Shown here in pieces: positions 1 to 64,000 of a stretch of 64,000 nt of DNA. Origin of the DNA: an uncultured Verrucomicrobiae bacterium. Its GTDB lineage: Bacteria > Verrucomicrobiota > Verrucomicrobiia > Chthoniobacterales > Chthoniobacteraceae. Where the stretch lies: contig CAWIKF010000003.1 of NCBI GenBank assembly GCA_963836755.1, positions 1 to 64,000 of the forward strand, written 5' to 3'. Each line of letters begins with the position of its first letter. Position 1 is the first letter of the stretch. Below the pieces are notes generated by a model. That model did not search any database. It had not been told where the DNA came from and saw only the letters and a program-made list of their open reading frames with translations. A program made the translations under genes and the position numbers.

Positions 1-28
1 TGTGGGTTCGATCCCCTCCGCCGGCACC
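1..28 (+). tRNA. 3' part of a tRNA, truncated by the window start (possibly tRNA-Leu)
   Basis: GTGGG-TTCGATC-CCCTC T-arm (one mismatch), then the acceptor 3' strand CGCCGGC, discriminator A and CC. The anticodon lies outside the window, so the isotype is a guess. Confidence 0.75.
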
Positions 29-105
29 GCGTCCAGAGGGACGAAGCCGCTGATTCAAACGAACTGATTTCCTTCCGCAAAACAACTCAACCAACATCAC
101 AAAGA

Positions 106-246
106 ATGACAACTTCACGACTTGCCGCTCTCGGTTATCTTGGATTTCTCGGCTACCTCGGATTCATTCCGGGGCATCAAGGTTTGTTTGGATTCTTCGG
201 CTTCCTTGGCTTCCTCGGCTTTATGCCGCGTCATCGAAAAGCGTAG
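106..246 (+). CDS. 46-aa small hydrophobic protein with G-[FY]-[LF] tripeptide repeats
   Basis: Manual translation: MTTSRLAALGYLGFLGYLGFIPGHQGLFGFFGFLGFLGFMPRHRKA*. It has an A-rich leader, and the repeats vary at synonymous positions. Too short for the ORF track. Confidence 0.7.
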   Translation: MTTSRLAALGYLGFLGYLGFIPGHQGLFGFFGFLGFLGFMPRHRKA

Positions 247-340
247 CGTTGGCTGGTTTTCTCGCGGCGATGGCATGCGGGCGATGATCGGAAAATAAAT
301 TAGCGTTTGCTCCGGGCGCTTGGGGGATTAAGAGAATGCG

Positions 341-1333
341 ATGCAATCTCCCATCAAAGTCGCAGTGACCGGCGCGGCCGGGCAAATCGGGTATCAGCTA
401 CTTTTTCGCATCGCGTCGGGTGCGATGTTCGGGCCGCAGCAACCGGTCGAACTCCATCTCATCGAGATCCCGCAGGCGCTCGGAGCCTTGAATGGCGTGG
501 TGATGGAACTGCACGATTGCGCGTTCCCCTTGCTCCGCGGAATCGTCGCGACGGCCGATCTCGATGAGGGTTTTCGCGGCGTGAATTGGTGCCTGCTCGT
601 CGGCAGCGTCCCGCGCAAGGCCGGGATGGAACGAGGCGATTTGCTCGGCATCAACGGCAAGATTTTCATCGGCCAGGGCCAAGCGATCGAGCGCAACGCG
701 GCGGCCGATGTGCGCGTGCTTGTCGTAGGAAATCCGTGCAATACGAATTGCCTGATCGCGATGAACAATGCGCGTCAAATTCCGCGCGAGCGCTGGTTCG
801 CGATGACGCGACTAGATGAAAACCGGGCGAAGTCGCAACTCGCTCAACGCTCCGGAGTTCATACGACAATGGTCACGAACGTCGCGATCTGGGGCAACCA
901 TTCCGCAACGCAATATCCGGACTTTTACAACGCACAAATCGACGGACGCCCCGCGGTCGACGTCATCGGCGACGACAATTGGTTGAAGGATACTTTCATT
1001 CCAATCGTGCAGCAGCGTGGCGCGGCGATCATCAAAGCGCGCGGCGCATCGAGCGCGGGATCGGCAGCCAACGCGATTGTCGATACGGTGCGCGATCTCG
1101 TGACTCCGACCGCGCCGCGCGATTGGCACAGTGTTGCTGTTTGTTCAACAGGCGAATACGACGTGGACGCCGGCCTCATTTGTTCCTTCCCCATTCGCAG
1201 CGACGGGACGAGCTGGGAAATCGCGAAGTGGGTGGACATCCCGGAATTCGCTCGCTGGAAAATCGACAATAGCGTCACCGAGCTGCGTGAGGAACGCGAG
1301 TTGGTGAAAGAGCTGCTCGGCCCGCAAACTTAG
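341..1333 (+). CDS. mdh: Malate dehydrogenase
   Basis: [42 protein letters not shown] and WGNHS motifs. Confidence 0.97.
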
Positions 1334-1384
1334 GCGCCACGGGCATTTGACGGCCGCTCGCCGGGCGGCGACACTGGACGCTTC

Positions 1385-2263
1385 ATGCGCACTCTTTGTT
1401 TATTTATTGTTATAACATTGGCGAGCATCGCGGCGCGGGCCTCGCTGCCGATGAACGTCACGTTTAAAGGGAGTGAAAAATTCGTGCGCCTCGTGCAGGA
1501 AGCTTCGGATGAAAACTGGCGCGCGTTGCCGATCGGCGAGCGCACCGCAACCGTCGGGCGCGCGATGGTCGGCACGCCTTACCGCTCCTTCACGCTCGAG
1601 ATTGACGACCGCACCGAATCGCCATCGGTAAATCTCGACGGCCTCGATTGCTGGACTTTTTTTGAAACATCGCTCGCGTTTGCTCGCATGCTCGAAGAGC
1701 CGCGGGAAAACTGGACGCCGGCGACGATGCTTCACTACATCGAGCTCGATCGCTACCGCGACGGCCGCTGCACCGGCGCCTATCTTTCGCGGCTTCACTA
1801 TCTCGAAGACTGGCTTGCAGACAATCAGCGCCGCGGTCTCGTCGCCGATCTGACGCGCAGTCTCGGCGGCGTGAAATGGTCGCACGACGCGCGCGAGATG
1901 AGCGTCGGCTGGCACCAATATCGTTACCTTCGCGCCGATCCGTCGCTTCTGCCGGCACTCGCGGACATGGAGCATCGCGTCAGCTCGCTGCCGCTTTACG
2001 GCATTCCGAAAAATCGCGTAGCGGGCATCGAATCAAAGCTGCGCGATGGAGACATCATCGGCATCATCTCGCGCGACGGCGGCGGACTTTATTCCACGTC
2101 GCACGTCGGTCTCATCAGCCGCGACGGCAGCGGCGTTGCGCATTTCATGCACGCTTCATCGCCGCACCATTACGGCCGCGTTGTCCTCGACACACGGCTC
2201 TCGCAGTATCTCGCAAAATTCCACACTGACGTTGCGATCATGGTCGCGAGGCCGCTTCATTAA
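1385..2263 (+). CDS. DUF1460 / AmiA-like NlpC/P60-fold N-acetylmuramoyl-L-alanine amidase, secreted
   Basis: Signal peptide; GTPY, LDCWTF, RY...RLHY, GDII...SHVG and HASS motifs. Confidence 0.85.
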   Translation: MRTLCLFIVITLASIAARASLPMNVTFKGSEKFVRLVQEASDENWRALPIGERTATVGRAMVGTPYRSFTLEIDDRTESPSVNLDGLDCWTFFETSLAFARMLEEPRENWTPATMLHYIELDRYRDGRCTGAYLSRLHYLEDWLADNQRRGLVADLTRSLGGVKWSHDAREMSVGWHQYRYLRADPSLLPALADMEHRVSSLPLYGIPKNRVAGIESKLRDGDIIGIISRDGGGLYSTSHVGLISRDGSGVAHFMHASSPHHYGRVVLDTRLSQYLAKFHTDVAIMVARPLH

Positions 2264-2282
2264 AAGGCGCGCGAGAAATCAG

Positions 2283-4871
<2,589 letters not shown>

Positions 4872-4904
4872 TCAGCCAGCGCTGTTGACTGAAACCGCTG
4901 CGCG

Positions 4905-6182
4905 TCAAAGTTCGTCGCCGATCACCGTTTGCAGACAAACGGTGAAAGTAGAGCCCTGCCCAACCTTTGTGTGAAGGTGAATACCGCCCTGCGCTTCTTT
5001 AACTAGACGTTTAACAATCGAAAGGCCGAGGCCCGTTCCCTTGTCCACCGACTTTGTGGTGAACTGCGTCTCGAACATTCTCGCCAGAATTTCCGGCGGG
5101 ATGCCAGGACCGTTGTCCTGGACCGAGAGCGCGAGCACGGGAGCGCGATTGAGAAATCCGTCGCGATTAATGAACCGCTCCTCCGAATGGTCCTGGAATT
5201 GATTGAGGTCGAGTGCGTAGATCAGCCGCTGCGCCCGGATCTCGACACGATGCGGCTTGTCGGTCGATTGCAGCGCATTGATCGTGAGGTTGAGTAAAAT
5301 TTGCAGCAAGTCGGTGCCGTTGATTTCGGCGAAAACATCTTCTGCCAATTCGTGAATCGTCAGTTCGTTCCCGTGCGTCGCAGGATGGCGGACGAGCAGT
5401 TCCTTCAAATCGCTGAGGATTTGATTGACGCCGACGCGCGTGGATGCTGCCGCGCCTTCATGCAAAAATGAAAGGTAGCGGCGAGAAATTTCAAAGCAGC
5501 GTCCGACCTGCCCGGTCAATTTGTTGAGGTCGCCCTTGATTGACTGGAGCTGCTCGCCATCGACGCTCGCGGCATTTTCGATGGAGCGGTTGATGATCTC
5601 GATGAATCCGGAAATCACCGTGAGCGGGCCATTGATATCGTGCAGCACGCTCGCGTAAATCTCGCCCTTCGCGCGGATCATTTCCTCCTTCTCTTTTTGA
5701 TCTTCGATTTCTTTTTGCAGCGCGTGAAGCGTCTGATTCGTGCTTTGAAGATTGATCGCGATCTGATGCTTTTCGCGCGCGCGCGCCACGGCGGCGCGCA
5801 TCGTTGGGATATCGAATGGTTTGTTTAAATAATCGCAAGCACCGTATCGCAACGCCTGCCGAGCCGTGTCGATCGTTTCATACGCGGTCAGCATGATGAT
5901 TTCGATCGTCGGATTCAGTTCCTTGAGGCGCCTGAGCACTTCCACTCCCGACATTCCCGCCATCAAAATATCGAGGATCGCTACGTCGATCGTGTTTTGT
6001 TTCGCATGCTCGAGCGCCTGGTTTCCATCGCTCGCGAGCAGGACGTTGTATTCGTCCTTAAAAATGATTTTGACTGACTGGCGAGGCCCTTCCTCGTCGT
6101 CGACGACGAGCAGAATCGGACGCGAACCGGCAGGCGCTGCGCTGTTTTTAGAAATGGTATCCAACGGAGAGTGTGACGGCAT
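4905..6182 (-). CDS. Hybrid response regulator / histidine kinase (REC-HisKA-HATPase), cytoplasmic
   Basis: LVVDDE, AILDILM and KPF receiver motifs; LHDINGPL H-box; NLTINA, DNGPG and GTGLGL boxes. Confidence 0.92.
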   Translation of the reverse strand: MPSHSPLDTISKNSAAPAGSRPILLVVDDEEGPRQSVKIIFKDEYNVLLASDGNQALEHAKQNTIDVAILDILMAGMSGVEVLRRLKELNPTIEIIMLTAYETIDTARQALRYGACDYLNKPFDIPTMRAAVARAREKHQIAINLQSTNQTLHALQKEIEDQKEKEEMIRAKGEIYASVLHDINGPLTVISGFIEIINRSIENAASVDGEQLQSIKGDLNKLTGQVGRCFEISRRYLSFLHEGAAASTRVGVNQILSDLKELLVRHPATHGNELTIHELAEDVFAEINGTDLLQILLNLTINALQSTDKPHRVEIRAQRLIYALDLNQFQDHSEERFINRDGFLNRAPVLALSVQDNGPGIPPEILARMFETQFTTKSVDKGTGLGLSIVKRLVKEAQGGIHLHTKVGQGSTFTVCLQTVIGDEL

Positions 6183-7512
6183 GACTTAAAAAAGTGTAGC
6201 GCCCATCTGCAAGGGTATTGTTATCGATCGTGCGCGCGGGCCCATAGGAGAGCTGATAAGCCAGATCCCAGCTGAAATTGTGCACGGCCTGGCCGACGCC
6301 GGCGCTGAAAATGTGGCGATTGGAATCCGGCACCTGCGGATTGAAGCTACTGCTCGGCACGGAATTTTCGCTGTAGGCGTAGCCGGCGCTCGCGTGCAAA
6401 CCTTTCCATTGGAAATCGTGTGTGACACCGAACTCAAAGATCCACGAGTGCTTCCAATTGAAGGGCAAATTTACGTTGCCGTTGGTCTGCTGATGCAGTG
6501 TGACATCATTTAACACATCCCAATCCGTCCAGTCGACGTCGGCTTCAAAATTCCACTGCGGCGTCGGCCGAAACGAGTAGCCAAATACGGCAAACTGCGG
6601 AAAGTGAAAATTTGCATCCGCATCTTCCTCCGGAAATGATGTCGGCACGCTGGCGATCGGCTGCGTCGGCAAACCGTTTGCAGCCAGGATCGCATCTTGA
6701 ACTGAGCGCGGGAGCGGCAGGGCGCGGATCGAGCGAATGGCATTGTTAGCGGTGCGGATCTGGCTGTTTACTTTGTTCGCAGCGTTGATTTGCTTGTCCG
6801 AGAGATGGGCGTTCGAGTGTCCACTGAAATCGATCGCGACGCCGCTGTGATAACTCAAGCCGAATGAATGCTGCGGCGTCGGCTGCCAAAGCACGCCAGC
6901 ATTGAAGCCAACGGCGGTGCCGTCGCCTTTGAACCCAAACAAATTTCCTCTACCATTCAAGAAAGAGGCCGATGCGGGAAACGCAATCCCTCGCTCCAAA
7001 TCCGCCTGCGCCTGGTCAATCGTCAGGCCGACCGCCACGGAAAAAGTCCGCGACACTTGCACGGCGATCACGGGATTCACCGTCAAAAATTCAATTTTCC
7101 CGTATTCGGCTAAAGTGCGAAACGGCACGGTGTCCGGATAACGGAGTTCCAATCCGTAAGGCGAGTAAACGCCGAGGCCCAATGTGATCGGCCCATCGTG
7201 CGGTTTATAAGTGGCGTAGAGCTGAGGCAGGAAGAGCGCCTTTTCTTCAGAGTCGAAACCATCGCCATCTTTCGGTGAAACATGCACGTCCAGACCGATG
7301 CCATACACGCCAACCCGTGCTTGAAATCCATCGAGCTGTGTGATGCCGGCGGGGTTGTAATAAATCGCCGACGGATTGTCGGCAGTCGCAGTGAACGCAT
7401 CGCCGCGCGCCGTGGCTGCTGCGTCCTGATCGACCAAGCGGACCCCGAGCGCGAAGGCTATGGAAGGAAGAAGGAGCGCGATGGCGGCAAAAAAGGCAGA
7501 CTTAAATTTCAT
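6148..7512 (-). CDS. FadL/OmpP1 family outer-membrane transporter for hydrophobic compounds
   Basis: Signal peptide, DNPSAIYYNPAG hatch motif, SPYGL, PDSNR, amphipathic beta strands and C-terminal Phe. Confidence 0.9.
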   Translation of the reverse strand: MKFKSAFFAAIALLLPSIAFALGVRLVDQDAAATARGDAFTATADNPSAIYYNPAGITQLDGFQARVGVYGIGLDVHVSPKDGDGFDSEEKALFLPQLYATYKPHDGPITLGLGVYSPYGLELRYPDTVPFRTLAEYGKIEFLTVNPVIAVQVSRTFSVAVGLTIDQAQADLERGIAFPASASFLNGRGNLFGFKGDGTAVGFNAGVLWQPTPQHSFGLSYHSGVAIDFSGHSNAHLSDKQINAANKVNSQIRTANNAIRSIRALPLPRSVQDAILAANGLPTQPIASVPTSFPEEDADANFHFPQFAVFGYSFRPTPQWNFEADVDWTDWDVLNDVTLHQQTNGNVNLPFNWKHSWIFEFGVTHDFQWKGLHASAGYAYSENSVPSSSFNPQVPDSNRHIFSAGVGQAVHNFSWDLAYQLSYGPARTIDNNTLADGRYTFLSHAVTLSVGYHF

Positions 7513-7566
7513 GTGATTTTTCGGATTTAGCATGTCCAACGTCTGGGGAACAACTTTTAAATTTAG

Positions 7567-9579
7567 TTAATTATGAGCAATGAGCGGCAGTGAAATGCGC
7601 ACCACGCCCGGTCCCCGATCGTTCGCTTGAATTTCCATTTTTCCAAAATGATCCTCAATGATTTTCCGCGTGACGGTCAGGCCGAGACCGAGTCCGACGT
7701 TGCGCGTTGAGAAGAAAGGTTCGGAGGCTTTTTCAGCCGTCTCCCGCGTGAAACCCGCGCCGGTGTCGTGCACTTCCACACGCAAAGCCGGTTTGCTGCC
7801 GCTTCCGTCCTCGGTGACGCGCACCACCACGTTCGGGTCGGTCGGGTTCGCCTGCAGCGCATTCAAAATCACTTCGCAAAAAGCGTGGCGCAGCGCTTTT
7901 TTGTCGCCGGCGATCATCCACGCCTCGCCGCTTTTCGTCGGTTCGGACTCGGGCACATGGCCGTTGTGATACGTGTAGGCCTCGCGGAACGCCTCCGAGA
8001 TTAATTCCGAGACGCGGATGTGATCGCCAAAATCGGTTTTCCCGCGCGCAAGAAACATCATCTGGTTCGACAGCCGCGAAATGCGTTTTACCCCGCTGGA
8101 AAGCGCCAGCGAGAGCGATTGCTGAAACTCCGGATCCTCGCCTTTTTCGAGCAGCAATTGCTGGTGCGTGGAAATCGGCACGACGGAATTTCCAATCTCG
8201 TGCGCGAGATGCTCCGCCATCGCGGTGATCAAACGCAGGCTCGAAGTTTCGATCTCGAGCCGCTGCGCCTTTTCCATCTGCGTGATGTCCTCGATGATCA
8301 GCAGCGCCGCATTTGGATTCGCGGAATTCTGGGTGCGAAACGGCGAGATCGTGACTTGAAAAGTGATCTCCGGCAGTGCGGGCGATTGATATTTAAATGG
8401 CGGCAGCCCTGTTCCCGTCTTCATCACCGTGAAAAGGCGGCTGCCCAACTCTTGCGGCAAATCCGCGAACTCGATCTGAAGCTTGCCGCCTTTGTTGCTG
8501 AGAAAAATCCGGCGCGCCGATGCGTTCGCGTGGAGCATCGAGAGACTCGAGCTCACCACGATGCAGCCGCTCCCGAGCGTGCCGAGAATGTCAGCGACCA
8601 TACCGTGATTCGCGACGAGTTGATCGTGCAACCATGAGTTTCGGATCGCGAGTCCGACCTCCTCGAGCATGTGGAAAATCAGCGCGAGCTCTTCGTTTGC
8701 ATACGGTTCGCCTGTTAAACGCTCGTCAAACACAGCGACGCCGATCAAGGTTTCGCGATCGAGGATCGGAATCGCGACCTGCGCGCCGAGCAATTGGAAT
8801 TCCTTCACGATCTCGCGGTTCGATTGCGCCTCGGGACTCGTCGCTTTCAAGATGCGACCCTGCCGCCGCAGACACGCGCCAATGCCGGCGCCCAGCGAGA
8901 GTGCAAAGTGCTCAAGAAAACTTTGCTCCAGGCCGATCGCACACGCCGAGCGGAGCCAGCGATCCTCCTGCGAGTGCGCGCTTTCGCTGAGCAGGCTGGC
9001 CGGCTTGCGGAGAAAAATTACGGCGCGATTGACTCCGATGATTTCGCGGAGCAGCAGCAGAAATTGTTTCAGCAGTGCCTCTGGATTCAGCGAGTGAATC
9101 AGCACGCTAGAAAAATTCCGAAGCGCTTCCAGCGCGCGAAAATGATCCGTCTGCGTTTGCATCTGGCGCGAAGGCAGCAGCGCCTGCTCCGGCATCGAGG
9201 CGACACGACTTTTCTGATCGTGCTCCGCGAAGGAGCGATCGAGCAAATTCCCGAGAAGTTTGCCGCGCACCGGTTTCGCGACGACATGCGAAACGCCCAG
9301 AAGATACGCGTCCTCCTCCCATTCCCATTGTTTGTCGCCTGTGTAAACAACGATCGGAGCTTGCGGCGCCGCCTGGCGCACCTGCTCGATTGCCCGGACC
9401 GCGCGCACATCGGTCAGCTCGACGTCCAGGATCACCGCGTCGATCGCGCCGCGAGTGAGCAGCGACTCGGCTTCCCAGATATTTTCCTTTGCGATGAACT
9501 GAAACTTTTCTGCATCCAGCGACGCCTCGATGGACGCCGCAAACTGCGGCTGCTTCGTTAAAATCAAGAGCGTCCTCAT
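7567..9579 (-). CDS. Multidomain sensor histidine kinase (atypical REC, GAF, PAS, HisKA, HATPase)
   Basis: AVILDVEL and AKP receiver motifs without the N-terminal acidic pair; GAF region; AHEIGNS H-box; NALQA, DTGAG and GLGLGL boxes. Start 9579 overlaps the upstream stop (ATGA). Confidence 0.88.
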   Translation of the reverse strand: MRTLLILTKQPQFAASIEASLDAEKFQFIAKENIWEAESLLTRGAIDAVILDVELTDVRAVRAIEQVRQAAPQAPIVVYTGDKQWEWEEDAYLLGVSHVVAKPVRGKLLGNLLDRSFAEHDQKSRVASMPEQALLPSRQMQTQTDHFRALEALRNFSSVLIHSLNPEALLKQFLLLLREIIGVNRAVIFLRKPASLLSESAHSQEDRWLRSACAIGLEQSFLEHFALSLGAGIGACLRRQGRILKATSPEAQSNREIVKEFQLLGAQVAIPILDRETLIGVAVFDERLTGEPYANEELALIFHMLEEVGLAIRNSWLHDQLVANHGMVADILGTLGSGCIVVSSSLSMLHANASARRIFLSNKGGKLQIEFADLPQELGSRLFTVMKTGTGLPPFKYQSPALPEITFQVTISPFRTQNSANPNAALLIIEDITQMEKAQRLEIETSSLRLITAMAEHLAHEIGNSVVPISTHQQLLLEKGEDPEFQQSLSLALSSGVKRISRLSNQMMFLARGKTDFGDHIRVSELISEAFREAYTYHNGHVPESEPTKSGEAWMIAGDKKALRHAFCEVILNALQANPTDPNVVVRVTEDGSGSKPALRVEVHDTGAGFTRETAEKASEPFFSTRNVGLGLGLTVTRKIIEDHFGKMEIQANDRGPGVVRISLPLIAHN

Positions 9580-11732
9580 ATGGTCATGACAGGCGCAGCA
9601 GGCTGCTTGATTTGTCGGCTGGGCAAATCGATTTGCACGGTGGTTCCTTTGCCCAGTTGACTGAAAATATTCAAGTTTCCGCCATGCAGGTTGACGATTT
9701 TTCGGCAAATGGCGAGTCCCAAGCCAAAGCCGCGATCCTGGTCGCCGCGATCCTTCGTCGTGAAATATGGAGTGAAAATTCGGTTGAGATTTTCTTGTTT
9801 GATTCCCTCGCCAGAATCGATCACGCGCACACGCAGCCAATCGCGGTGGACTTCTGTTTTTAACAATCGCACCAGCTCAACGCGAATGGTCGAGCGTGGT
9901 GGCGATGCGTCGCTCGCGTTCGCGATGATGTTCGCGATGAGGCGCTGCATGAGCACCTCGTCCATCTCCACCAAAACTTCGCCCGGGGTGTCGGTGACGA
10001 CGTTGATTTCCTTCGCGGCGCGGCGCGCAGTGGTAATGTCGACCGCCTGCGTGATCTGCATGTCGAGCCGGCCGAGCTGAAAATCGGGCCGCAAATTTTC
10101 CGAGAAAAAGAGCGATTCGCGAATGTAGGCGCGCATCGTTTTTAAATTCCGAAGCGCGACGGGAAGCAGCTCATCGCTGATATCTTCGTGCGAAACGCCC
10201 TCGGTGACGAGCTGCAACAATGTCCAAATCGGCGTTAACAAATTGTTGAGGTCATGCGCCATACCGCGCGACATGCGACCGAGCAGTTCGAGCTCCTGCG
10301 CCTGCTGGATTTGGTTTTTCAACCGGATCTGGTTGATCATCAGGCTGAGGTTTTTGACGAGCTTCACCATCAAGCTGATGTCCGTCGCGGTGTAAGGATC
10401 CTCGCTGGTTTTTTCGCCCAGGAGCATCAGCCCGAATGGCTCGTCATCGGAGAGAAATGGAAAGCAGAATTCCGCGCGAAAATGTTGGAGTGATTCGCGC
10501 GATTCGCGCTCGAGTTTCGTCTGGCCCGGGGCGCCATAGAGCAGGTTAAATGCAAGATATTCGGCGCCGCTTTCCTGAAAATAGCGAAACACGGGCGAGT
10601 CGGTGTGCAGGTCGGGCAACTGCTCCTGCGCACGCTCCGGGAAGGAGCGAAACACGACGAAAACACGCGTCGTTTCATCGAGAAGAATGATCTCGTAATT
10701 GCGGACGCGCACGGTTTTCGTCAGCAGTTCATCGAGATCGGCGAGCAGCAGATTGCGGTCGCTATACCACTGCATCGACGTGATGAAGTTTTGAATTTTG
10801 TCGTGATACTCGAAGCGGTCGCCGAGAATCCGGCGCTCGATCCCCTCGCCGCTTTGCCCGAACAAACGCGGAAAAAAAACCGACGCGAGGACCGCGCTGA
10901 TGAGCAGCACGCCGAGCGCGCAGACGAATGAAAGCCAGTTAAACGTCCCGTCCGGGACGACAAAGACCATGATGAGCAAAAGCACCAGGCCGATCATCGT
11001 CATGAAGGCGAGCCTGATGCCGTGCGCGATCACGCGGCTGAGCGCGACCTGCACATCGAGCAATTGATGCTGAAGTGCGCTGTAGCCTACGAGCAGTCCG
11101 TAGCCAATGGCGGCGAGACTTCCAAACGGGAAAATATTGAAGTGAAAAAACGGATAATGATAGATGCCGAGGATCGGCAGAATGTCGTTGACGCCAAAGA
11201 TAACGAGCGTTCCGCATGCCCAGATCAGCGACTTGATGCGGACGCGGTGCAATGGCGGCACAAGCTTTAGCTTTTGGTAAAGCAGCACCATCGCGAACGT
11301 CGTGAGGAACGCGTAGGAGACGGTGAAAACCCAAAAGCCGGGGCCGGCGTCCGAGTAAAAAGCGTAGCCCGCGTCGTGAACGCCGGAGATAAACCATCCG
11401 CTCAGATCCGAAACTGCCAGCGCGACTTGAAAGGCATACATCAGCCGCAGCAGGCGCGGCATGGAAATTTGCGCGATCAGCAGGCAGAGATGGAAGAGTG
11501 CGATCGGTAGAAAAATGACGCCGAGCTGAAGGATGGTCGCACAGATCCGCGCCGTCCCCGGATCCTCGATCCGGAACATGAAAAGCGTGCCGAGATTCCA
11601 GACGACGATGGATACGCCCCATAAAAGATAGACGCGTGAAAGCGTGGACTTGAGCCCGCGCGTCATCACAAACAGCGTCAACGCAAGATTGACGACCGCG
11701 GCAGTCAGTGGGATCAGCTCGGCAAACTTCAT
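9576..11732 (-). CDS. Membrane sensor histidine kinase (multi-TM HisKA_7TM-like input, GAF, HisKA, HATPase)
   Basis: About 9 hydrophobic helices in the first ~290 aa, then GAF, AHDLNNLL H-box, and NASDA, DSGEG and GFGLGL boxes. Confidence 0.9.
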   Translation of the reverse strand: MKFAELIPLTAAVVNLALTLFVMTRGLKSTLSRVYLLWGVSIVVWNLGTLFMFRIEDPGTARICATILQLGVIFLPIALFHLCLLIAQISMPRLLRLMYAFQVALAVSDLSGWFISGVHDAGYAFYSDAGPGFWVFTVSYAFLTTFAMVLLYQKLKLVPPLHRVRIKSLIWACGTLVIFGVNDILPILGIYHYPFFHFNIFPFGSLAAIGYGLLVGYSALQHQLLDVQVALSRVIAHGIRLAFMTMIGLVLLLIMVFVVPDGTFNWLSFVCALGVLLISAVLASVFFPRLFGQSGEGIERRILGDRFEYHDKIQNFITSMQWYSDRNLLLADLDELLTKTVRVRNYEIILLDETTRVFVVFRSFPERAQEQLPDLHTDSPVFRYFQESGAEYLAFNLLYGAPGQTKLERESRESLQHFRAEFCFPFLSDDEPFGLMLLGEKTSEDPYTATDISLMVKLVKNLSLMINQIRLKNQIQQAQELELLGRMSRGMAHDLNNLLTPIWTLLQLVTEGVSHEDISDELLPVALRNLKTMRAYIRESLFFSENLRPDFQLGRLDMQITQAVDITTARRAAKEINVVTDTPGEVLVEMDEVLMQRLIANIIANASDASPPRSTIRVELVRLLKTEVHRDWLRVRVIDSGEGIKQENLNRIFTPYFTTKDRGDQDRGFGLGLAICRKIVNLHGGNLNIFSQLGKGTTVQIDLPSRQIKQPAAPVMTI

Positions 11733-13003
11733 CCGTCGAACTTTTTCAGGATCAAGCAGGAGTTTTTCCCACCGAAACCGACGCTGATGTTCATCGCGGC
11801 GCGCAACGGATACGGCCGCGACTTTTGCGGCACATAATCGAGATCACAGCCATCGGCCGGCGTGGAAAAGTTCACCGTCGGCGGGATTTCGCTGTTCGCG
11901 ATGGCGAGCGCGCAGACACAAGTTTCCAAAGCGCCGGCGGCAGCGAGCAAATGTCCGGTGACGGGTTTTGTGGAGCTGATCGCGATGTTGTAGGCGTGCG
12001 TGCCGAAAACTTTTTTGATGGCTAGCGTCTCGACGAGATCATTCATCTCCGTCGCGGTTCCATGGACGTTGATGTAGTCAATTTCCGTGGGATGGACATG
12101 CGCGCCGCGCAGCGCTTTTTCCAGCGCGCGCTGCATTCCGATGCCGTCCGGATGCGGCGCGACCGAATGATACGCCTCGCAAGCGCGCCCGTGGCCGGTG
12201 ACCTCGGCGTAAATTTTCGCGCCGCGGGCGAGTGCGTGGGAAAGTTCCTCGAGCACAACAAAGGCAGCGCCTTCGCCGAGAAGAAAGCCGTCGCGCGTTT
12301 TATCGAAAGGCCGCATCGATTCCTTCGGCGTATCGTTGCGCATCGTCATCACGCGCATGAGGCAAAACGCGCCGAACAATGGCGCGAGCAGCGGCGCTTC
12401 CGTCCCGCCGGCAATCATCACATCGACCTCATCGTGTCGGATGAGCCCCGACGCGTAGCCCATCACGTCATTGCCAGACGCGCTGCCGGAGCTGTAGCTG
12501 ACCGCGAGGCCGTGAATGCCGAGCTCGAGCGCGATCTCGCCGCTGCCGCCGCCGCAATACGCATTGATCAGCGTGAAGGGGCTCATCGACCGGTAGCCCT
12601 TTTCATAAAAGGCCGACTGACCTTTGAATGAACTCTCCATCCCGCTCACCGACGTCGCCTCGACGACGCCGATTCGGTCAGCGTCGAGCCGCTTCACATC
12701 GAGCGCTGCGTCTTTGATCGCGGACATTGACGCCGCGATTCCGTATTGCGCGGAGAGATCGAAGCGGCGGCCTTTTTTCGGATCGGTGTAGTCGCCGATG
12801 TTGAAACCTTTTACCTCGGCCGCGATTTTGTTTGGCAGTTTCCCTACATCAAATCGCGTCACTCCCGCGGCCGCGCTTTCGCCGAGCCGAATGCTGTCCC
12901 AGAAGGTTGTTAAATTTTTCCCGTTCGGCGCGACAACGCCTATGCCCGTGATGACGACTCGCCGCGATCCATTGCCATTGCCGTTGCCTAAATGATTCGC
13001 CAT
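11729..13003 (-). CDS. Beta-ketoacyl-ACP synthase family protein (FabF/KS-alpha-like) with catalytic Cys replaced by Ser
   Basis: RRVVITGIG, RPFD..RDGF.LGEGA, YINVHGTAT, TKPVTGH and GFGGKN. The active-site loop reads SSGSASG instead of TACxSG. Confidence 0.92.
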   Translation of the reverse strand: MANHLGNGNGNGSRRVVITGIGVVAPNGKNLTTFWDSIRLGESAAAGVTRFDVGKLPNKIAAEVKGFNIGDYTDPKKGRRFDLSAQYGIAASMSAIKDAALDVKRLDADRIGVVEATSVSGMESSFKGQSAFYEKGYRSMSPFTLINAYCGGGSGEIALELGIHGLAVSYSSGSASGNDVMGYASGLIRHDEVDVMIAGGTEAPLLAPLFGAFCLMRVMTMRNDTPKESMRPFDKTRDGFLLGEGAAFVVLEELSHALARGAKIYAEVTGHGRACEAYHSVAPHPDGIGMQRALEKALRGAHVHPTEIDYINVHGTATEMNDLVETLAIKKVFGTHAYNIAISSTKPVTGHLLAAAGALETCVCALAIANSEIPPTVNFSTPADGCDLDYVPQKSRPYPLRAAMNISVGFGGKNSCLILKKFDG

Positions 13004-13551
13004 GGGAAGAGCGCCGGTGTTCGCTTGCGATATTCGCGATACGCATCGCCGAATTTCTCGATGAGCGCCGCCTCCTCGATTCGCAGTCGCAGCAGCAGCG
13101 CCGGAATAAAAATCAACGGAATGATCAGCAGCGTAAAAAACGCGTTCAGGATCAGCGCCAGCGCGACCAGCTCCAGCACCATCGAAAAATACGCCGGGTG
13201 CCGCATCCAGCGGAACGGCCCGCTTTGCACGAACTCATGATTTTCGCGGATCTCCACGTGCAGGCTCCAGAAGCGGCCGAGCGCGGCGATCGCGCGGCCG
13301 CGCAGCCAAAACGAAAAAATCGCGCATGCGATGCCAATGATGAGCCACGGCCACGCAAAAACTTTGCCGCGCAGAAAATATTCCGTGAGCGCTCCGGCGA
13401 AGGTGACGGTGCCGACGATCATGAAAAGACGGAGCGTGAGATTTTCGCGCACTTTGCCGGCGATGGTGTTGCGCTTTTTGTTAATCTCGATCAGCCGCGC
13501 CGTGTAGACGGCGACTGCGCAAAAGATGGGTAGGAGTTGGAGCAGGGTCAT
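12988..13551 (-). CDS. Isoprenylcysteine carboxyl methyltransferase (ICMT) family membrane methyltransferase
   Basis: TM helices; LGRFWS, H...GPFRWMRHPAY and R...EEAAL...FG..Y..Y motifs. Start 13551 (MTLLQ). Confidence 0.9.
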   Translation of the reverse strand: MTLLQLLPIFCAVAVYTARLIEINKKRNTIAGKVRENLTLRLFMIVGTVTFAGALTEYFLRGKVFAWPWLIIGIACAIFSFWLRGRAIAALGRFWSLHVEIRENHEFVQSGPFRWMRHPAYFSMVLELVALALILNAFFTLLIIPLIFIPALLLRLRIEEAALIEKFGDAYREYRKRTPALFPWRII

Positions 13552-13555
13552 GGTT

Positions 13556-13900
13556 TCAGCCTGGCGGCCAATCGAGTTTTCTTTTTCCGAGCAGATGGAT
13601 GTGCAGGTGCGGGACGGCTTCGCCGGAATCGCGGCCATTGTTGATGACCAGTCGGTAGCCGCTTTCAAAAACGCCGAGCTCGCGCGCGATTTTTTGCGAA
13701 GCGATCAGCATCCGCCCGAGCAACTCGGCATCGCTCGCCTCCGCCTCGCCAATCCGCGGAATGACTCGCTTCGGCACGATCAAAACGTGAACCGGCGCCT
13801 GCGGATTCGCATCGCGGAATGCGAGGAAATCCTCCTCCTCAAGGAGAATCTCTGAAGGTATTTCCCGGCGCGCGATCTTTTCAAAAACGGTCGTGCTCAT
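13556..13900 (-). CDS. hinT: Histidine triad nucleotide-binding protein (Hint)
   Basis: VFEKI...EIP, AFRD.NPQAPVH.LIVPK, VPHLHIHLLG and a WPPG C-terminus. Confidence 0.93.
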   Translation of the reverse strand: MSTTVFEKIARREIPSEILLEEEDFLAFRDANPQAPVHVLIVPKRVIPRIGEAEASDAELLGRMLIASQKIARELGVFESGYRLVINNGRDSGEAVPHLHIHLLGKRKLDWPPG

Positions 13901-13902
13901 GG

Positions 13903-14463
13903 TTAGCTCAACGAACAAATCATCTCCTGATTCGGTTTTGCTCCCCCGATTTGCTCGCGCACAAAGGCAACAATCTCCGCACGCAGCGCGTCGCAATCGC
14001 GGCTCCACGCTTTTTTGCCACGCAATTGCCGCACGCATCTCGCCAGCCCGAAAACTTCGCAGTAAGCCGTTTGGCTCGCCACCGCCGATTGCAGCGTCCG
14101 CCCGAGCAAGCCGAAAAACGCCAGCTCGTATCCCGGCCCTGCAGTTCGCACCATTTCCGGCAGCGAAATTTTCACCGGCGGCGGCCCGGGCACGAAATGC
14201 GCCGCCACTTCACCGTAGCCGATCACCTGCAAAACGGCCTGCACAGCCTTTGAAAGTTTTGGCAGCGCCACCACCGGATCGTCAAAACGCGAGCGCAGGT
14301 AGCAGGTCACACTTTCCGCCACCTGCTCGGCGAGCCACCATTGCTCGTAGCCGGCTTTTTGCGCCGCGCGCAGGAGTAAACGCACCAGCCATCCGCGCTC
14401 AAATGCCGCGATTTCCCCATCCTCGAATCTCACCAGCGGTAGTTCGTCGCGAAAGGCAATCAT
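13903..14463 (-). CDS. Hypothetical protein with an N-terminal degenerate ATP-cone-like domain
   Basis: Overlaps the nrdR stop by 4 nt. The pattern VRFEDG...F.R..L...L.RAA...LAEQVAESV...V..VL...GY.EVA..F follows the ATP-cone consensus by eye. Confidence 0.7.
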   Translation of the reverse strand: MIAFRDELPLVRFEDGEIAAFERGWLVRLLLRAAQKAGYEQWWLAEQVAESVTCYLRSRFDDPVVALPKLSKAVQAVLQVIGYGEVAAHFVPGPPPVKISLPEMVRTAGPGYELAFFGLLGRTLQSAVASQTAYCEVFGLARCVRQLRGKKAWSRDCDALRAEIVAFVREQIGGAKPNQEMICSLS

Positions 14464-14948
14464 TTGAAAAGATCCGGTTGCAGCGTGCTCGCCTTTGGCC
14501 GCCGCTCGAGGGATTGGATTTCGTCAATGAACTCACCGATGTCCTGGAAATGCCGATAGACCGAGGCGTAGCGGACATACGCCACTTCATCGAGCGCGTG
14601 CAATTTCTCCATGACTTTGCCGCCAATGACGCTCGACGGGATTTCACGCGGGTGATTCGTCTCGAGATCGTGGATGATTTCCTCGACCGCCTGCTCGATT
14701 ACTTCCATGGAAAGCGGCCGCTTCTCGCACGCCTTCGAGACGCCGCCGAGCAGCTTGTGCCGGTCAAACGGTTCGCCGCGCCCGTCGCGCTTGATCACGC
14801 GGATGTCCGCGCGCTCGAGCTGCTCGTAAGTGGTGAAGCGGAATTCGCAGACGATGCACTCCCGGCGTCTCCGAATGGAGGAACCGTCCTTAGAAAGTCT
14901 GGAATCGATTACTTTATCTTCGATCCCACCGCATTTTGGGCAGCGCAT
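14460..14948 (-). CDS. nrdR: Transcriptional repressor NrdR
   Basis: MRCPKC..., VIDSR, IRRRRECIVC..RFTTYE zinc ribbon; VIKRDG ATP cone; VAYVRYASVY. Confidence 0.97.
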   Translation of the reverse strand: MRCPKCGGIEDKVIDSRLSKDGSSIRRRRECIVCEFRFTTYEQLERADIRVIKRDGRGEPFDRHKLLGGVSKACEKRPLSMEVIEQAVEEIIHDLETNHPREIPSSVIGGKVMEKLHALDEVAYVRYASVYRHFQDIGEFIDEIQSLERRPKASTLQPDLFK

Positions 14949-14973
14949 GGGTCAGGCAAACTACAAACCCCTG

Positions 14974-15001
14974 CTTTTATCACAAGATGTTGTGGTGTCA
15001 A
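14974..15001 (-). promoter_or_regulatory. Sigma70-type promoter of the nrdR operon with an NrdR-box palindrome (14980-14995) in its spacer
   Basis: Minus strand reads TTGACA-N16-TAAAAG with an extended TG. The spacer is TCACAAGATGTTGTGG on the plus strand, close to the NrdR consensus acaCwAtATaTwGtgt. Confidence 0.75.
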
Positions 15002-15045
15002 TTTTTTGTGTCAGACAAACCCCGACCCAATTTTACTCCGACGGC

Positions 15046-16218
15046 TTAAATCCCTGCCCGCTCCAACAACGACTGCAAGACTTTTTCCGCCTCGAAATAC
15101 TCCGCCGCCACCTCATACGCCGCGCGGCAATGCGCGTCGTAATCGGCGTTAATCTCTCGCACCGCCTCCGCGATTTCATCCAAAGTCCGAAAAGCGAACA
15201 GCCCGCGTTGCTGTCCGTAATGCCGCGTGAACCCAGTCTCCTGCGTGATCGCAGGCCGCCCGCACGCGAGGTAGCACGCCGTCCGGTCGCTAAACCATCC
15301 AGTCTCGAGGCGCACGTATTGATCCTTCGCCACGGTGAACTCCCCCTTCGACTCCTGCAGATACTTTTTATAAAGATCGTAGTCGATCGAGAGCGGGTTT
15401 GGGTCCGCGAAACGCCAGCCGTTTTCCTGCAAAAGCGCGCGCGTCTCCCCGTCATTGATCGTCGTCGCCAGCTCGAACTCCTCCCCTGCCCGCGCCGGCG
15501 CCGCGGCAAACTTCAGGAACTCCAGCGATTTGCTCCAGAGATAACGCTCACCGCGCCACTCGATATCTTTTTTCCCACTCGTGTTCCAGTTTGCGACGCT
15601 GGTAAAAACCGCGCCCGGCGGCGGCGGCGCATCGGTTTTCCACAAATCCGTCACCACCGGCTGACGCGTCGGCAGCCATTGGAACCCGTGCGTCGGGACC
15701 GGGAAATTTTCCCGCCCCACATCCTCGCCAAACGTGAAAAGCGCGTGATGCTTTCGCAAATACTCGATCGTCGCCGTTGCGCCCTGGTCGATTTTGATCT
15801 GCTCCACACCCGGATCCGTCTCCACATAAATCAGTCGCTCGCTCAGCAGCAAATCTTCATTGAGCTCCTGCGTTCCGCTCACATTGAGGATTGCATCCGC
15901 GTCGCGATACAGCTCGACGATTCGCTCCTTCGGCAACCCAGCGCACGGCGTCCCCGGCAGAAACCGCGCGCAGTAGCTCCAGCGTCCTTCAAAGCCAAAC
16001 TGCGCGGCCGCTTTTTGCAAAAACGATGCCGCATAGCTGTAATCCTCGTCCTGCGCGTAAGTCACCGGATTATACGGATACCGCGCCGAATCCTCAATGT
16101 AAGTGACCTCATGCCCCAGCCGCATCAGCCCCACGATGTAATGCAAATGCGCCCAAACCACTCCCGCGATCGGGCATCCGCCCATGAAGCCCATGACGAC
16201 GATCTTCTTGCGTTTCAT
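15046..16218 (-). CDS. Putative GT-B fold glycosyltransferase-like protein
   Basis: N-terminal KIVVMG...GL.RLGHEV.YIE; C-terminal WFSDR..CYLACGRP.I.QETG, resembling GT4/CgeB-type C-domains. Confidence 0.65.
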   Translation of the reverse strand: MKRKKIVVMGFMGGCPIAGVVWAHLHYIVGLMRLGHEVTYIEDSARYPYNPVTYAQDEDYSYAASFLQKAAAQFGFEGRWSYCARFLPGTPCAGLPKERIVELYRDADAILNVSGTQELNEDLLLSERLIYVETDPGVEQIKIDQGATATIEYLRKHHALFTFGEDVGRENFPVPTHGFQWLPTRQPVVTDLWKTDAPPPPGAVFTSVANWNTSGKKDIEWRGERYLWSKSLEFLKFAAAPARAGEEFELATTINDGETRALLQENGWRFADPNPLSIDYDLYKKYLQESKGEFTVAKDQYVRLETGWFSDRTACYLACGRPAITQETGFTRHYGQQRGLFAFRTLDEIAEAVREINADYDAHCRAAYEVAAEYFEAEKVLQSLLERAGI

Positions 16219-16243
16219 TCTTCGGTAAAAAGTTGCCGGCGCT

Positions 16244-16831
16244 TCATCGCAGCTCCTTTACCACCACCGCCGGGTTTCCCGCGACGACTACATTTTCCGG
16301 AATGCTCTTCGAAACAACCGAGCCCGCCGCGACCACGGAGTTCTCGCCGATGGTCACGCCTTTCAAGATGACGGCATTCATCCCAATCCAAACATTGTCG
16401 CCGATCTTCACCGGCCGCGTCCCAATCGCCGGCCGCTCCGGCCGCTCCAGCGCAAAGGGCGCGCACGCCCGCGCGTCAATGCGCCGCAGTGCCGGCTCGA
16501 GCGGGTGAAAATCCGAGTCGGCGATGCCAACGTTCCAGGAGATCAGGCAATAGGCGCCGATTTCGATGGAGTCCTCGGCCATGAGCAGCGCGCCGTTGAG
16601 CAGCGTGTAATCGCCCACTTTGCAGCGGCCGTTTTTGCCAATGGCAAACGAGACGCCCGCGTAGCAGGAGACATTCTCGCCGAGCTCCACCGCGGGGTCT
16701 CGCGTGCTTTTGAGAAAGCGAAAAATCTGCGCTGTCTCGCAGTAAAATCCGTCGCCCCAGGTGACGTTCGGCGGAATCGGATCCTTCCACCAATCTTGCT
16801 CGATGCGGCGGTCTGCGGTGATGTTTGTCAT
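16244..16831 (-). CDS. Hexapeptide-repeat (LbH) acyltransferase
   Basis: DSDFHP and IGDNVWIG...[19 protein letters not shown]...VVAGNPA. Confidence 0.92.
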
Positions 16832-16939
16832 CGGTTGTTTCTAAGCACGGATGGAGACGGATGGAACATTGATTTCATAAACAGTTCTACGCGCGCTCTT
16901 CTTGACGTCCGTCGTTCATTTCCATTCATGCGCGCGAAA

Positions 16940-18715
16940 TTAATGGCCCAAATTCGCGGAGCGAAAAAGCCCGGCATACACGCCATTCTTCGCGACCAAC
17001 TCAGGCCCGGTGCCGGTCTCCGCGATCTCGCCGTTCTTTAAAACGACGATTTTTTCCATGTCGTGAACCGTCGCGATCCGATGCGTGATGATGAGCGTCG
17101 TGCGACCGCGCATCAGTTCCTTGATCGTCTCCATGATTGCCGCCTCGGTCGTCGGATCGAGCGCGCTCGTCGGCTCGTCGAGAAGCAGGATCGGCGCGTT
17201 TTTTAAAAATGCGCGAGCGATGCCGAGTCGCTGCCGTTGTCCGACAGAAAGATGTCCGCCGCGTTCTCCAACCTGCGCGCGGTAGCCGTCTTGCATCTGC
17301 AGGATAAAATCGTGCGCCTGCGCGCGCTTCGCCGCCTCGATGATTTCCGCCTCGCTCGCGCCGGGGCGCCCGTAGGCAATATTCTCGCGAATGGTCGTCG
17401 AGAAAAGCAAAGTGTCTTGTAAAACAATGCTCATCTGTTTGCGCAACGATTGCTTCGTAACCTCGCGAACGTTTTTGCCGTCGATCAACACGCGCCCGCC
17501 CGTCGGATCGTAAAACCGCGGGACAAGCGAAAGCAGCGTAGTCTTTCCCGCGCCGGTGCCGCCCACGAATGCGACCGTCTGGCCCGGTTCGATGCGGACG
17601 TTGATGTTTTTTAAAATCGCGCGCGTCTCGTCGTAACCAAAACCGACGTTTTCAAACCCGATCCCGCCGCGCGTTGTTTGTAGAACCACCGCTTTCGGAT
17701 CGTCGGGCACGTCATCCTCCCGGTCGAGCACTTCAAAGCACCGCGCCGCTCCCGCCGCCGCGCCCTCGAGCACCCAGCCCACCTGCGTCAGCGCTTCGAG
17801 CGGCTGGTAAAGCGTGACGAGATACGTGCCGATCGCGATCAAACTTTGCAGCGAAAGCGAGCCATGCAGCACGTGCATCGAGCCGATGAAATACATCGCC
17901 GCCGTCGCCACCGCCATTAGCGTGCTGACTACCAGCGAGCTCTTCATCGACGTTCGCTGAAGTTTTACATTCGCTTCCAGACTGCCGGTCGCGCTTGTCT
18001 GGAATTGCCGCACTTCATGCTCCTCGCGACCGAACGCCTGCACCATGCGAATGCTGCTCAGCCCTTCCTGCGCGGCGGCCAGCAGCGCGCTTTCGCGCTC
18101 GGCGATCGTCGTCGATTCCGTGCGGATGCGATGCGCGAAAAGCCGGAACGTGCCGACCATCAAAGGCAGCACGAGCAGCGAGAGCAGCGTGAGCTGCCAG
18201 TCGAGCCAGCACATTGCCGCAAACGTGCTCGCGACCGTGATGAGCGTCTGGAAAATGAAAGTCGCACGGGAGTAAAAAGTTTGGACCGACTGCGAATCGT
18301 AAGCGACGCGGAAGCTCGAATCGGCGCTTCGCCGCGTGTCGTGGAACTTTAACGGCAGTGCGTGGAGATACGCATAGAGCTCGGTGCGCAGCCGCAGCAA
18401 TCCTTGCAAGCCGACGCGCACGTAGATCATCGTGCCGACCAAGTTCAACCAGCCTGTTAAGATTTGTAAAACAATCATCACCGCGCACAAAACGGCAATG
18501 ATTTGCAACGCGCTCCAGTTTGAAAAATTCACCCAGCCGATGTGGCCGACCGGCTCGCCTTTCGCCGCAGCCGGCAGAACTTTCGCGATGATGATTGCGA
18601 ACGGCCACGGCTTCAAAAGATTGAGCGGAATACCAAGCAGTGTCAGCAAAGTCGCCACAGCCGTCTGCCCGAAGAACGGCTGGAAATAAGCGAGCGTGCG
18701 GCGATAAACGGACAT
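16940..18715 (-). CDS. ABC transporter, fused permease/ATP-binding protein (MsbA-like exporter)
   Basis: TM domain, Walker A GGTGAGKT, LSVGQRQR signature, LLLDEPTSALD and H-loop. Start 18715. Confidence 0.93.
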   Translation of the reverse strand: MSVYRRTLAYFQPFFGQTAVATLLTLLGIPLNLLKPWPFAIIIAKVLPAAAKGEPVGHIGWVNFSNWSALQIIAVLCAVMIVLQILTGWLNLVGTMIYVRVGLQGLLRLRTELYAYLHALPLKFHDTRRSADSSFRVAYDSQSVQTFYSRATFIFQTLITVASTFAAMCWLDWQLTLLSLLVLPLMVGTFRLFAHRIRTESTTIAERESALLAAAQEGLSSIRMVQAFGREEHEVRQFQTSATGSLEANVKLQRTSMKSSLVVSTLMAVATAAMYFIGSMHVLHGSLSLQSLIAIGTYLVTLYQPLEALTQVGWVLEGAAAGAARCFEVLDREDDVPDDPKAVVLQTTRGGIGFENVGFGYDETRAILKNINVRIEPGQTVAFVGGTGAGKTTLLSLVPRFYDPTGGRVLIDGKNVREVTKQSLRKQMSIVLQDTLLFSTTIRENIAYGRPGASEAEIIEAAKRAQAHDFILQMQDGYRAQVGERGGHLSVGQRQRLGIARAFLKNAPILLLDEPTSALDPTTEAAIMETIKELMRGRTTLIITHRIATVHDMEKIVVLKNGEIAETGTGPELVAKNGVYAGLFRSANLGH

Positions 18716-18786
18716 GAGGCGCGGAAATGGAAACTGGTTGACGAGAGGATTGCAACGCTTCTTCAAACGCGTTTGACTCGCTGCGG

Positions 18787-19452
18787 ATGAGCAACCGCTT
18801 TCACGATATCCAGCACCGCGCGACGGCCGCCGCACGCGATTGGCGGCAGACACTCGCGCTTTTGCGGAACACATTTTTCACCGGCGTCGTCGTCGCGATT
18901 CCAATCATCGTGACGATCTGGGTGCTCAACGTCGCCTACAATTTCATCAACGGCATCAGCGCGCCGTTTCTCCAGAAACTCCGCGTCGAATTTCCCGGCC
19001 TAGGTTTTTGCTTCACGCTGCTGATGCTCCTCGCGCTCGGCTTCATGGCGACCAATGTCCTCGGCCAGCGCCTGCTCGAGATCGTGGAAAATCTGCTGCT
19101 GAAAATTCCGGTGGTCGCGACGATTTACGCGGGTGTTAAACAGATCATCGACTCCATCAAGTCGTTTAACAATGTATCAAACTTCAAGCGCGTCGCCTAC
19201 ATCGAGTATCCGTCGGAAGGGTGCAAGCTGATCGGCTTCGTCACCGGTGTTTTTTTTGACGAAAAAATCGGCTTCGAGATGACCTCGGTCGTCATTCCCA
19301 CCGCGCCGAATCCGATGACCGGCATCGTCGTCGTCGTGCCGTCGCATAAGGTCATCGACAGCTCGCTCACAATCGAGGAAGCGACGAAGCTCATCGTCTC
19401 CGCCGGCCTCGTCGCGCCGAAGCGGCGGATTGAAATTCCCACGCCATGCTGA
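18787..19452 (+). CDS. DUF502 family membrane protein
   Basis: F.TG...IPI..T, LL.KIP....IY..VKQ, EYP and IPTAPNPMTG...IVSAG motifs. Confidence 0.88.
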   Translation: MSNRFHDIQHRATAAARDWRQTLALLRNTFFTGVVVAIPIIVTIWVLNVAYNFINGISAPFLQKLRVEFPGLGFCFTLLMLLALGFMATNVLGQRLLEIVENLLLKIPVVATIYAGVKQIIDSIKSFNNVSNFKRVAYIEYPSEGCKLIGFVTGVFFDEKIGFEMTSVVIPTAPNPMTGIVVVVPSHKVIDSSLTIEEATKLIVSAGLVAPKRRIEIPTPC

Positions 19453-20261
19453 TCGCGAGCGGAGTCCGTTTTCTCGCGAGAAAATTCCAGCGACTGCCGC
19501 CCGTGCAGGCGCTGCTTGAGCGCGAATTCGAGCAATATTTTGCAACGTGCCCGTTCCGCGTTTTTCGTGGCGTTTATCGCGATTTTGCTGAGGCGGAAAA
19601 ATGCGCGCCAAAGACCGCTGGCATTGGATTCGACCTGCCCGACGCCGCGAAAATCTACAACGAAAAGTTCATCTGGATTTTCCCGAGCGATTACCCCGCG
19701 ATGCTCTGGCTCTCGCGCGCGTTTCGCGACAGCAGCCGCATCTTCGATTACGGCGGCAATGTCGGCATTTCGTTTTATTCTTTCCGCAAATATCTCGACT
19801 ACCCGCCGAACATCGATTGGACCGTTTGCGAGGTGCCCGCCGTTGTCGAGAATGGTAAAAAACTTGCGCGCGAGCAGGGCCATCCCGAGCTGAAATTCAC
19901 GAGCGATTTCGCGGACGCCGATGGCACGGAGATCCTCTTCGCATCAGGCGCCGTGCAATTTATCGAGACGCCGCTGCACGTAAATCTCGCGCGCCTGAAA
20001 GTGAAGCCGCGGCACATCATCATCAACCGCCTGCCGCTGCGCGAGGGGCCGCACGTCGTGACACTGCAAAGCATCGGCTCGGCGTTTTGCCCGAACCATA
20101 TTTTCAACGCGAATGAGTTCATCGAGTCGATCACGTCGCTCGGCTACGAGCTGATCGACCGCTGGCGCAATCCAGATTTTGCCTACATCATTCCGTTTCA
20201 TCCGGACGAATCGGTGCGGGAGCAAAGCGGCCTTTATTTTCGGCAAAAAGCGGATGCCTGA
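19446..20261 (+). CDS. Putative SAM-dependent methyltransferase (TIGR04325/LIC12133-like)
   Basis: FRGVY..F.EA, IFDYGGNVG, W.VCEVP.VV..G and SGAVQF motifs. Confidence 0.75.
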   Translation: MLIASGVRFLARKFQRLPPVQALLEREFEQYFATCPFRVFRGVYRDFAEAEKCAPKTAGIGFDLPDAAKIYNEKFIWIFPSDYPAMLWLSRAFRDSSRIFDYGGNVGISFYSFRKYLDYPPNIDWTVCEVPAVVENGKKLAREQGHPELKFTSDFADADGTEILFASGAVQFIETPLHVNLARLKVKPRHIIINRLPLREGPHVVTLQSIGSAFCPNHIFNANEFIESITSLGYELIDRWRNPDFAYIIPFHPDESVREQSGLYFRQKADA

Positions 20262-20287
20262 TTCGCAGTGCGTGTAATTTTTTCCGC

Positions 20288-21634
20288 ATGGACGCACACC
20301 TCGAGCAGCTTTTTGAATTCCTAAAATTCCGCAGCATTTCCACGGAAAAAAATCACACGCCAGACGTTGCGAATTGCGCGGAATGGCTCGTCGCAAAACT
20401 TAAAAACATCGGCATGGCAGCCGAGCTTCATCCGACTGCCGGACATCCGATCGTCGTCGCGAAAAAAAACGCATCGCTCGCGAATCGGCCAACAGTCTTG
20501 ATCTACGGGCACTACGATGTGCAGCCGGTCGATCCGGTGCAGCTTTGGGACACGCCGCCGTTTGAGCCGCGCATTGAGAATGGCCGCATCTTTGCGCGCG
20601 GCGCGACGGACAACAAAGGCCAGATTCTCGCGCACATTCTCGGCGTCGGCGAAATGCTCGCGCGCGATGGAAATTTGCCGCTGAACGTCATCTTTCTCAT
20701 CGAGGGCGAGGAGGAAATCGGCAGCCCGAGTCTTGGGCCATTCCTCGAAAAAAATCGCGACGCGCTTCGCTGCGATGTCGTTGCAATCTCCGACACCGGA
20801 ATGGTCGCGCCGGGCTGGCCGACGCTGACTTACAGCCTGCGCGGCATCGCGTCGCTCGAGGTCAAAGTCAGCGGCCCCGCGATGGATTTGCACAGCGGCA
20901 TCTACGGCGGCGCGGTGATGAATCCGATCGCCGCGCTCGCCCGAATGCTCGCGAGTTTGCACGACGCGGATGGACGAATCGCCGTGCCCGGATTCTGCGA
21001 CGAAGCCGCGCCGTTGCAGGATTGGGAAAAAAGTGCGTGGGCAACTTTGCCGCTCGGCGACGCGGAATTGCGGGAGGTCACGGGCGTGCCGGAACTTTTT
21101 GGCGAGGCGGGATTCAGCGCGCTCGAGCGCATCTGGTCGCGACCCACGATCGAGATCAACGGCATCACCGGTGGCTACCAGGGCGAAGGAACGAAAACCG
21201 TCATTCCTCGCGAAGCCTCTGCCAAGCTGACTTTCCGGCTCGTGCCGAATCAGCATCCCGAACAATGCGTTAAACAAGTGCGCGAGCATCTCGCGCGCGT
21301 CGCGCCACCTTCCGTGCGCGTGGAATTTTTCGGCGGACACACCGGCGAGCCTTTTTTCACCGATCCGCAATCGCCGGCCGGGCTTGCAGCGCAGCGCGCG
21401 CTTGTCGAAACCTTCGGCGGCAAAGTTGCGCTGATCCGCGAAGGCGGCTCAATTCCGATTTTGCAGAGTTTTAAACAAATATTAAATGCCGACATTTTGC
21501 TGGCCGGCCTCGCGCTGCCCGATTGCCGCGCGCATTCGCCGAATGAAAACTTTCCTGTGGAAAATTTCCACGCGGGCATTCGGCTCAACCAGGCGCTGCT
21601 GCGCGAGCTCGCGTCGTTGCTAAGGGGCGCGTAA
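20288..21634 (+). CDS. M20 family dipeptidase
   Basis: YGHYDVQP, ARGATDNKGQ, EGEEEIGS, DLHSG, GGSIP and HSPNE. Confidence 0.93.
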   Translation: MDAHLEQLFEFLKFRSISTEKNHTPDVANCAEWLVAKLKNIGMAAELHPTAGHPIVVAKKNASLANRPTVLIYGHYDVQPVDPVQLWDTPPFEPRIENGRIFARGATDNKGQILAHILGVGEMLARDGNLPLNVIFLIEGEEEIGSPSLGPFLEKNRDALRCDVVAISDTGMVAPGWPTLTYSLRGIASLEVKVSGPAMDLHSGIYGGAVMNPIAALARMLASLHDADGRIAVPGFCDEAAPLQDWEKSAWATLPLGDAELREVTGVPELFGEAGFSALERIWSRPTIEINGITGGYQGEGTKTVIPREASAKLTFRLVPNQHPEQCVKQVREHLARVAPPSVRVEFFGGHTGEPFFTDPQSPAGLAAQRALVETFGGKVALIREGGSIPILQSFKQILNADILLAGLALPDCRAHSPNENFPVENFHAGIRLNQALLRELASLLRGA

Positions 21635-21662
21635 AAAGTTGCGCCGAGCCGATTGCCTTTCC

Positions 21663-22535
21663 GTGACACTTTTTAAAAAACTCCTCGCGCCGGCTGCGGC
21701 TGCGCTCGTTCTTTTCGCGCCGCGCGCCGCGTTTTCGCAGGATGACGATTCGACTCCCGCGCCGCGCCACCACAAGCATCACGCGCAGGACGACTCGTCG
21801 CCGAAGCCGAAATCAAGCGCTTCGCCGACGAAGAAAAAGCATGCCGCTTCTTCGCCGACGCCCGACGATGAGGAAACGCCGAAGCCGAAATCGTCGCCGA
21901 AAAAATCCGACGATTCGGATGAAAAACCCGCGGTGTCGCCGAGCGCCTCCGTCACGCCGCACGCGGCGGAAAATGTTTCGCTCGATCCATCGCAGCTCGT
22001 GGAATTTGAAAAGCAACCCGAGCGCGTGCGCGGCGTCATCGTTTCCGCGCTTGCGCTCACGAAACAAAATTTGGCCTACACTTACGGCTCGGACGATCCG
22101 GCGAATGGCGGCATGGATTGCTCGGGATTCATCTACCACGTGCTGCGAGAGAATGGCGTGATGGATGTGCCGCGCGACGCGAGCGGCCAATACACATGGG
22201 TTCGGAAGGCCGACAACTTCGAAGCGGTGCTGAGCCGCAAAAAAAATTCGTTCGAGTTGAAGGACCTGCATCCAGGCGACCTGCTTTTCTGGACCGGCAC
22301 TTATTCCACCGAAAAAGATCCGCCCGTCACGCACACGATGATTTATCTCGGCACGGAAAAAAAGAGCGGCCGCCCCGTCATGGCCGGCTCCAGCGACGGG
22401 CGCACCTATGATGGAATTTCGCGCTGGGGCGTGAGCGTTTTTGATTTCAAGACGACGACAACTCCGCCCGGCCCCGAGGCGAAAACCGCGCCAATGTTCG
22501 TCGGCTACGGAAGCGTGCCCGGTTTGCGGCAGTAA
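21663..22535 (+). CDS. Secreted NlpC/P60 family hydrolase with a long low-complexity N-terminal linker
   Basis: Signal peptide, S/P/K/D-rich linker, Y.YG...GMDCSG, PGDLLFW and THTMIY. GTG start at 21663. Confidence 0.85.
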
Positions 22536-22623
22536 AACAGACGCTGGTAAAAAGTTAACGCTGCGTGTGAGCGAGCGATGGGATGGGATTTACAACCTCC
22601 ACGGCGGCGGGCATGATTTCGCG

Positions 22624-23877
22624 ATGGAAAAAACCTCCTATTCCCTCGCTCAAGATTCCTACGCAGCGCTCGGCATCGACACCGAGGCGGCTCTGCAAAA
22701 ACTCGCCACCATCCCGATCTCCATCCATTGCTGGCAGGGCGACGACGTCGGCGGCTTCGAGCAGGCCGGCGGCGAGCTCGGCGGCGGCCTCGCCGTCACC
22801 GGCAACCATCCGGGCAAGGCGCGTTCGCTCGACGAGCTGCGCCAGGATCTCGACAAAACTTTTTCGCTCGTGCCCGGAAAACATCGGCTGAACCTGCATG
22901 CGATCTACGGCGATTTCGGTGGAAAAAAGATCGCGCGCGATGAGATCACCGTGGCGCATTTCCAGAGCTGGGTCGATTGGGCGAAAGCGCGCGGAGTCGG
23001 CCTCGATTTCAACGGCACGTTTTTCTCACATCCGCTTGCGGAGGACGGATTCACGCTCTCGCATTCCGATTCGAAAGTGCGCGAATTCTGGATCGAGCAC
23101 GGGAAGGCTGTGCGGCGTATTGGGGCAGCGATGGGCGAGCAACTGGGTAAAACTTGCGTTGCCAATGTGTGGATTCCTGATGGCTACAAAGATCAGCCGG
23201 TGGATCGCAAAGCGCCGCGCGAACGGCTCGCCGCGGCGCTGGATGAGCTTTTCGCTGAGCCGCTCAATCCGCGGCATCTCGTGGATGCGGTCGAGAGCAA
23301 ACTTTTTGGAATCGGCAGCGAAAGTTACGTCGTTGGCTCGCACGAATTTTACCTGGGCTATGCGGTGAAAAATCAAAAGACATATTGCCTCGACGCGGGG
23401 CACTTTCATCCCACCGAAAATCTCGCGGACAAAGTTTCTTCGATCCTGCAGTTCGTGCCGAATCTGCTTTTGCACGTCAGCCGCGGCGTTCGCTGGGACA
23501 GCGATCATGTGGTGCTTTTTGACGATGTTTTGAAGTCGATGATGGAGGAGGTCGTGCGCGGTGATTTTCTCGCGCGCACGTTCATCGGACTCGACTTTTT
23601 CGACGCGAGCATCAACCGGATCGCGGCGTGGACGATCGGCACGCGCAATGCGATCAAAGCCTTGCTGCAGGCTCTTTTGGAGCCGACGGACCAATTACGA
23701 CAACTGGAGATCGAGGGCGATTTCACGTCGCGGATCGTGCTTTTGGAAGAGGCGAAAACGCGTCCTTTCGGCGCCGTCTGGGATGAATATTGCCGTCGCA
23801 GCAATGTGCCTGTCGGGGCGGATTGGCTACAGGAAGTAAAATCTTACGAGCGCTCCACGCTCGCCGGCCGCAGCTGA
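22624..23877 (+). CDS. rhaA: L-rhamnose isomerase
   Basis: [51 protein letters not shown] and [12 protein letters not shown]. Confidence 0.96.
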
Positions 23878-23980
23878 TCGTTTTTCGGCGCAGCCGGAGT
23901 CGTGGAATCTGACGCCGGCTACAAAATTTTGATCGCGAGCGTCCGCGATTTTTGACTTTCGTAAATTCTTTTCGCAACGC

Positions 23981-25147
23981 ATGGCTGGCCTCATCATCAA
24001 ACCGCGCACGCGCATTCTCCACGGACATGAATGGGTCTACGCGAGCGATGTGTTGAAGGCGTTCGGAGAGCCGCAGGACGGCGAGGTGGTGTCACTGAAG
24101 GATGGGCGCGATCATCTGCTCGGCTCGGCGATTTTCAACAGCCGCTCGCAAATCGTGGCGCGGCGTTTCTCGCGTCAGCGGCAGGATCTGGATCTCGATT
24201 TTTTCCAGAGGCGCATCGCGCAGGCGGTGGCGTATCGGGCGCGGCGCGGGGTGGATGCGAGGGCGTGCCGGCTGGTCTGGAGTGAAAGTGATGGGTTGCC
24301 GGGGGTAATCGTGGACCGGTATGGGGATGCGCTGGTGTTGCAAACGCTGACGCTGGCGATGGATCGGCGCATCGGGTTGATCGTGGAGGCGCTGCGGGCG
24401 GTGTGCGCGCCGGCGGTGATCGTGGAGCGGAATGACGCGCCGATCCGCCGCGCGGAGGGGATGGAGTTGCGGACGGGGGTGCTTTTCGGCGAGGCGCAGC
24501 CGGTGGAGCTGGAGCTGCTGGGGTTGCATTTCCGGATCGATCTTTTGCAGGGGCAGAAGACGGGGTTTTATCTGGATCAAATGGATAACTACCGGGCGGT
24601 GGCGGCGTGGGCGACTGGGCGGCGGGTGCTGGATTGTTTTGCGAACCAGGGGGCGTTCGCGCTGGCTTGTGCAAAGGCGGGGGCGGGCGCGGTGACGGCG
24701 GTGGAAATCAGCGCGGAGGCCGTGGTGCGGATCGGCGAGAACGCGGCGCGCAACGGACTGGCGGTGGAAGCGCTGGAGGCGAATGTGTTCGATTTTCTCA
24801 AGAAGCAGGAAGCTGCGGGCGCGCTCTATGATTTGATCGTGCTCGATCCGCCGTCGTTCACGAAGTCGAAGGGGAAGCTGCAGGACGCGATGCGCGGCTA
24901 CAAGGAGATCCATCTGCGCGCGCTGAAGCTGCTGGCGCCGGATGGATTGCTGGCGACTTTTTCGTGTTCGCATCACGTGACCAGCGAGCTTTTCAAGGAG
25001 ATGATCATCGACGCGCTGGTCGACGCGAAAAAGTCCGCGCGGCAGTTGCGGACACTGCAGCAAAGCGCCGATCATCCGATTCTGGCGAGCCTGCCGGAGA
25101 CGGAGTATTTGAAAGGTTTCGTGCTCGAGCTTGCGCCGGGACGCTAG
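23981..25147 (+). CDS. rlmI: RlmI-like class I SAM-dependent rRNA methyltransferase
   Basis: PUA-like GHEWVY, SESDGLPG..VDRY, GQKTGFYLDQ, LDPPSF, FSCS and DHP...PETEYLK. Confidence 0.88.
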   Translation: MAGLIIKPRTRILHGHEWVYASDVLKAFGEPQDGEVVSLKDGRDHLLGSAIFNSRSQIVARRFSRQRQDLDLDFFQRRIAQAVAYRARRGVDARACRLVWSESDGLPGVIVDRYGDALVLQTLTLAMDRRIGLIVEALRAVCAPAVIVERNDAPIRRAEGMELRTGVLFGEAQPVELELLGLHFRIDLLQGQKTGFYLDQMDNYRAVAAWATGRRVLDCFANQGAFALACAKAGAGAVTAVEISAEAVVRIGENAARNGLAVEALEANVFDFLKKQEAAGALYDLIVLDPPSFTKSKGKLQDAMRGYKEIHLRALKLLAPDGLLATFSCSHHVTSELFKEMIIDALVDAKKSARQLRTLQQSADHPILASLPETEYLKGFVLELAPGR

Positions 25148-27204
25148 GTTTCGCGCGGGCTGGCGGGATATCGCAGCCAGCAACGCAGCACCTCCGCCAC
25201 GCTCCACGCCTGCGCGATGCAGCCACGGGCTGTGTGTGGTTTTTCGGCGTCAAAAACTTCGCTGATCGTGCCAAGGCCGGCCTCGTCGAGCTCGGCGCGA
25301 AAGCCTTCGAGAAAGCCGTGCGCGCTGCTCTCGCGGTCGGGATGCGTCTTGACCCACGCGTCGATGAACGGCCCGATGAGCCATGCCCAGACGGTGCCTT
25401 GATGATATGCGGCATCGCGGCTGCGGAGGTCGCCGTGGTAGTTCGGCTGATAGTCAGGATTTTCCGGTGACAGCGAGCGGAGGCCGACAGGCGTGAGGAG
25501 TTTTTCCTCCACAGTTTTGACGACAGCGACCCAGTGTTCCCGGTCCAGCACGGGATGATCGAGAGAGATTGCAAAGATCTGGTTCGGACGGCATGCGGAG
25601 TCATCCGAGCCGTTTGGGCAATCGACGACATCGTAAAGGTAACCGCCATCTGCGAACCAAAAACGTTGATTAAACGATTGCTGGCACTGTGCAGCAGCCG
25701 CGGCGTAGCGTTCTGCGCGCGGATCGCTCTCCTCGCGTAGCCACCGCGCGAGCTGCGAGAGGGCGTTGAACCAAAGCGCGTTGATCTCCACAGCTTTGCC
25801 GCGACGCGGCGTCACGACCCAATCGCCCATTTTGGCATCCATCCACGTCAGCTGGTAACCTTCCGAGCCCTGGCACAAAAGTCCGTCAGCGGGATCGACA
25901 TGAATGTTAAACAAAGTGCCAGCAAGGTGCTTGTCGGCAATATTGCACAAAACCGGCAGCAGCAGCTTCAAAGTAGGACGGTCGCCCGTGACATCGAGGT
26001 AGCGGCGCAGCGCGTGGAAATACCAGAGCGTCGCGTCGGCCGTGTGGTAAAGCCCTTCTTGGCCGCCGTCGGGAAACATGTTCGGGATCAAACCCTCGTG
26101 AACGTAATGTGCAAAAGTGCGCAGGATGTAGCCGGCCTCGAGCCCGCGGCCGGTCGCGAGCGTGAGGCCCTCGAGCGAGATCATCGTGTCGCGACCCCAA
26201 TCGGTAAACCAATGATAACCGGCGATGACAGTGCGAACTTCGTCGCCCGCGGCATGCGCCCGCGCAGCTTCCTCAGCGCGGCCCGCCGGCGTCGTGATGA
26301 ATTGATCCGCGGCAAGCACAAGCTCCGCGGCGATGCCGTGACAGCCGCCGGGCGCGGCCGCATCGAGCAAACATTGACGCCGATGCTGCTCGGCATTGCG
26401 AGCTTCCTCGGGCGCGAGCGAGTCGATCGTTTTCCAAGTCTCAGTCGATGCGACAAGCGTCGCCGCCTTTTCAGCATCGAGCCGCAATTGGAAAAAACCG
26501 GGGCTCCACAAATCGCCAACAAATTCGTAGCCGCGCTCTTCCTCGAGCCGATAGACGACGCGGTGAATTTTGCCCGTGCGAATGGTGAAATGCGATTCGG
26601 CGTCGCACACGCGCAGGCGCACCGGCGGCAGCTCCGTGTGCATCGAGCTGATTTCGTAGCGGTCCTCCACAGCGGTAATTTTATACGGTGAGACGTGCCC
26701 TTCACTTACCGGCGTCTCGTGATGGCGGAAGTGAAATGCCGGCCGCAGCTCGATCCGCGGAATTTTTCCTTCACTCGAGAGGATGCGATAGGAAATGTGC
26801 ACCGTGTTTTGCTGGTGCGGGATGAGGATGCGCTTTTCCAAAACAATGTTACGCACCTTGAAAATCCAAACCGGCAGTCCCCATTCGAGCCGGAACTCAC
26901 TCAACACATCCGCGCCGTGCAGGTCGAGCTGGCCACCCGCGCGCTCCTCGCCGCCGAGCGACACAACGTCGTCCTCACTGAAATGGAGATGCTCAGAGAG
27001 ATGATTAAACATCACCGTGCGGCCGTGCGGCGCCGGTAGCGCGGCAACGAGTATGCCGTGATACCGCCGCGTGATGGCGCCGGAGACCGTGCCCGACGAG
27101 TAGCCGCCGAGGCCGTTGGTGACGAGCCATTCGCGAGAGAGCAAATTTTCACGGCCGGCGTCGCTACCATCCCACTTTAAAATGCGCGTGTGCGGATCGG
27201 GCAT
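25144..27204 (-). CDS. Amylo-alpha-1,6-glucosidase (glycogen debranching enzyme, GH133-like)
   Basis: REWLVTNGLGGY, RRYHG, IAGYHWFTDWGRDTMIS, QLTWMDAK, YHQGTVW and AQAWSVAE. Confidence 0.92.
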   Translation of the reverse strand: MPDPHTRILKWDGSDAGRENLLSREWLVTNGLGGYSSGTVSGAITRRYHGILVAALPAPHGRTVMFNHLSEHLHFSEDDVVSLGGEERAGGQLDLHGADVLSEFRLEWGLPVWIFKVRNIVLEKRILIPHQQNTVHISYRILSSEGKIPRIELRPAFHFRHHETPVSEGHVSPYKITAVEDRYEISSMHTELPPVRLRVCDAESHFTIRTGKIHRVVYRLEEERGYEFVGDLWSPGFFQLRLDAEKAATLVASTETWKTIDSLAPEEARNAEQHRRQCLLDAAAPGGCHGIAAELVLAADQFITTPAGRAEEAARAHAAGDEVRTVIAGYHWFTDWGRDTMISLEGLTLATGRGLEAGYILRTFAHYVHEGLIPNMFPDGGQEGLYHTADATLWYFHALRRYLDVTGDRPTLKLLLPVLCNIADKHLAGTLFNIHVDPADGLLCQGSEGYQLTWMDAKMGDWVVTPRRGKAVEINALWFNALSQLARWLREESDPRAERYAAAAAQCQQSFNQRFWFADGGYLYDVVDCPNGSDDSACRPNQIFAISLDHPVLDREHWVAVVKTVEEKLLTPVGLRSLSPENPDYQPNYHGDLRSRDAAYHQGTVWAWLIGPFIDAWVKTHPDRESSAHGFLEGFRAELDEAGLGTISEVFDAEKPHTARGCIAQAWSVAEVLRCWLRYPASPRET

Positions 27205-27206
27205 GC

Positions 27207-29102
27207 TTATTTTTTCGGGATTGCCCGCGGATGCAACGCCAGAGCGGCTTCGGCGGGAATTCTCCACACATTATTCTCGTCCTCCGGCGGCACCATTCCC
27301 GGCCCGCCATAGCGCGGCAACTCGCTGGTCCAAAGCGTATCCCAACGTTTGTTTAATGGCGGAGCGAGCAGCGGCTCCGGCGCGGAAACCAATTCCAAAC
27401 TCATTCCAAAATTGACGAGGAGCAGTCGATCGTCGCCATCATTTTTCTCCGAAAAATAACGGAGCACGAACGCGTGCGCGCCGAGCACCGCGCCATCCAC
27501 GCCGCCGCGACGCTGCTCGGAAAAGCGCGCGTCCTCGCGGCGCAAGCGCAGCAAATCAGCGTGAAGCGCGTATGCCGCCGCGTGCGATTTGCGTTCGCGC
27601 AAATCAAGTTTCGAGCGCTCGAACGTCTTTAGATCAGCCGGCCGCGCGAGCTGGTTTCGCGTATCGTCGCTGGCGATACTTGGAAACTGGCTGAGAAATT
27701 TCACGCGCCCCTCGTGGACATAGTCGTGCAGCTTTTCGTTAAGATCGTTGAAATAAAAGAACGGCGACGACGCGCCGAATTCCTGCCCTTGAAAAAGCAT
27801 CGGAGTCCACGGCCCGAGCAGCAGCAGCGTCGTCATCGCGCGGAAACGGCCGGGAGAAGTGTTTGCTCCGACGCGCTGGCCGAAGCCGGTATTCGCGACC
27901 TGATCATGATTCTCGAGAAATCCGATGAACGCAGCCGGCTCGACGTTCAGCGAAGGCGTGCCGCGACGTTTTTTTTGCCAGCGGTAATTTTGACCCTGAT
28001 ACAAAAAGCCTCGTTTCGCGCACGAAACAAATTCCTGCGGCGAGCCTCGATAATCGGTGTAATACGCTTCAGTCCTGCCCGTCAACGCGACGAGCGCGGT
28101 GTGGTGAAAATCATCATTCCAAAGCGCGTCGAGCCCGTGGCCGCCTTGATCCACGGGCAAAATGAGATGCGAATCCTGTGGTTCATTTTCGCCGACGAAA
28201 AACAATGCGCGCTTTCCTGCAGCCTTGCGCGCGGCGTTGGAGATCGACGCCAAAATCGGCTCGTCCGATGCGTCAAAAATTGCCTGCGTCGCATCAAAAC
28301 GGAACCCGTCAAAATGAAATTCGGTGATCCAGTAACAGGCGTTCGTGATGAAAAATTCCCGCACAGGCGCGGAATTTTTGCCGTCAAAGTTGAACGGCTC
28401 GCCCCACTCGCACTCGTAGCGGTCGGAAAAATATTCGTCGGCAAAGTTTCTAAAAAAATTCCCGTCCGGCCCGACGTGATTGTAAACGACGTCAAGGATC
28501 ACGCCGATTCCCGCGGCATGCGCTTCGTTGATGAAATGGCGAAGATCATCCGGCGAACCGTAACCGCAGTATGGCGCAAAAAGCCCAGCGCCGTCATAAC
28601 CCCAACCGAACTTTCCGGGGAAATCATTCACCGGCATCATCTCGATGACCGTCACGCCGAGGCGCGCAAGCTCGTTTAATTCGCGCGCCGCAGCCTGCCA
28701 CGTTCCCGCCGGCGTAAACGTGCCGACGTGCATTTCATAAAGCACCTGGCCGCGCTTTTCGATGCCGCGCCATTTTCCGTCACTCCACGCGAAGGCTGAT
28801 GAATCCACGATCTGCGAGGGACCATGCGCGCTCTCCGGCTGGAAACGCGAAGCGAGGTCAGGCAACAATTCCTTCCCGCCGTCGAGTCGAATACGATAGC
28901 GGGTTCCTGCGCCGACGTTCGCTTCGCCGGAAAAATACCCGCCCTTCTCGCGCGCGAGTTTGCACGTTGACCCCGCGGAATCTTCCAATACCACTTCCAC
29001 TTTTTTCGCCTTTGGCGCCCATACCCGGAAGCTCGTTTTGTCGGCATCCAGAAGTTCGGCGCCGATTGGGAACCGTCGCGCGGTTTGTGATGCTTTTGGC
29101 AT
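27207..29102 (-). CDS. treZ: Malto-oligosyltrehalose trehalohydrolase (GH13)
   Basis: FRVWAP, YEMHVGTFT, WGYDG, DVVYNH.GPDGN, GFRFDATQ, WNDDFHH and ENHDQ. Confidence 0.9.
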   Translation of the reverse strand: MPKASQTARRFPIGAELLDADKTSFRVWAPKAKKVEVVLEDSAGSTCKLAREKGGYFSGEANVGAGTRYRIRLDGGKELLPDLASRFQPESAHGPSQIVDSSAFAWSDGKWRGIEKRGQVLYEMHVGTFTPAGTWQAAARELNELARLGVTVIEMMPVNDFPGKFGWGYDGAGLFAPYCGYGSPDDLRHFINEAHAAGIGVILDVVYNHVGPDGNFFRNFADEYFSDRYECEWGEPFNFDGKNSAPVREFFITNACYWITEFHFDGFRFDATQAIFDASDEPILASISNAARKAAGKRALFFVGENEPQDSHLILPVDQGGHGLDALWNDDFHHTALVALTGRTEAYYTDYRGSPQEFVSCAKRGFLYQGQNYRWQKKRRGTPSLNVEPAAFIGFLENHDQVANTGFGQRVGANTSPGRFRAMTTLLLLGPWTPMLFQGQEFGASSPFFYFNDLNEKLHDYVHEGRVKFLSQFPSIASDDTRNQLARPADLKTFERSKLDLRERKSHAAAYALHADLLRLRREDARFSEQRRGGVDGAVLGAHAFVLRYFSEKNDGDDRLLLVNFGMSLELVSAPEPLLAPPLNKRWDTLWTSELPRYGGPGMVPPEDENNVWRIPAEAALALHPRAIPKK

Positions 29103-29252
29103 TTTCAGTTTACCATCGCGCCTGTTTTGTAAGCTTCAAAAGTTCTGCCGTTAATTCCGACAACGTCGTGAGGAAAGCCACGCCGATCACCATTCCCACA
29201 CGACCGGCATGGCTTTTCCAAGCTTAACAATTCTTTCGCTAATGCCGGATTT

Positions 29253-29747
29253 CTATTCGTCGCCTGCCTCGGCATTCACCGCCGTTTCGGCTAGCTCCGT
29301 CAGTTTCTCGTCAGTCTCTTTTTCCTCCTCCAAAGTCTCGGAAAGAATCTCCGCGATGTCGTCGTGGCCGAGATGCTCCGCGAGCGCGCGGGCAGTGCCG
29401 TAGCCAGCGATTTCATAATGCTCGACGCGCTGCGCCGCACCGATCAGGCCAGCATCGCGCACGGAATCTTCCGCATCTTCGTCGATCATCCCCGCGCCTT
29501 CCTCGACAAGGCCTTCCATCGCTTTGCATTTCACGCCGGTGAGTTTTTTGCCGAGCTGCTCGCCGATTTTGTCGAGCCGCTCGACATGCTCGCGCGTCTG
29601 CTCCAAATGTTCTTCAAAGCCTGCCTTGAGTTCTTCGTTAGTCGCGGCTTTGGCCATTTTCGCCAGCGCTTTCACGAGTTGATTCTCGGCGCTGTAGAGA
29701 TCCTTGAGTTCATGCAGAAATAAGTCTTCGAGTGATTTGAGTTTCAT
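29253..29747 (-). CDS. YciE/YciF (DUF892) ferritin-like stress protein
   Basis: LKDLYSAENQL, HLEQT..HV.RL, CKAMEGLVEEG, AAQRVEHYEIA.YG and TL.EEK.TD..L. Confidence 0.93.
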   Translation of the reverse strand: MKLKSLEDLFLHELKDLYSAENQLVKALAKMAKAATNEELKAGFEEHLEQTREHVERLDKIGEQLGKKLTGVKCKAMEGLVEEGAGMIDEDAEDSVRDAGLIGAAQRVEHYEIAGYGTARALAEHLGHDDIAEILSETLEEEKETDEKLTELAETAVNAEAGDE

Positions 29748-29867
29748 AGTGAAAGGCTTTCGCATGCGGCCGATTCGTTGGACGCGTATTTCATCGCGCC
29801 TGTCGTGAATCACGCGAACTCCTTTAAAAAAAAGGCGCGAATCTTCGCGGGCTCGCGAAATGAAGAG

Positions 29868-30914
29868 ATGCGAAAAGCTGATCCGGCGCTCGCGATTCAT
29901 CCGCCGCTGCCGCCCATGGAAGCGGAGTCGGTGGAAAAAATTCCCGAGGGCGATGAGTGGCGATACGAACCAAAATGGGATGGCTTTCGCTGCATCGCGT
30001 TTCGCGAGGAAGACTCGGTCGAGCTGCAATCAAAATCATCGCAGCCGCTCGCCCGCTACTTTCCGGAGCTTGTTGAAGCGCTGCTGGAAATTTCCGCGAA
30101 GTGCTTCGTGCTCGATGGCGAAATCGCCATTCCCGAGGGCAGCGGCTTTTCATTCGATGCGCTTTTGCAGCGTATTCATCCGGCCGCGTCGCGCGTGCAG
30201 CGGCTCTCGCGCGAGACTCCCGCGATCTACGTCGTTTTCGATTTGCTCGCGGATGAAAATGGCGAGTCATTGCTCGCGAAGCCGCTCGCAGAAAGGCGCG
30301 AGCGGCTGGAGGCCTTTGCGAAAAAGTTTCTCAAGTCACACAAAAGCATCCGCCTTTCGCCCGCGACCCACCTGCTCTCGCACGCGAAAAAGTGGCTCGC
30401 GCACACGGGCGCCACGCTCGACGGCATCATCGCGAAACGCCGCGACCTCGACTATCGATCCGGCGACCGCGACGGGATGCAAAAAATCAAAAACTATCGC
30501 AGCGCCGATTGCGTCGTCGGCGGATTTCGCTACGCGACTGGCTCGCGAGCAGTCGGTTCGCTGCTCCTCGGCCTCTACGATTCCAGCGGTTTGCTGAATC
30601 ACGTCGGCTTCACTTCCTCAATCGCCAAGGCAGATCGCGCGGAGCTCACGAAGAAGCTTGAGGCGCACATTTCGCCGCCAGGCTTCACCGGCGACAAACC
30701 CGGCGGTCCGAGTCGTTGGAATGGCGGCAAAGAGAAAAAGTGGGAGCCGCTCAAGCCGGAACTCGTCATCGAAGTCAGCTACGACCACGTCACCGGCGGC
30801 CGTTTTCGCCACGGCACAAAACTGCTGCGATGGCGTCCAGACAAGGCTCCGCGGCAATGCACGATGGAGCAGCTCGCGCAAAAAGGTGCCAATCTTCTCG
30901 ACCTGCTGCGCTAA
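29868..30914 (+). CDS. ATP-dependent DNA ligase (LigC-like)
   Basis: YEPKWDGFR adenylation motif, LDGEI, FDLL, DG.IAKR, SLLLGLY, PSRW and RFRH...RWRPDK. Confidence 0.92.
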   Translation: MRKADPALAIHPPLPPMEAESVEKIPEGDEWRYEPKWDGFRCIAFREEDSVELQSKSSQPLARYFPELVEALLEISAKCFVLDGEIAIPEGSGFSFDALLQRIHPAASRVQRLSRETPAIYVVFDLLADENGESLLAKPLAERRERLEAFAKKFLKSHKSIRLSPATHLLSHAKKWLAHTGATLDGIIAKRRDLDYRSGDRDGMQKIKNYRSADCVVGGFRYATGSRAVGSLLLGLYDSSGLLNHVGFTSSIAKADRAELTKKLEAHISPPGFTGDKPGGPSRWNGGKEKKWEPLKPELVIEVSYDHVTGGRFRHGTKLLRWRPDKAPRQCTMEQLAQKGANLLDLLR

Positions 30915-30931
30915 GTTTTCCGCGATTTCCG

Positions 30932-32047
30932 CTATTTCCGTTGCGAGGAATTGCGCGGACGCGTCTGCGCTTTCAACCGGCGCTGCAACAGCGTGAGCAC
31001 CGCCGCTTCGTCCGGCCGCAGTTTTGAAAGCTGGCGATCAACCTTCTCCGACGCCCGCTGACGAATCGTTTCAATGGTTCCGCCATCGAGATACGACTCG
31101 AAAATTTTCGGGTGCACGTAACATTTGCGACAGACGGCAGGCGTGTTCCCAAGCATCTTCGCGACCGCTTCGACCGCGGTGACGATATTCTTTTTCGCCT
31201 CCGTCGCATGTTGCACTTTGTCGAACTCTCGCAAGGCAACCGCGGCGAGCACCGTGCCGGCCCACGTGCGGAAATCCTTCGCTGTGAAATCCTCGCCGCA
31301 AATTGCCCGAAGGTAATCGTTCACATCCTGCGAGCTCACGTCGCGCGGCTCGCCGCTTTCATCCTCGTAAACAAAAAGTTCCTGCCCCGGCATGTCCTGA
31401 CAGCGCCGGACGATGCGCGCGAGCTGCGGGTCGCGAAGGCTGATTTCATGCCGCTTCCCGCTCTTTCCACGAAAGGCGAACTCGATTTTTTCGCCGGCGA
31501 CATGCACGTGTCGATTCCGCATCGTCGTCAAGCCATACGACGAATTTTGACGCGCATATTCGTCGTTGCCCACGCGGATCAAAGTTGTCTCCAGCAGGCG
31601 CACGACGGTCGCCAGAACTTTTTCCCGCGGCATTCCGCGGCGCGCTAAATCGCGCCGCACGCGCTGGCGAATGCGCGGCAGCACACGCGCGAATTTCATC
31701 ATGTGCCCAAATTTGTCCTCGTCGCGAACTGCGCGCCATCGGGGATGGTAGCGGTATTGCTTGCGGCCGCGCGCGTCGCGGCCCGTCGCTTGAAGATGAT
31801 CGTTGTTGTGAAGGCTAATCCAAACCCCAGTCCAAGCCGGCGGAATCACAAGACGCTTGATGCGCGCGAGCGTCTCCTCGTCTTTCACGCGTTTCCCATC
31901 GGGCAAAAAATACGCAAAGTTTTTCCCCTGTTTCTGACGACGGATTCCGGGTTTCGTATCATTTGAATAACGAAGTCCCGCCTCACGCGCCTCGCTCGCG
32001 AGCGCGGCCACAAAAGGGTTCGCGCCGTTCTGCAACAATTTTGCCAT
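30932..32047 (-). CDS. Bacterial DNA topoisomerase IB
   Basis: IPPAW..VWI, GRDARGRKQYRYH, IRVGN, F.GKSG, KDFRTW and LGNTPAVCRKCYVHP with the catalytic Tyr. Confidence 0.93.
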   Translation of the reverse strand: MAKLLQNGANPFVAALASEAREAGLRYSNDTKPGIRRQKQGKNFAYFLPDGKRVKDEETLARIKRLVIPPAWTGVWISLHNNDHLQATGRDARGRKQYRYHPRWRAVRDEDKFGHMMKFARVLPRIRQRVRRDLARRGMPREKVLATVVRLLETTLIRVGNDEYARQNSSYGLTTMRNRHVHVAGEKIEFAFRGKSGKRHEISLRDPQLARIVRRCQDMPGQELFVYEDESGEPRDVSSQDVNDYLRAICGEDFTAKDFRTWAGTVLAAVALREFDKVQHATEAKKNIVTAVEAVAKMLGNTPAVCRKCYVHPKIFESYLDGGTIETIRQRASEKVDRQLSKLRPDEAAVLTLLQRRLKAQTRPRNSSQRK

Positions 32048-32640
32048 CACTCGATTTCGAAAGTGACCTCATCGGATGGACGCGTGTCTGCCTTTGAAAA
32101 TCGCGCCATGTGCTCGAGCGCAAAATCATTTTCGCGCTTCGTGTTCGAGACGATGCAATCGCGCGGGACGCTGATTTCATAGTCGCGCATGTATGCGTCG
32201 TTTGCCGTGTAAAGGACGCAGATGTTTCCGGCGATTCCCGTCAAAATCAACCGACGCGCACCAAGGTTTTCCAATAGGATTCCGAGCGTTGTCGAATAGA
32301 AGCCGGAGTGCTTCGGCTTGAGCACGAAATAATCGTCGCGTCCGGGCCGAAGCCTTTCCACAAGTGGCTTCCCGGGCACACCGTCGCGCAGACAGTGATC
32401 GATCTGCCGGCTGAAATCGCTCCGCCAGCGGCCGAAGTTATCGTTAACGTAAATGACCGGAATTCCAGCCGCTGCCGCGCGCTCTTTGAGGGCGAGCAGC
32501 GGCTCCGCCATTTCCTGCGCGGCGGTGACAATTTCTTCGTTGTCAGGAAAATCTAGATCGTTGATCACGTCGATTAGCAGCAGTGCGAGCGGAGATTTTT
32601 CCGGTGCGTCGCCGTGAAGATTTTCATTTTTCGTGGGCAT
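32047..32640 (-). CDS. Isochorismatase family cysteine hydrolase
   Basis: ALLLIDVIND, KPKHSGF and LTGIAGNICVLYTA.DA; D-K-C triad present. Confidence 0.9.
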   Translation of the reverse strand: MPTKNENLHGDAPEKSPLALLLIDVINDLDFPDNEEIVTAAQEMAEPLLALKERAAAAGIPVIYVNDNFGRWRSDFSRQIDHCLRDGVPGKPLVERLRPGRDDYFVLKPKHSGFYSTTLGILLENLGARRLILTGIAGNICVLYTANDAYMRDYEISVPRDCIVSNTKRENDFALEHMARFSKADTRPSDEVTFEIE

Positions 32641-32666
32641 CCGGCGCGGCGACTGAAGTCAAAATC

Positions 32667-33827
32667 TCACGGGTTGATGACGACTTTTACGCAGCCATCT
32701 TTTTTCTCGTTGAAAATTTCATATGCCTGCGCGGCTTCTCCGATGCCGATGCGATGCGTGATGATGTCGTCGAGCTGGATTTTTCCTTGTTCTAGCCACC
32801 CGATGAGCTCGTCAATGTATGCCTGCACGGGCGCCTGTCCGAAGCGCATCGTGATGCCTTTGTCGAAAATCTGGCCGAGCGGAAAGTTGTCGTAAGGAAT
32901 GCTATAAACGCCGAGCACTGAGACTGTGCCGCCGCGGCGGACGGCGCTGATAGCCATTTTGAGGGCCTTGATGCTGCCAGCCTGCGCGTGCAAAACGTTA
33001 CTTATTTTGTCGCCCGCGGTGCGGTCTGCTTCCATGCCGACGGCGTCGATGCAAACGTCCACGCCGCGACCATCGGTCATGCTGCGGATCATTTCCACGG
33101 GATCCTCGACTTCGGCGACATTGATCGTTTCCGAGCGCGCAGCTCTGCGCGCCATCTCCAAACGATACGGCTGGATGTCCAGGCCGATCACACGTTTTGC
33201 CCCTCGCACCCACGCGCATTTTTGTGCCATGAGACCGACAGGGCCACAGCCAAAAACCGCGACGGTTTCGCCACCCTTCATCTGCGCCCATTCCACTCCG
33301 CTGAAGCCGGTCGGAAAAATGTCGGTGAGAAAAAGCACCTGATCATCGCTGAAATCTTCGCGGACTTTTCGCGGACCAAAGTTTGCGTAAGGCACGCGGA
33401 CATATTGTGCCTGGCCTCCATCGTAACCGCCGTAAAGATCGGTGTAGCCAAAGAGCGCGCCGCCCTTTTGATCGAGCACGTTACCCTCCGGTCCATACAT
33501 TTTCGGATTCGAATGTTCGCAGTGTGTCGGCAACTGATTATCACAGAAAAAGCAGTGGCCGCATGAGATGGGAAACGGCACCACCACACGATCCCCGCAT
33601 GAAACGCTCGTCACTTGAGGACCGGTTTCCTCTACGATCCCCATGAATTCATGGCCCATTACCAGCGGCTCTTTTTGCGGGAAAAATCCGTTGTAAATAT
33701 GCAGGTCTGATCCGCAGATCGCGGTGGATGTGACGCGCAGGATGATGTCATCGGGCGCCTCGAGTTTCGGATCGGGAACTTCCTCGACCCGCATGTCTTT
33801 TGGTTTGTGATAGACGACAGCTTTCAT
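32667..33827 (-). CDS. Zinc-dependent alcohol/formaldehyde dehydrogenase (YbdR-like)
   Basis: ICGSDLH, GHEFMG, CGHCFFC..HC, GGQAQYVRVP and FGCGPVG. Confidence 0.92.
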   Translation of the reverse strand: MKAVVYHKPKDMRVEEVPDPKLEAPDDIILRVTSTAICGSDLHIYNGFFPQKEPLVMGHEFMGIVEETGPQVTSVSCGDRVVVPFPISCGHCFFCDNQLPTHCEHSNPKMYGPEGNVLDQKGGALFGYTDLYGGYDGGQAQYVRVPYANFGPRKVREDFSDDQVLFLTDIFPTGFSGVEWAQMKGGETVAVFGCGPVGLMAQKCAWVRGAKRVIGLDIQPYRLEMARRAARSETINVAEVEDPVEMIRSMTDGRGVDVCIDAVGMEADRTAGDKISNVLHAQAGSIKALKMAISAVRRGGTVSVLGVYSIPYDNFPLGQIFDKGITMRFGQAPVQAYIDELIGWLEQGKIQLDDIITHRIGIGEAAQAYEIFNEKKDGCVKVVINP

Positions 33828-33915
33828 TGTGAAAAAAGAACGCGGCACGCTCGCCTCGCGCGTGTTTTTTTCCGATCGGACGTGACTTTCGCGCCCGTAA
33901 TGCGACGCGCGGGAG

Positions 33916-35472
33916 CTATTTTATCAACCGGAGCAGCACGACTCCATGCGGTGGAACATCGGCGGTAAATTCGTCACCGAACGCGCCGAGATCCTTTTGC
34001 CGCCAAAGATCGCGCACTTTCAATTTGCCTTCCGGCAACTTTTTCAGGCTCGCGCGCGTCACCGTGACTTTTGCGGCTGTGGACCGCGTGTTAAACAGAC
34101 CGACCGCCATCGACCCATCTTCCAGCGGCTTCGCATAAACCAAGCCGCCATTTTCGCTGCTGACCTGCGTCGCCTCTTGCCCGAGCGAATCCTGGTCGAT
34201 CGCCAGCACTTCATCATTGGTCAGCAAGCCGAGCGTGAAGTCATCCAGCTGCGCGAGATCGCAGCCAAGCAGGAGCGGCGCGGAAAGCAGACACCAGAGC
34301 GAGATGTGCGTGTATTGCTCGTCGGGCGTGAGATTGCTCGGGTGCAGGTGCGGACCCCAGCCGACTTTGCCGATGACGAGCATGTCGGGATCATTCCAAT
34401 GGCCCGGACCCGCGAACGGCGCCCAGCGGTCCTGCGAAAAACCGATCCCGCTCACGCTTTTCCACGAGTCATTGATGTCGCCGGTAGTGCGCCAGGAATT
34501 CGCGAGCCGCTCGAGGTCTGCGGCGAGCGCAAAGGGCGCGTTGTTTGAAAGGCTGTAAACAAAATCGCGGCCGCTTTCCCGCAAAGCTTTTGCCATCGCG
34601 TCGATTTCCGGGAGACGATTTGGATTCCAGTCGTATTTCAAATAATCAAATCCCCACTCCGCCCACTGCTGCGCGTCTTGTCTATAAAAGGTAAAACTTC
34701 CGACACGCTTTTGCCCCCTCTCCTTGCCCGCGGCATCGAGCTTTTTTTCCGGCGGCCACGCTCCGTCCGCCGTGTCCGCGGTGCCGCCGGCAAAATTTGC
34801 GTAGGACGAAATGAAAGGCGTGGAATAAATCCCGGCCTTCAGCCCCATGCGGTGGATCTCGTCGCAGAGTGCCTGCATGTCGGGAAATTTCCTGTTCGGC
34901 TGAACCGCGTTCAGCGGTCCTCCGCGTTTTCCCTGCCACGTGTCGTCAATGTTGACGTAACTCCATCCATGCTGCGCGAGGCCGTTAGCTACGAACGCCC
35001 GCGCGGCGCTCAGAACTTTTTCCTGGTCGACCGCGCCGGCCCAGCAGTTCCAACTATTCCAGCCCATCGCCGGCGTGAGCGCGATTTTTTCTCCTGCCAC
35101 GATGCGGAACTTTTTCTCCGCGGAACCGAGAGCGTTTCGAGCGCGCAACGTCACGTCGTGCTCGCCAGCTTTCGGTAGTTTGCCGGTGATTTGGCCCGTC
35201 GCCGCGTCAAGTTTCAAACCCGCCGGCAGCCCTTGCGCCAAAAATTTCATCGGCCGCTTTCCAGTCGCCGGAATAGCGAAGAGAAAAGGCGAACCGGGCC
35301 GCGCGCCAAAGACCGACGGACCATTGATGCGCGGCGTTTCCGGCGCGGGCGGCGTGAGAATCTCGCGTTGCGGAGGAGTCGCGGATTTCGCGGGAGTTGC
35401 CGGAGATTCGCCCAGCGTGGATCTGGTCGAAATCGACGCCAACGCGACGATCAACAACGACGAATATTTCAT
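33916..35472 (-). CDS. Secreted GH27 alpha-galactosidase with an N-terminal Ig-like (He_PIG) domain
   Basis: Signal peptide, GLPAGL.LD..TG.ITG, TPAMGWNSWN, NIDDTWQ, YLKYDW, WRTTGDI and WNDPDML. Confidence 0.92.
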   Translation of the reverse strand: MKYSSLLIVALASISTRSTLGESPATPAKSATPPQREILTPPAPETPRINGPSVFGARPGSPFLFAIPATGKRPMKFLAQGLPAGLKLDAATGQITGKLPKAGEHDVTLRARNALGSAEKKFRIVAGEKIALTPAMGWNSWNCWAGAVDQEKVLSAARAFVANGLAQHGWSYVNIDDTWQGKRGGPLNAVQPNRKFPDMQALCDEIHRMGLKAGIYSTPFISSYANFAGGTADTADGAWPPEKKLDAAGKERGQKRVGSFTFYRQDAQQWAEWGFDYLKYDWNPNRLPEIDAMAKALRESGRDFVYSLSNNAPFALAADLERLANSWRTTGDINDSWKSVSGIGFSQDRWAPFAGPGHWNDPDMLVIGKVGWGPHLHPSNLTPDEQYTHISLWCLLSAPLLLGCDLAQLDDFTLGLLTNDEVLAIDQDSLGQEATQVSSENGGLVYAKPLEDGSMAVGLFNTRSTAAKVTVTRASLKKLPEGKLKVRDLWRQKDLGAFGDEFTADVPPHGVVLLRLIK

Positions 35473-35498
35473 GGAGAAGACGCGGGAGGTTGCGATTT

Positions 35499-36692
35499 TC
35501 AAACGTGTCCACGCTCCACCAGCGTGTCGAGATTGAAGACGCGGCGTAGTCCGGTGCGCGTGTTGCGAAAGACAATTTCATACCAGCCCTGCATTCGCTC
35601 GGGCGCATAAATTTCGCGCCCGACCTGCAGCGGTCGATGCTCGAGGATGCGGTGAATCACGCGCTCATACGCACTGTGCGGCAGCGCGCGCGTGGAGCGG
35701 CGGTTCCAATCAATGACGCGACCTACATCATCGTAGGAAGGCGGCCTCTCCGGAAAATCGAGCAGCGAACGCGCCCGCTCGTCGAAGACCGCGAAGATGT
35801 GCTCGACGCAATCACCATCAGTGACCGCGGCGATGTCGTTGAGGAACGGTAGGGCAATCTTGCGGGCGATCTCACGCAGGCTCATCGTGCGTCCGTCGAC
35901 CGTGAGCCAGTCGCGCGCATTCGGATCGGCCACGAATGGATTGCGTGGAAAACAATCGAACCGCGCGAGGAATCCCTTGCGCGAGGTGTGCTTGCGCGGT
36001 CGAAAACCCGCGATGACAGGAATGCCTTTTTTTTTCAACTGCCCCACCTCATGCGACGGCCAGCGTAGCACGCCGAGGATCACGCCGATGGCAAGCGATG
36101 CCGCGGCGACCATGAGGTCAGGATCAGGCGTGAAATCGACCGTGACCTCGATGCGATCGCCGCGCGGCCGCACGCCGACGCCCGTGCTGAGCCGATTCGC
36201 GGCGAGAAGCATCACCGGCACATGTAAAACATATGTCAAAAGTCGTGCGAGCTGCCGAATCCCGCGCTCACTCAGCGCGCATTCCGCCGGCACCGAGACA
36301 TTGAAATGCGTGGAAAATCCTTCGAGCCGCACGTGCGAATCTGCACGCGCTTCCCATGCATCGAGCTCGCTGCGAAGAAACGAAATTTGATCCCATAGCG
36401 AGCGGGCCGCACGGACGCAGCAGCCCGGCTCGATCTCGATGATCGGCGTGGCCACCTCGATGACGCCGGTGTCGAAATAAATCGCGCCGCCGGATGGCAT
36501 GTGAAACGAGCGGCCCGTCCGCGGAAGCATTCGAGCACGGACAATTTCCTGCGGATTTTTAAATACCTGTTCGGGCCTCTGTTTCTGGTCGCGAACGAAA
36601 AGCGTAAATTCCGCTTCAAAGCCGACAACCGCCCGGCGCGGCTGAATGCCTGTCGAACTTTTTTCACCGCGGGCTTTGCCATTTTCCGCCAT
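35499..36692 (-). CDS. PafA/Dop-like carboxylate-amine ligase (glutamine synthetase / gamma-GCS fold)
   Basis: VGFEAEF, SGGAIYFD, IEVATP, STHFNVS, DRIEVTVD and DGRTMSLREI align by eye with PafA motifs MGIETEF, NGARLYLD, PEYAT, GCHENY, RRLHVIVGD and the GR..SALDIQ segment. Confidence 0.72.
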   Translation of the reverse strand: MAENGKARGEKSSTGIQPRRAVVGFEAEFTLFVRDQKQRPEQVFKNPQEIVRARMLPRTGRSFHMPSGGAIYFDTGVIEVATPIIEIEPGCCVRAARSLWDQISFLRSELDAWEARADSHVRLEGFSTHFNVSVPAECALSERGIRQLARLLTYVLHVPVMLLAANRLSTGVGVRPRGDRIEVTVDFTPDPDLMVAAASLAIGVILGVLRWPSHEVGQLKKKGIPVIAGFRPRKHTSRKGFLARFDCFPRNPFVADPNARDWLTVDGRTMSLREIARKIALPFLNDIAAVTDGDCVEHIFAVFDERARSLLDFPERPPSYDDVGRVIDWNRRSTRALPHSAYERVIHRILEHRPLQVGREIYAPERMQGWYEIVFRNTRTGLRRVFNLDTLVERGHV

Positions 36693-36698
36693 GGCTTT

Positions 36699-37292
36699 TC
36701 AAAGCGCTTCGTCGCACTCGCGAGGCACGTAAATCACGTAACCGATATCGAGATGAAGGTGATCGTCGGATTCGTCAGCGCCGTGACCAAAAGGCTTCGC
36801 CCGGATTTCGGGCGCGATTGATTCCGCCACACGCGCATATTTTTCAATGCTCTTTTCATCATCGAGAAACGTATCGCCGATGCGGTAGATGTTCGCCGCG
36901 GTCGCCCAAAGATGCAGGCTCCCTTCGCGCGAATGCGCGTGCGCCGGCGAGCGGTAGCCACCATTCGTGGCGATGAAGACCGGCGCGTCAACTTTGTCCC
37001 GAAACGCCTGCAAGTAGTGCGCGAAAATCGAGACGGTGCACGGCACATAATGCGGAAAAGTGTTTAGCAACAGATCAGCCTCGCGCGAATCCACCGACAT
37101 CATTTCCGCGAAAGTGAAATGGGCGCTGATCCGCAATTTCTTCGCATCTTCCCAAGTCGGGATTTCATAGAAAAAACGCGGCAGCGCGTGTCTGCATCCC
37201 GTGCGATCGGCCAGTATCTCAGCGGGACGCAAAAGTTTTTGCGTCGCAGCATCGAGGGATCTTGCATCGACGATATTTGGCCTCTCAGTCAT
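36699..37292 (-). CDS. Peptidase M15-like (DD-peptidase/hedgehog fold) protein, second Zn ligand Asp->Asn
   Basis: HFT..E, GGYRSP, S.H.WATAANI (HxxxxxxN) and HLHLD; no signal peptide. Start 37292. Confidence 0.68.
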   Translation of the reverse strand: MTERPNIVDARSLDAATQKLLRPAEILADRTGCRHALPRFFYEIPTWEDAKKLRISAHFTFAEMMSVDSREADLLLNTFPHYVPCTVSIFAHYLQAFRDKVDAPVFIATNGGYRSPAHAHSREGSLHLWATAANIYRIGDTFLDDEKSIEKYARVAESIAPEIRAKPFGHGADESDDHLHLDIGYVIYVPRECDEAL

Positions 37293-38127
37293 TTGTTTTA
37301 CTTCCGACAATGAAATCAAAAATCGTTTTCGAAATTTTCGCAATTTGCGCGTGACGATTTTCCACGTCCGTGGACATCTGCGTGAGAATCGTGAGGACGT
37401 AAGGCTTTCGTCCGACGGGAAAAATAATGCCTCCATCATGCGCAACCGTGGAGATTTCGCCGGTCTTGTGCGCGATGCGAGTCTCCTTCGGAAGACCCGC
37501 AGGGATCATGCTGTTAAACTCCTGCGCGTGCAAAATCTCCAGCATTTGCTCCCGCGTTTCTCTTCGCAAAAAACTCTCCTCACATAGCACGCGGAACAGG
37601 GTGGCAAACCCTTCCGCAGTGATTTCGTTGTTGATCCCCATTTCGAAAGCTTTGGTGTCCTCGACGCCACGCACGAATTTGACGGCGTCGATTCCCGCCT
37701 TGCGCAACACGCTCTGAACCGTTTCCACGCCGAGATAATCGAGCAGCAGATTCGTCGCAAGATTGCTGCTCCGCGTGATCATCACGCGCGCCAGCTCGCG
37801 CACGCGCAGCGCGCGCCCGATCCGTTTGTGAAGATCGACATCGCCATCGCGGCTGCCCGCCACGCGGAAGATTGATCCATCCGCGAGGCTGTGGAATCGA
37901 TTGCGAACGTGGAGCGTGTCGTCGAGCCGGATGCGGCCCTCCTCGGCCCTTTTGTAAACCGCGAGCAGCAATGGGACTTTGATTGTGCTCGCAGCGTGAA
38001 AATAGCGACCGCTCTCGTGTGAAAATTCGCGACCGGTTTCGTAGTCGTGAAAAGCAACGGCAACGGCGTCAAATTTCGCGTCAGCGGCGATTTGCAAAAT
38101 TTGCTCCAACAGCGCTCGATCGGCCAT
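37285..38127 (-). CDS. Class A beta-lactamase-like serine hydrolase (beta-lactamase2 family)
   Basis: AASTIK (SxxK), RSSNLATN (SxN) and AHKTG; lacks the class A ExxLN omega loop and a signal peptide. Confidence 0.88.
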   Translation of the reverse strand: MADRALLEQILQIAADAKFDAVAVAFHDYETGREFSHESGRYFHAASTIKVPLLLAVYKRAEEGRIRLDDTLHVRNRFHSLADGSIFRVAGSRDGDVDLHKRIGRALRVRELARVMITRSSNLATNLLLDYLGVETVQSVLRKAGIDAVKFVRGVEDTKAFEMGINNEITAEGFATLFRVLCEESFLRRETREQMLEILHAQEFNSMIPAGLPKETRIAHKTGEISTVAHDGGIIFPVGRKPYVLTILTQMSTDVENRHAQIAKISKTIFDFIVGSKTND

Positions 38128-38130
38128 GCA

Positions 38131-38628
38131 TCAGCCCTCCCGCTGGATCGCGAGCAGCTTTTCATAGAGCGCGCCGAGCGATTCGGCCATCACCCGCGTG
38201 CCCGCGAGCACGGGCATGAAATTGGTGTCGCCCGCCCAGCGGGGAACGATGTGCAGGTGCAAATGATCGGCAAAGCCTGCTCCAGCGCATTCACCGATAT
38301 TTAACCCGATGTTAAATCCCTGCGCATTCGCGATTTTCCGCAGAAGCTTTTGTGCGTGGGCCGCCAGCTCCCACAGCTCGAGCTGCTCGCGCTCCGTCAG
38401 CTCAGCGACGTCGGCCACTTTGCGGTAAGGGACCGCCATCATGTGGCCGACGGCGTATGGAAAACGGTTCAGGATCAAAAACGCATTGCGGCGGCGGGCG
38501 ACGACGAGATGCGCCGCGTCATCCGATGCTTGCGCGGCGTCTGTCAAAAAATTGCGAGACTTGTCGATTGAAAAATATTCAACCCGCCAAGGCGCCCAAA
38601 GTGCTTCAAGATCGTCTGGAAAGCTCAT
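38131..38628 (-). CDS. HIT family protein (Ap4A phosphorylase / FHIT-like)
   Basis: LWAPWR..Y, LN.FPY..GH, GFNIGLN.G..AGAG..HLHLHIVPRW.GD.NF. Confidence 0.92.
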   Translation of the reverse strand: MSFPDDLEALWAPWRVEYFSIDKSRNFLTDAAQASDDAAHLVVARRRNAFLILNRFPYAVGHMMAVPYRKVADVAELTEREQLELWELAAHAQKLLRKIANAQGFNIGLNIGECAGAGFADHLHLHIVPRWAGDTNFMPVLAGTRVMAESLGALYEKLLAIQREG

Positions 38629-40073
38629 GGCTCCTTGTTTCGCACAATCAGGTAGTAACGGCTGCTTTTATTGACCGCCGGTCCTGTTTCATCGGCGAGG
38701 AACCACGGGCGCAGCGCCGCGGCGTCGCTTTTGAAATCCGATCCATTCAGGACCAGCGCATCGATCTTTCCACTTGTCCACGCACTAGCGGCGTGGCGGA
38801 GCTTCAGGAATTCCAGCTGCTGCAGGTAAAGCAGCATCCCCTCGTCTTTGCTCGACGCGATGGCGTAGTGCAGATCGTTTTTCGCTGCATATTCGCGAAC
38901 GCGGGCGCCAAATGCGGCCAGCGCGCCGTCTCGATCGCGATAGGCATTGACAACATTGAACAACGTGTAGCCGCCGCTACACACGACAGCCAAAGCGAGT
39001 GAAATCGGCACTACGCGGCTCACCCGCAAGCCGTTGATTTGAAGTTCGCGCACAAAATGGACGAGCAACAAACAGAGCGGCGGCACGATCGGAAAAATCC
39101 GGTCGGGGCGCTTGGACGGAACCAGTGACATGAACATAAGACCGCCGAGACTCCAGCAAATGAGCCATAGCGCTGCGCGATCGTCAGCAAACCCGCACCG
39201 CACCTTGCGAATGAAAGGCAGCGCGAGCAGGAGCAGGCTCCACGGCGCAAAATCACGCAGCAAATGCGTCACATAAAAATAGATCGGCTGGTTTTTATGC
39301 ACCGCTTGTTCGCCCACTGTAAAACGCCCGAGAAATTCCTTGAGGACGACCTGATTGTAAAATTCGTCATTGCGCCAGATGCCAATCCCCGCCCACGCGA
39401 GAAACAACAACAACGGCCCAAACCAGCTCCACCAGCCGCTCCAGGCGTTGTCCGGCATGCGCCGTCTTTTGCAAAGAAGCCAAAATGCGGCCAGTCCAGG
39501 CAACAAGAAGGCGTAAGCGATCGGGCCTTTCGTCATCATCGATCCCAGCACGAGCGCGAAAACCATCCACCGCTCACGACTGGTCCATGGGGCCGCAGTT
39601 TTCACTTTTTCGTAAACGAGATGACCCGTCAGAAAAATGAACAACGTCAGCAGCATGTCGGTTCGCACCAATGTCGCGAGCCGTGGCGCCATCAGGTTCA
39701 GACCGAAAACGCCGGCCGCGAGCAGCCCGCCCGTTTGCGGCAGCAGACGATCTCCGGCAAGAATGAGAACTAACAAAATAGCCAGGGCGCTCAGCAGCGA
39801 GGGGAGACGCCACGCGGCATTCCAGGAATGCGTGGAATAGAAAATCACCGCCGAAATGAAACCTGCGAGAGGAGGCTTGGTCGCGACCCCTTGCGTCGGG
39901 GTGTGCTGAAACCACCAGTGACCCAATGTTACCATCTCAAAAGAAGTGTATGCCTGTTTTGCCTGATCAAAGTTATCGAGATGCCACGGCAGGTCGCGGA
40001 CGCAAAACTGCAGGATGATGAACGCGAAAAGCGCTGCTCTCTGCCATGCAAAACATGAACTGGAAGATGGCAT
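38625..40073 (-). CDS. ArnT/PMT-like (GT-C) lipid-carrier-dependent glycosyltransferase
   Basis: Multiple TM helices; W.....TKPPL, RLPS, RTDM, TKGP and SKR..RIFP..P motifs; follows lpxB. Confidence 0.82.
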   Translation of the reverse strand: MPSSSSCFAWQRAALFAFIILQFCVRDLPWHLDNFDQAKQAYTSFEMVTLGHWWFQHTPTQGVATKPPLAGFISAVIFYSTHSWNAAWRLPSLLSALAILLVLILAGDRLLPQTGGLLAAGVFGLNLMAPRLATLVRTDMLLTLFIFLTGHLVYEKVKTAAPWTSRERWMVFALVLGSMMTKGPIAYAFLLPGLAAFWLLCKRRRMPDNAWSGWWSWFGPLLLFLAWAGIGIWRNDEFYNQVVLKEFLGRFTVGEQAVHKNQPIYFYVTHLLRDFAPWSLLLLALPFIRKVRCGFADDRAALWLICWSLGGLMFMSLVPSKRPDRIFPIVPPLCLLLVHFVRELQINGLRVSRVVPISLALAVVCSGGYTLFNVVNAYRDRDGALAAFGARVREYAAKNDLHYAIASSKDEGMLLYLQQLEFLKLRHAASAWTSGKIDALVLNGSDFKSDAAALRPWFLADETGPAVNKSSRYYLIVRNKEP

Positions 40074-40098
40074 ATGGATCTCCGTCGTCGCTCGCGGA

Positions 40099-41229
40099 TT
40101 AAGCAACGGCCGGGCTTCTCAGCTCACGCAATATTGCGTCGGCCGCGCGTGCGCTAGCGCCCGACATGCCGAGGAGCGCGATCACATTGCCGAGATTTTT
40201 CACCTGTCGGTCACGCGCGTCGGCATCGTCTATCAACCGAAGCACCTCCAGCGCGATTGACTCCGGGGCCGCTTCTTCCTGCAAAAATTCACGAACAATT
40301 TCTCGTCCCGCGAGAAGATTTGGCATGCCGAGCCATGGAACCTGCACCAGCCTGCGCCCTAGAAAAAACGTGAGCCACGCCGTGCGATACATCAGAACGA
40401 ATGGCAGCCGGAAAAACGCCGCCTCCATCGTAGCCGTGCCGGAAGCGACCATACCCGCGCTCGCTCGCTGCATCAGCTGGTGCGAAGCGTTGGTTTCGAT
40501 CTTGCAAGAGACTTGCGAAAACTTTGCCGCGATATTTTGCATCAGTTCACGCATAGCGTCTGACGCCGCTGCTGCCTCGAAGCACAAGCCGCGCTTTTTA
40601 CGCTGCAGCGCGTCCGCGGCTGCAAGCATGACCGGAAAAATCCTCTCGATCTCACGCTTGCGACTGCCGGGGAAAAGCCCCACCAGTGAGTTTTCGCGCG
40701 CCTTGCCGGTCAATTTCAAAGCAAGTGAATCGAGAATCGGATGGCCGACAAAAACCGTTTTCAATCCCGATTTTTCGTAGAGCGTTTTTTCGAAAGGAAA
40801 AATACACATCATCAAATCTACCGTCCGTGCCATTTTGGGAATGCGGCTTCGATGCCATGCCCAAACCTGTGGGCTAATGTAATAAATGATTCTCGGCGCG
40901 TTCGTTTGCTTTTTTAGCGCTGCGGCTACGCGCAGATTGAAACCGGGATAGTCGATGAGCACAACCGCCGCGGGTCGCAGCCGCGCGATTTCCGAAAGCG
41001 CTTCCTCAAACTGTTTTCTAAACCACGTATAACTTTTGACGACGTCGATGATTCCAAGCACGCCGGCGCGCTCGCTCCAGTCATGAAAGCTCGCGTCTGC
41101 GAGCGCTCGCATCTGCGGGCCGCCACGCCCAAAGTATTCCAGGTGCGGCTCGCGCTCGCGCAGACTGCGCATGAGCTCGGCACCGCGGGCATCGCCGCTT
41201 GCTTCGCCGGCGATGAAGTAAAGTTTCAT
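40099..41229 (-). CDS. lpxB: Lipid-A-disaccharide synthase
   Basis: IAGEASGD, IDYPGFN, YISPQVWAW, FVGHP, FPGSR and SGTATME. Confidence 0.96.
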   Translation of the reverse strand: MKLYFIAGEASGDARGAELMRSLREREPHLEYFGRGGPQMRALADASFHDWSERAGVLGIIDVVKSYTWFRKQFEEALSEIARLRPAAVVLIDYPGFNLRVAAALKKQTNAPRIIYYISPQVWAWHRSRIPKMARTVDLMMCIFPFEKTLYEKSGLKTVFVGHPILDSLALKLTGKARENSLVGLFPGSRKREIERIFPVMLAAADALQRKKRGLCFEAAAASDAMRELMQNIAAKFSQVSCKIETNASHQLMQRASAGMVASGTATMEAAFFRLPFVLMYRTAWLTFFLGRRLVQVPWLGMPNLLAGREIVREFLQEEAAPESIALEVLRLIDDADARDRQVKNLGNVIALLGMSGASARAADAILRELRSPAVA

Positions 41230-42152
41230 CGCACGTTTTGCGCCTCAATCTGCTTCGTGATTTCGAGCGCAAGTTCGAGCGCCGCCGTCGCCTGACGGCC
41301 TGTGACCTTCGGCTGCAACCCGGCGCGGCTGCACTCGACAAAGGATTCCAATTCGCGCTTGAGCGGTTCGTCTTTTTCGATTTCCACGGTCTCCCGAACG
41401 ATGCCAATCCCGTCGCGGCGATACATTTCGCCGGTCTGGTTTTGATAATCGAGCGAAAGGTATGCGTCCTCTTGAAAAACGCGGATCTTGCGCATTTTTT
41501 CCGGACTGATGCGGCTCACCGTGATGTTCGCGACGCAACCATTTTCAAAACGAATCCGTGCGTTCGCGATGTCCTCGCCGCGGCTCAGCACGGGCACTCC
41601 CACGGCATCGACGTTTTTCACCGGCGACCGGACGAGATGCAGAACAATCTCCAGATCATGAATCATCAGGTCGAGCACAACGCCGATTTCCGTGCTGCGA
41701 TTTGGATACGGCGAAAGCCGGTGCGACTCGATGAAACGCGGGCGCGTGAGGCGCTGCTCGAGCGCGCTCAAGACAGGGTTGAAACGCTCGACGTGCCCGA
41801 CCTGGATGATCACTCCGCGAGCCTGCGCGAGTTGCGCGAGCTCACGCGCATGCGCGGTATTTTCCGTGATCGGTTTTTCGATGAGCACATGTTTCCCCCG
41901 CTCCAGGAGCAGTTTCGCGACTTCAAAATGCGTTGGTGTCGGCGTTGCAATCGTCGCGGCATCCACGAGCTCCGCGAATCCTTCGAGCGAAGCGGTCGCG
42001 CGCGTTTGGTAAAGTTCCGCGATCTGCTGCGCATTTCCCGTGTCCACATCGTAAACGGCGGCAAATTCCGTGTCGGGAATTTGCGCCGCAATGCGCGCGT
42101 GATTTTTGCCGATGTGGCCGAGGCCGACGATTCCGATTCTGAATTTATTCAT
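41226..42152 (-). CDS. Gfo/Idh/MocA oxidoreductase, probably GnnA (UDP-GlcNAc 3-dehydrogenase)
   Basis: GxGxxG, EKP, QVGHVERFNP and DLMIHD; located between lpxI and lpxB. Confidence 0.8.
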   Translation of the reverse strand: MNKFRIGIVGLGHIGKNHARIAAQIPDTEFAAVYDVDTGNAQQIAELYQTRATASLEGFAELVDAATIATPTPTHFEVAKLLLERGKHVLIEKPITENTAHARELAQLAQARGVIIQVGHVERFNPVLSALEQRLTRPRFIESHRLSPYPNRSTEIGVVLDLMIHDLEIVLHLVRSPVKNVDAVGVPVLSRGEDIANARIRFENGCVANITVSRISPEKMRKIRVFQEDAYLSLDYQNQTGEMYRRDGIGIVRETVEIEKDEPLKRELESFVECSRAGLQPKVTGRQATAALELALEITKQIEAQNVR

Positions 42153-42958
42153 GAAGAATGGCCAAAGATCGAGATTCCATGCCGCTCGGCGAGCGCTTCG
42201 ACTTTTTCTGGTTCCAGCAAAAGGGTTTTTCCAGCTTCGATCGCGAGCACACGGATGCGGGCGCTGTGCGCTGTCTCGAGAGTTTGGGTGCCGACGACCG
42301 GCACGTCAAAACGGAAGTCCTGCTTCGGCTTCGCCACTTTGACGACGACCGCATCTTTGCGTCCAAGCGCGCCGCCGCGCTTCATCGCTTCATTCGTTCC
42401 CTCGAAGCCTTCGACCGCGAGCACGGTTCCGTTTTTGACGACGACCGTTTGGCCAATGTCGAGGCGACTGACCTCTTTTGCGATTGTAAAACCGAAGTCG
42501 ACATCCTGTTTTTCACGCCGATTCAACCGCGGGCCCGCGATATGCCCGGCGGGAGCGAGGTCATTCTCCATGTAAGTTATCGCGGAGATCAGCTCCACGC
42601 CTGCCTTCGCGAGCTCATCCGCGATTGCGCCGAAGATGGTTTCGGCGTTGCGAGTTTTCAGTTTCCCGAGCAAAAGGAGCGCCTTCAGATCGGGACGCAA
42701 GTCGAACAAATTCCCGGGAGCGATCTGGCCGGCCATCACCGCCTGTCGCACGCCACTGTTTTTTAAAAATGAAATCATGCGGCCGAGCTGACCCACGCGC
42801 ATCCATTCCATCGTCTCCACCAGCGGCTGCAGCTTTGCATCAGTTTCGTTTTGAAATGCGGCGACGACTATCCGCTGCACGCCCGCGGCACGCGCGCCGC
42901 GGACCATTTCGCGCGGATACGAGCCGTTGCCTGCGATGATTCCGAGGGTTGTTTCCAA
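42149..42958 (-). CDS. lpxI: UDP-2,3-diacylglucosamine pyrophosphatase LpxI
   Basis: LGIIAGNG.YP, DIGQTVVV...LAVEG.EGT and K..KP.QD.RFDVP.VG; TTG start at 42958. Confidence 0.93.
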   Translation of the reverse strand: METTLGIIAGNGSYPREMVRGARAAGVQRIVVAAFQNETDAKLQPLVETMEWMRVGQLGRMISFLKNSGVRQAVMAGQIAPGNLFDLRPDLKALLLLGKLKTRNAETIFGAIADELAKAGVELISAITYMENDLAPAGHIAGPRLNRREKQDVDFGFTIAKEVSRLDIGQTVVVKNGTVLAVEGFEGTNEAMKRGGALGRKDAVVVKVAKPKQDFRFDVPVVGTQTLETAHSARIRVLAIEAGKTLLLEPEKVEALAERHGISIFGHSS

Positions 42959-43009
42959 GCGTTTTATTTTAGAAAAGGATGAGCCGATTGACAGAATTTT
43001 GCCGCGACG

Positions 43010-44455
43010 ATGAAAACAATGAAGCTCGCCATCCATTGGTTTCGCCGGGATTTGCGCCTGCATGACAACACAGCGCTGGCGGCCGCGGTCGCCACGGCTG
43101 ATGAAGTTGTCCCAGTGTTCATCGCGAGCGAATGGCGCGGAAGTCACGACTGGACAGGCGCGCCGAGGCAGGAAGCTCTTTGCGGAGCGTTGCGCGCGCT
43201 CGCGAAAAATATCACACGCGCTGGCGGCCGGCTCATCATTAGACGCGGACGCGCGGACGAAGAAATCGAAAAGTTGATCCGCGAAACGCAGGCCGCCGCC
43301 ATTTTTTTTAATCGTGATCCCGATCCTTTCGGACGAGCGATGGAGGAGAACGTGCGCTTCGTCGCAGAGCAATGCGGGTGCGCAGTGCATCCGCATAAAG
43401 ACGTCGCGATTCATGAACGTGATGAGGTGCTCACTGCCGGCGGGACGCCGTTTCGTGTTTTCACTGCTTATGCGCGGGCGTGGAGAAAAATTCCCATGTC
43501 GTCTCAAAACCCGCGCGTCGAGCGCCTGCGCACGCCTGTGCGCGTGAAAAGCCTGGCGCTGCCGGAACTCGATTGGTGGGGACTTTGCGCGGACGCAAAG
43601 ATCATCGCGGCAGGCGAAGATGCGGCGCGCCAGCGGCTCGAGAAATTTTTTCAAAGCCCCATTTTTCATTATGCGGAGAAACGCGATCTGCCCGCGGAAC
43701 AAGGCACTTCGAGGCTTTCCGGCGATTTGCGGCTTGGAACTTTGTCGCCGCGCGAGATTTTTTCGCGCGCGGAAGATTTAAAAAGAGAAGCCACGCAAGC
43801 AGCGCGCAAAAATATTTCGACGTTCCAAAATGAGCTGATCTGGCGCGAATTTTACATGCAGGTGCTCTGGCATTGGCCGGAAGTTTTGGAGACGGATTTC
43901 AAACCGAAGTTTCGTATGATTCGCTGGCGTCAAAGTCCCGAAGCGCTCGCGCGCTGGTGCTCCGCTGAAACGGGATTTCCAATTGTCGATGCCGCAATGC
44001 GACAGCTCCTGGCGACCGGTTTCATGCACAACCGTTTACGGATGATTGTGGCGATGTTTTTGACGAAGGATCTGCAGATCTACTGGAAAGCTGGCGAACG
44101 TTTTTTCATGCAGCGGCTGATCGACGGAGAAATCGCCAGCAACAATGGCGGCTGGCAATGGAGCGCCGGCACCGGGGCAGATGCGGCTCCCTATTTTCGC
44201 GTGCAAAATCCGTGGCGGCAAACGGCGCGCTTCGATCCGCGCGGAGAATTCATTAAGCGCTGGCTGCCGGAGTTGCGCGATGTGCCGCCGAAAAAGTTCA
44301 CGCATCCGCCAACCGAAGGGAAAGGCTTGGTGCGCGGCTATCCCGCGCCAATGGCCGACCACGCGCAAGAGCGCGAACGGGCGCTCGAAATGTTTCGCAT
44401 TAGTTCGCCAAAAGCTGCGGCGGATACCAGCGGTAAAGCATCAAATAAACGATGA
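43010..44455 (+). CDS. phrB: Deoxyribodipyrimidine photolyase (class I CPD photolyase)
   Basis: WFRRDLRLHDN.AL, GTSRLS, ELIWREFY, TGFPIVDAAMRQL, MHNRLRM and NNGGWQWSAGTG.DAAPYFR. Confidence 0.94.
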   Translation: MKTMKLAIHWFRRDLRLHDNTALAAAVATADEVVPVFIASEWRGSHDWTGAPRQEALCGALRALAKNITRAGGRLIIRRGRADEEIEKLIRETQAAAIFFNRDPDPFGRAMEENVRFVAEQCGCAVHPHKDVAIHERDEVLTAGGTPFRVFTAYARAWRKIPMSSQNPRVERLRTPVRVKSLALPELDWWGLCADAKIIAAGEDAARQRLEKFFQSPIFHYAEKRDLPAEQGTSRLSGDLRLGTLSPREIFSRAEDLKREATQAARKNISTFQNELIWREFYMQVLWHWPEVLETDFKPKFRMIRWRQSPEALARWCSAETGFPIVDAAMRQLLATGFMHNRLRMIVAMFLTKDLQIYWKAGERFFMQRLIDGEIASNNGGWQWSAGTGADAAPYFRVQNPWRQTARFDPRGEFIKRWLPELRDVPPKKFTHPPTEGKGLVRGYPAPMADHAQERERALEMFRISSPKAAADTSGKASNKR

Positions 44456-44843
44456 CCCCAGTGATCGAGACGTAGAGCCAAATCGGAAAAGTCCAGCGCG
44501 CGATGCGGCGATGCTTGTCGTAGCGCGCCCGCAGTGCCGGCACCACGGTGCAGATCACGAGCGGCAAAACGACGATCGCCAAAAACGTGTGCGAGATGAG
44601 AAGCGTGAAATACAGCGGCCTCACGATGCCTTGCGCGGTGAAGCGGGTGACGATGCCGTGGCGTAAAATGTGGTTTGCGACGTAGCCCACCAGAAAAAGT
44701 GTGGACGTCACCAGTGCGCAGCACATGACGGCGATGTGCGCGCGCACTCGCTGCGTCTTGATCAAACACCAACCGATGCTGATGAGCACTCCGCTGGCTC
44801 CGTTGAGGGAGGCATTGATGAGCGGAACATCTTGCGCAGTCAT
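44400..44843 (-). CDS. DUF420 (CtaM-like) oxidase assembly membrane protein
   Basis: P..NA.LN, H...M, L.SH..LA and HR.IARWT.PIWLYVS.TG. Confidence 0.88.
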   Translation of the reverse strand: MTAQDVPLINASLNGASGVLISIGWCLIKTQRVRAHIAVMCCALVTSTLFLVGYVANHILRHGIVTRFTAQGIVRPLYFTLLISHTFLAIVVLPLVICTVVPALRARYDKHRRIARWTFPIWLYVSITGVIVYLMLYRWYPPQLLAN

Positions 44844-44849
44844 TCGCCG

Positions 44850-45452
44850 CTATTCACGAACGAGGCGCGAAATATCGTGCAAAATTTCCGCGTTGTTCTC
44901 GTCGCTTTGGCCGTCGAAATATTTTCGGATGACTCCGTCTTTATCTACCAGGACGAGTTTGGTGCTGTGCACGACCGGATTTTTCGGGTCGTCCTGATCG
45001 GCGATGGCGAGCGAAAAACCGTTGCGGATGAGATCTTGAACTTTCGCCTTTTCTCCGGTGAGAAAAAGCCAACGGTCCGATGCGTGGAAAAGCTCGGCGT
45101 ATTTTTGGAGCACTTCCGGCGTGTCGTGCGCGGGATCAGTGCTGATCGAGACAAAGCGAACGTCCGGGTTTTTCAGCGCCTCTTTTTGCAAATCAGAAAG
45201 ACGATGCGAGATCATCGGACACGGCCCGGGGCACGTCGTGTAAATGAAATCGGCGAGCCAGACTTTGCCTTTCAAATCCGAGAGCGCCACGGTTTTCGCG
45301 CGTTGATCGGTGAGATGAAAATCGGGCACTGGCTTGAATTTTTCGAGCGGCGGCTGCTCGAGGGTGCGAAGCTGAAATCCAATAGCCGCGAGCGCAAATG
45401 TCGCGGTGCTGAAAAGCAAAATCCAAAGGACGGTTTTAGAGCGCGAAGACAT
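44850..45452 (-). CDS. SCO1/SenC copper chaperone
   Basis: FIYTTCPGPCP, SISTDP..DTP..L..Y and HS...LVD. Confidence 0.93.
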   Translation of the reverse strand: MSSRSKTVLWILLFSTATFALAAIGFQLRTLEQPPLEKFKPVPDFHLTDQRAKTVALSDLKGKVWLADFIYTTCPGPCPMISHRLSDLQKEALKNPDVRFVSISTDPAHDTPEVLQKYAELFHASDRWLFLTGEKAKVQDLIRNGFSLAIADQDDPKNPVVHSTKLVLVDKDGVIRKYFDGQSDENNAEILHDISRLVRE

Positions 45453-46375
45453 CAAACTTTGGTTGCGACCATCAGCCCGAGCAGCAGCGGCAGGTAAATA
45501 ATCGACGCGAAAAATAAGCGGCGGGCACTGGCGCGATTGCGGTGGAGAAGGAATTGCACCGCGCACGCGATCAGGAGCGAGTCGCAAAGAATGGCGCCGG
45601 GGAGATAAATCGCCGAGACCATTTTGAGAAAATAAGGCAGCAGCGTGACGACGGTCAGCGCGATCGATGAGAGCAAACTTTCACGCGCGGTGCACAATCC
45701 GCCGATGTCGCGACGGCGCAGCATGACGAAGCCGGCCTGCGCGTATTCGTCGCGATACATCCATGCGATCGCGAGGAAGTGCGGCATTTGCCAGAAAAAT
45801 AGCACGCCGCACAGCACCCACGCGCCCGCGTCAAGCGACGAACGCGCCGCCGCCCAGCCAATCATCGGCGGAAGTCCGCCGGAAATCGCGCCGACGGTGA
45901 CACAGAAAGCGGTCCGACGTTTTAACGGAGTATAAAACAAAAGATAGACTCCTAGCGTTGCCGCCGCGAGCGCAGCGGCGGGAAGATTGACGCGATTGAG
46001 CAGGTAGATGAAACCTGCCACCGCGAGCAATACGCCAAGCGCCAGCGCGGTGGACGGCTGCATTCGCCCCGCCGGAAGCGGGCGCTGCCGGGTGCGATCC
46101 ATCAACCGGTCGACCTTGCGCTCCATGTATTGATTTAAAATCGCGGCGCTGCCAGCAACGAGCGCCGTGCCGAAAAGCACTCGGAAAAGGAGGAACCAAT
46201 CGAGCGCGGAACTTTCGCCCATGCAAAAACCGACCGTCGTCGTCACCAAAACGAGGATGCTCAGGCGCGCCTTTGTCAGGATCAATAAATCGCCGAAGAG
46301 ACCGGGCGTAATCACGACTTCCGGCGCGACAGCAAGAGCCGGAGCGACCGGCGTTTCCTCGGACACGTGGCTCAT
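45452..46375 (-). CDS. ctaB: Heme O synthase (protoheme IX farnesyltransferase)
   Basis: NQ..E...D..M.RT..RPLP.G, YTPLKR and WQMPHF.AI. Confidence 0.94.
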   Translation of the reverse strand: MSHVSEETPVAPALAVAPEVVITPGLFGDLLILTKARLSILVLVTTTVGFCMGESSALDWFLLFRVLFGTALVAGSAAILNQYMERKVDRLMDRTRQRPLPAGRMQPSTALALGVLLAVAGFIYLLNRVNLPAAALAAATLGVYLLFYTPLKRRTAFCVTVGAISGGLPPMIGWAAARSSLDAGAWVLCGVLFFWQMPHFLAIAWMYRDEYAQAGFVMLRRRDIGGLCTARESLLSSIALTVVTLLPYFLKMVSAIYLPGAILCDSLLIACAVQFLLHRNRASARRLFFASIIYLPLLLGLMVATKV

Positions 46376-47343
46376 ACCATCGACTGCTGCACGGAGTGCG
46401 CCTCGTCGAAAACCTGCGATCTGACATCGCTAAGGTTCAGATGCGAAATACGCATCGCGAGCAGCAAGGATGTTCCCAAAATTATTGCTCCGTTGACCAC
46501 ATGAAGGGTGGTGACGACAGGCGCCTTTGCGAGCCAGATGATATGGGCGCCCAGCGCGATCTGGAAAAAAACCAGGATCATAATTCCGACGGCGGGAAGG
46601 ACGAAATCTCTGTCGTTTCGAAAATAGGTCAGAACGCAAATCATCAAAGCGAGCGCCAAAAAGAAGACGCAAAGGCCGCCGATCCGATGCGAATAATGAA
46701 TGGCTATCTGCGGACTCCACATCGGCGGAATCAGGTGCCCGAAAGCGAGGGGGAAATCACCAATCGCCAATCCAGCCCTCATGTGACGCGTCACTGCGCC
46801 CAGGATCAATTGGAGATAAACCATCGCCACCAGGATCCAGCCGAGTCTGCTCACTGCGGGCAAAGTTCTTACCGAGCATTCCCATTTTCCTGCAATCCAC
46901 CGCGGCGAAAGCGCCGTCGCAAGCACCACGAGTATGCACAGGAAAGCCTGCGCCGTGCATGCATGGACGATTGCCAGCGCGACTGAAAGCTCGGTGACTC
47001 GCAATCCCCCCAGAACGCCTTGGACAGCGACAAGAAAAAATGCGCCAACGCCGAGATTGCGCACCGATTTCCGCGTCTCCACTTTCCAAATCCAAATCGC
47101 GAGGATCGTCGTCAACAACCCGACACCGGAGGCAAAAAGCCGATGCGTATGTTCGAAAAACACGCCGCCGACCCATCGGGAAATCGGGAAGGTAAACATG
47201 TTATAGCCATAGCTCGTCGGCCAGTCGGGAACGGACAAGCCTGCGTTCGTGCTGGTGACCATGCCGCCGAGAAAGATCAACCCGAGCGTCGCCAACACGA
47301 CGAGCTTCGCATAGCGGGAGAGCCAGGGATGGATTTCGTGCAT
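46372..47343 (-). CDS. ctaA: Heme A synthase
   Basis: GG.VTS..AGLSVPDWP, EH.HR, QG.LGG, H...A and second-half HR and H motifs. Confidence 0.92.
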   Translation of the reverse strand: MHEIHPWLSRYAKLVVLATLGLIFLGGMVTSTNAGLSVPDWPTSYGYNMFTFPISRWVGGVFFEHTHRLFASGVGLLTTILAIWIWKVETRKSVRNLGVGAFFLVAVQGVLGGLRVTELSVALAIVHACTAQAFLCILVVLATALSPRWIAGKWECSVRTLPAVSRLGWILVAMVYLQLILGAVTRHMRAGLAIGDFPLAFGHLIPPMWSPQIAIHYSHRIGGLCVFFLALALMICVLTYFRNDRDFVLPAVGIMILVFFQIALGAHIIWLAKAPVVTTLHVVNGAIILGTSLLLAMRISHLNLSDVRSQVFDEAHSVQQSMV

Positions 47344-47399
47344 TGGTGAGCAGCGAACAGTCGCAGCGTTTTCCGCAAAGACAATCGACGCCAATGCGA

Positions 47400-48341
47400 T
47401 TACTTTTTGTGCGGGTCTTCCGTCGCGCTTGCCGGGGGACCGCCGGGATATGGCTGCGGCTGAAGAGTCGCGCCGGGCGGCTGCTCTTTCGGATTCGGCA
47501 CTGATGCCGCATTCATCGTGGCCTGGGACGGAGGAGTGGTGGGCGGAGGCGGGTTCGCGGGCGCGCCGCCGGATGTAGCAGACGCCGCTGGATTGGTGGC
47601 ATTGCCATTGAGCTCCTCGGCTTCCTTGATGAAATTGTCGTAATCCTCCTGTGATTCCACGATCATCGTCGCGCGCATATTGTAATGGCCGAGGCCGCAA
47701 AGCTGGCCGCAGATGATTTCGTAAGTCCCCGCGCGAACCGGTTTGAACCAGATGGGCGACATTGAGCCGGGGATCGCGTCCTGTCCGATCCGCATCGACT
47801 GGAGTGAAAGACTGTGGATGACGTCCTTGGAACTGATTTCCAAAATGATGTCGCGGTTGAAAGGAAGATGAAGCTCGTTCTTGCTCACAATGTCGTCCTT
47901 CCCAGCCGGATCGTTGGGATCGATGCCGAGATCATTGGATGATGTGACAAAGGAAGCGTCGGATCTGCCGAACTTTCCGTCAGGGCCGGGATAGCGGAAA
48001 TTCCAGATGAATTGCTGGCCAACGACGCGAATCGTCACCGCATTATTTTTCGGGAAATCGCTCACGCGTTTGCCCCACAAAGGCAGCGCGAATCCGAGCA
48101 GCAACAGCACGTCCACAAGCACGACCATGAACTCAATGTGCGTGGATGCCTTCGTTTTGACGCCGTAATAATCGGCCTTCGGATGCCGCGAGCGATGGAA
48201 CCGGATGATCGTGAAAAGGAAAAAAGTGGTCCATCCGACGAAGAGCAAAAGCATGAACCAATGCGCGAACTCGAGCATCTGGTCGATCATATAGCCATGT
48301 TCGGAAGCGTTCGGCGGCAAGCCGATGAAATGGTTCAGCAT
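47400..48341 (-). CDS. ctaC: Cytochrome c oxidase subunit II
   Basis: Two TM helices, QF.W.F.YPG, DVIHS and CGQLCGLGHYNM CuA motif; Pro/Ala-rich tail with no fused heme c. Confidence 0.94.
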   Translation of the reverse strand: MLNHFIGLPPNASEHGYMIDQMLEFAHWFMLLLFVGWTTFFLFTIIRFHRSRHPKADYYGVKTKASTHIEFMVVLVDVLLLLGFALPLWGKRVSDFPKNNAVTIRVVGQQFIWNFRYPGPDGKFGRSDASFVTSSNDLGIDPNDPAGKDDIVSKNELHLPFNRDIILEISSKDVIHSLSLQSMRIGQDAIPGSMSPIWFKPVRAGTYEIICGQLCGLGHYNMRATMIVESQEDYDNFIKEAEELNGNATNPAASATSGGAPANPPPPTTPPSQATMNAASVPNPKEQPPGATLQPQPYPGGPPASATEDPHKK

Positions 48342-48343
48342 GA

Positions 48344-48595
48344 CTATTCCTCCTGAGTATACAGAAATTGTTGATGGGGAGGATGCGGAAGGCGCGAGCG
48401 CCGAAACAGGTAAAACGCAAAGCCGCCGACGCCAGCAAGCATCGAACCGATAAAACCGAGCATCACGAAAATCGCGCCGTTAATCGCAGGGCGGACGCTC
48501 GAATCAACGCCGCTCATGCAAACCGCGCAGGCAAGAACCGACTTTGGCGCAGCGAACAGAGCGATGGAAAAAAGGAACGAAAGTAAGCGATTCAT
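48344..48595 (-). CDS. Small membrane protein with a CAVC motif after a signal-like segment
   Basis: MNRLLSFLFSIALFAAPKSVLA-CAVC...TM; coupled to its neighbours in the oxidase operon. Confidence 0.7.
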   Translation of the reverse strand: MNRLLSFLFSIALFAAPKSVLACAVCMSGVDSSVRPAINGAIFVMLGFIGSMLAGVGGFAFYLFRRSRLPHPPHQQFLYTQEE

Positions 48596-48795
48596 TACAA
48601 AATCAGGCGGCGCGCTTTTTTCCAAAACCAGATGCCGTAAACAATCAGGCAAATACAAAAGAGCAGTCCGAGCAAAGCGCCAAAAATGTGACTGCCGCCA
48701 AATGCCCGATAGTTGCCGTATTCCCACGCAGAAAATGCCAACGACACCAGCATGGAAATCGTGATGAAAACGATGTGGAAAATTTTCAGCGACAT
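48595..48795 (-). CDS. Small two-TM membrane protein
   Basis: MSLKIFHIVFI...; 66 aa, two hydrophobic helices, fills the gap in the operon. Confidence 0.7.
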   Translation of the reverse strand: MSLKIFHIVFITISMLVSLAFSAWEYGNYRAFGGSHIFGALLGLLFCICLIVYGIWFWKKARRLIL

Positions 48796-48798
48796 TTT

Positions 48799-49122
48799 TT
48801 ACCGACTAATTGGGTTGTGATAAGCGAGCAGCGTCAGCAGAAACAAACCGGTCACGAAAAAAACGGTGAGGATGAGAAACCGGTAGATCGTCCAGCGCTC
48901 GGAAAGGAGGTGCATGAAGATCGCGGCGACGAGCCCCGCCTTAAAGGTTGCGACGATCATCGCGACGATGATGTTCGCCTTGCCGGTGCCGAAATCGACG
49001 TAGGACAGGCCGACGGTCAGCGCGGTGCAGGCGAAAAGCGCGAGGCCGACGATGAGGTAGCCGGTGACGTGCTTGTTGACATGAGCTGCGTCGGTCTTAT
49101 GAATTTCTGGTGATTCGTTCAT
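48799..49122 (-). CDS. ctaF: Cytochrome c oxidase subunit IV family protein
   Basis: Y..V..AL...T.LTV and A..KA.LV...FMHL. Confidence 0.88.
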   Translation of the reverse strand: MNESPEIHKTDAAHVNKHVTGYLIVGLALFACTALTVGLSYVDFGTGKANIIVAMIVATFKAGLVAAIFMHLLSERWTIYRFLILTVFFVTGLFLLTLLAYHNPISR

Positions 49123-49128
49123 GTTTTT

Positions 49129-50004
49129 TCAAAGGAGGTAAAACAACGGGAAAACGAAGATCCAGACCAAATCGACGAAGTGCCAGAACAGGCCAGCCAC
49201 TTCGACGCGATTGGCGAGGTGTTCGGGATTTTGCCGATAAAGCGCGGTGCTTGTGGGCAGCATGTAATAAATAAAAACAAGCACGCCTGCGAGCACATGC
49301 AATCCGTGCAGGCCAGTAATCGTAAAATAAATCGCAAAATAGGAACTGTGCCGCGGCGCGAAAACGCCCGCGTATTGCACGTCGGTTTTTTCAATAGTCG
49401 CAATTTTCTCAGTGGCCGGTTTTGGCCAGAACTGCGGACGATCGCTTTCGGGATTGGTCGGCTCGGCATTCACGGGATCGAGCGCGACTTCGTATTCCTT
49501 TACGTTCGGATTGGTCAGGGCCTCTTTATTGTGCAAATGGCCGGTGATTTCCACGCGCGGCGGCAACCCTTTTTCCTGGAGATATTGATTGCCAAGATAC
49601 GGCTCATATTTTGCGAGCGCGTCTTGTCTGATGTAAGCGCCAAAGTGCTCAAACTTCGCGGGATATTCAAAGGTCAGCTTCACGAACAAAAATGCGACGC
49701 CGCACAAAATCGTGATCGCCATGAAAATTCTGTATTGCATGAACTGCCGCATTTTCAGCGACGCCCAAGCGAGCACGACCGTGACCGACGAAGCGATCAG
49801 GATGAAAGTATTCATCGTGCCGATCGGCACATTCAAAAGCCCGTGCGGCCAGTAGCCAGGCTCCGCACCGAGCCGCATGAAGACATAGCCGGAGAAAAGT
49901 CCGCCAAAAAGCATCACCTCCGACGCGAGGAAAAGCCAAAGGCCGATTTTCGCGTTGTAGAGTCCGGTGTCGGGTCTCGCGGTGACTGTGTAAGGGATGT
50001 CCAT
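49129..50004 (-). CDS. ctaE: Cytochrome c oxidase subunit III
   Basis: WLFLASEVMLFGGLF, NT.ILI.SS, TGLHGLHV and GLFWHFVDLVWIF.FPL.Y. Confidence 0.93.
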   Translation of the reverse strand: MDIPYTVTARPDTGLYNAKIGLWLFLASEVMLFGGLFSGYVFMRLGAEPGYWPHGLLNVPIGTMNTFILIASSVTVVLAWASLKMRQFMQYRIFMAITILCGVAFLFVKLTFEYPAKFEHFGAYIRQDALAKYEPYLGNQYLQEKGLPPRVEITGHLHNKEALTNPNVKEYEVALDPVNAEPTNPESDRPQFWPKPATEKIATIEKTDVQYAGVFAPRHSSYFAIYFTITGLHGLHVLAGVLVFIYYMLPTSTALYRQNPEHLANRVEVAGLFWHFVDLVWIFVFPLFYLL

Positions 50005-50018
50005 TTGTAAATCAGGCG

Positions 50019-51875
50019 TTAATGCGCGAGTGCCGGTGCCTCCGGCGCAGTGGCGCTCGTCGGCTCGGACTGCATCAGGAAGTCGCTGGCCGCGCCCGGC
50101 ACACTGTATTCATAAGGGCCGCGATGCACCGTCGGCTCGTGATCAAAGTTTCCATGCGGCGGCGGTGAAGGCGCAGTCCATTCCAGCGTCGTCGAGTCCC
50201 AAGGATTGCGGCCGACTTTTTTTCCGTGCCGGATGCTCAGGCAGAAATTGACGATGAAGGGAAGTTGAGCAAGCCCGAGCCCCCATGCGGACATCGAGAT
50301 AACTTTGTTCCAGTCAAAGCCCGACATACCCCAAACGATGACCTTTGAAATATCGTAGCTGTTGCCGCCATCATACCAGCGGCGATGCATTCCCAGCATT
50401 CCTTGCAGGAACATCGGCAGAAACACGCCGTTGATGAAAAGCAGCGATGCCCAAAAGTGCACGCGCCCGAGAAACTCGTTCATCATGCGACCAGTTGCCT
50501 TTGGAAACCAATAATAGACGCCCGCGAAAATCGCGAAGATCGTCCCCGGCGCGACGATGTAATGGAAATGCGCGATGACGTAATAGGTGTCGTGCAAATA
50601 AAGATCGAGCGCGTTGAACGCGAGCGGAATCCCGGTCAAGCCACCGATGCCGAACATCGGCAGGAACGCCGTTGCGAACATCATTGGCACAGTGAATCGG
50701 ATCGAGCCGCCCCAAAGCGACAGAATTAGCGCCGTGAGCAAAATGACCGACGGCACGGAAATCAGAATCGTGGTCGTCTGGAAAAACGCACTAACGGCGG
50801 CGCCCATGCCGGTGAGATACATGTGGTGCGCCCAAACGATGAACGACAAAAATCCGAGCACCAGAATCGCGAACACCATTGCCTTGTAGCCCCAGAGTGG
50901 CTTGCGAGTATTGTTGGCGAGCACTTCGCCGATGATGCCGATGCCGGGCAAAATCAATACGTAAACTTCGGGATGAGCGAGGAACCAAAACAGATGCTGC
51001 CAGAGCAAGGGACTGCCGCCGCCACTGATGTGAATTTGCGCGCCATTAACGATCAATCCGCTGGGCAGAAAAAAGCTCGTGCCGGCGATGCGATCCATGA
51101 ATTGAAAAATGCTCGCGGCTTCCAGCGGCGGAAACGCGAGCAACAGCAGAAACGAGGTGACCAGCTGCGCCCACACGAAGAATGGCAATCGCATCCAGGT
51201 CATCCCCGGCGCGCGCAGCTGGATGATTGTCGTTATAAAATTAACGGAGCCGAGCAGCGATGAGGTGATTAAAAACACCATGCCGAGAATCCAAAGCGTC
51301 TGTCCCGTGAACAACATGTTCGGTGCCTGATCGGTAATGTTTGCCAGCGGCGAATACGAAGTCCAACCGCTTTTCGCCGCGCCGCCCGGGCAGAAAAAGC
51401 TCAGCAGCATGATGACGCCGCCGACAAAAAACGCCCAGTAGCTCGCCATGTTGATCTTCGGAAAAGTCATGTCGGGCGCGCCAATCTGCAGCGGCACGAC
51501 AAAATTTCCAAAAGCGGCGAACGCCGTCGGCACGATTCCCAAAAACACCATGATCGTCCCGTGCATGGCGCCGAAGGAATTGTAGAGCTCGGAAGTCATC
51601 ACGCCGGGATGTCCCTGCGGATCGACGCCGACCATATTTTTACCGAAGATTTCCTGAAATAATCCGCCGATGCCCGGCAGCGCGCGGCCGGGAAAAGCGA
51701 GCTGCCAGCGCATCAACATCATCAGCGAAAAGCCAAAGAAAAGGAACACGAGCCCGGTCACGCCGTATTGAATCCCGATGACTTTGTGATCAGTGGAAAA
51801 AACGTATTTCTGCCAAAATCCCAGTTCGTGATGGGCGTGCTCGTGGTGTTCGTGCGAAGTAGAATCGTCGGCCAT
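50019..51875 (-). CDS. ctaD: Cytochrome c oxidase subunit I (A1-type heme-copper oxidase)
   Basis: TDHK.IG, MHGT.M, GWT.Y, HPEVY, VWAHHM, HDTYYVIAHFH and GM.RR; all six His ligands present. Confidence 0.97.
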   Translation of the reverse strand: MADDSTSHEHHEHAHHELGFWQKYVFSTDHKVIGIQYGVTGLVFLFFGFSLMMLMRWQLAFPGRALPGIGGLFQEIFGKNMVGVDPQGHPGVMTSELYNSFGAMHGTIMVFLGIVPTAFAAFGNFVVPLQIGAPDMTFPKINMASYWAFFVGGVIMLLSFFCPGGAAKSGWTSYSPLANITDQAPNMLFTGQTLWILGMVFLITSSLLGSVNFITTIIQLRAPGMTWMRLPFFVWAQLVTSFLLLLAFPPLEAASIFQFMDRIAGTSFFLPSGLIVNGAQIHISGGGSPLLWQHLFWFLAHPEVYVLILPGIGIIGEVLANNTRKPLWGYKAMVFAILVLGFLSFIVWAHHMYLTGMGAAVSAFFQTTTILISVPSVILLTALILSLWGGSIRFTVPMMFATAFLPMFGIGGLTGIPLAFNALDLYLHDTYYVIAHFHYIVAPGTIFAIFAGVYYWFPKATGRMMNEFLGRVHFWASLLFINGVFLPMFLQGMLGMHRRWYDGGNSYDISKVIVWGMSGFDWNKVISMSAWGLGLAQLPFIVNFCLSIRHGKKVGRNPWDSTTLEWTAPSPPPHGNFDHEPTVHRGPYEYSVPGAASDFLMQSEPTSATAPEAPALAH

Positions 51876-51950
51876 TTTAGTGTGGGCTATTCGGTAGCAT
51901 TCGCGCGGGCAGAATGCAAAGTGCGGCGTGTTTTTGCTTTGGTGAAATGT

Positions 51951-52727
51951 TCACTTTGTTGCAGCCGCTGCGGCGGGTGATGCGCCAGCCGCCGGCGCCG
52001 GCGCACCGCCGGGTAAGTTTGCATCGGCCGGAACGGCGAGGATATCCGCGGCGCTCCATGAATCGGTGCGGCCTGCATATTCCTTGCGCGCGGCTGCGAT
52101 TTGTTCCGGCTCGATCGGCGGCGCACTGTTTCCCCATTCCTGGCGGATATACGTCAGGATCGCCGCGATTTTTTTGTCGGTGAGAGTTTTTTCCCACACC
52201 GGCATCGCGCCGTTGTATTCGGTGCCGGAAACTTTGATCGGGCCGATCAAGCCTTTCAAAAGAATCATCGCGAGCCGTCGCGAACCACCGTTGACGATCT
52301 CCGATTTTGCCAGCGGCGGATACTGGCCGGGCACGCCGAGGCCAGTGGCTTGGTGACACGAAACGCAATTTTGCGTGAAGTAACGTTTGCCTTCATCCAC
52401 CACCGATGACGCTTGCGGCGCGCCGCCGGCTTGTCCGGCTTGCGGCGCGCCGGCAGTGGTCGTTTGCGGCAATCCGCTTCTTTCATTATAAACATCGCCG
52501 CTGAATCCGCCGCTGAACATTCCCAGATAAGCGCCGGCCCAGAAAATGGCGACGCCGGCGACAGCCATCAGCCAAAGCGGGACGGGCACTGCACTGAAAC
52601 CGGGGTCCTCATGCTCGCGCCTTGCCGCGCTATGCACATCATGGACATCCGCTGTCTCATGGTAATCGATGTGGCCGAGGCCGCGGTGCGCGCCGGCGGT
52701 GCGGAGGTCTTCGGGATTCTGTTTCAT
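51951..52727 (-). CDS. Membrane-anchored monoheme cytochrome c
   Basis: P.WL TM anchor, CVSCHQ.TG.G..G.YPPL, and axial Met in GAMP. Confidence 0.9.
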   Translation of the reverse strand: MKQNPEDLRTAGAHRGLGHIDYHETADVHDVHSAARREHEDPGFSAVPVPLWLMAVAGVAIFWAGAYLGMFSGGFSGDVYNERSGLPQTTTAGAPQAGQAGGAPQASSVVDEGKRYFTQNCVSCHQATGLGVPGQYPPLAKSEIVNGGSRRLAMILLKGLIGPIKVSGTEYNGAMPVWEKTLTDKKIAAILTYIRQEWGNSAPPIEPEQIAAARKEYAGRTDSWSAADILAVPADANLPGGAPAPAAGASPAAAAATK

Positions 52728-53377
52728 TTCGCCCCTCCTGCCACCGGTTTTTCAGGCGCTTCCATCGGACCCGCTTCCTTCAAAGGATGATTGCGATCGA
52801 GCGAGATCAAATATGCCACGAGCGCCTTTGCCTCCGGTTTTGGCACGATTTCGTAGCCCCACTCCGGTGCTTCCACGCCGGTGAGATCGAGAGCATCGTC
52901 GGGACGCTGGCCTGTGATTTTCCGCTTTTCAAAAAGAAATCGAAACGGCGGCATAATCGACCCCGGCGTCACGTAGCGCGGGCTATACAAATGCAGATAA
53001 TGCCAAATTGCGGAGGATTGCCGGCCGCCAATATTGGTGAGGTCCGGCCCCGTGCGGGCATTGCCGAGCAGCACCGGATCATCGTAAATGTAATCGCGCG
53101 CGACCGTCCGGCGCGAGCCCCAGCCGCGCTTGAGATCTGCGCCCATCTGATCGTCGCGGACTTGCTGGCTGTGGCACGCGATGCATCCGTTCGCGATGTA
53201 AACACGACGCCCCTGCTCTGCCTGACCTCCGGCGTTAATGGGATAAATGTCGCCTGCTTCCTGATCGACCTGCGGCTGGAGATTTCCGATCTGCAACTGC
53301 GGCGCCATCGCCAGCCCGAGAAACGAGAGCGCGAAAGTCGCGAAAATTCCCCCGAAAATAAATGGAAAATTCTTCAC
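52724..53377 (-). CDS. ccoO: cbb3-type oxidase subunit II (CcoO/FixO)-like monoheme cytochrome
   Basis: GRRVY..NGC..CHSQQVR, G..RTGPDL..IG.R and HL..PR...PGSIMP. Confidence 0.88.
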   Translation of the reverse strand: MKNFPFIFGGIFATFALSFLGLAMAPQLQIGNLQPQVDQEAGDIYPINAGGQAEQGRRVYIANGCIACHSQQVRDDQMGADLKRGWGSRRTVARDYIYDDPVLLGNARTGPDLTNIGGRQSSAIWHYLHLYSPRYVTPGSIMPPFRFLFEKRKITGQRPDDALDLTGVEAPEWGYEIVPKPEAKALVAYLISLDRNHPLKEAGPMEAPEKPVAGGAK

Positions 53378-54843
53378 GCTTTTTTGCCTCCTTCTTCAAG
53401 CTCCGCGAATAAAGTTGGCGCCCCGCTCGGTTGTCCCAGCCGGAAAAGCATCGCCAGGAAATGCAGGAAAAAAATCAAGTGCGCGAGAATGATCAGCAGC
53501 CAGCCAATGGTGCGCGCCACCATGTAAGGCTGGAAATATCCAATCACCAGCGCAGGCGAGAGCTCGGGATCGAGCCATGCAGTGCCTTGCGCGCCGCCGC
53601 CGATGAAGAGCATGAAAACGCCGAGCCCGATGCCGTAAGCTGTTCCCCAAAAGTGAATCCGGATGAACGTCGCAGAAAGCCATTCGCAACCGACCAGCCG
53701 CGGGACGATGTAATACATCGAACCGAACATCGCCATCGTGAAAAACCCGTAGATCACGAGCTGGAATTGCCCGACGGAAAACTGCGTGAAATGCGTGACG
53801 CGATCCACTGAACGCAGCGCAGTGATGATCGCCGTCAAAATCGAAAGCGACCAGCAGAACGCGCCGAACACAGTGAAGCGAATCGTGGGGCTGTGATAAA
53901 CCATGTCGTAGCGCCCATACATCGTCAGCACGTGATTGATCGTCACCGTTGCCAGCGGAACCAGCATCATGATCGTCGCCGAAATGCTGACCGTCGGCAG
54001 CCACGCCGGCACCGGTCCGCCAGTCAGCCGCGTCATTCCCAGCCAGCCGCCGAGAAGCGCCTGTGTCCAAAAACCAACGGACGCCAGGTAATAGGAGTGG
54101 ATCGGTCGGCCGAGGATTTTCGGAATCAAATAGTAGATCGCACCCAGCCCGACTGATGTGAAATACAAGCTGAGCAACGCTTGTGCATACCACGCCGCGA
54201 CCACCGCCTGCACCACACCATGCGAGTGTGCGACCATGATATTCGCCGCTCCGAAAAGCCACGGAAACCAAAACATTGCGCCAAGCAAATACCACGTCGT
54301 GATGTAAACCGGACCCTCACGTCGGCTGTTAAAAATGATCAATCCCCACACCGCGACCAGCGAATAGGCGATGAACAAAAGCGCCTCGGCCGAACGGGGA
54401 AATTCCAGCAACTCGAACGGCCGCATATTGCCGGACAAAATGGAAACCACGCCGACGGTCACGCCGATGTTCCAGAAAATTCCTCCGATGATTAGCGCCA
54501 TCGAACTGCGCAGCGCCACGCGGCAAAGACGCGCCAGCAGCCAGATCGAGCTGCCGATCGCGACCGGGCAACCCCAGCCGTAAACCAAAGTATTGGTGAA
54601 CGCCGGCCAGATGCGTCCATATGTCAGCCAGCTGAAATTCCCGAGAAATTCGGGAGCGTGCATTTTGATGGACGCAATCACCCCGAAAAACGTTGCCGCC
54701 AACAGCCACGTCAGCGCAGTCGTAAAGAAGAACATCACCGGCGCGCGCGTGGACGCGTCGATCAAGGCGCGCTCGACTGCGGCGACCTCGGCGGAAGTCA
54801 CTTCACTGCTTGCGGGAGCGATGGTTTGTGTTTGTGCGCTCAT
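53374..54843 (-). CDS. CcoN/FixN-like membrane protein lacking the heme and CuB His ligands (pseudo-oxidase subunit)
   Basis: CcoN scaffold motifs (LTYGR, IYYLIPK..GRPI.SY.L...FW, G.MYYI.PRL, HFW...G) are present, but the His positions read AFTN, WYAQ, GMTRL and GQFQL. Confidence 0.82.
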   Translation of the reverse strand: MSAQTQTIAPASSEVTSAEVAAVERALIDASTRAPVMFFFTTALTWLLAATFFGVIASIKMHAPEFLGNFSWLTYGRIWPAFTNTLVYGWGCPVAIGSSIWLLARLCRVALRSSMALIIGGIFWNIGVTVGVVSILSGNMRPFELLEFPRSAEALLFIAYSLVAVWGLIIFNSRREGPVYITTWYLLGAMFWFPWLFGAANIMVAHSHGVVQAVVAAWYAQALLSLYFTSVGLGAIYYLIPKILGRPIHSYYLASVGFWTQALLGGWLGMTRLTGGPVPAWLPTVSISATIMMLVPLATVTINHVLTMYGRYDMVYHSPTIRFTVFGAFCWSLSILTAIITALRSVDRVTHFTQFSVGQFQLVIYGFFTMAMFGSMYYIVPRLVGCEWLSATFIRIHFWGTAYGIGLGVFMLFIGGGAQGTAWLDPELSPALVIGYFQPYMVARTIGWLLIILAHLIFFLHFLAMLFRLGQPSGAPTLFAELEEGGKKA

Positions 54844-55295
54844 GGCTTCTTCAATTCTGGAGCGTTTGTGCTCGGCGGCGCGGCCACTGGCCCGGGCGAT
54901 GCCGAAGGGTTGGTGCCGATTTGCGGCGCGGATGCCGCGGGCGCGCTCGGCGGCGGCTGCAGACCGTAGGGATATATTTGTTCCACCTTCACCGCGGAAG
55001 GTCCGACCGCTTTCGATTTTAAATCATTCGCAACCAATTCCATCGCGCGCGCGATCGGGATTTGCACGGTGCCTTTGTCCTTCGCGACCCATCCGTAATG
55101 ATCAAGCTTCGCGTCATTCTCCTTGTTCAAAGCCTCGAGCTTTTCGACCCGCGCTTTCGCGCGCTCCTCATCAAACGTCTGCTGCGGCGCGGCGAAGCGG
55201 AACAAAATCCACGCGATCACTCCGAACCCGCAGAAGACGGCGATGCCCCAGAAAAACCAAACGCCAAGCGAAACTTTTTTGACTTCCTCGCGCAT
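54840..55295 (-). CDS. actG: ActG-like subunit of alternative complex III
   Basis: Single TM helix, then L..YGWV.K.KG.V.IPI.RAMEL; directly follows actF. Confidence 0.7.
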   Translation of the reverse strand: MREEVKKVSLGVWFFWGIAVFCGFGVIAWILFRFAAPQQTFDEERAKARVEKLEALNKENDAKLDHYGWVAKDKGTVQIPIARAMELVANDLKSKAVGPSAVKVEQIYPYGLQPPPSAPAASAPQIGTNPSASPGPVAAPPSTNAPELKKP

Positions 55296-55296
55296 G

Positions 55297-56511
55297 TCAG
55301 TTCGAGAGGCGGAGCGATTCCGGCAGGCGCGGATCGCGGATTGGAATGAGGTTGTGTTTACCGAGTGCTTTCAAAAATAAATACGCCAGCGGCGCGCCAA
55401 TGCCGACAAGTGCGCAGAGATCGATCGGAATCGCCGCGATGGAAAAACCGGTCTGGTGCAGCATCGGCATGATGATGACGTAAAGATCAACGATCTGCAT
55501 GAACATGATCCACCCAGCGACGGCGCAAAGCACCTTTGGCACTTTTTTCGTCCATTGCATGAGTAGCAGCGGGAACGGAATAAAGAAGCGCCCGACAACA
55601 AGAAAAAGGCTGAGATACCACCACGAAGAAATGTTCCGGCGGATGAAGTATTCCGTCTCCTCAGGAATGTTCGCATACCAGATGAGCATGTATTGCGAGA
55701 AGCCGATGTAAGCCCAGAAAATGCTGAATGCGAGCATCAGCTTGCCCATGATGTGGTAGTGCTCGATGGTGACAACGCCTTTTAAATAACCGTTGTTCCG
55801 CAGCGCGGTGACGATGAGCACGAGAAGCGACATCGCGCTGCCGGCGGCTCCGGCGAAGATGTAAACGCCCCACATCGTCGAGACCCATTTGTAGTCGAGC
55901 CCCATCACCCAATCGACCGCGCCAAAAGTCAGCGAGAGGGCGAAGATTGGTAGGCCGATGATGCCAAATTTGCGCATCAAAATCGTGTGCCGCGGATCGC
56001 CATCTACATCCTGCTGCGTCGACTTTTGTTTCAACTTCAGTGCCACCAGCGTCATCAGCGCGAAATAAAGCACGTAGCGCACGATGAAAAATCCGTGGTT
56101 CAGATAGCCGCTCTTTTTGTCGAGGATTGGATCCATTCCATGCGGCATGTTCCACCATTTCCAAAGTAGCGGCGCGCATCCCAAAACGAGCAGCGGTAAA
56201 AAGTAGAGATAAACAACCGGCATCAAACCGGCGAGGTTCTCAAGGATTCGCCTTACGACCACCGACCACTCCGCATCGGTCGCGTGATGGACGAGAATCC
56301 AAAACAGCGACCCAGCGCAAATCGTGAAAAAATACATGAAGGCGAACAGCCACGAAAATGCGAACTGCTGTTTCAGCGCTGGAATAAACGCGCAAATCAA
56401 ACTGATGATGATGCCGACGGCACCGGCCACGAGCAGCAGCGGCAGCCATCCGCCGACGTCGCTCGTCTTAAAAGTTTCGGGCTTTGGTTGTGCCGTGGAA
56501 TGTTCGCTCAT
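55297..56511 (-). CDS. actF: Alternative complex III subunit ActF
   Basis: About 10 TM helices, W....RR..E, DW.M.L...W.ST..G and W.Y..FSQYMLIWYANIPEET. Confidence 0.9.
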   Translation of the reverse strand: MSEHSTAQPKPETFKTSDVGGWLPLLLVAGAVGIIISLICAFIPALKQQFAFSWLFAFMYFFTICAGSLFWILVHHATDAEWSVVVRRILENLAGLMPVVYLYFLPLLVLGCAPLLWKWWNMPHGMDPILDKKSGYLNHGFFIVRYVLYFALMTLVALKLKQKSTQQDVDGDPRHTILMRKFGIIGLPIFALSLTFGAVDWVMGLDYKWVSTMWGVYIFAGAAGSAMSLLVLIVTALRNNGYLKGVVTIEHYHIMGKLMLAFSIFWAYIGFSQYMLIWYANIPEETEYFIRRNISSWWYLSLFLVVGRFFIPFPLLLMQWTKKVPKVLCAVAGWIMFMQIVDLYVIIMPMLHQTGFSIAAIPIDLCALVGIGAPLAYLFLKALGKHNLIPIRDPRLPESLRLSN

Positions 56512-57209
56512 TTGGCTGCCTGCTCCTGCGGTTTGTCCAGTTGCGCGCGCTGGTCTGTCGGCACATCTGCGACGGTTGCGTGCTGGCTGCGCTGCAGCGC
56601 GCGGAGATAACAGATGATCGCCCAGCGGTCCTCGACCGTCACATTTCCGCCGTAGGCGCCCATCGAGTTTTTGCCGTTCGTGATGGTGTTAAAAATCTGC
56701 CCGTCGGGCATCGTGATCAGCCGGTTGTCCTGGAAATTCGCCACGCCCACCAGTCCGTATTGCGTCACTATTCCATTGCCCATGCCGGTCGCGCCGTGGC
56801 AGACCGCGCAGTTGATCGTGAAGCGCTCGCGCCCGCGCGCAATCAGCTCCCGGGTCACCTGCACCGGAATGCCGTCGCCGTAGCTGTCGCCGATTTTGCC
56901 GGTGTTGAAATAGTCGGGCGCGTCCGAAAAATTACCGCGAGTCGGATCGAATTTGTTGTTGCTGCCGCCGGTCGAATAATAGAGGTGCGGCACCACGTAA
57001 CCCAGCGGCACCGTTCCTTCCACCGGCTTGCGCGCGGCGCGATCATCGGCGAAAAAAGTGCTCTCGTGCTGCGGATCATACCGCGGCTGATGATCCATGT
57101 CGGGGATGATTTCGATGGGCCGCTTCGTCGTATGCGTGCCGCGGAATCCCGCGATCGCGACGACCGTGATGACCGCCAAAATAAAGATGAGAAAAAAGGA
57201 GCGGAGCAT
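56508..57209 (-). CDS. actE: Alternative complex III monoheme cytochrome ActE
   Basis: PDM..QP, F.D.R..R.PV.GTV, CAVCHG, G.IF.TIT.G...M and RWAI..Y.RALQ. Confidence 0.9.
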   Translation of the reverse strand: MLRSFFLIFILAVITVVAIAGFRGTHTTKRPIEIIPDMDHQPRYDPQHESTFFADDRAARKPVEGTVPLGYVVPHLYYSTGGSNNKFDPTRGNFSDAPDYFNTGKIGDSYGDGIPVQVTRELIARGRERFTINCAVCHGATGMGNGIVTQYGLVGVANFQDNRLITMPDGQIFNTITNGKNSMGAYGGNVTVEDRWAIICYLRALQRSQHATVADVPTDQRAQLDKPQEQAAK

Positions 57210-57211
57210 GG

Positions 57212-57760
57212 TCAGTCGTGCACGAGCGTCACGTGCTCGCCGCCGATTTGCTCGAGCAGCTCGCGCGTTTTAGTTTCGGAAAATTTCGGATCGCGCGCCT
57301 CGATCACGAGGAAAAATCCGTTGTCGGTGACTTTTGAAAAACGTTCCCAGTTGAACATCGGATGATTCCAGCGCGGGAGCTGGTTCATCACCAGCAGCGC
57401 GGTCACCGTCGCAAAGGCCGAGCACAAAATCGTGAGCTCAAAAAAGATCGGCATAAACGCCGGCACGGTCATGAAATCTACCGGCTTGTTGTGCACGACG
57501 AGTTTGTAATCGATCAACGATGGATAGCATTCCAGCGCGACCGCGGTGAGCAGACCAAACGTGCCGCCGCACAAGACGACGGCGCTGAGCCAGGATTTTC
57601 CGAGCCCCATCGCCTTGTCCATTCCGTGCACCGGATATGGCGTATGGACGTCCCATTTTTTAAAACCAGAATCGCGGATTTTTTCCGCTGCGGTGAAAAG
57701 CGCCGCAGCGGTTGGGAATTCCGCACCGAGTCCGTAAACTTTGCGAGAACGATCGGCCAT
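57212..57760 (-). CDS. actD: Alternative complex III subunit ActD (DUF3341)
   Basis: AEF, D.HTPYPVHG, KP....PAF.PI.FELTIL and D.FFL.IE..D. Confidence 0.9.
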   Translation of the reverse strand: MADRSRKVYGLGAEFPTAAALFTAAEKIRDSGFKKWDVHTPYPVHGMDKAMGLGKSWLSAVVLCGGTFGLLTAVALECYPSLIDYKLVVHNKPVDFMTVPAFMPIFFELTILCSAFATVTALLVMNQLPRWNHPMFNWERFSKVTDNGFFLVIEARDPKFSETKTRELLEQIGGEHVTLVHD

Positions 57761-57761
57761 T

Positions 57762-59189
57762 TTAGTGATGAGCCTCCACTCCGACTTGCGCGTCCGGCAC
57801 ATGATGATGCGGATCAGATTCCGGCAGCACGATCTTCACTTCGGACATCGCGATCATCGGCAGGAACCGCATGAATAAAAGAAAGAGCGAAAGAAAAATC
57901 CCGAACGTTCCGACGAACGTCCCGATTTCGACCCACGACGCATGATACATGTGCCACGACGACGGAAGGAAGTCGCGATAAAGTCCGCCGACGATGATGA
58001 TGAAGCGCTCAAACCACATGCCGGCGTTGACGCACATGCAGACAAAGTAGACGACCCAGAGATTGCGCCGGCACGCCTTGAACCAAAAAAGCTGCGGCGC
58101 AATCGAGTTGCAAAAAAGCATTCCGACCCACCAATACCAGCCGTTCGGGCCCCAGATGCGGCCGTAAAACGCGAACCGCTCGTAAGGATTTGCGCCATAC
58201 CACGCGATGAAAAACTCCATCGCATACGCATAGGCGACGATGCTGCCGGTCAACAAAATGATCTTCGCCATTTTCTCGACATGCTGCTTTGTGATGACAT
58301 CCTGAAGCTGCGGATAAATCAACCGCGCCGGGATCAAAAGCGTCAGCACCATCGCGAAGCCGCCGAAGATCGCGCCGGCGACAAAGTAGGGCGGGAAAAT
58401 CGTCGTGTGCCAGGTCGGGATCACCGACGTCGCGAAGTCGAACGAGACGACTGAATGCACGGACAAAACCAGCGGCGTCGAGATGCCCGCAAGAATCAGA
58501 TACGCCATTTCATAATGGCGCCATTGGCGATTTGATCCGCGCCAGCCGAGCGCAAAAATCGTGAAGAAAAATTTCTTCACGCGCGACTTCGTCCGATCCC
58601 GCAAAGTTGCGAGATCGGGCACGAGACCCGTATACCAAAACAGCACGGACACGGTGAAATATGTCGAAACCGCGAACACGTCCCACAGCAGCGGGCTGCG
58701 GAAGTTTGGCCAGATGCCATTATACCACGGCACCGGCGCGAGGAACCACGCCATCCAGACGCGTCCGATGTGAATGCCGGGAAAAATTCCCGCGCAAACC
58801 ACGGCGAAAAGTGTCATCGCCTCCGACGCGCGATTGATCGAGGTGCGCCATTTTTGTCGCGTCAAAAATAGAATCGCTGAGATCAAAGTTCCAGCATGGC
58901 CGATGCCGATCCAAAATACGAAATTCGTGATGTCCCACGCCCAACCGACCGGGTGATTTTCGCCCCAGACTCCGACGCCGGTCGAGATCTGATACGCGAT
59001 GCACATGCAGCCAAACAGCGCCGTCGGCACCGTAATGCAAAACGCGACCCACCACCAAAACGGCGTTTTCGCCTCGACGATCGACGAAATGTTTTCCGTG
59101 ATCCAGCTCGCCGGGCGGTTTTGCAGGATCAGCGGGACGCGCGTCACTGCGAGGCGATCAGCTTCAAGACGTGCGGTAGAATCAGCCAT
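57762..59189 (-). CDS. actC: Alternative complex III subunit ActC (NrfD/PsrC family)
   Basis: [46 protein letters not shown] and [14 protein letters not shown]. Confidence 0.95.
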
Positions 59190-62100
59190 TATGTTTTACC
59201 TCCGACCTGGTTTGTCTGCGTGTTTGGGTGCGGCACCGGATTTTCTCCGCCGGATTCCGGCTCGTGTTCAAATGCGCCAATCTTGTCTGCGCCGGGCATT
59301 TTCATGTTCGGGTTGCGCAATCTCGCGAGGTATTGGATTCGCGAATTTACGTTGAGATATTCGAGAAGCCGATAGCCGCGCTCGCTTTGCCGCAGCTTGG
59401 AAACTTTGCTCTCAGGATCGGCGATGTTTCCAAAAACGATCGACTCATTCACGCACGCCTGCTGGCAGGCGACTTGAAACGCGTCGGTCGGGATCTTGAT
59501 GTCTGGCGAAGCGCCGGCGCGAACTTTGGCGCCAATCTTCGCTTCCTGGATGCGCTGCACACAAAAGCTGCATTTTTCCATGACGCCGCGCATGCGCACG
59601 GTCACGTTCGGATTTTTCTGCATCTTCAGCGTGTCGGCCATTCCTTTTTCCGTGAGCGGGCCGAGCTTTAGTCCATTGACTTCGCCCAGCAGCGGCACTT
59701 TTACCGGCGTGATCGGACGCTGATTGTAATCAAAGAAATTAAAGCGCCGCACTTTAAACGGGCAGTTGTTCGCGCAATACCGCGTGCCGATGCAACGGTT
59801 GTATGCCATCACGTTGAGACCTTCATCGTTGTGCACGGTTGCGTTGACGGGGCAAACCGTTTCGCACGGCGCGTTCTCGCACTGCTGGCAAAGCATCGGC
59901 TGCGTGAGCATCTCCGGATCAGCATCGTCGTCGTCCACGCTGGCGAAATACCGATCCATGCGGATCCAATGCATCTCGCGGCCGTTGATCACCTGCTCCT
60001 TGCCAACGATCGGCGTGTTGTTTTCCGCCTGGCAAGCGACGACGCATGCGTTGCAGCCGAGGCAGGTGTTGAGGTCAATGGCCATGCCCCATTGATGCGG
60101 GCCTTCAAATTTTAGCGGATGCGAATAAAGCGACGGCAGTCCCGCCTTCGGCAGCTCCGCATCCATGCCCAACTTTTGCGCAAAGGCCGGATCTTTGTCG
60201 TGTTGCGCCACCGTTCCTTCGCGCACGAGTGCACGGCCTTCCATGCTCCAATGATCCTGCGTGATCGCGAGCGCGCCGCGCTTGCCGGTGCGCCTGATTT
60301 TTGCAAAAGCGAAATACGGCGCTGCAGTCGTCCGGAGCGGATAGACATTGACTCCCGAGCCAGCGCCGACGCGGCCGGTGACTGTGCGGCCGTAGCCGAG
60401 CGCGATCGAGATCGAGTTGTCGGCGTGGCCCGGCACGATGAAAATAGGCGCTTCCATTTTGCGATGCTCATCGATCGCGATCTCGATGATGTCGCCCGAC
60501 GCCTCGTAATTTTTCACGCCCAACTTTTTCGCAGTCACCGGGCTCAGCAGCGCGGCATTGTCCCACGTCATTTTCGTGATCGGATCAGGAAGTTCCTGCA
60601 GCCAGCCGTTGTTGTTGTAGCGGCCGTCATCGACTTTCGAGTCGCCGGTGAAAACGACTTCGATCATGTCGCCGCCGGCCGCCGCGGGAAGATTTGCATT
60701 TTCCGCGACGTAAGCCGACGAGCGCGAGCCCATGAAAAACAGGACATGCGGCGCCGACGCGCTCTCCGCCAAAAAGCCGTCGTGCAGAAATTTGTTCCAC
60801 TCCGCCCCGAAATCCGCGCCCGGCGAAAGCGTCTTGAAAGTATCCTGCACGAGTTCCGGCCCGACCGGCTTCGGCATGCCACAAAAACGTGCGAGCACGT
60901 CGAGGTCCGACCATCCGCCGAACAGCGGCAGGATCATCGGCTGCACCGAAACGTAGGTGCCGTCTGAGCTGCGCCCATCGCCCCACATCTCGAGATAATG
61001 CGCACGCGGCACGTGCCACATCGCCGTGCGCGACGTCTCGTTTTCCATCAGGCTCACGTGCACGATCGTCGGGACGGATTTTTGCAGCGTTGCCCATTCG
61101 AGATCGGCCGGCGCGTTGTAAACCGGATTGCCGCCGATGATGAAAAGTGCGTGGATTTTTTTGTCGGCAATCTCCTTTGCCAGCTCCGCAAGCGACATCG
61201 TCGGGCGGGTAAAAGTTTGCTGCCCGAGCACAGTCTGCCCGAGATTTTCCAGCGCGGAATTGAGCGCCGCGACGAGCAATTGCACCGCGACCGGCTGCTG
61301 CGGGCCGACGAGGATCAGCGATTTTCCTTTGCTCGCGAGCAAATCATCCGCGACGCCGTCCAACCACGCTTCGGAAAATTTCACCGACGACTTCGGCAAC
61401 GCTGTGTAAAACTGCGTTAACGCCTGATCATTCGTTCCTTTCGCGATCCGCTCCGCCAGCGCGAGCGCAAACGCGCCGATCTGGCTGACCGGGCAACGCA
61501 GGCGATGATCGGCCATGCCGCCGGTAATCGTGTAGCGATTCTCCACGACGTAGAGCCGGTTCATTTTGTCGCCGGCTTTTTCGACACGGCGGCGAGCGCT
61601 GAATCCTTTGATCGCCGCGATTTTCCCCTCTCCGTCGCCGAGAAAATCCGAGTCGAGCGCGAGGATTACATCGGCGGCTTCAACATTGTGCGCGGTCTTC
61701 AAACCGGGACCGTAGGAAAGGTTCGCGGCCTGGCTCGAAAAATCTGAGCCGAGCGGCTCGTAAACGCACCAGCGCATCAGCGGGAAACGTTTTTCCATCA
61801 GCGTCCGCAGCCGTTCGCGCGTCGGCGAATTGTCCTCCTCCATCAAAAAAGCGAGCCCGTCGCCATTGCCCGCCGCCGAGTCAGTGACGAGTTTGTCGAG
61901 GAAGTCCGCAAACTTTTTCGGATCCCGCTGCTCGCCATTTTCAATGAAATCGCGCGAGCGATCCGGGTCATACAAATCGAGAATCGACGCCTGCGCGTAA
62001 AGGTCGGTGCCGCCGTGCCCTTTACTAATAGGATGCAACGGATTGCCCTCGAGCTTCGTTGGGCGTCCGTCGTGCGTCGTCGCGATCAGCGGAATGTATC

Positions 62101-62419
62101 CGCCGCGCTGCGGCATCGAGGTCGAGTAAAAAAGCGGCTTCCCGGGAATGCACCACTCGGAACTTTTCGTGAACGGCACGAGATGAAGTTCCGGACGGCG
62201 GCAACCGCTGAGGCCGATGCCCGCGAGCGCGCTCGATGCGCCCATGATTTTCAAAAAGTGCCGGCGCGAAACTTCGCCGCCTTTGAACTCCGCCGCGCCT
62301 TGCGGAAATTCGCGCTCGAGCCACGCGCCGAACTCCGGCGTCTCGGCGAGCTGCTCCAGACTGCGCCAATATTTCTTGCCGGTCAGCGGCTGCGACGGGT
62401 GTTTAAAAACGCGTTTCAT
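59189..62419 (-). CDS. actB: Alternative complex III subunit ActB (molybdopterin-oxidoreductase-like plus Fe-S domain)
   Basis: YWRSL, Tat motif SRRHFLK then lipobox-like [53 protein letters not shown] and EKCSFCVQR. Confidence 0.94.
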
Positions 62420-63147
62420 CGGTGACAGGCGTAGCAGTTGATGTTCGGAGGTTCCACGTTCCAGTCGTGCTTGAGCGTGCTGCCGATTTCCTGCTGCGTG
62501 AGTTTTACTTCCTTCGAAAAATCTTTGTTCTCCTCGCCCGGCGGCTTCCCGTATTTCGCGATGAAGCTCTGCGGATTCACCTGGTCGGGATTCCAATCGA
62601 GGTTAAACACTTGTTCACGAGGCCGCAGATTGTTTTCCGGCGCACGATGGCAGTCGAGGCACCACGACATGCTCAGGGAATTGAAATGATATACGACCGG
62701 CATGTGGTTGACCGGACCGTGACACGAATAGCACGAGATGCCGCGGTTCACGTGCGCCGAGTGGTTGAAATAAACATAGTCCGGCGTCTTGTGAATCTGC
62801 GTCCACGCCACCGGCAGCCCCGTCTTCCAGCTCTCGCGCACAGCCTGCAGCTTCGGGTTTTCCTTTTGCACCTGCGAGTGGCAATTCATGCACGTCTGCG
62901 TGTTCGGCACATTCGAGTGCGCGGCGACCTCGACGAAGCTGTGGCAATAGCGGCAGTCCATCCCGAGCTGCGAGACGTGCAGGTCGTGCGGGAATGGCAC
63001 CGGCTGCACCGGCTCGTAGCCGATGTGCGTGTATTTCGGCGTGAAATAATACCAGACGCCGCACGTGAGCGCGGTGCCGAGCACGCCGGCGATGACCACC
63101 AATTTCAGCGGCAGCCAATTCGTCCATTTTGGAAAAAGATTCGCCAT
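62416..63147 (-). CDS. actA: Alternative complex III pentaheme cytochrome ActA
   Basis: N-terminal TM helix, P.QPVPF.H..H and five CxxCH motifs (CRYCH, CMNCH, CYSCH, CLDCH, CYACH). Confidence 0.94.
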   Translation of the reverse strand: MANLFPKWTNWLPLKLVVIAGVLGTALTCGVWYYFTPKYTHIGYEPVQPVPFPHDLHVSQLGMDCRYCHSFVEVAAHSNVPNTQTCMNCHSQVQKENPKLQAVRESWKTGLPVAWTQIHKTPDYVYFNHSAHVNRGISCYSCHGPVNHMPVVYHFNSLSMSWCLDCHRAPENNLRPREQVFNLDWNPDQVNPQSFIAKYGKPPGEENKDFSKEVKLTQQEIGSTLKHDWNVEPPNINCYACHR

Positions 63148-63269
63148 TTTCTACAGGATGGCTTTTCCGCGAAGTGACATGTGGAGTAAAAAAAAGAAGG
63201 GCAAATCTCGCTGTGCCGGGGAGGACGAACGCACTCTATTTTTCTCCCCCGATGTCACGCAAGCGGATT

Positions 63270-63287
63270 TTGTGAAAAATTTCACAA
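63270..63287. promoter_or_regulatory. Rex-type operator upstream of the act-cco-cta operon
   Basis: TTGTGAA-AAAT-TTCACAA exactly matches the Rex consensus TTGTGAA-N4-TTCACAA. It sits just upstream of a candidate TTGCGT-N18-TAGAGT promoter (63262-63233, minus strand). Confidence 0.8.
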
Positions 63288-63392
63288 GCGTCTGCTGGTG
63301 GCTGGCTCGGGAAGAAATTCGCTTCAAGGCTTCGTCTTTTTCAACGTTGTTAAACATCCGCGCACTCGCGCATCTGCGGGGGTGTTTCTTTG

Positions 63393-64000
63393 TCAAAGTT
63401 TGCCCCGCAGTTGCAACACAAAAAACCGGTTTTTGTTTTTGTCGGTCAATTCGCCGAGCACCCGCACTTCGCGCCATGCGGCGCGCAATTTCCGCATCGG
63501 CTCCGCGCGCGTGAAAAGAAACTCCGCGGACGCCGGCAACTCGTCATATTTCTGAAAGTAAACACACTGGGCACGCACGTAAAACAGCGCCGGAACGAGC
63601 CCCGGATCGAGCACGCATAGCGCTTCGCTGGCCGGCACCAACGCATTGATCCGCTCGCCGAGCGGCCGCACATCGTCATGCGCATTCACGCGCGGCACGA
63701 TTGCGATGGCATAAATGATCATCGCCACGCCCGCCAAAATTCCTGCGCCGAGCGCCCATCGCCACGCCCGGCGCGGGAAGCATTCGCGCAAAACCAGCGC
63801 GAGCAGAAGGCTCGCGGGCACCAGCAGCGGCAGCGTGTAGCGCGGCAACATTCCCGGAATGAACAGCAGCCCGAAAAAACAAATCACGATCGGCCACCGC
63901 GCCGCGCGGATCATCGCCGCGTCCGGCTCGCGCAATTTCGCGAGCGCCTCGCGATTCCAGAGCAGCGGCAAAAACAAAAGCCACGGCAAAAAGTTGCACA
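63393..64000 (-). CDS. C-terminal part of a membrane protein, probably an ArnT-like glycosyltransferase; runs off the window
   Basis: FLPW..FLP and PRY.LP..P...LL.A TM motifs followed by a soluble tail, the same layout as the 38625-40073 protein. Confidence 0.6.
   Translation of the reverse strand, partial: CNFLPWLLFLPLLWNREALAKLREPDAAMIRAARWPIVICFFGLLFIPGMLPRYTLPLLVPASLLLALVLRECFPRRAWRWALGAGILAGVAMIIYAIAIVPRVNAHDDVRPLGERINALVPASEALCVLDPGLVPALFYVRAQCVYFQKYDELPASAEFLFTRAEPMRKLRAAWREVRVLGELTDKNKNRFFVLQLRGKL

Follow-up and report, generated by a model that had tools for sequence, protein, structure and literature searches.

Three adjacent genes on the reverse strand of the window, as the whole stretch of 64,000 nucleotides analysed here will be called, encode a PafA/Dop-like ligase, an M15-like protein and a PBP-A-like serine hydrolase and form a conserved cassette. 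From the fold and catalytic residues computed for each protein, the linkage and co-inheritance of the genes and the absence of export signals and of Pup, UBact and proteasome, we judge the chances to be about even that the trio is a cytoplasmic cassette editing peptidoglycan stem peptides, namely imported turnover products or nucleotide-linked precursors. If true, abundant soil bacteria would use a new chemistry to modify or recycle cell-wall peptides; the hosts are Chthoniobacterales including Ca. Udaeobacter, Gemmatimonadota and Acidobacteriota, in which searches did not detect the known enzyme for D-Glu amidation. The C-terminal domain and active site of PafA and Dop, so far taken as specific to pupylation, are also present in this Pup-less and proteasome-less ligase family, which has no database name and bears on the origin of pupylation from small-molecule ligases. 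The genes concerned are:

33916..35502, reverse strand: alpha-galactosidase gene (PF16499), directly downstream of the trio
35499..36692, reverse strand: ligase gene, 397 aa, PafA/Dop-like carboxylate-amine ligase fold, with residues E26, E28, D74, E79, H129, R175, R180, E182 and D186 and a C-terminal β-domain at about 345-397 containing G369-W370
36699..37292, reverse strand: M15-like gene, 197 aa, ATG start, M15A-like Hedgehog/DD-peptidase fold, with R114, H118, H127, N134 (at the place of the Asp zinc ligand) and D177-H178-x-H180
37285..38127, reverse strand: serine hydrolase gene, 280 aa, PBP-A-like, Beta-lactamase2 fold, with S47xxK50, S120xN122, K221TG, and D94 at Ambler 104
38131..38628, reverse strand: HIT-family gene (PF01230), upstream of the trio in the same gene run

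The tight coupling described in the first-pass annotation (gaps of 6 nt or overlaps) is borne out by an 8-nt overlap between the serine hydrolase and M15-like genes and a 6-nt gap between the latter and the ligase gene. The trio lies in a longer run of closely spaced genes on the same strand (lpxI, Gfo/Idh/MocA, lpxB, glycosyltransferase, HIT, trio, alpha-galactosidase), of which only the trio is conserved in the neighbourhoods of the 80 closest loci. Contrary to the possibility raised beforehand that the trio is not conserved in other genomes, the order serine hydrolase, M15-like protein, ligase recurs at 77 of these loci. The HIT gene was rejected as a core member (13/80 loci, linkage confined to one clade), as was the alpha-galactosidase gene (0/80). 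A scan for promoters and terminators gave results at chance level. The lack of signal peptides, remarked on earlier for the three window proteins, extends to their relatives: ahead of the domain, a hydrophobic stretch of 9 residues is missing from 80 of 81 hydrolases, from 88 of 89 M15-like proteins and from 91 of 92 ligases. The three open reading frames flagged for such a stretch carry over-long N-terminal extensions that lie outside the gene.

The trio recurs in Gemmatimonadota and Acidobacteriota. Among 121 sampled Chthoniobacterales genomes all three genes are found in 10 and the ligase alone in one more, and pairwise identities are correlated between the three proteins (rho 0.82-0.88). 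No fewer than 3,961 clustered relatives belong to the ligase family, which occupies at least 549 loci in species-representative genomes; relatives were not found in viral contigs, and no RNA record was listed, which carries no information on expression. Solo ligases occur at loci L115, L116, L120, L130 and L132, and three acidobacterial genomes carry a second, solo paralogue. Loci L040 (labelled Nitrospirota) and L064 (labelled Acidobacteriota) nest within the Udaeobacter clade and do not add to the number of phyla. In P0273 the M15 and ligase parts are fused in frame, a single record whose linker resembles read-through, while the long "fused" representatives P0149, P0158, P0240 and P0274 are probably frameshifted reads. 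The cassette was not described in the literature searched; Iyer 2009 (amidoligases) or the additional file of PMC2588565 could mention the family.

The ligase displays, in this order, the motifs GFEAE (24), GGAIYFD (68), EVAT (79), HFN (129), RIEVTVD (180) and DGRTMS (266). Shuffling the protein 200,000 times never reproduced this ordered series, and it occurs in 1 of the 2,943 open frames of at least 250 aa in the genome, counts which are a weaker test than the structural match described below, as the motifs were picked after viewing the protein. Of the PafA/Dop motif series proposed earlier, all six motifs are thus present in order, but RIExxxD is not a PafA/Dop motif. According to PMC2588565, strand 6 of PafA and Dop carries [QH]x4D or H-x4-D, and H-x4-D is found in both C. 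flavus enzymes upon motif comparison, whereas the ligase reads R180-I-E182-V-T184-V-D186 with Glu in 94 of 94 alignment rows. In the same 94 rows, D74, E79, H129 and R175 are invariant, E26 and E28 are kept in 93 (one gap) and N131 in 92. R167 (Arg in 87 rows, Lys in 6) is a candidate for the position of PafA R201 and Dop R205, the Arg that contacts the terminal carboxylate of Pup, by motif order only, as the sequence alignment fails there; the MAFFT alignment of the ligase family with PafA/Dop is misaligned in the middle, so that residue equivalences in this part rest on motif order. The motif H235-T-S-R238-K-G240 is specific to the ligase family.

Sequence searches did not name the protein. 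Pfam returned only PF00120 (E 0.14), with no PF03136 match at E≤1 and none to PF04107, PF03136 matched 0 of 37 family members at E≤0.1, and NCBIfam, PADLOC and PDB sequence searches gave no name. Aligning the family to a 4-sequence PafA/Dop alignment with hhalign covered 25 columns only (probability 61%), and ESM Atlas matches, which serve as leads only, comprise unnamed clusters first, followed by Pup_ligase (0.86) and GCS2 (0.85). The AF2 model of the ligase (pLDDT 91.7) is closest to PafA/Dop structures (Foldseek, VIA); the lack of a GS/GCS fold, which would have spoken against the earlier proposal, was not observed. The ligase belongs to the GS/GCS-fold carboxylate-amine ligases, as it has the features listed for the superfamily in PMC2588565: GhExE, acidic residues on strands 2 and 3, a strand-4 [HD]x[NH] motif and the strand-5 Arg. 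It is not a member of PafA/Dop, because of its strand-6 Glu, the missing Dop-loop, a shorter target loop and the absence of pupylation partners from the genome. Between the HxN motif and the strand-5 Arg it is shorter than C. flavus Dop and PafA by 29-37 residues, and an extended loop within this stretch contacts protein targets (bioRxiv 10.64898/2026.04.10.717840; PMC7947786).

HMM searches of the genome (96.1% complete) yielded no matches to PafA/Dop, proteasome β or α subunits, Pup, UBact or ARC, in agreement with the earlier remark that pup/ubact, ARC/Mpa and proteasome genes are missing nearby. Controls were matched for PF03136, PF00227, PF05639 and PF16450, while UBact was detected in 2 of 5 genomes. 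Neither Pup nor UBact was found in this genome and two other hosts examined, and PF03136 is absent from 5 further cassette hosts. Alongside the trio (L022), C. flavus has canonical PafA, Dop and UBact encoded separately, from which we conclude that the ligase is a separate lineage. A Pup-like tag was found neither near the cassette nor at the C-terminus of a partner, the 60 largest neighbour clusters contain no small ORF conserved across lineages outside the trio, and neither partner has a conserved C-terminal Glu or Gln. A genome-wide list of small acidic ORFs with a terminal G[EQ] (8 of 26,262) is invalid as a test for a tag because its acidity filter would exclude the UBact control; the HMM searches constitute the test.

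The serine hydrolase matches PF13354 (E 1e-53) and contains the SxxK, SxN and KTG motifs by which it was originally recognized, located at S47/K50, S120/N122 and 221-223. It scores below every NCBIfam β-lactamase cut-off shown (NF033103, 122 bits versus a cut-off of 200), and the position of the class A omega-loop glutamate is occupied by Val in all 86 ungapped rows. With the missing signal peptide, these features led us to reject a class A β-lactamase; the protein is PBP-A-like and of the DD-peptidase type, its activity being predicted from sequence. PBP-A acts as a DD-carboxy/endopeptidase with specificity for D-isoglutamine muropeptides (PMC11189452). Simulation led to the proposal that its Glu96 selects amidated peptides; the corresponding residue is Asp in 82 of the 83 hydrolase rows without a gap there, although D94 is weak evidence because an acid at Ambler 104 is also found in ordinary class A enzymes.

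For the M15-like protein, PF08291 is matched at E 3e-4 with 21.3 bits, under the 23.2 cut-off. Its model (pLDDT 88.3) best superposes on 1LBU (Z 8.5, rmsd 3.1, 110 aligned residues), the next 15 rows of the structure search show mostly the Hedgehog/DD-peptidase fold, and the best Foldseek E-value is 0.008. Of 90 copies, 30 have an intact zinc triad (His-x6-Asp ... His) and 60 an altered one; the Asp ligand is replaced by Asn in 47 and the third ligand is changed in 13 (one apparently frameshifted), never both. H118 is invariant and D177 nearly so. The fold assigned in the first-pass annotation thus stands, but with N134 at the Asp position the triad is incomplete in the window copy as well, and the label "peptidase" is unproven because most triads, including this one, are altered.

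Several neighbours elsewhere fit a peptidoglycan-related function. In Gemmatimonadota an oligopeptide-ABC permease lies directly upstream at 7 of 95 loci and an Mpl-like ligase downstream at 6, and in Acidobacteriota dapA-dapD-aminotransferase genes lie upstream and a lytic transglycosylase gene downstream at 4. A C26 gene (class I glutamine amidotransferase-like, gamma-glutamyl hydrolase-like) divergently adjoins the cassette at 45 of 95 loci and a POT peptide transporter is found near it at 44, both mainly from one verrucomicrobial clade. None of these adjoins the trio in this genome, whose C26 gene is on another contig, and the fitting neighbours reflect synteny within single lineages and do not count as independent events. 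MurT_C is absent from the 121 genomes of the order and from 5 other hosts, hence the known amidation route was not found in these genomes; the absence is equal in relatives without the cassette. Neither Mpl (111/121 genomes) nor LdcA (6/121) tracks the cassette. Mpl has no intact match in 2 of the 11 ligase-positive genomes, and replacement of LdcA by the cassette is unsupported, LdcA being missing from 115 of 121 genomes irrespective of the cassette. This genome contains an MpaA-like/epimerase-like gene pair and the epimerase-like match is missing from 9 of the other 10 ligase-positive genomes, a distribution which weakens replacement of MpaA and counts against a hydrolytic version of the ligase reaction.

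In the peptidoglycan reading, the ligase would bind ATP and Mg and phosphorylate a glutamyl carboxylate, and D74 would activate the attacking nucleophile as in PafA and Dop. The substrate would be a short peptide instead of a Pup tag and a protein, the likeliest site being the D-glutamyl residue of L-Ala-gamma-D-Glu-mDAP-type peptides, in which the N-acyl-Glu(gamma)-amine link shares its topology with the Gly-Glu(gamma)-Lys of pupylated proteins. Against this reading, the glutamate on which GS-fold and PafA/Dop enzymes act is the L form. For the reaction we tentatively suggest amide formation, by amidation or by coupling to an amine or an amino acid; Dop-like hydrolysis is less likely and on the whole improbable. 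The PBP-A-like enzyme would remove a terminal D-Ala or open 4-3 cross-links, possibly favouring amidated peptides as PBP-A does, and the M15-like protein might trim further or, because its zinc site is often broken, bind the peptide or serve as a subunit. The nearest relationship of both partners to DD-peptidases (PBP-A; 1LBU) favours this reading, while solo ligases, the frequently altered zinc triad and the lineage-specific neighbours oppose it.

Rather unlikely, yet with evidence of its own, is a cassette that makes, salvages or detoxifies a peptide metabolite outside peptidoglycan, such as a gamma-glutamyl amide, a D-amino-acid peptide or a peptide antibiotic, which the ligase would gamma-glutamylate or amidate and the two hydrolase-fold proteins would mature or cleave. 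Small metabolites are the products of most of the superfamily, and PMC2588565 assigned such a role to further orphan families from their neighbourhoods. The patchy presence (11/121 genomes) would fit an accessory soil function, and the C26 gene beside 45 of 95 cassettes adds to this. GS-fold ligase/C26 pairs occur in polyamine catabolism, and the adjacency of C26 and cassette resembles them. However, conservation across lineages does not extend to any gene for tailoring, export or regulation, both partners are closest to peptidoglycan DD-peptidases, and C26 is unlinked here.

Readings with a protein target are less probable still. We consider it doubtful that glutamate or a short, possibly wall-derived peptide is attached to protein lysines independently of Pup and trimmed or removed by the partners: the PafA/Dop-like structure with its C-terminal domain and catalytic Asp would suit this, and the solo paralogue of the three acidobacterial genomes resembles a PafA/Dop pair, but Pup and UBact are missing from this genome and two other hosts, the 60 largest clusters contain no cross-lineage small ORF, a conserved terminal Glu or Gln is missing, and the stretch holding the target-contact loop is shortened by the 29-37 residues given above. 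Distinctly improbable is a third PafA/Dop branch with a peptidoglycan-derived peptide as tag instead of Pup, where the partners would cut imported stem peptides down to a unit ending in Glu, whose gamma-carboxylate the ligase would join to lysines of cytoplasmic proteins, or the reverse, as a covalent signal of cell-wall status. A divergent canonical PafA/Dop whose Pup or UBact substrate would be encoded elsewhere is largely refuted; structural closeness and the UBact and PafA/Dop of some hosts speak for it, but PF03136 matches neither the ligase nor 37 family members, this 96.1% complete genome lacks pupylation genes and 5 further hosts lack PF03136, and UBact-bearing hosts already have their own PafA and Dop. 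The ligase does not, accordingly, group with canonical enzymes in a genome with full pupylation, an outcome considered at the outset. The original proposal of a non-proteasomal ligation-and-cleavage system retains the GS/GCS fold, the trio and the missing pupylation genes and loses the full PafA/Dop motif set; a cycle of both reactions on one bond is not supported as written, and its protein-tag option is weakened by the missing small ORF and terminal Glu and the shortened target loop. The family might show the PafA/Dop state before Pup.

Among known systems, Mpl, LdcA, MpaA/YcjG and MurT/GatD act in peptidoglycan recycling or amidation, with the same proposed substrates and compartment. Their folds are unrelated to that of the ligase and their presence does not track the cassette. 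With the M15A Zn D-Ala-D-Ala carboxypeptidase of Streptomyces (1LBU) and MepK/YcbK-like proteins, the M15-like protein shares the fold, NGGxRS, the first His ligand and HxH, but it has no export signal and its triad is often altered. PBP-A from Thermosynechococcus elongatus (2J7V) is the best PDB match of the hydrolase family (E 2.9e-39), with a hydrophobic omega-loop position and an acid at the Glu96 position in common; the family lacks the N-terminal membrane anchor of PBP-A, contains an 11-residue insertion before Ambler 104 and has its own motifs RGV[ED]D and KTGEIST.

The ligase was compared with PafA/Dop (PF03136; PDB 4BJR, 7OY3, 9CKU) and GCS2/YbdK (PF04107; 1TT4, 1R8G). It shares the core fold with 1TT4 (Z 17.3, rmsd 3.5, 257 aligned residues), as well as the strand-6 Glu, yet the alignment spans model residues 14-328 only, without the C-terminal domain, and the arginine of the GCS2/YbdK motif Ex[RK]x2D is replaced by Thr (T184, 94/94), leaving the motif incomplete. 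PafA and Dop differ from the ligase by linkage to pup/ubact, arc and proteasome genes, in place of which the ligase gene has two peptidase-fold genes beside it. The Dop-loop (about 40 residues after strand 1) is absent, the first two motifs being spaced by 44 residues in the ligase, 56 in C. flavus PafA and 87 in C. flavus Dop, the position of Dop R90 is Ala, helical regions are shorter, and the segment from DGR to the C-terminal domain is about 50 residues shorter than in C. flavus Dop and PafA. Sequence identity with PafA/Dop is 12-14%. Nevertheless, GhExE, E79, HxN, the strand-5 Arg and DGR..S are kept, and D74 (94/94) corresponds by motif register to the catalytic D94 of Dop. Superposition on PafA (4BJR; Z 19.0, rmsd 4.2, 330 aligned residues) aligns model residues 20-397 with chain residues 10-466 and covers the C-terminal domain unique to pupylation enzymes, where QWDEI of PafA/Dop is matched by GWYEIVF of the ligase with the C-terminal Trp common to both.

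The three genes of the module lie on one strand, with the M15-like and hydrolase genes upstream of the ligase:

35499-36692, (-): PafA/Dop-like ligase, open reading frame of 397 aa
36699-37292, (-): M15-like gene, 197 aa, 6-nt gap to the ligase gene
37285-38127, (-): PBP-A-like serine hydrolase, 280 aa, 8-nt overlap with the M15-like gene

These spacings agree with the tight coupling (6 nt gap or overlap) described in the first-pass annotation, and the trio is included in a longer series of genes with little space between them, reaching from lpxI to an alpha-galactosidase. The latter (33916-35502), which has an Ig-like domain at its N-terminus and apparently a signal peptide, overlaps or closely follows the ligase stop and among 80 loci is found beside the trio at the window's locus only. 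The window corresponds to contig C3 of a 3.18 Mb genome (96.1% complete), whose nearest named relatives are Chthoniobacterales among the matches listed. At 27207-33848 it harbors a cluster with an ATP-dependent DNA ligase, a bacterial topoisomerase IB and a Zn alcohol dehydrogenase, together with genes which, from their motifs, we take to be malto-oligosyltrehalose trehalohydrolase-like, ferritin-like and isochorismatase-like, a composition typical of general-stress islands.

All six motifs ascribed to the ligase are present in the stated order. None of 200,000 shuffles reproduced this series, and of the genome's 2,943 long open frames 1 carries it. Sequence searches of Pfam, NCBIfam and the PDB gave no name for the protein, which belongs to a large and tight family (of 8,000 candidates scored, 3,961 are relatives; clustering at 50% leaves 441 representatives). 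With 37 sequences as input, AlphaFold2 gave a confident model (pLDDT 91.7, pTM 0.90), and Foldseek places PafA on top (E 7.8e-10), followed by Dop, YbdK and glutamine synthetases. With VIA-align the model matches PafA with Z 19.0 (rmsd 4.2, 330 aligned, model residues 20-397), Dop with Z 18.2, the two being tied within 1, and a YbdK-like protein with Z 17.3. The comparison with PafA, Dop and YbdK suggested earlier thus points to a GS/GCS-type fold with PafA/Dop nearest. Since the PafA alignment reaches residue 397 and the YbdK-like match ends at residue 328, the modeled ligase includes the small C-terminal domain that an excerpt of PMC8599861 presents as peculiar to pupylation enzymes.

Scanning of species-representative genomes confirmed at least 549 loci from 599 candidate stretches, of which only the best 80 were retained, so that close relatives are overrepresented among them. 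The order hydrolase - M15-like - ligase on the same strand is conserved in 77 of these 80, the conservation for which the first-pass annotation had proposed a neighborhood survey of homologs; the exceptions are two contig ends (L010, L012) and one locus without hydrolase within 8 kb (L017), and in L011 two genes are inserted within the cassette. Ligase-positive genomes number 6 of 151 in the Gemmatimonadota sample (5 without the unpublished G402) and 7 of 201 in the Acidobacteriota sample. Thirteen loci cut from 10 of these comprise 10 with the trio and 3 solo second copies, whose genomes also hold the trio elsewhere (3/3). Two distant metagenome loci are one with the trio and one solo. The sample of the order contains the ligase in 11 of 121 genomes, ten of them together with the M15-like gene and a complete hydrolase. 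In the eleventh the ligase is solo, and a fragment of a hydrolase lies where a contig ends. The sample's ligase-negative genomes lack orthologs of both partners, save one weak hydrolase paralog. In the own-phylum sample the window's genome holds the only real ligase match among 301.

The second, solo ligases of three acidobacterial genomes (L115, L116, L120) form their own clade and retain all catalytic residues, with Gly/Cys changes beside D74 and H129. The most divergent ligase (L130:6001-7203, 32% identity) is solo, has a degraded-looking C-terminal region and is surrounded by mobile/defence-like and NRPS-like ORFs. Cassettes labelled Nitrospirota (L040) and Pyrinomonadaceae (L064) nest among Ca. 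Udaeobacter sequences and are probably mis-binned contigs or recent transfers. In P0273 (733 aa, 370-kb contig) the M15-like protein and the ligase are fused in frame, a single record that may be an error such as read-through. Low-complexity insertions or tails in which [DE]RR / RxxxR units recur, often following Tyr/Phe, are found in acidobacterial and some gemmatimonad copies but not in the window's copy:

L114:7485-8927, L115, L117, L118, L119, L126: ligases with arginine-rich repeats
L114, L117-L119, L121: M15-like C-termini with arginine-rich repeats

We take these units to resemble c-di-GMP-binding arginine-rich repeats and, by this analogy, they may add second-messenger control.

Despite the structural proximity, that the ligase is itself a canonical PafA/Dop is scarcely credible. 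Pup and proteasome partners had been reported missing from the 64 kb, and in the whole genome, likewise, searches for PF03136, PF00227, Pup, UBact and the ARC OB domain were all negative. PF03136 is found in 3 of 5 cassette hosts of one sample and 0 of 5 of another, and C. flavus holds the trio (L022) plus, elsewhere in its genome, PafA, Dop, UBact and ARC. A Pup-independent protein tag system is unlikely: among the 60 largest clusters of small ORFs outside the trio none is common across lineages bar one 20-locus cluster, and none of the three cassette proteins has a conserved last residue. The 20-locus cluster looks like a shadow frame and lacks a terminal Glu/Gln.

The nearest match of the hydrolase family is PBP-A (E 2.9e-39); the family scores under beta-lactamase cut-offs. 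At the deacylation-glutamate position of class A beta-lactamases it has Val (86/86), PBP-A being likewise hydrophobic there. According to the part of PMC11189452 consulted, PBP-A is a DD-carboxy/endopeptidase with a strong preference for D-isoglutamine peptides, for which its Glu96 was proposed as a filter from simulation. Counting 26 residues back from the SxN serine, the hydrolase D94 (82/83) occupies this position, where an acid is also possible in class A enzymes. As for the M15-like partner, the Hedgehog/DD-peptidase fold holds (nearest 1LBU, Z 8.5) but the zinc triad does not in the window's copy, which belongs to the 47 of 90 with H/N/H; 30 of 90 have H/D/H and 13 an altered third ligand, one of these probably by frameshift. 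Asp and third-ligand changes are never combined, and the Asp/Asn switch occurred at least 7 times on the FastTree ligase tree. Judged from sequence, either an invariant neighbor (H118, D177) would compensate for one lost ligand or catalysis would be dispensable. As in the trio itself, where no obvious signal peptides had been noted, export signals are missing from all three families, which fits an ATP-using cytoplasmic system.

In the stem peptide L-Ala-gamma-D-Glu-mDAP the gamma-carboxyl of an N-acylated glutamate is joined to an amine. The Pup-lysine bond (PMC8599861) shares this topology, and from it and two DD-peptidase-type partners we infer, at about even chances, a cytoplasmic stem-peptide editing cassette. 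For its ligase we prefer amide formation to Dop-like hydrolysis, given that within the superfamily only Dop hydrolyzes (PMC7947786, in part), that an adjacent MpaA-like/epimerase-like pair is already present in the genome and that 9 of the other 10 hosts lack an epimerase-like match. This divergent pair (MpaA-like and L-Ala-D/L-Glu-epimerase-like, G000:C2:946180-947763) lies under NCBIfam cut-offs, and within the order MpaA-like matches are seen only in the family of the window's genome. An Opp-type permease and an Mpl-like ligase accompany the cassette in Gemmatimonadota; at four acidobacterial loci its neighbors are dapA-dapD and a lytic transglycosylase, and one verrucomicrobial clade has C26 amidotransferase-like genes and POT transporter genes beside it. 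These lineage-specific neighbors agree with stem-peptide editing, are not independent and are missing beside the window's copy; action on another small peptide metabolite is possible, if rather doubtful. None of the 121 genomes of the order and none of 5 further genomes has a MurT_C match, so any amidation there would need another enzyme; MurT_C is equally missing from relatives without the cassette. Mpl (111/121) is near-universal and LdcA (6/121) rare in the order sample, neither discriminating cassette hosts, so most Chthoniobacterales recycle peptides without known L,D-carboxypeptidase, cassette present or not. We conclude that the cassette is real and conserved, and that neither it nor the ligase family is described in the full-text literature searched.

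In the ligase conservation alignment (94 rows: 80 and 13 loci plus the query) D74, E79, H129, R175, R177, R180, E182, T184, D186, H235, R238 and G240 are invariant, and E26/E28 occur in all 93 ungapped rows. Because MAFFT fails in the middle of the alignment, we infer from motif order that D74 probably equals Dop D94, R175 R227, E182 H241 and W370 W453. The Dop-loop is missing from the ligase. Relative to PafA/Dop, the stretch from HxN to the strand-5 Arg is 29-37 residues shorter, and it is here that the protein-target-contacting loop lies (PMC7947786 and bioRxiv 10.64898/2026.04.10.717840, both in part); that from DGR to the C-terminal domain is shorter by about 50. Strand 6 reads E-V-T-V-D, in contrast to [QH]x4D in PafA and Ex[RK]x2D in other ligases in the excerpt of PMC2588565, where the two orphan families named have neighbors other than those of the cassette.
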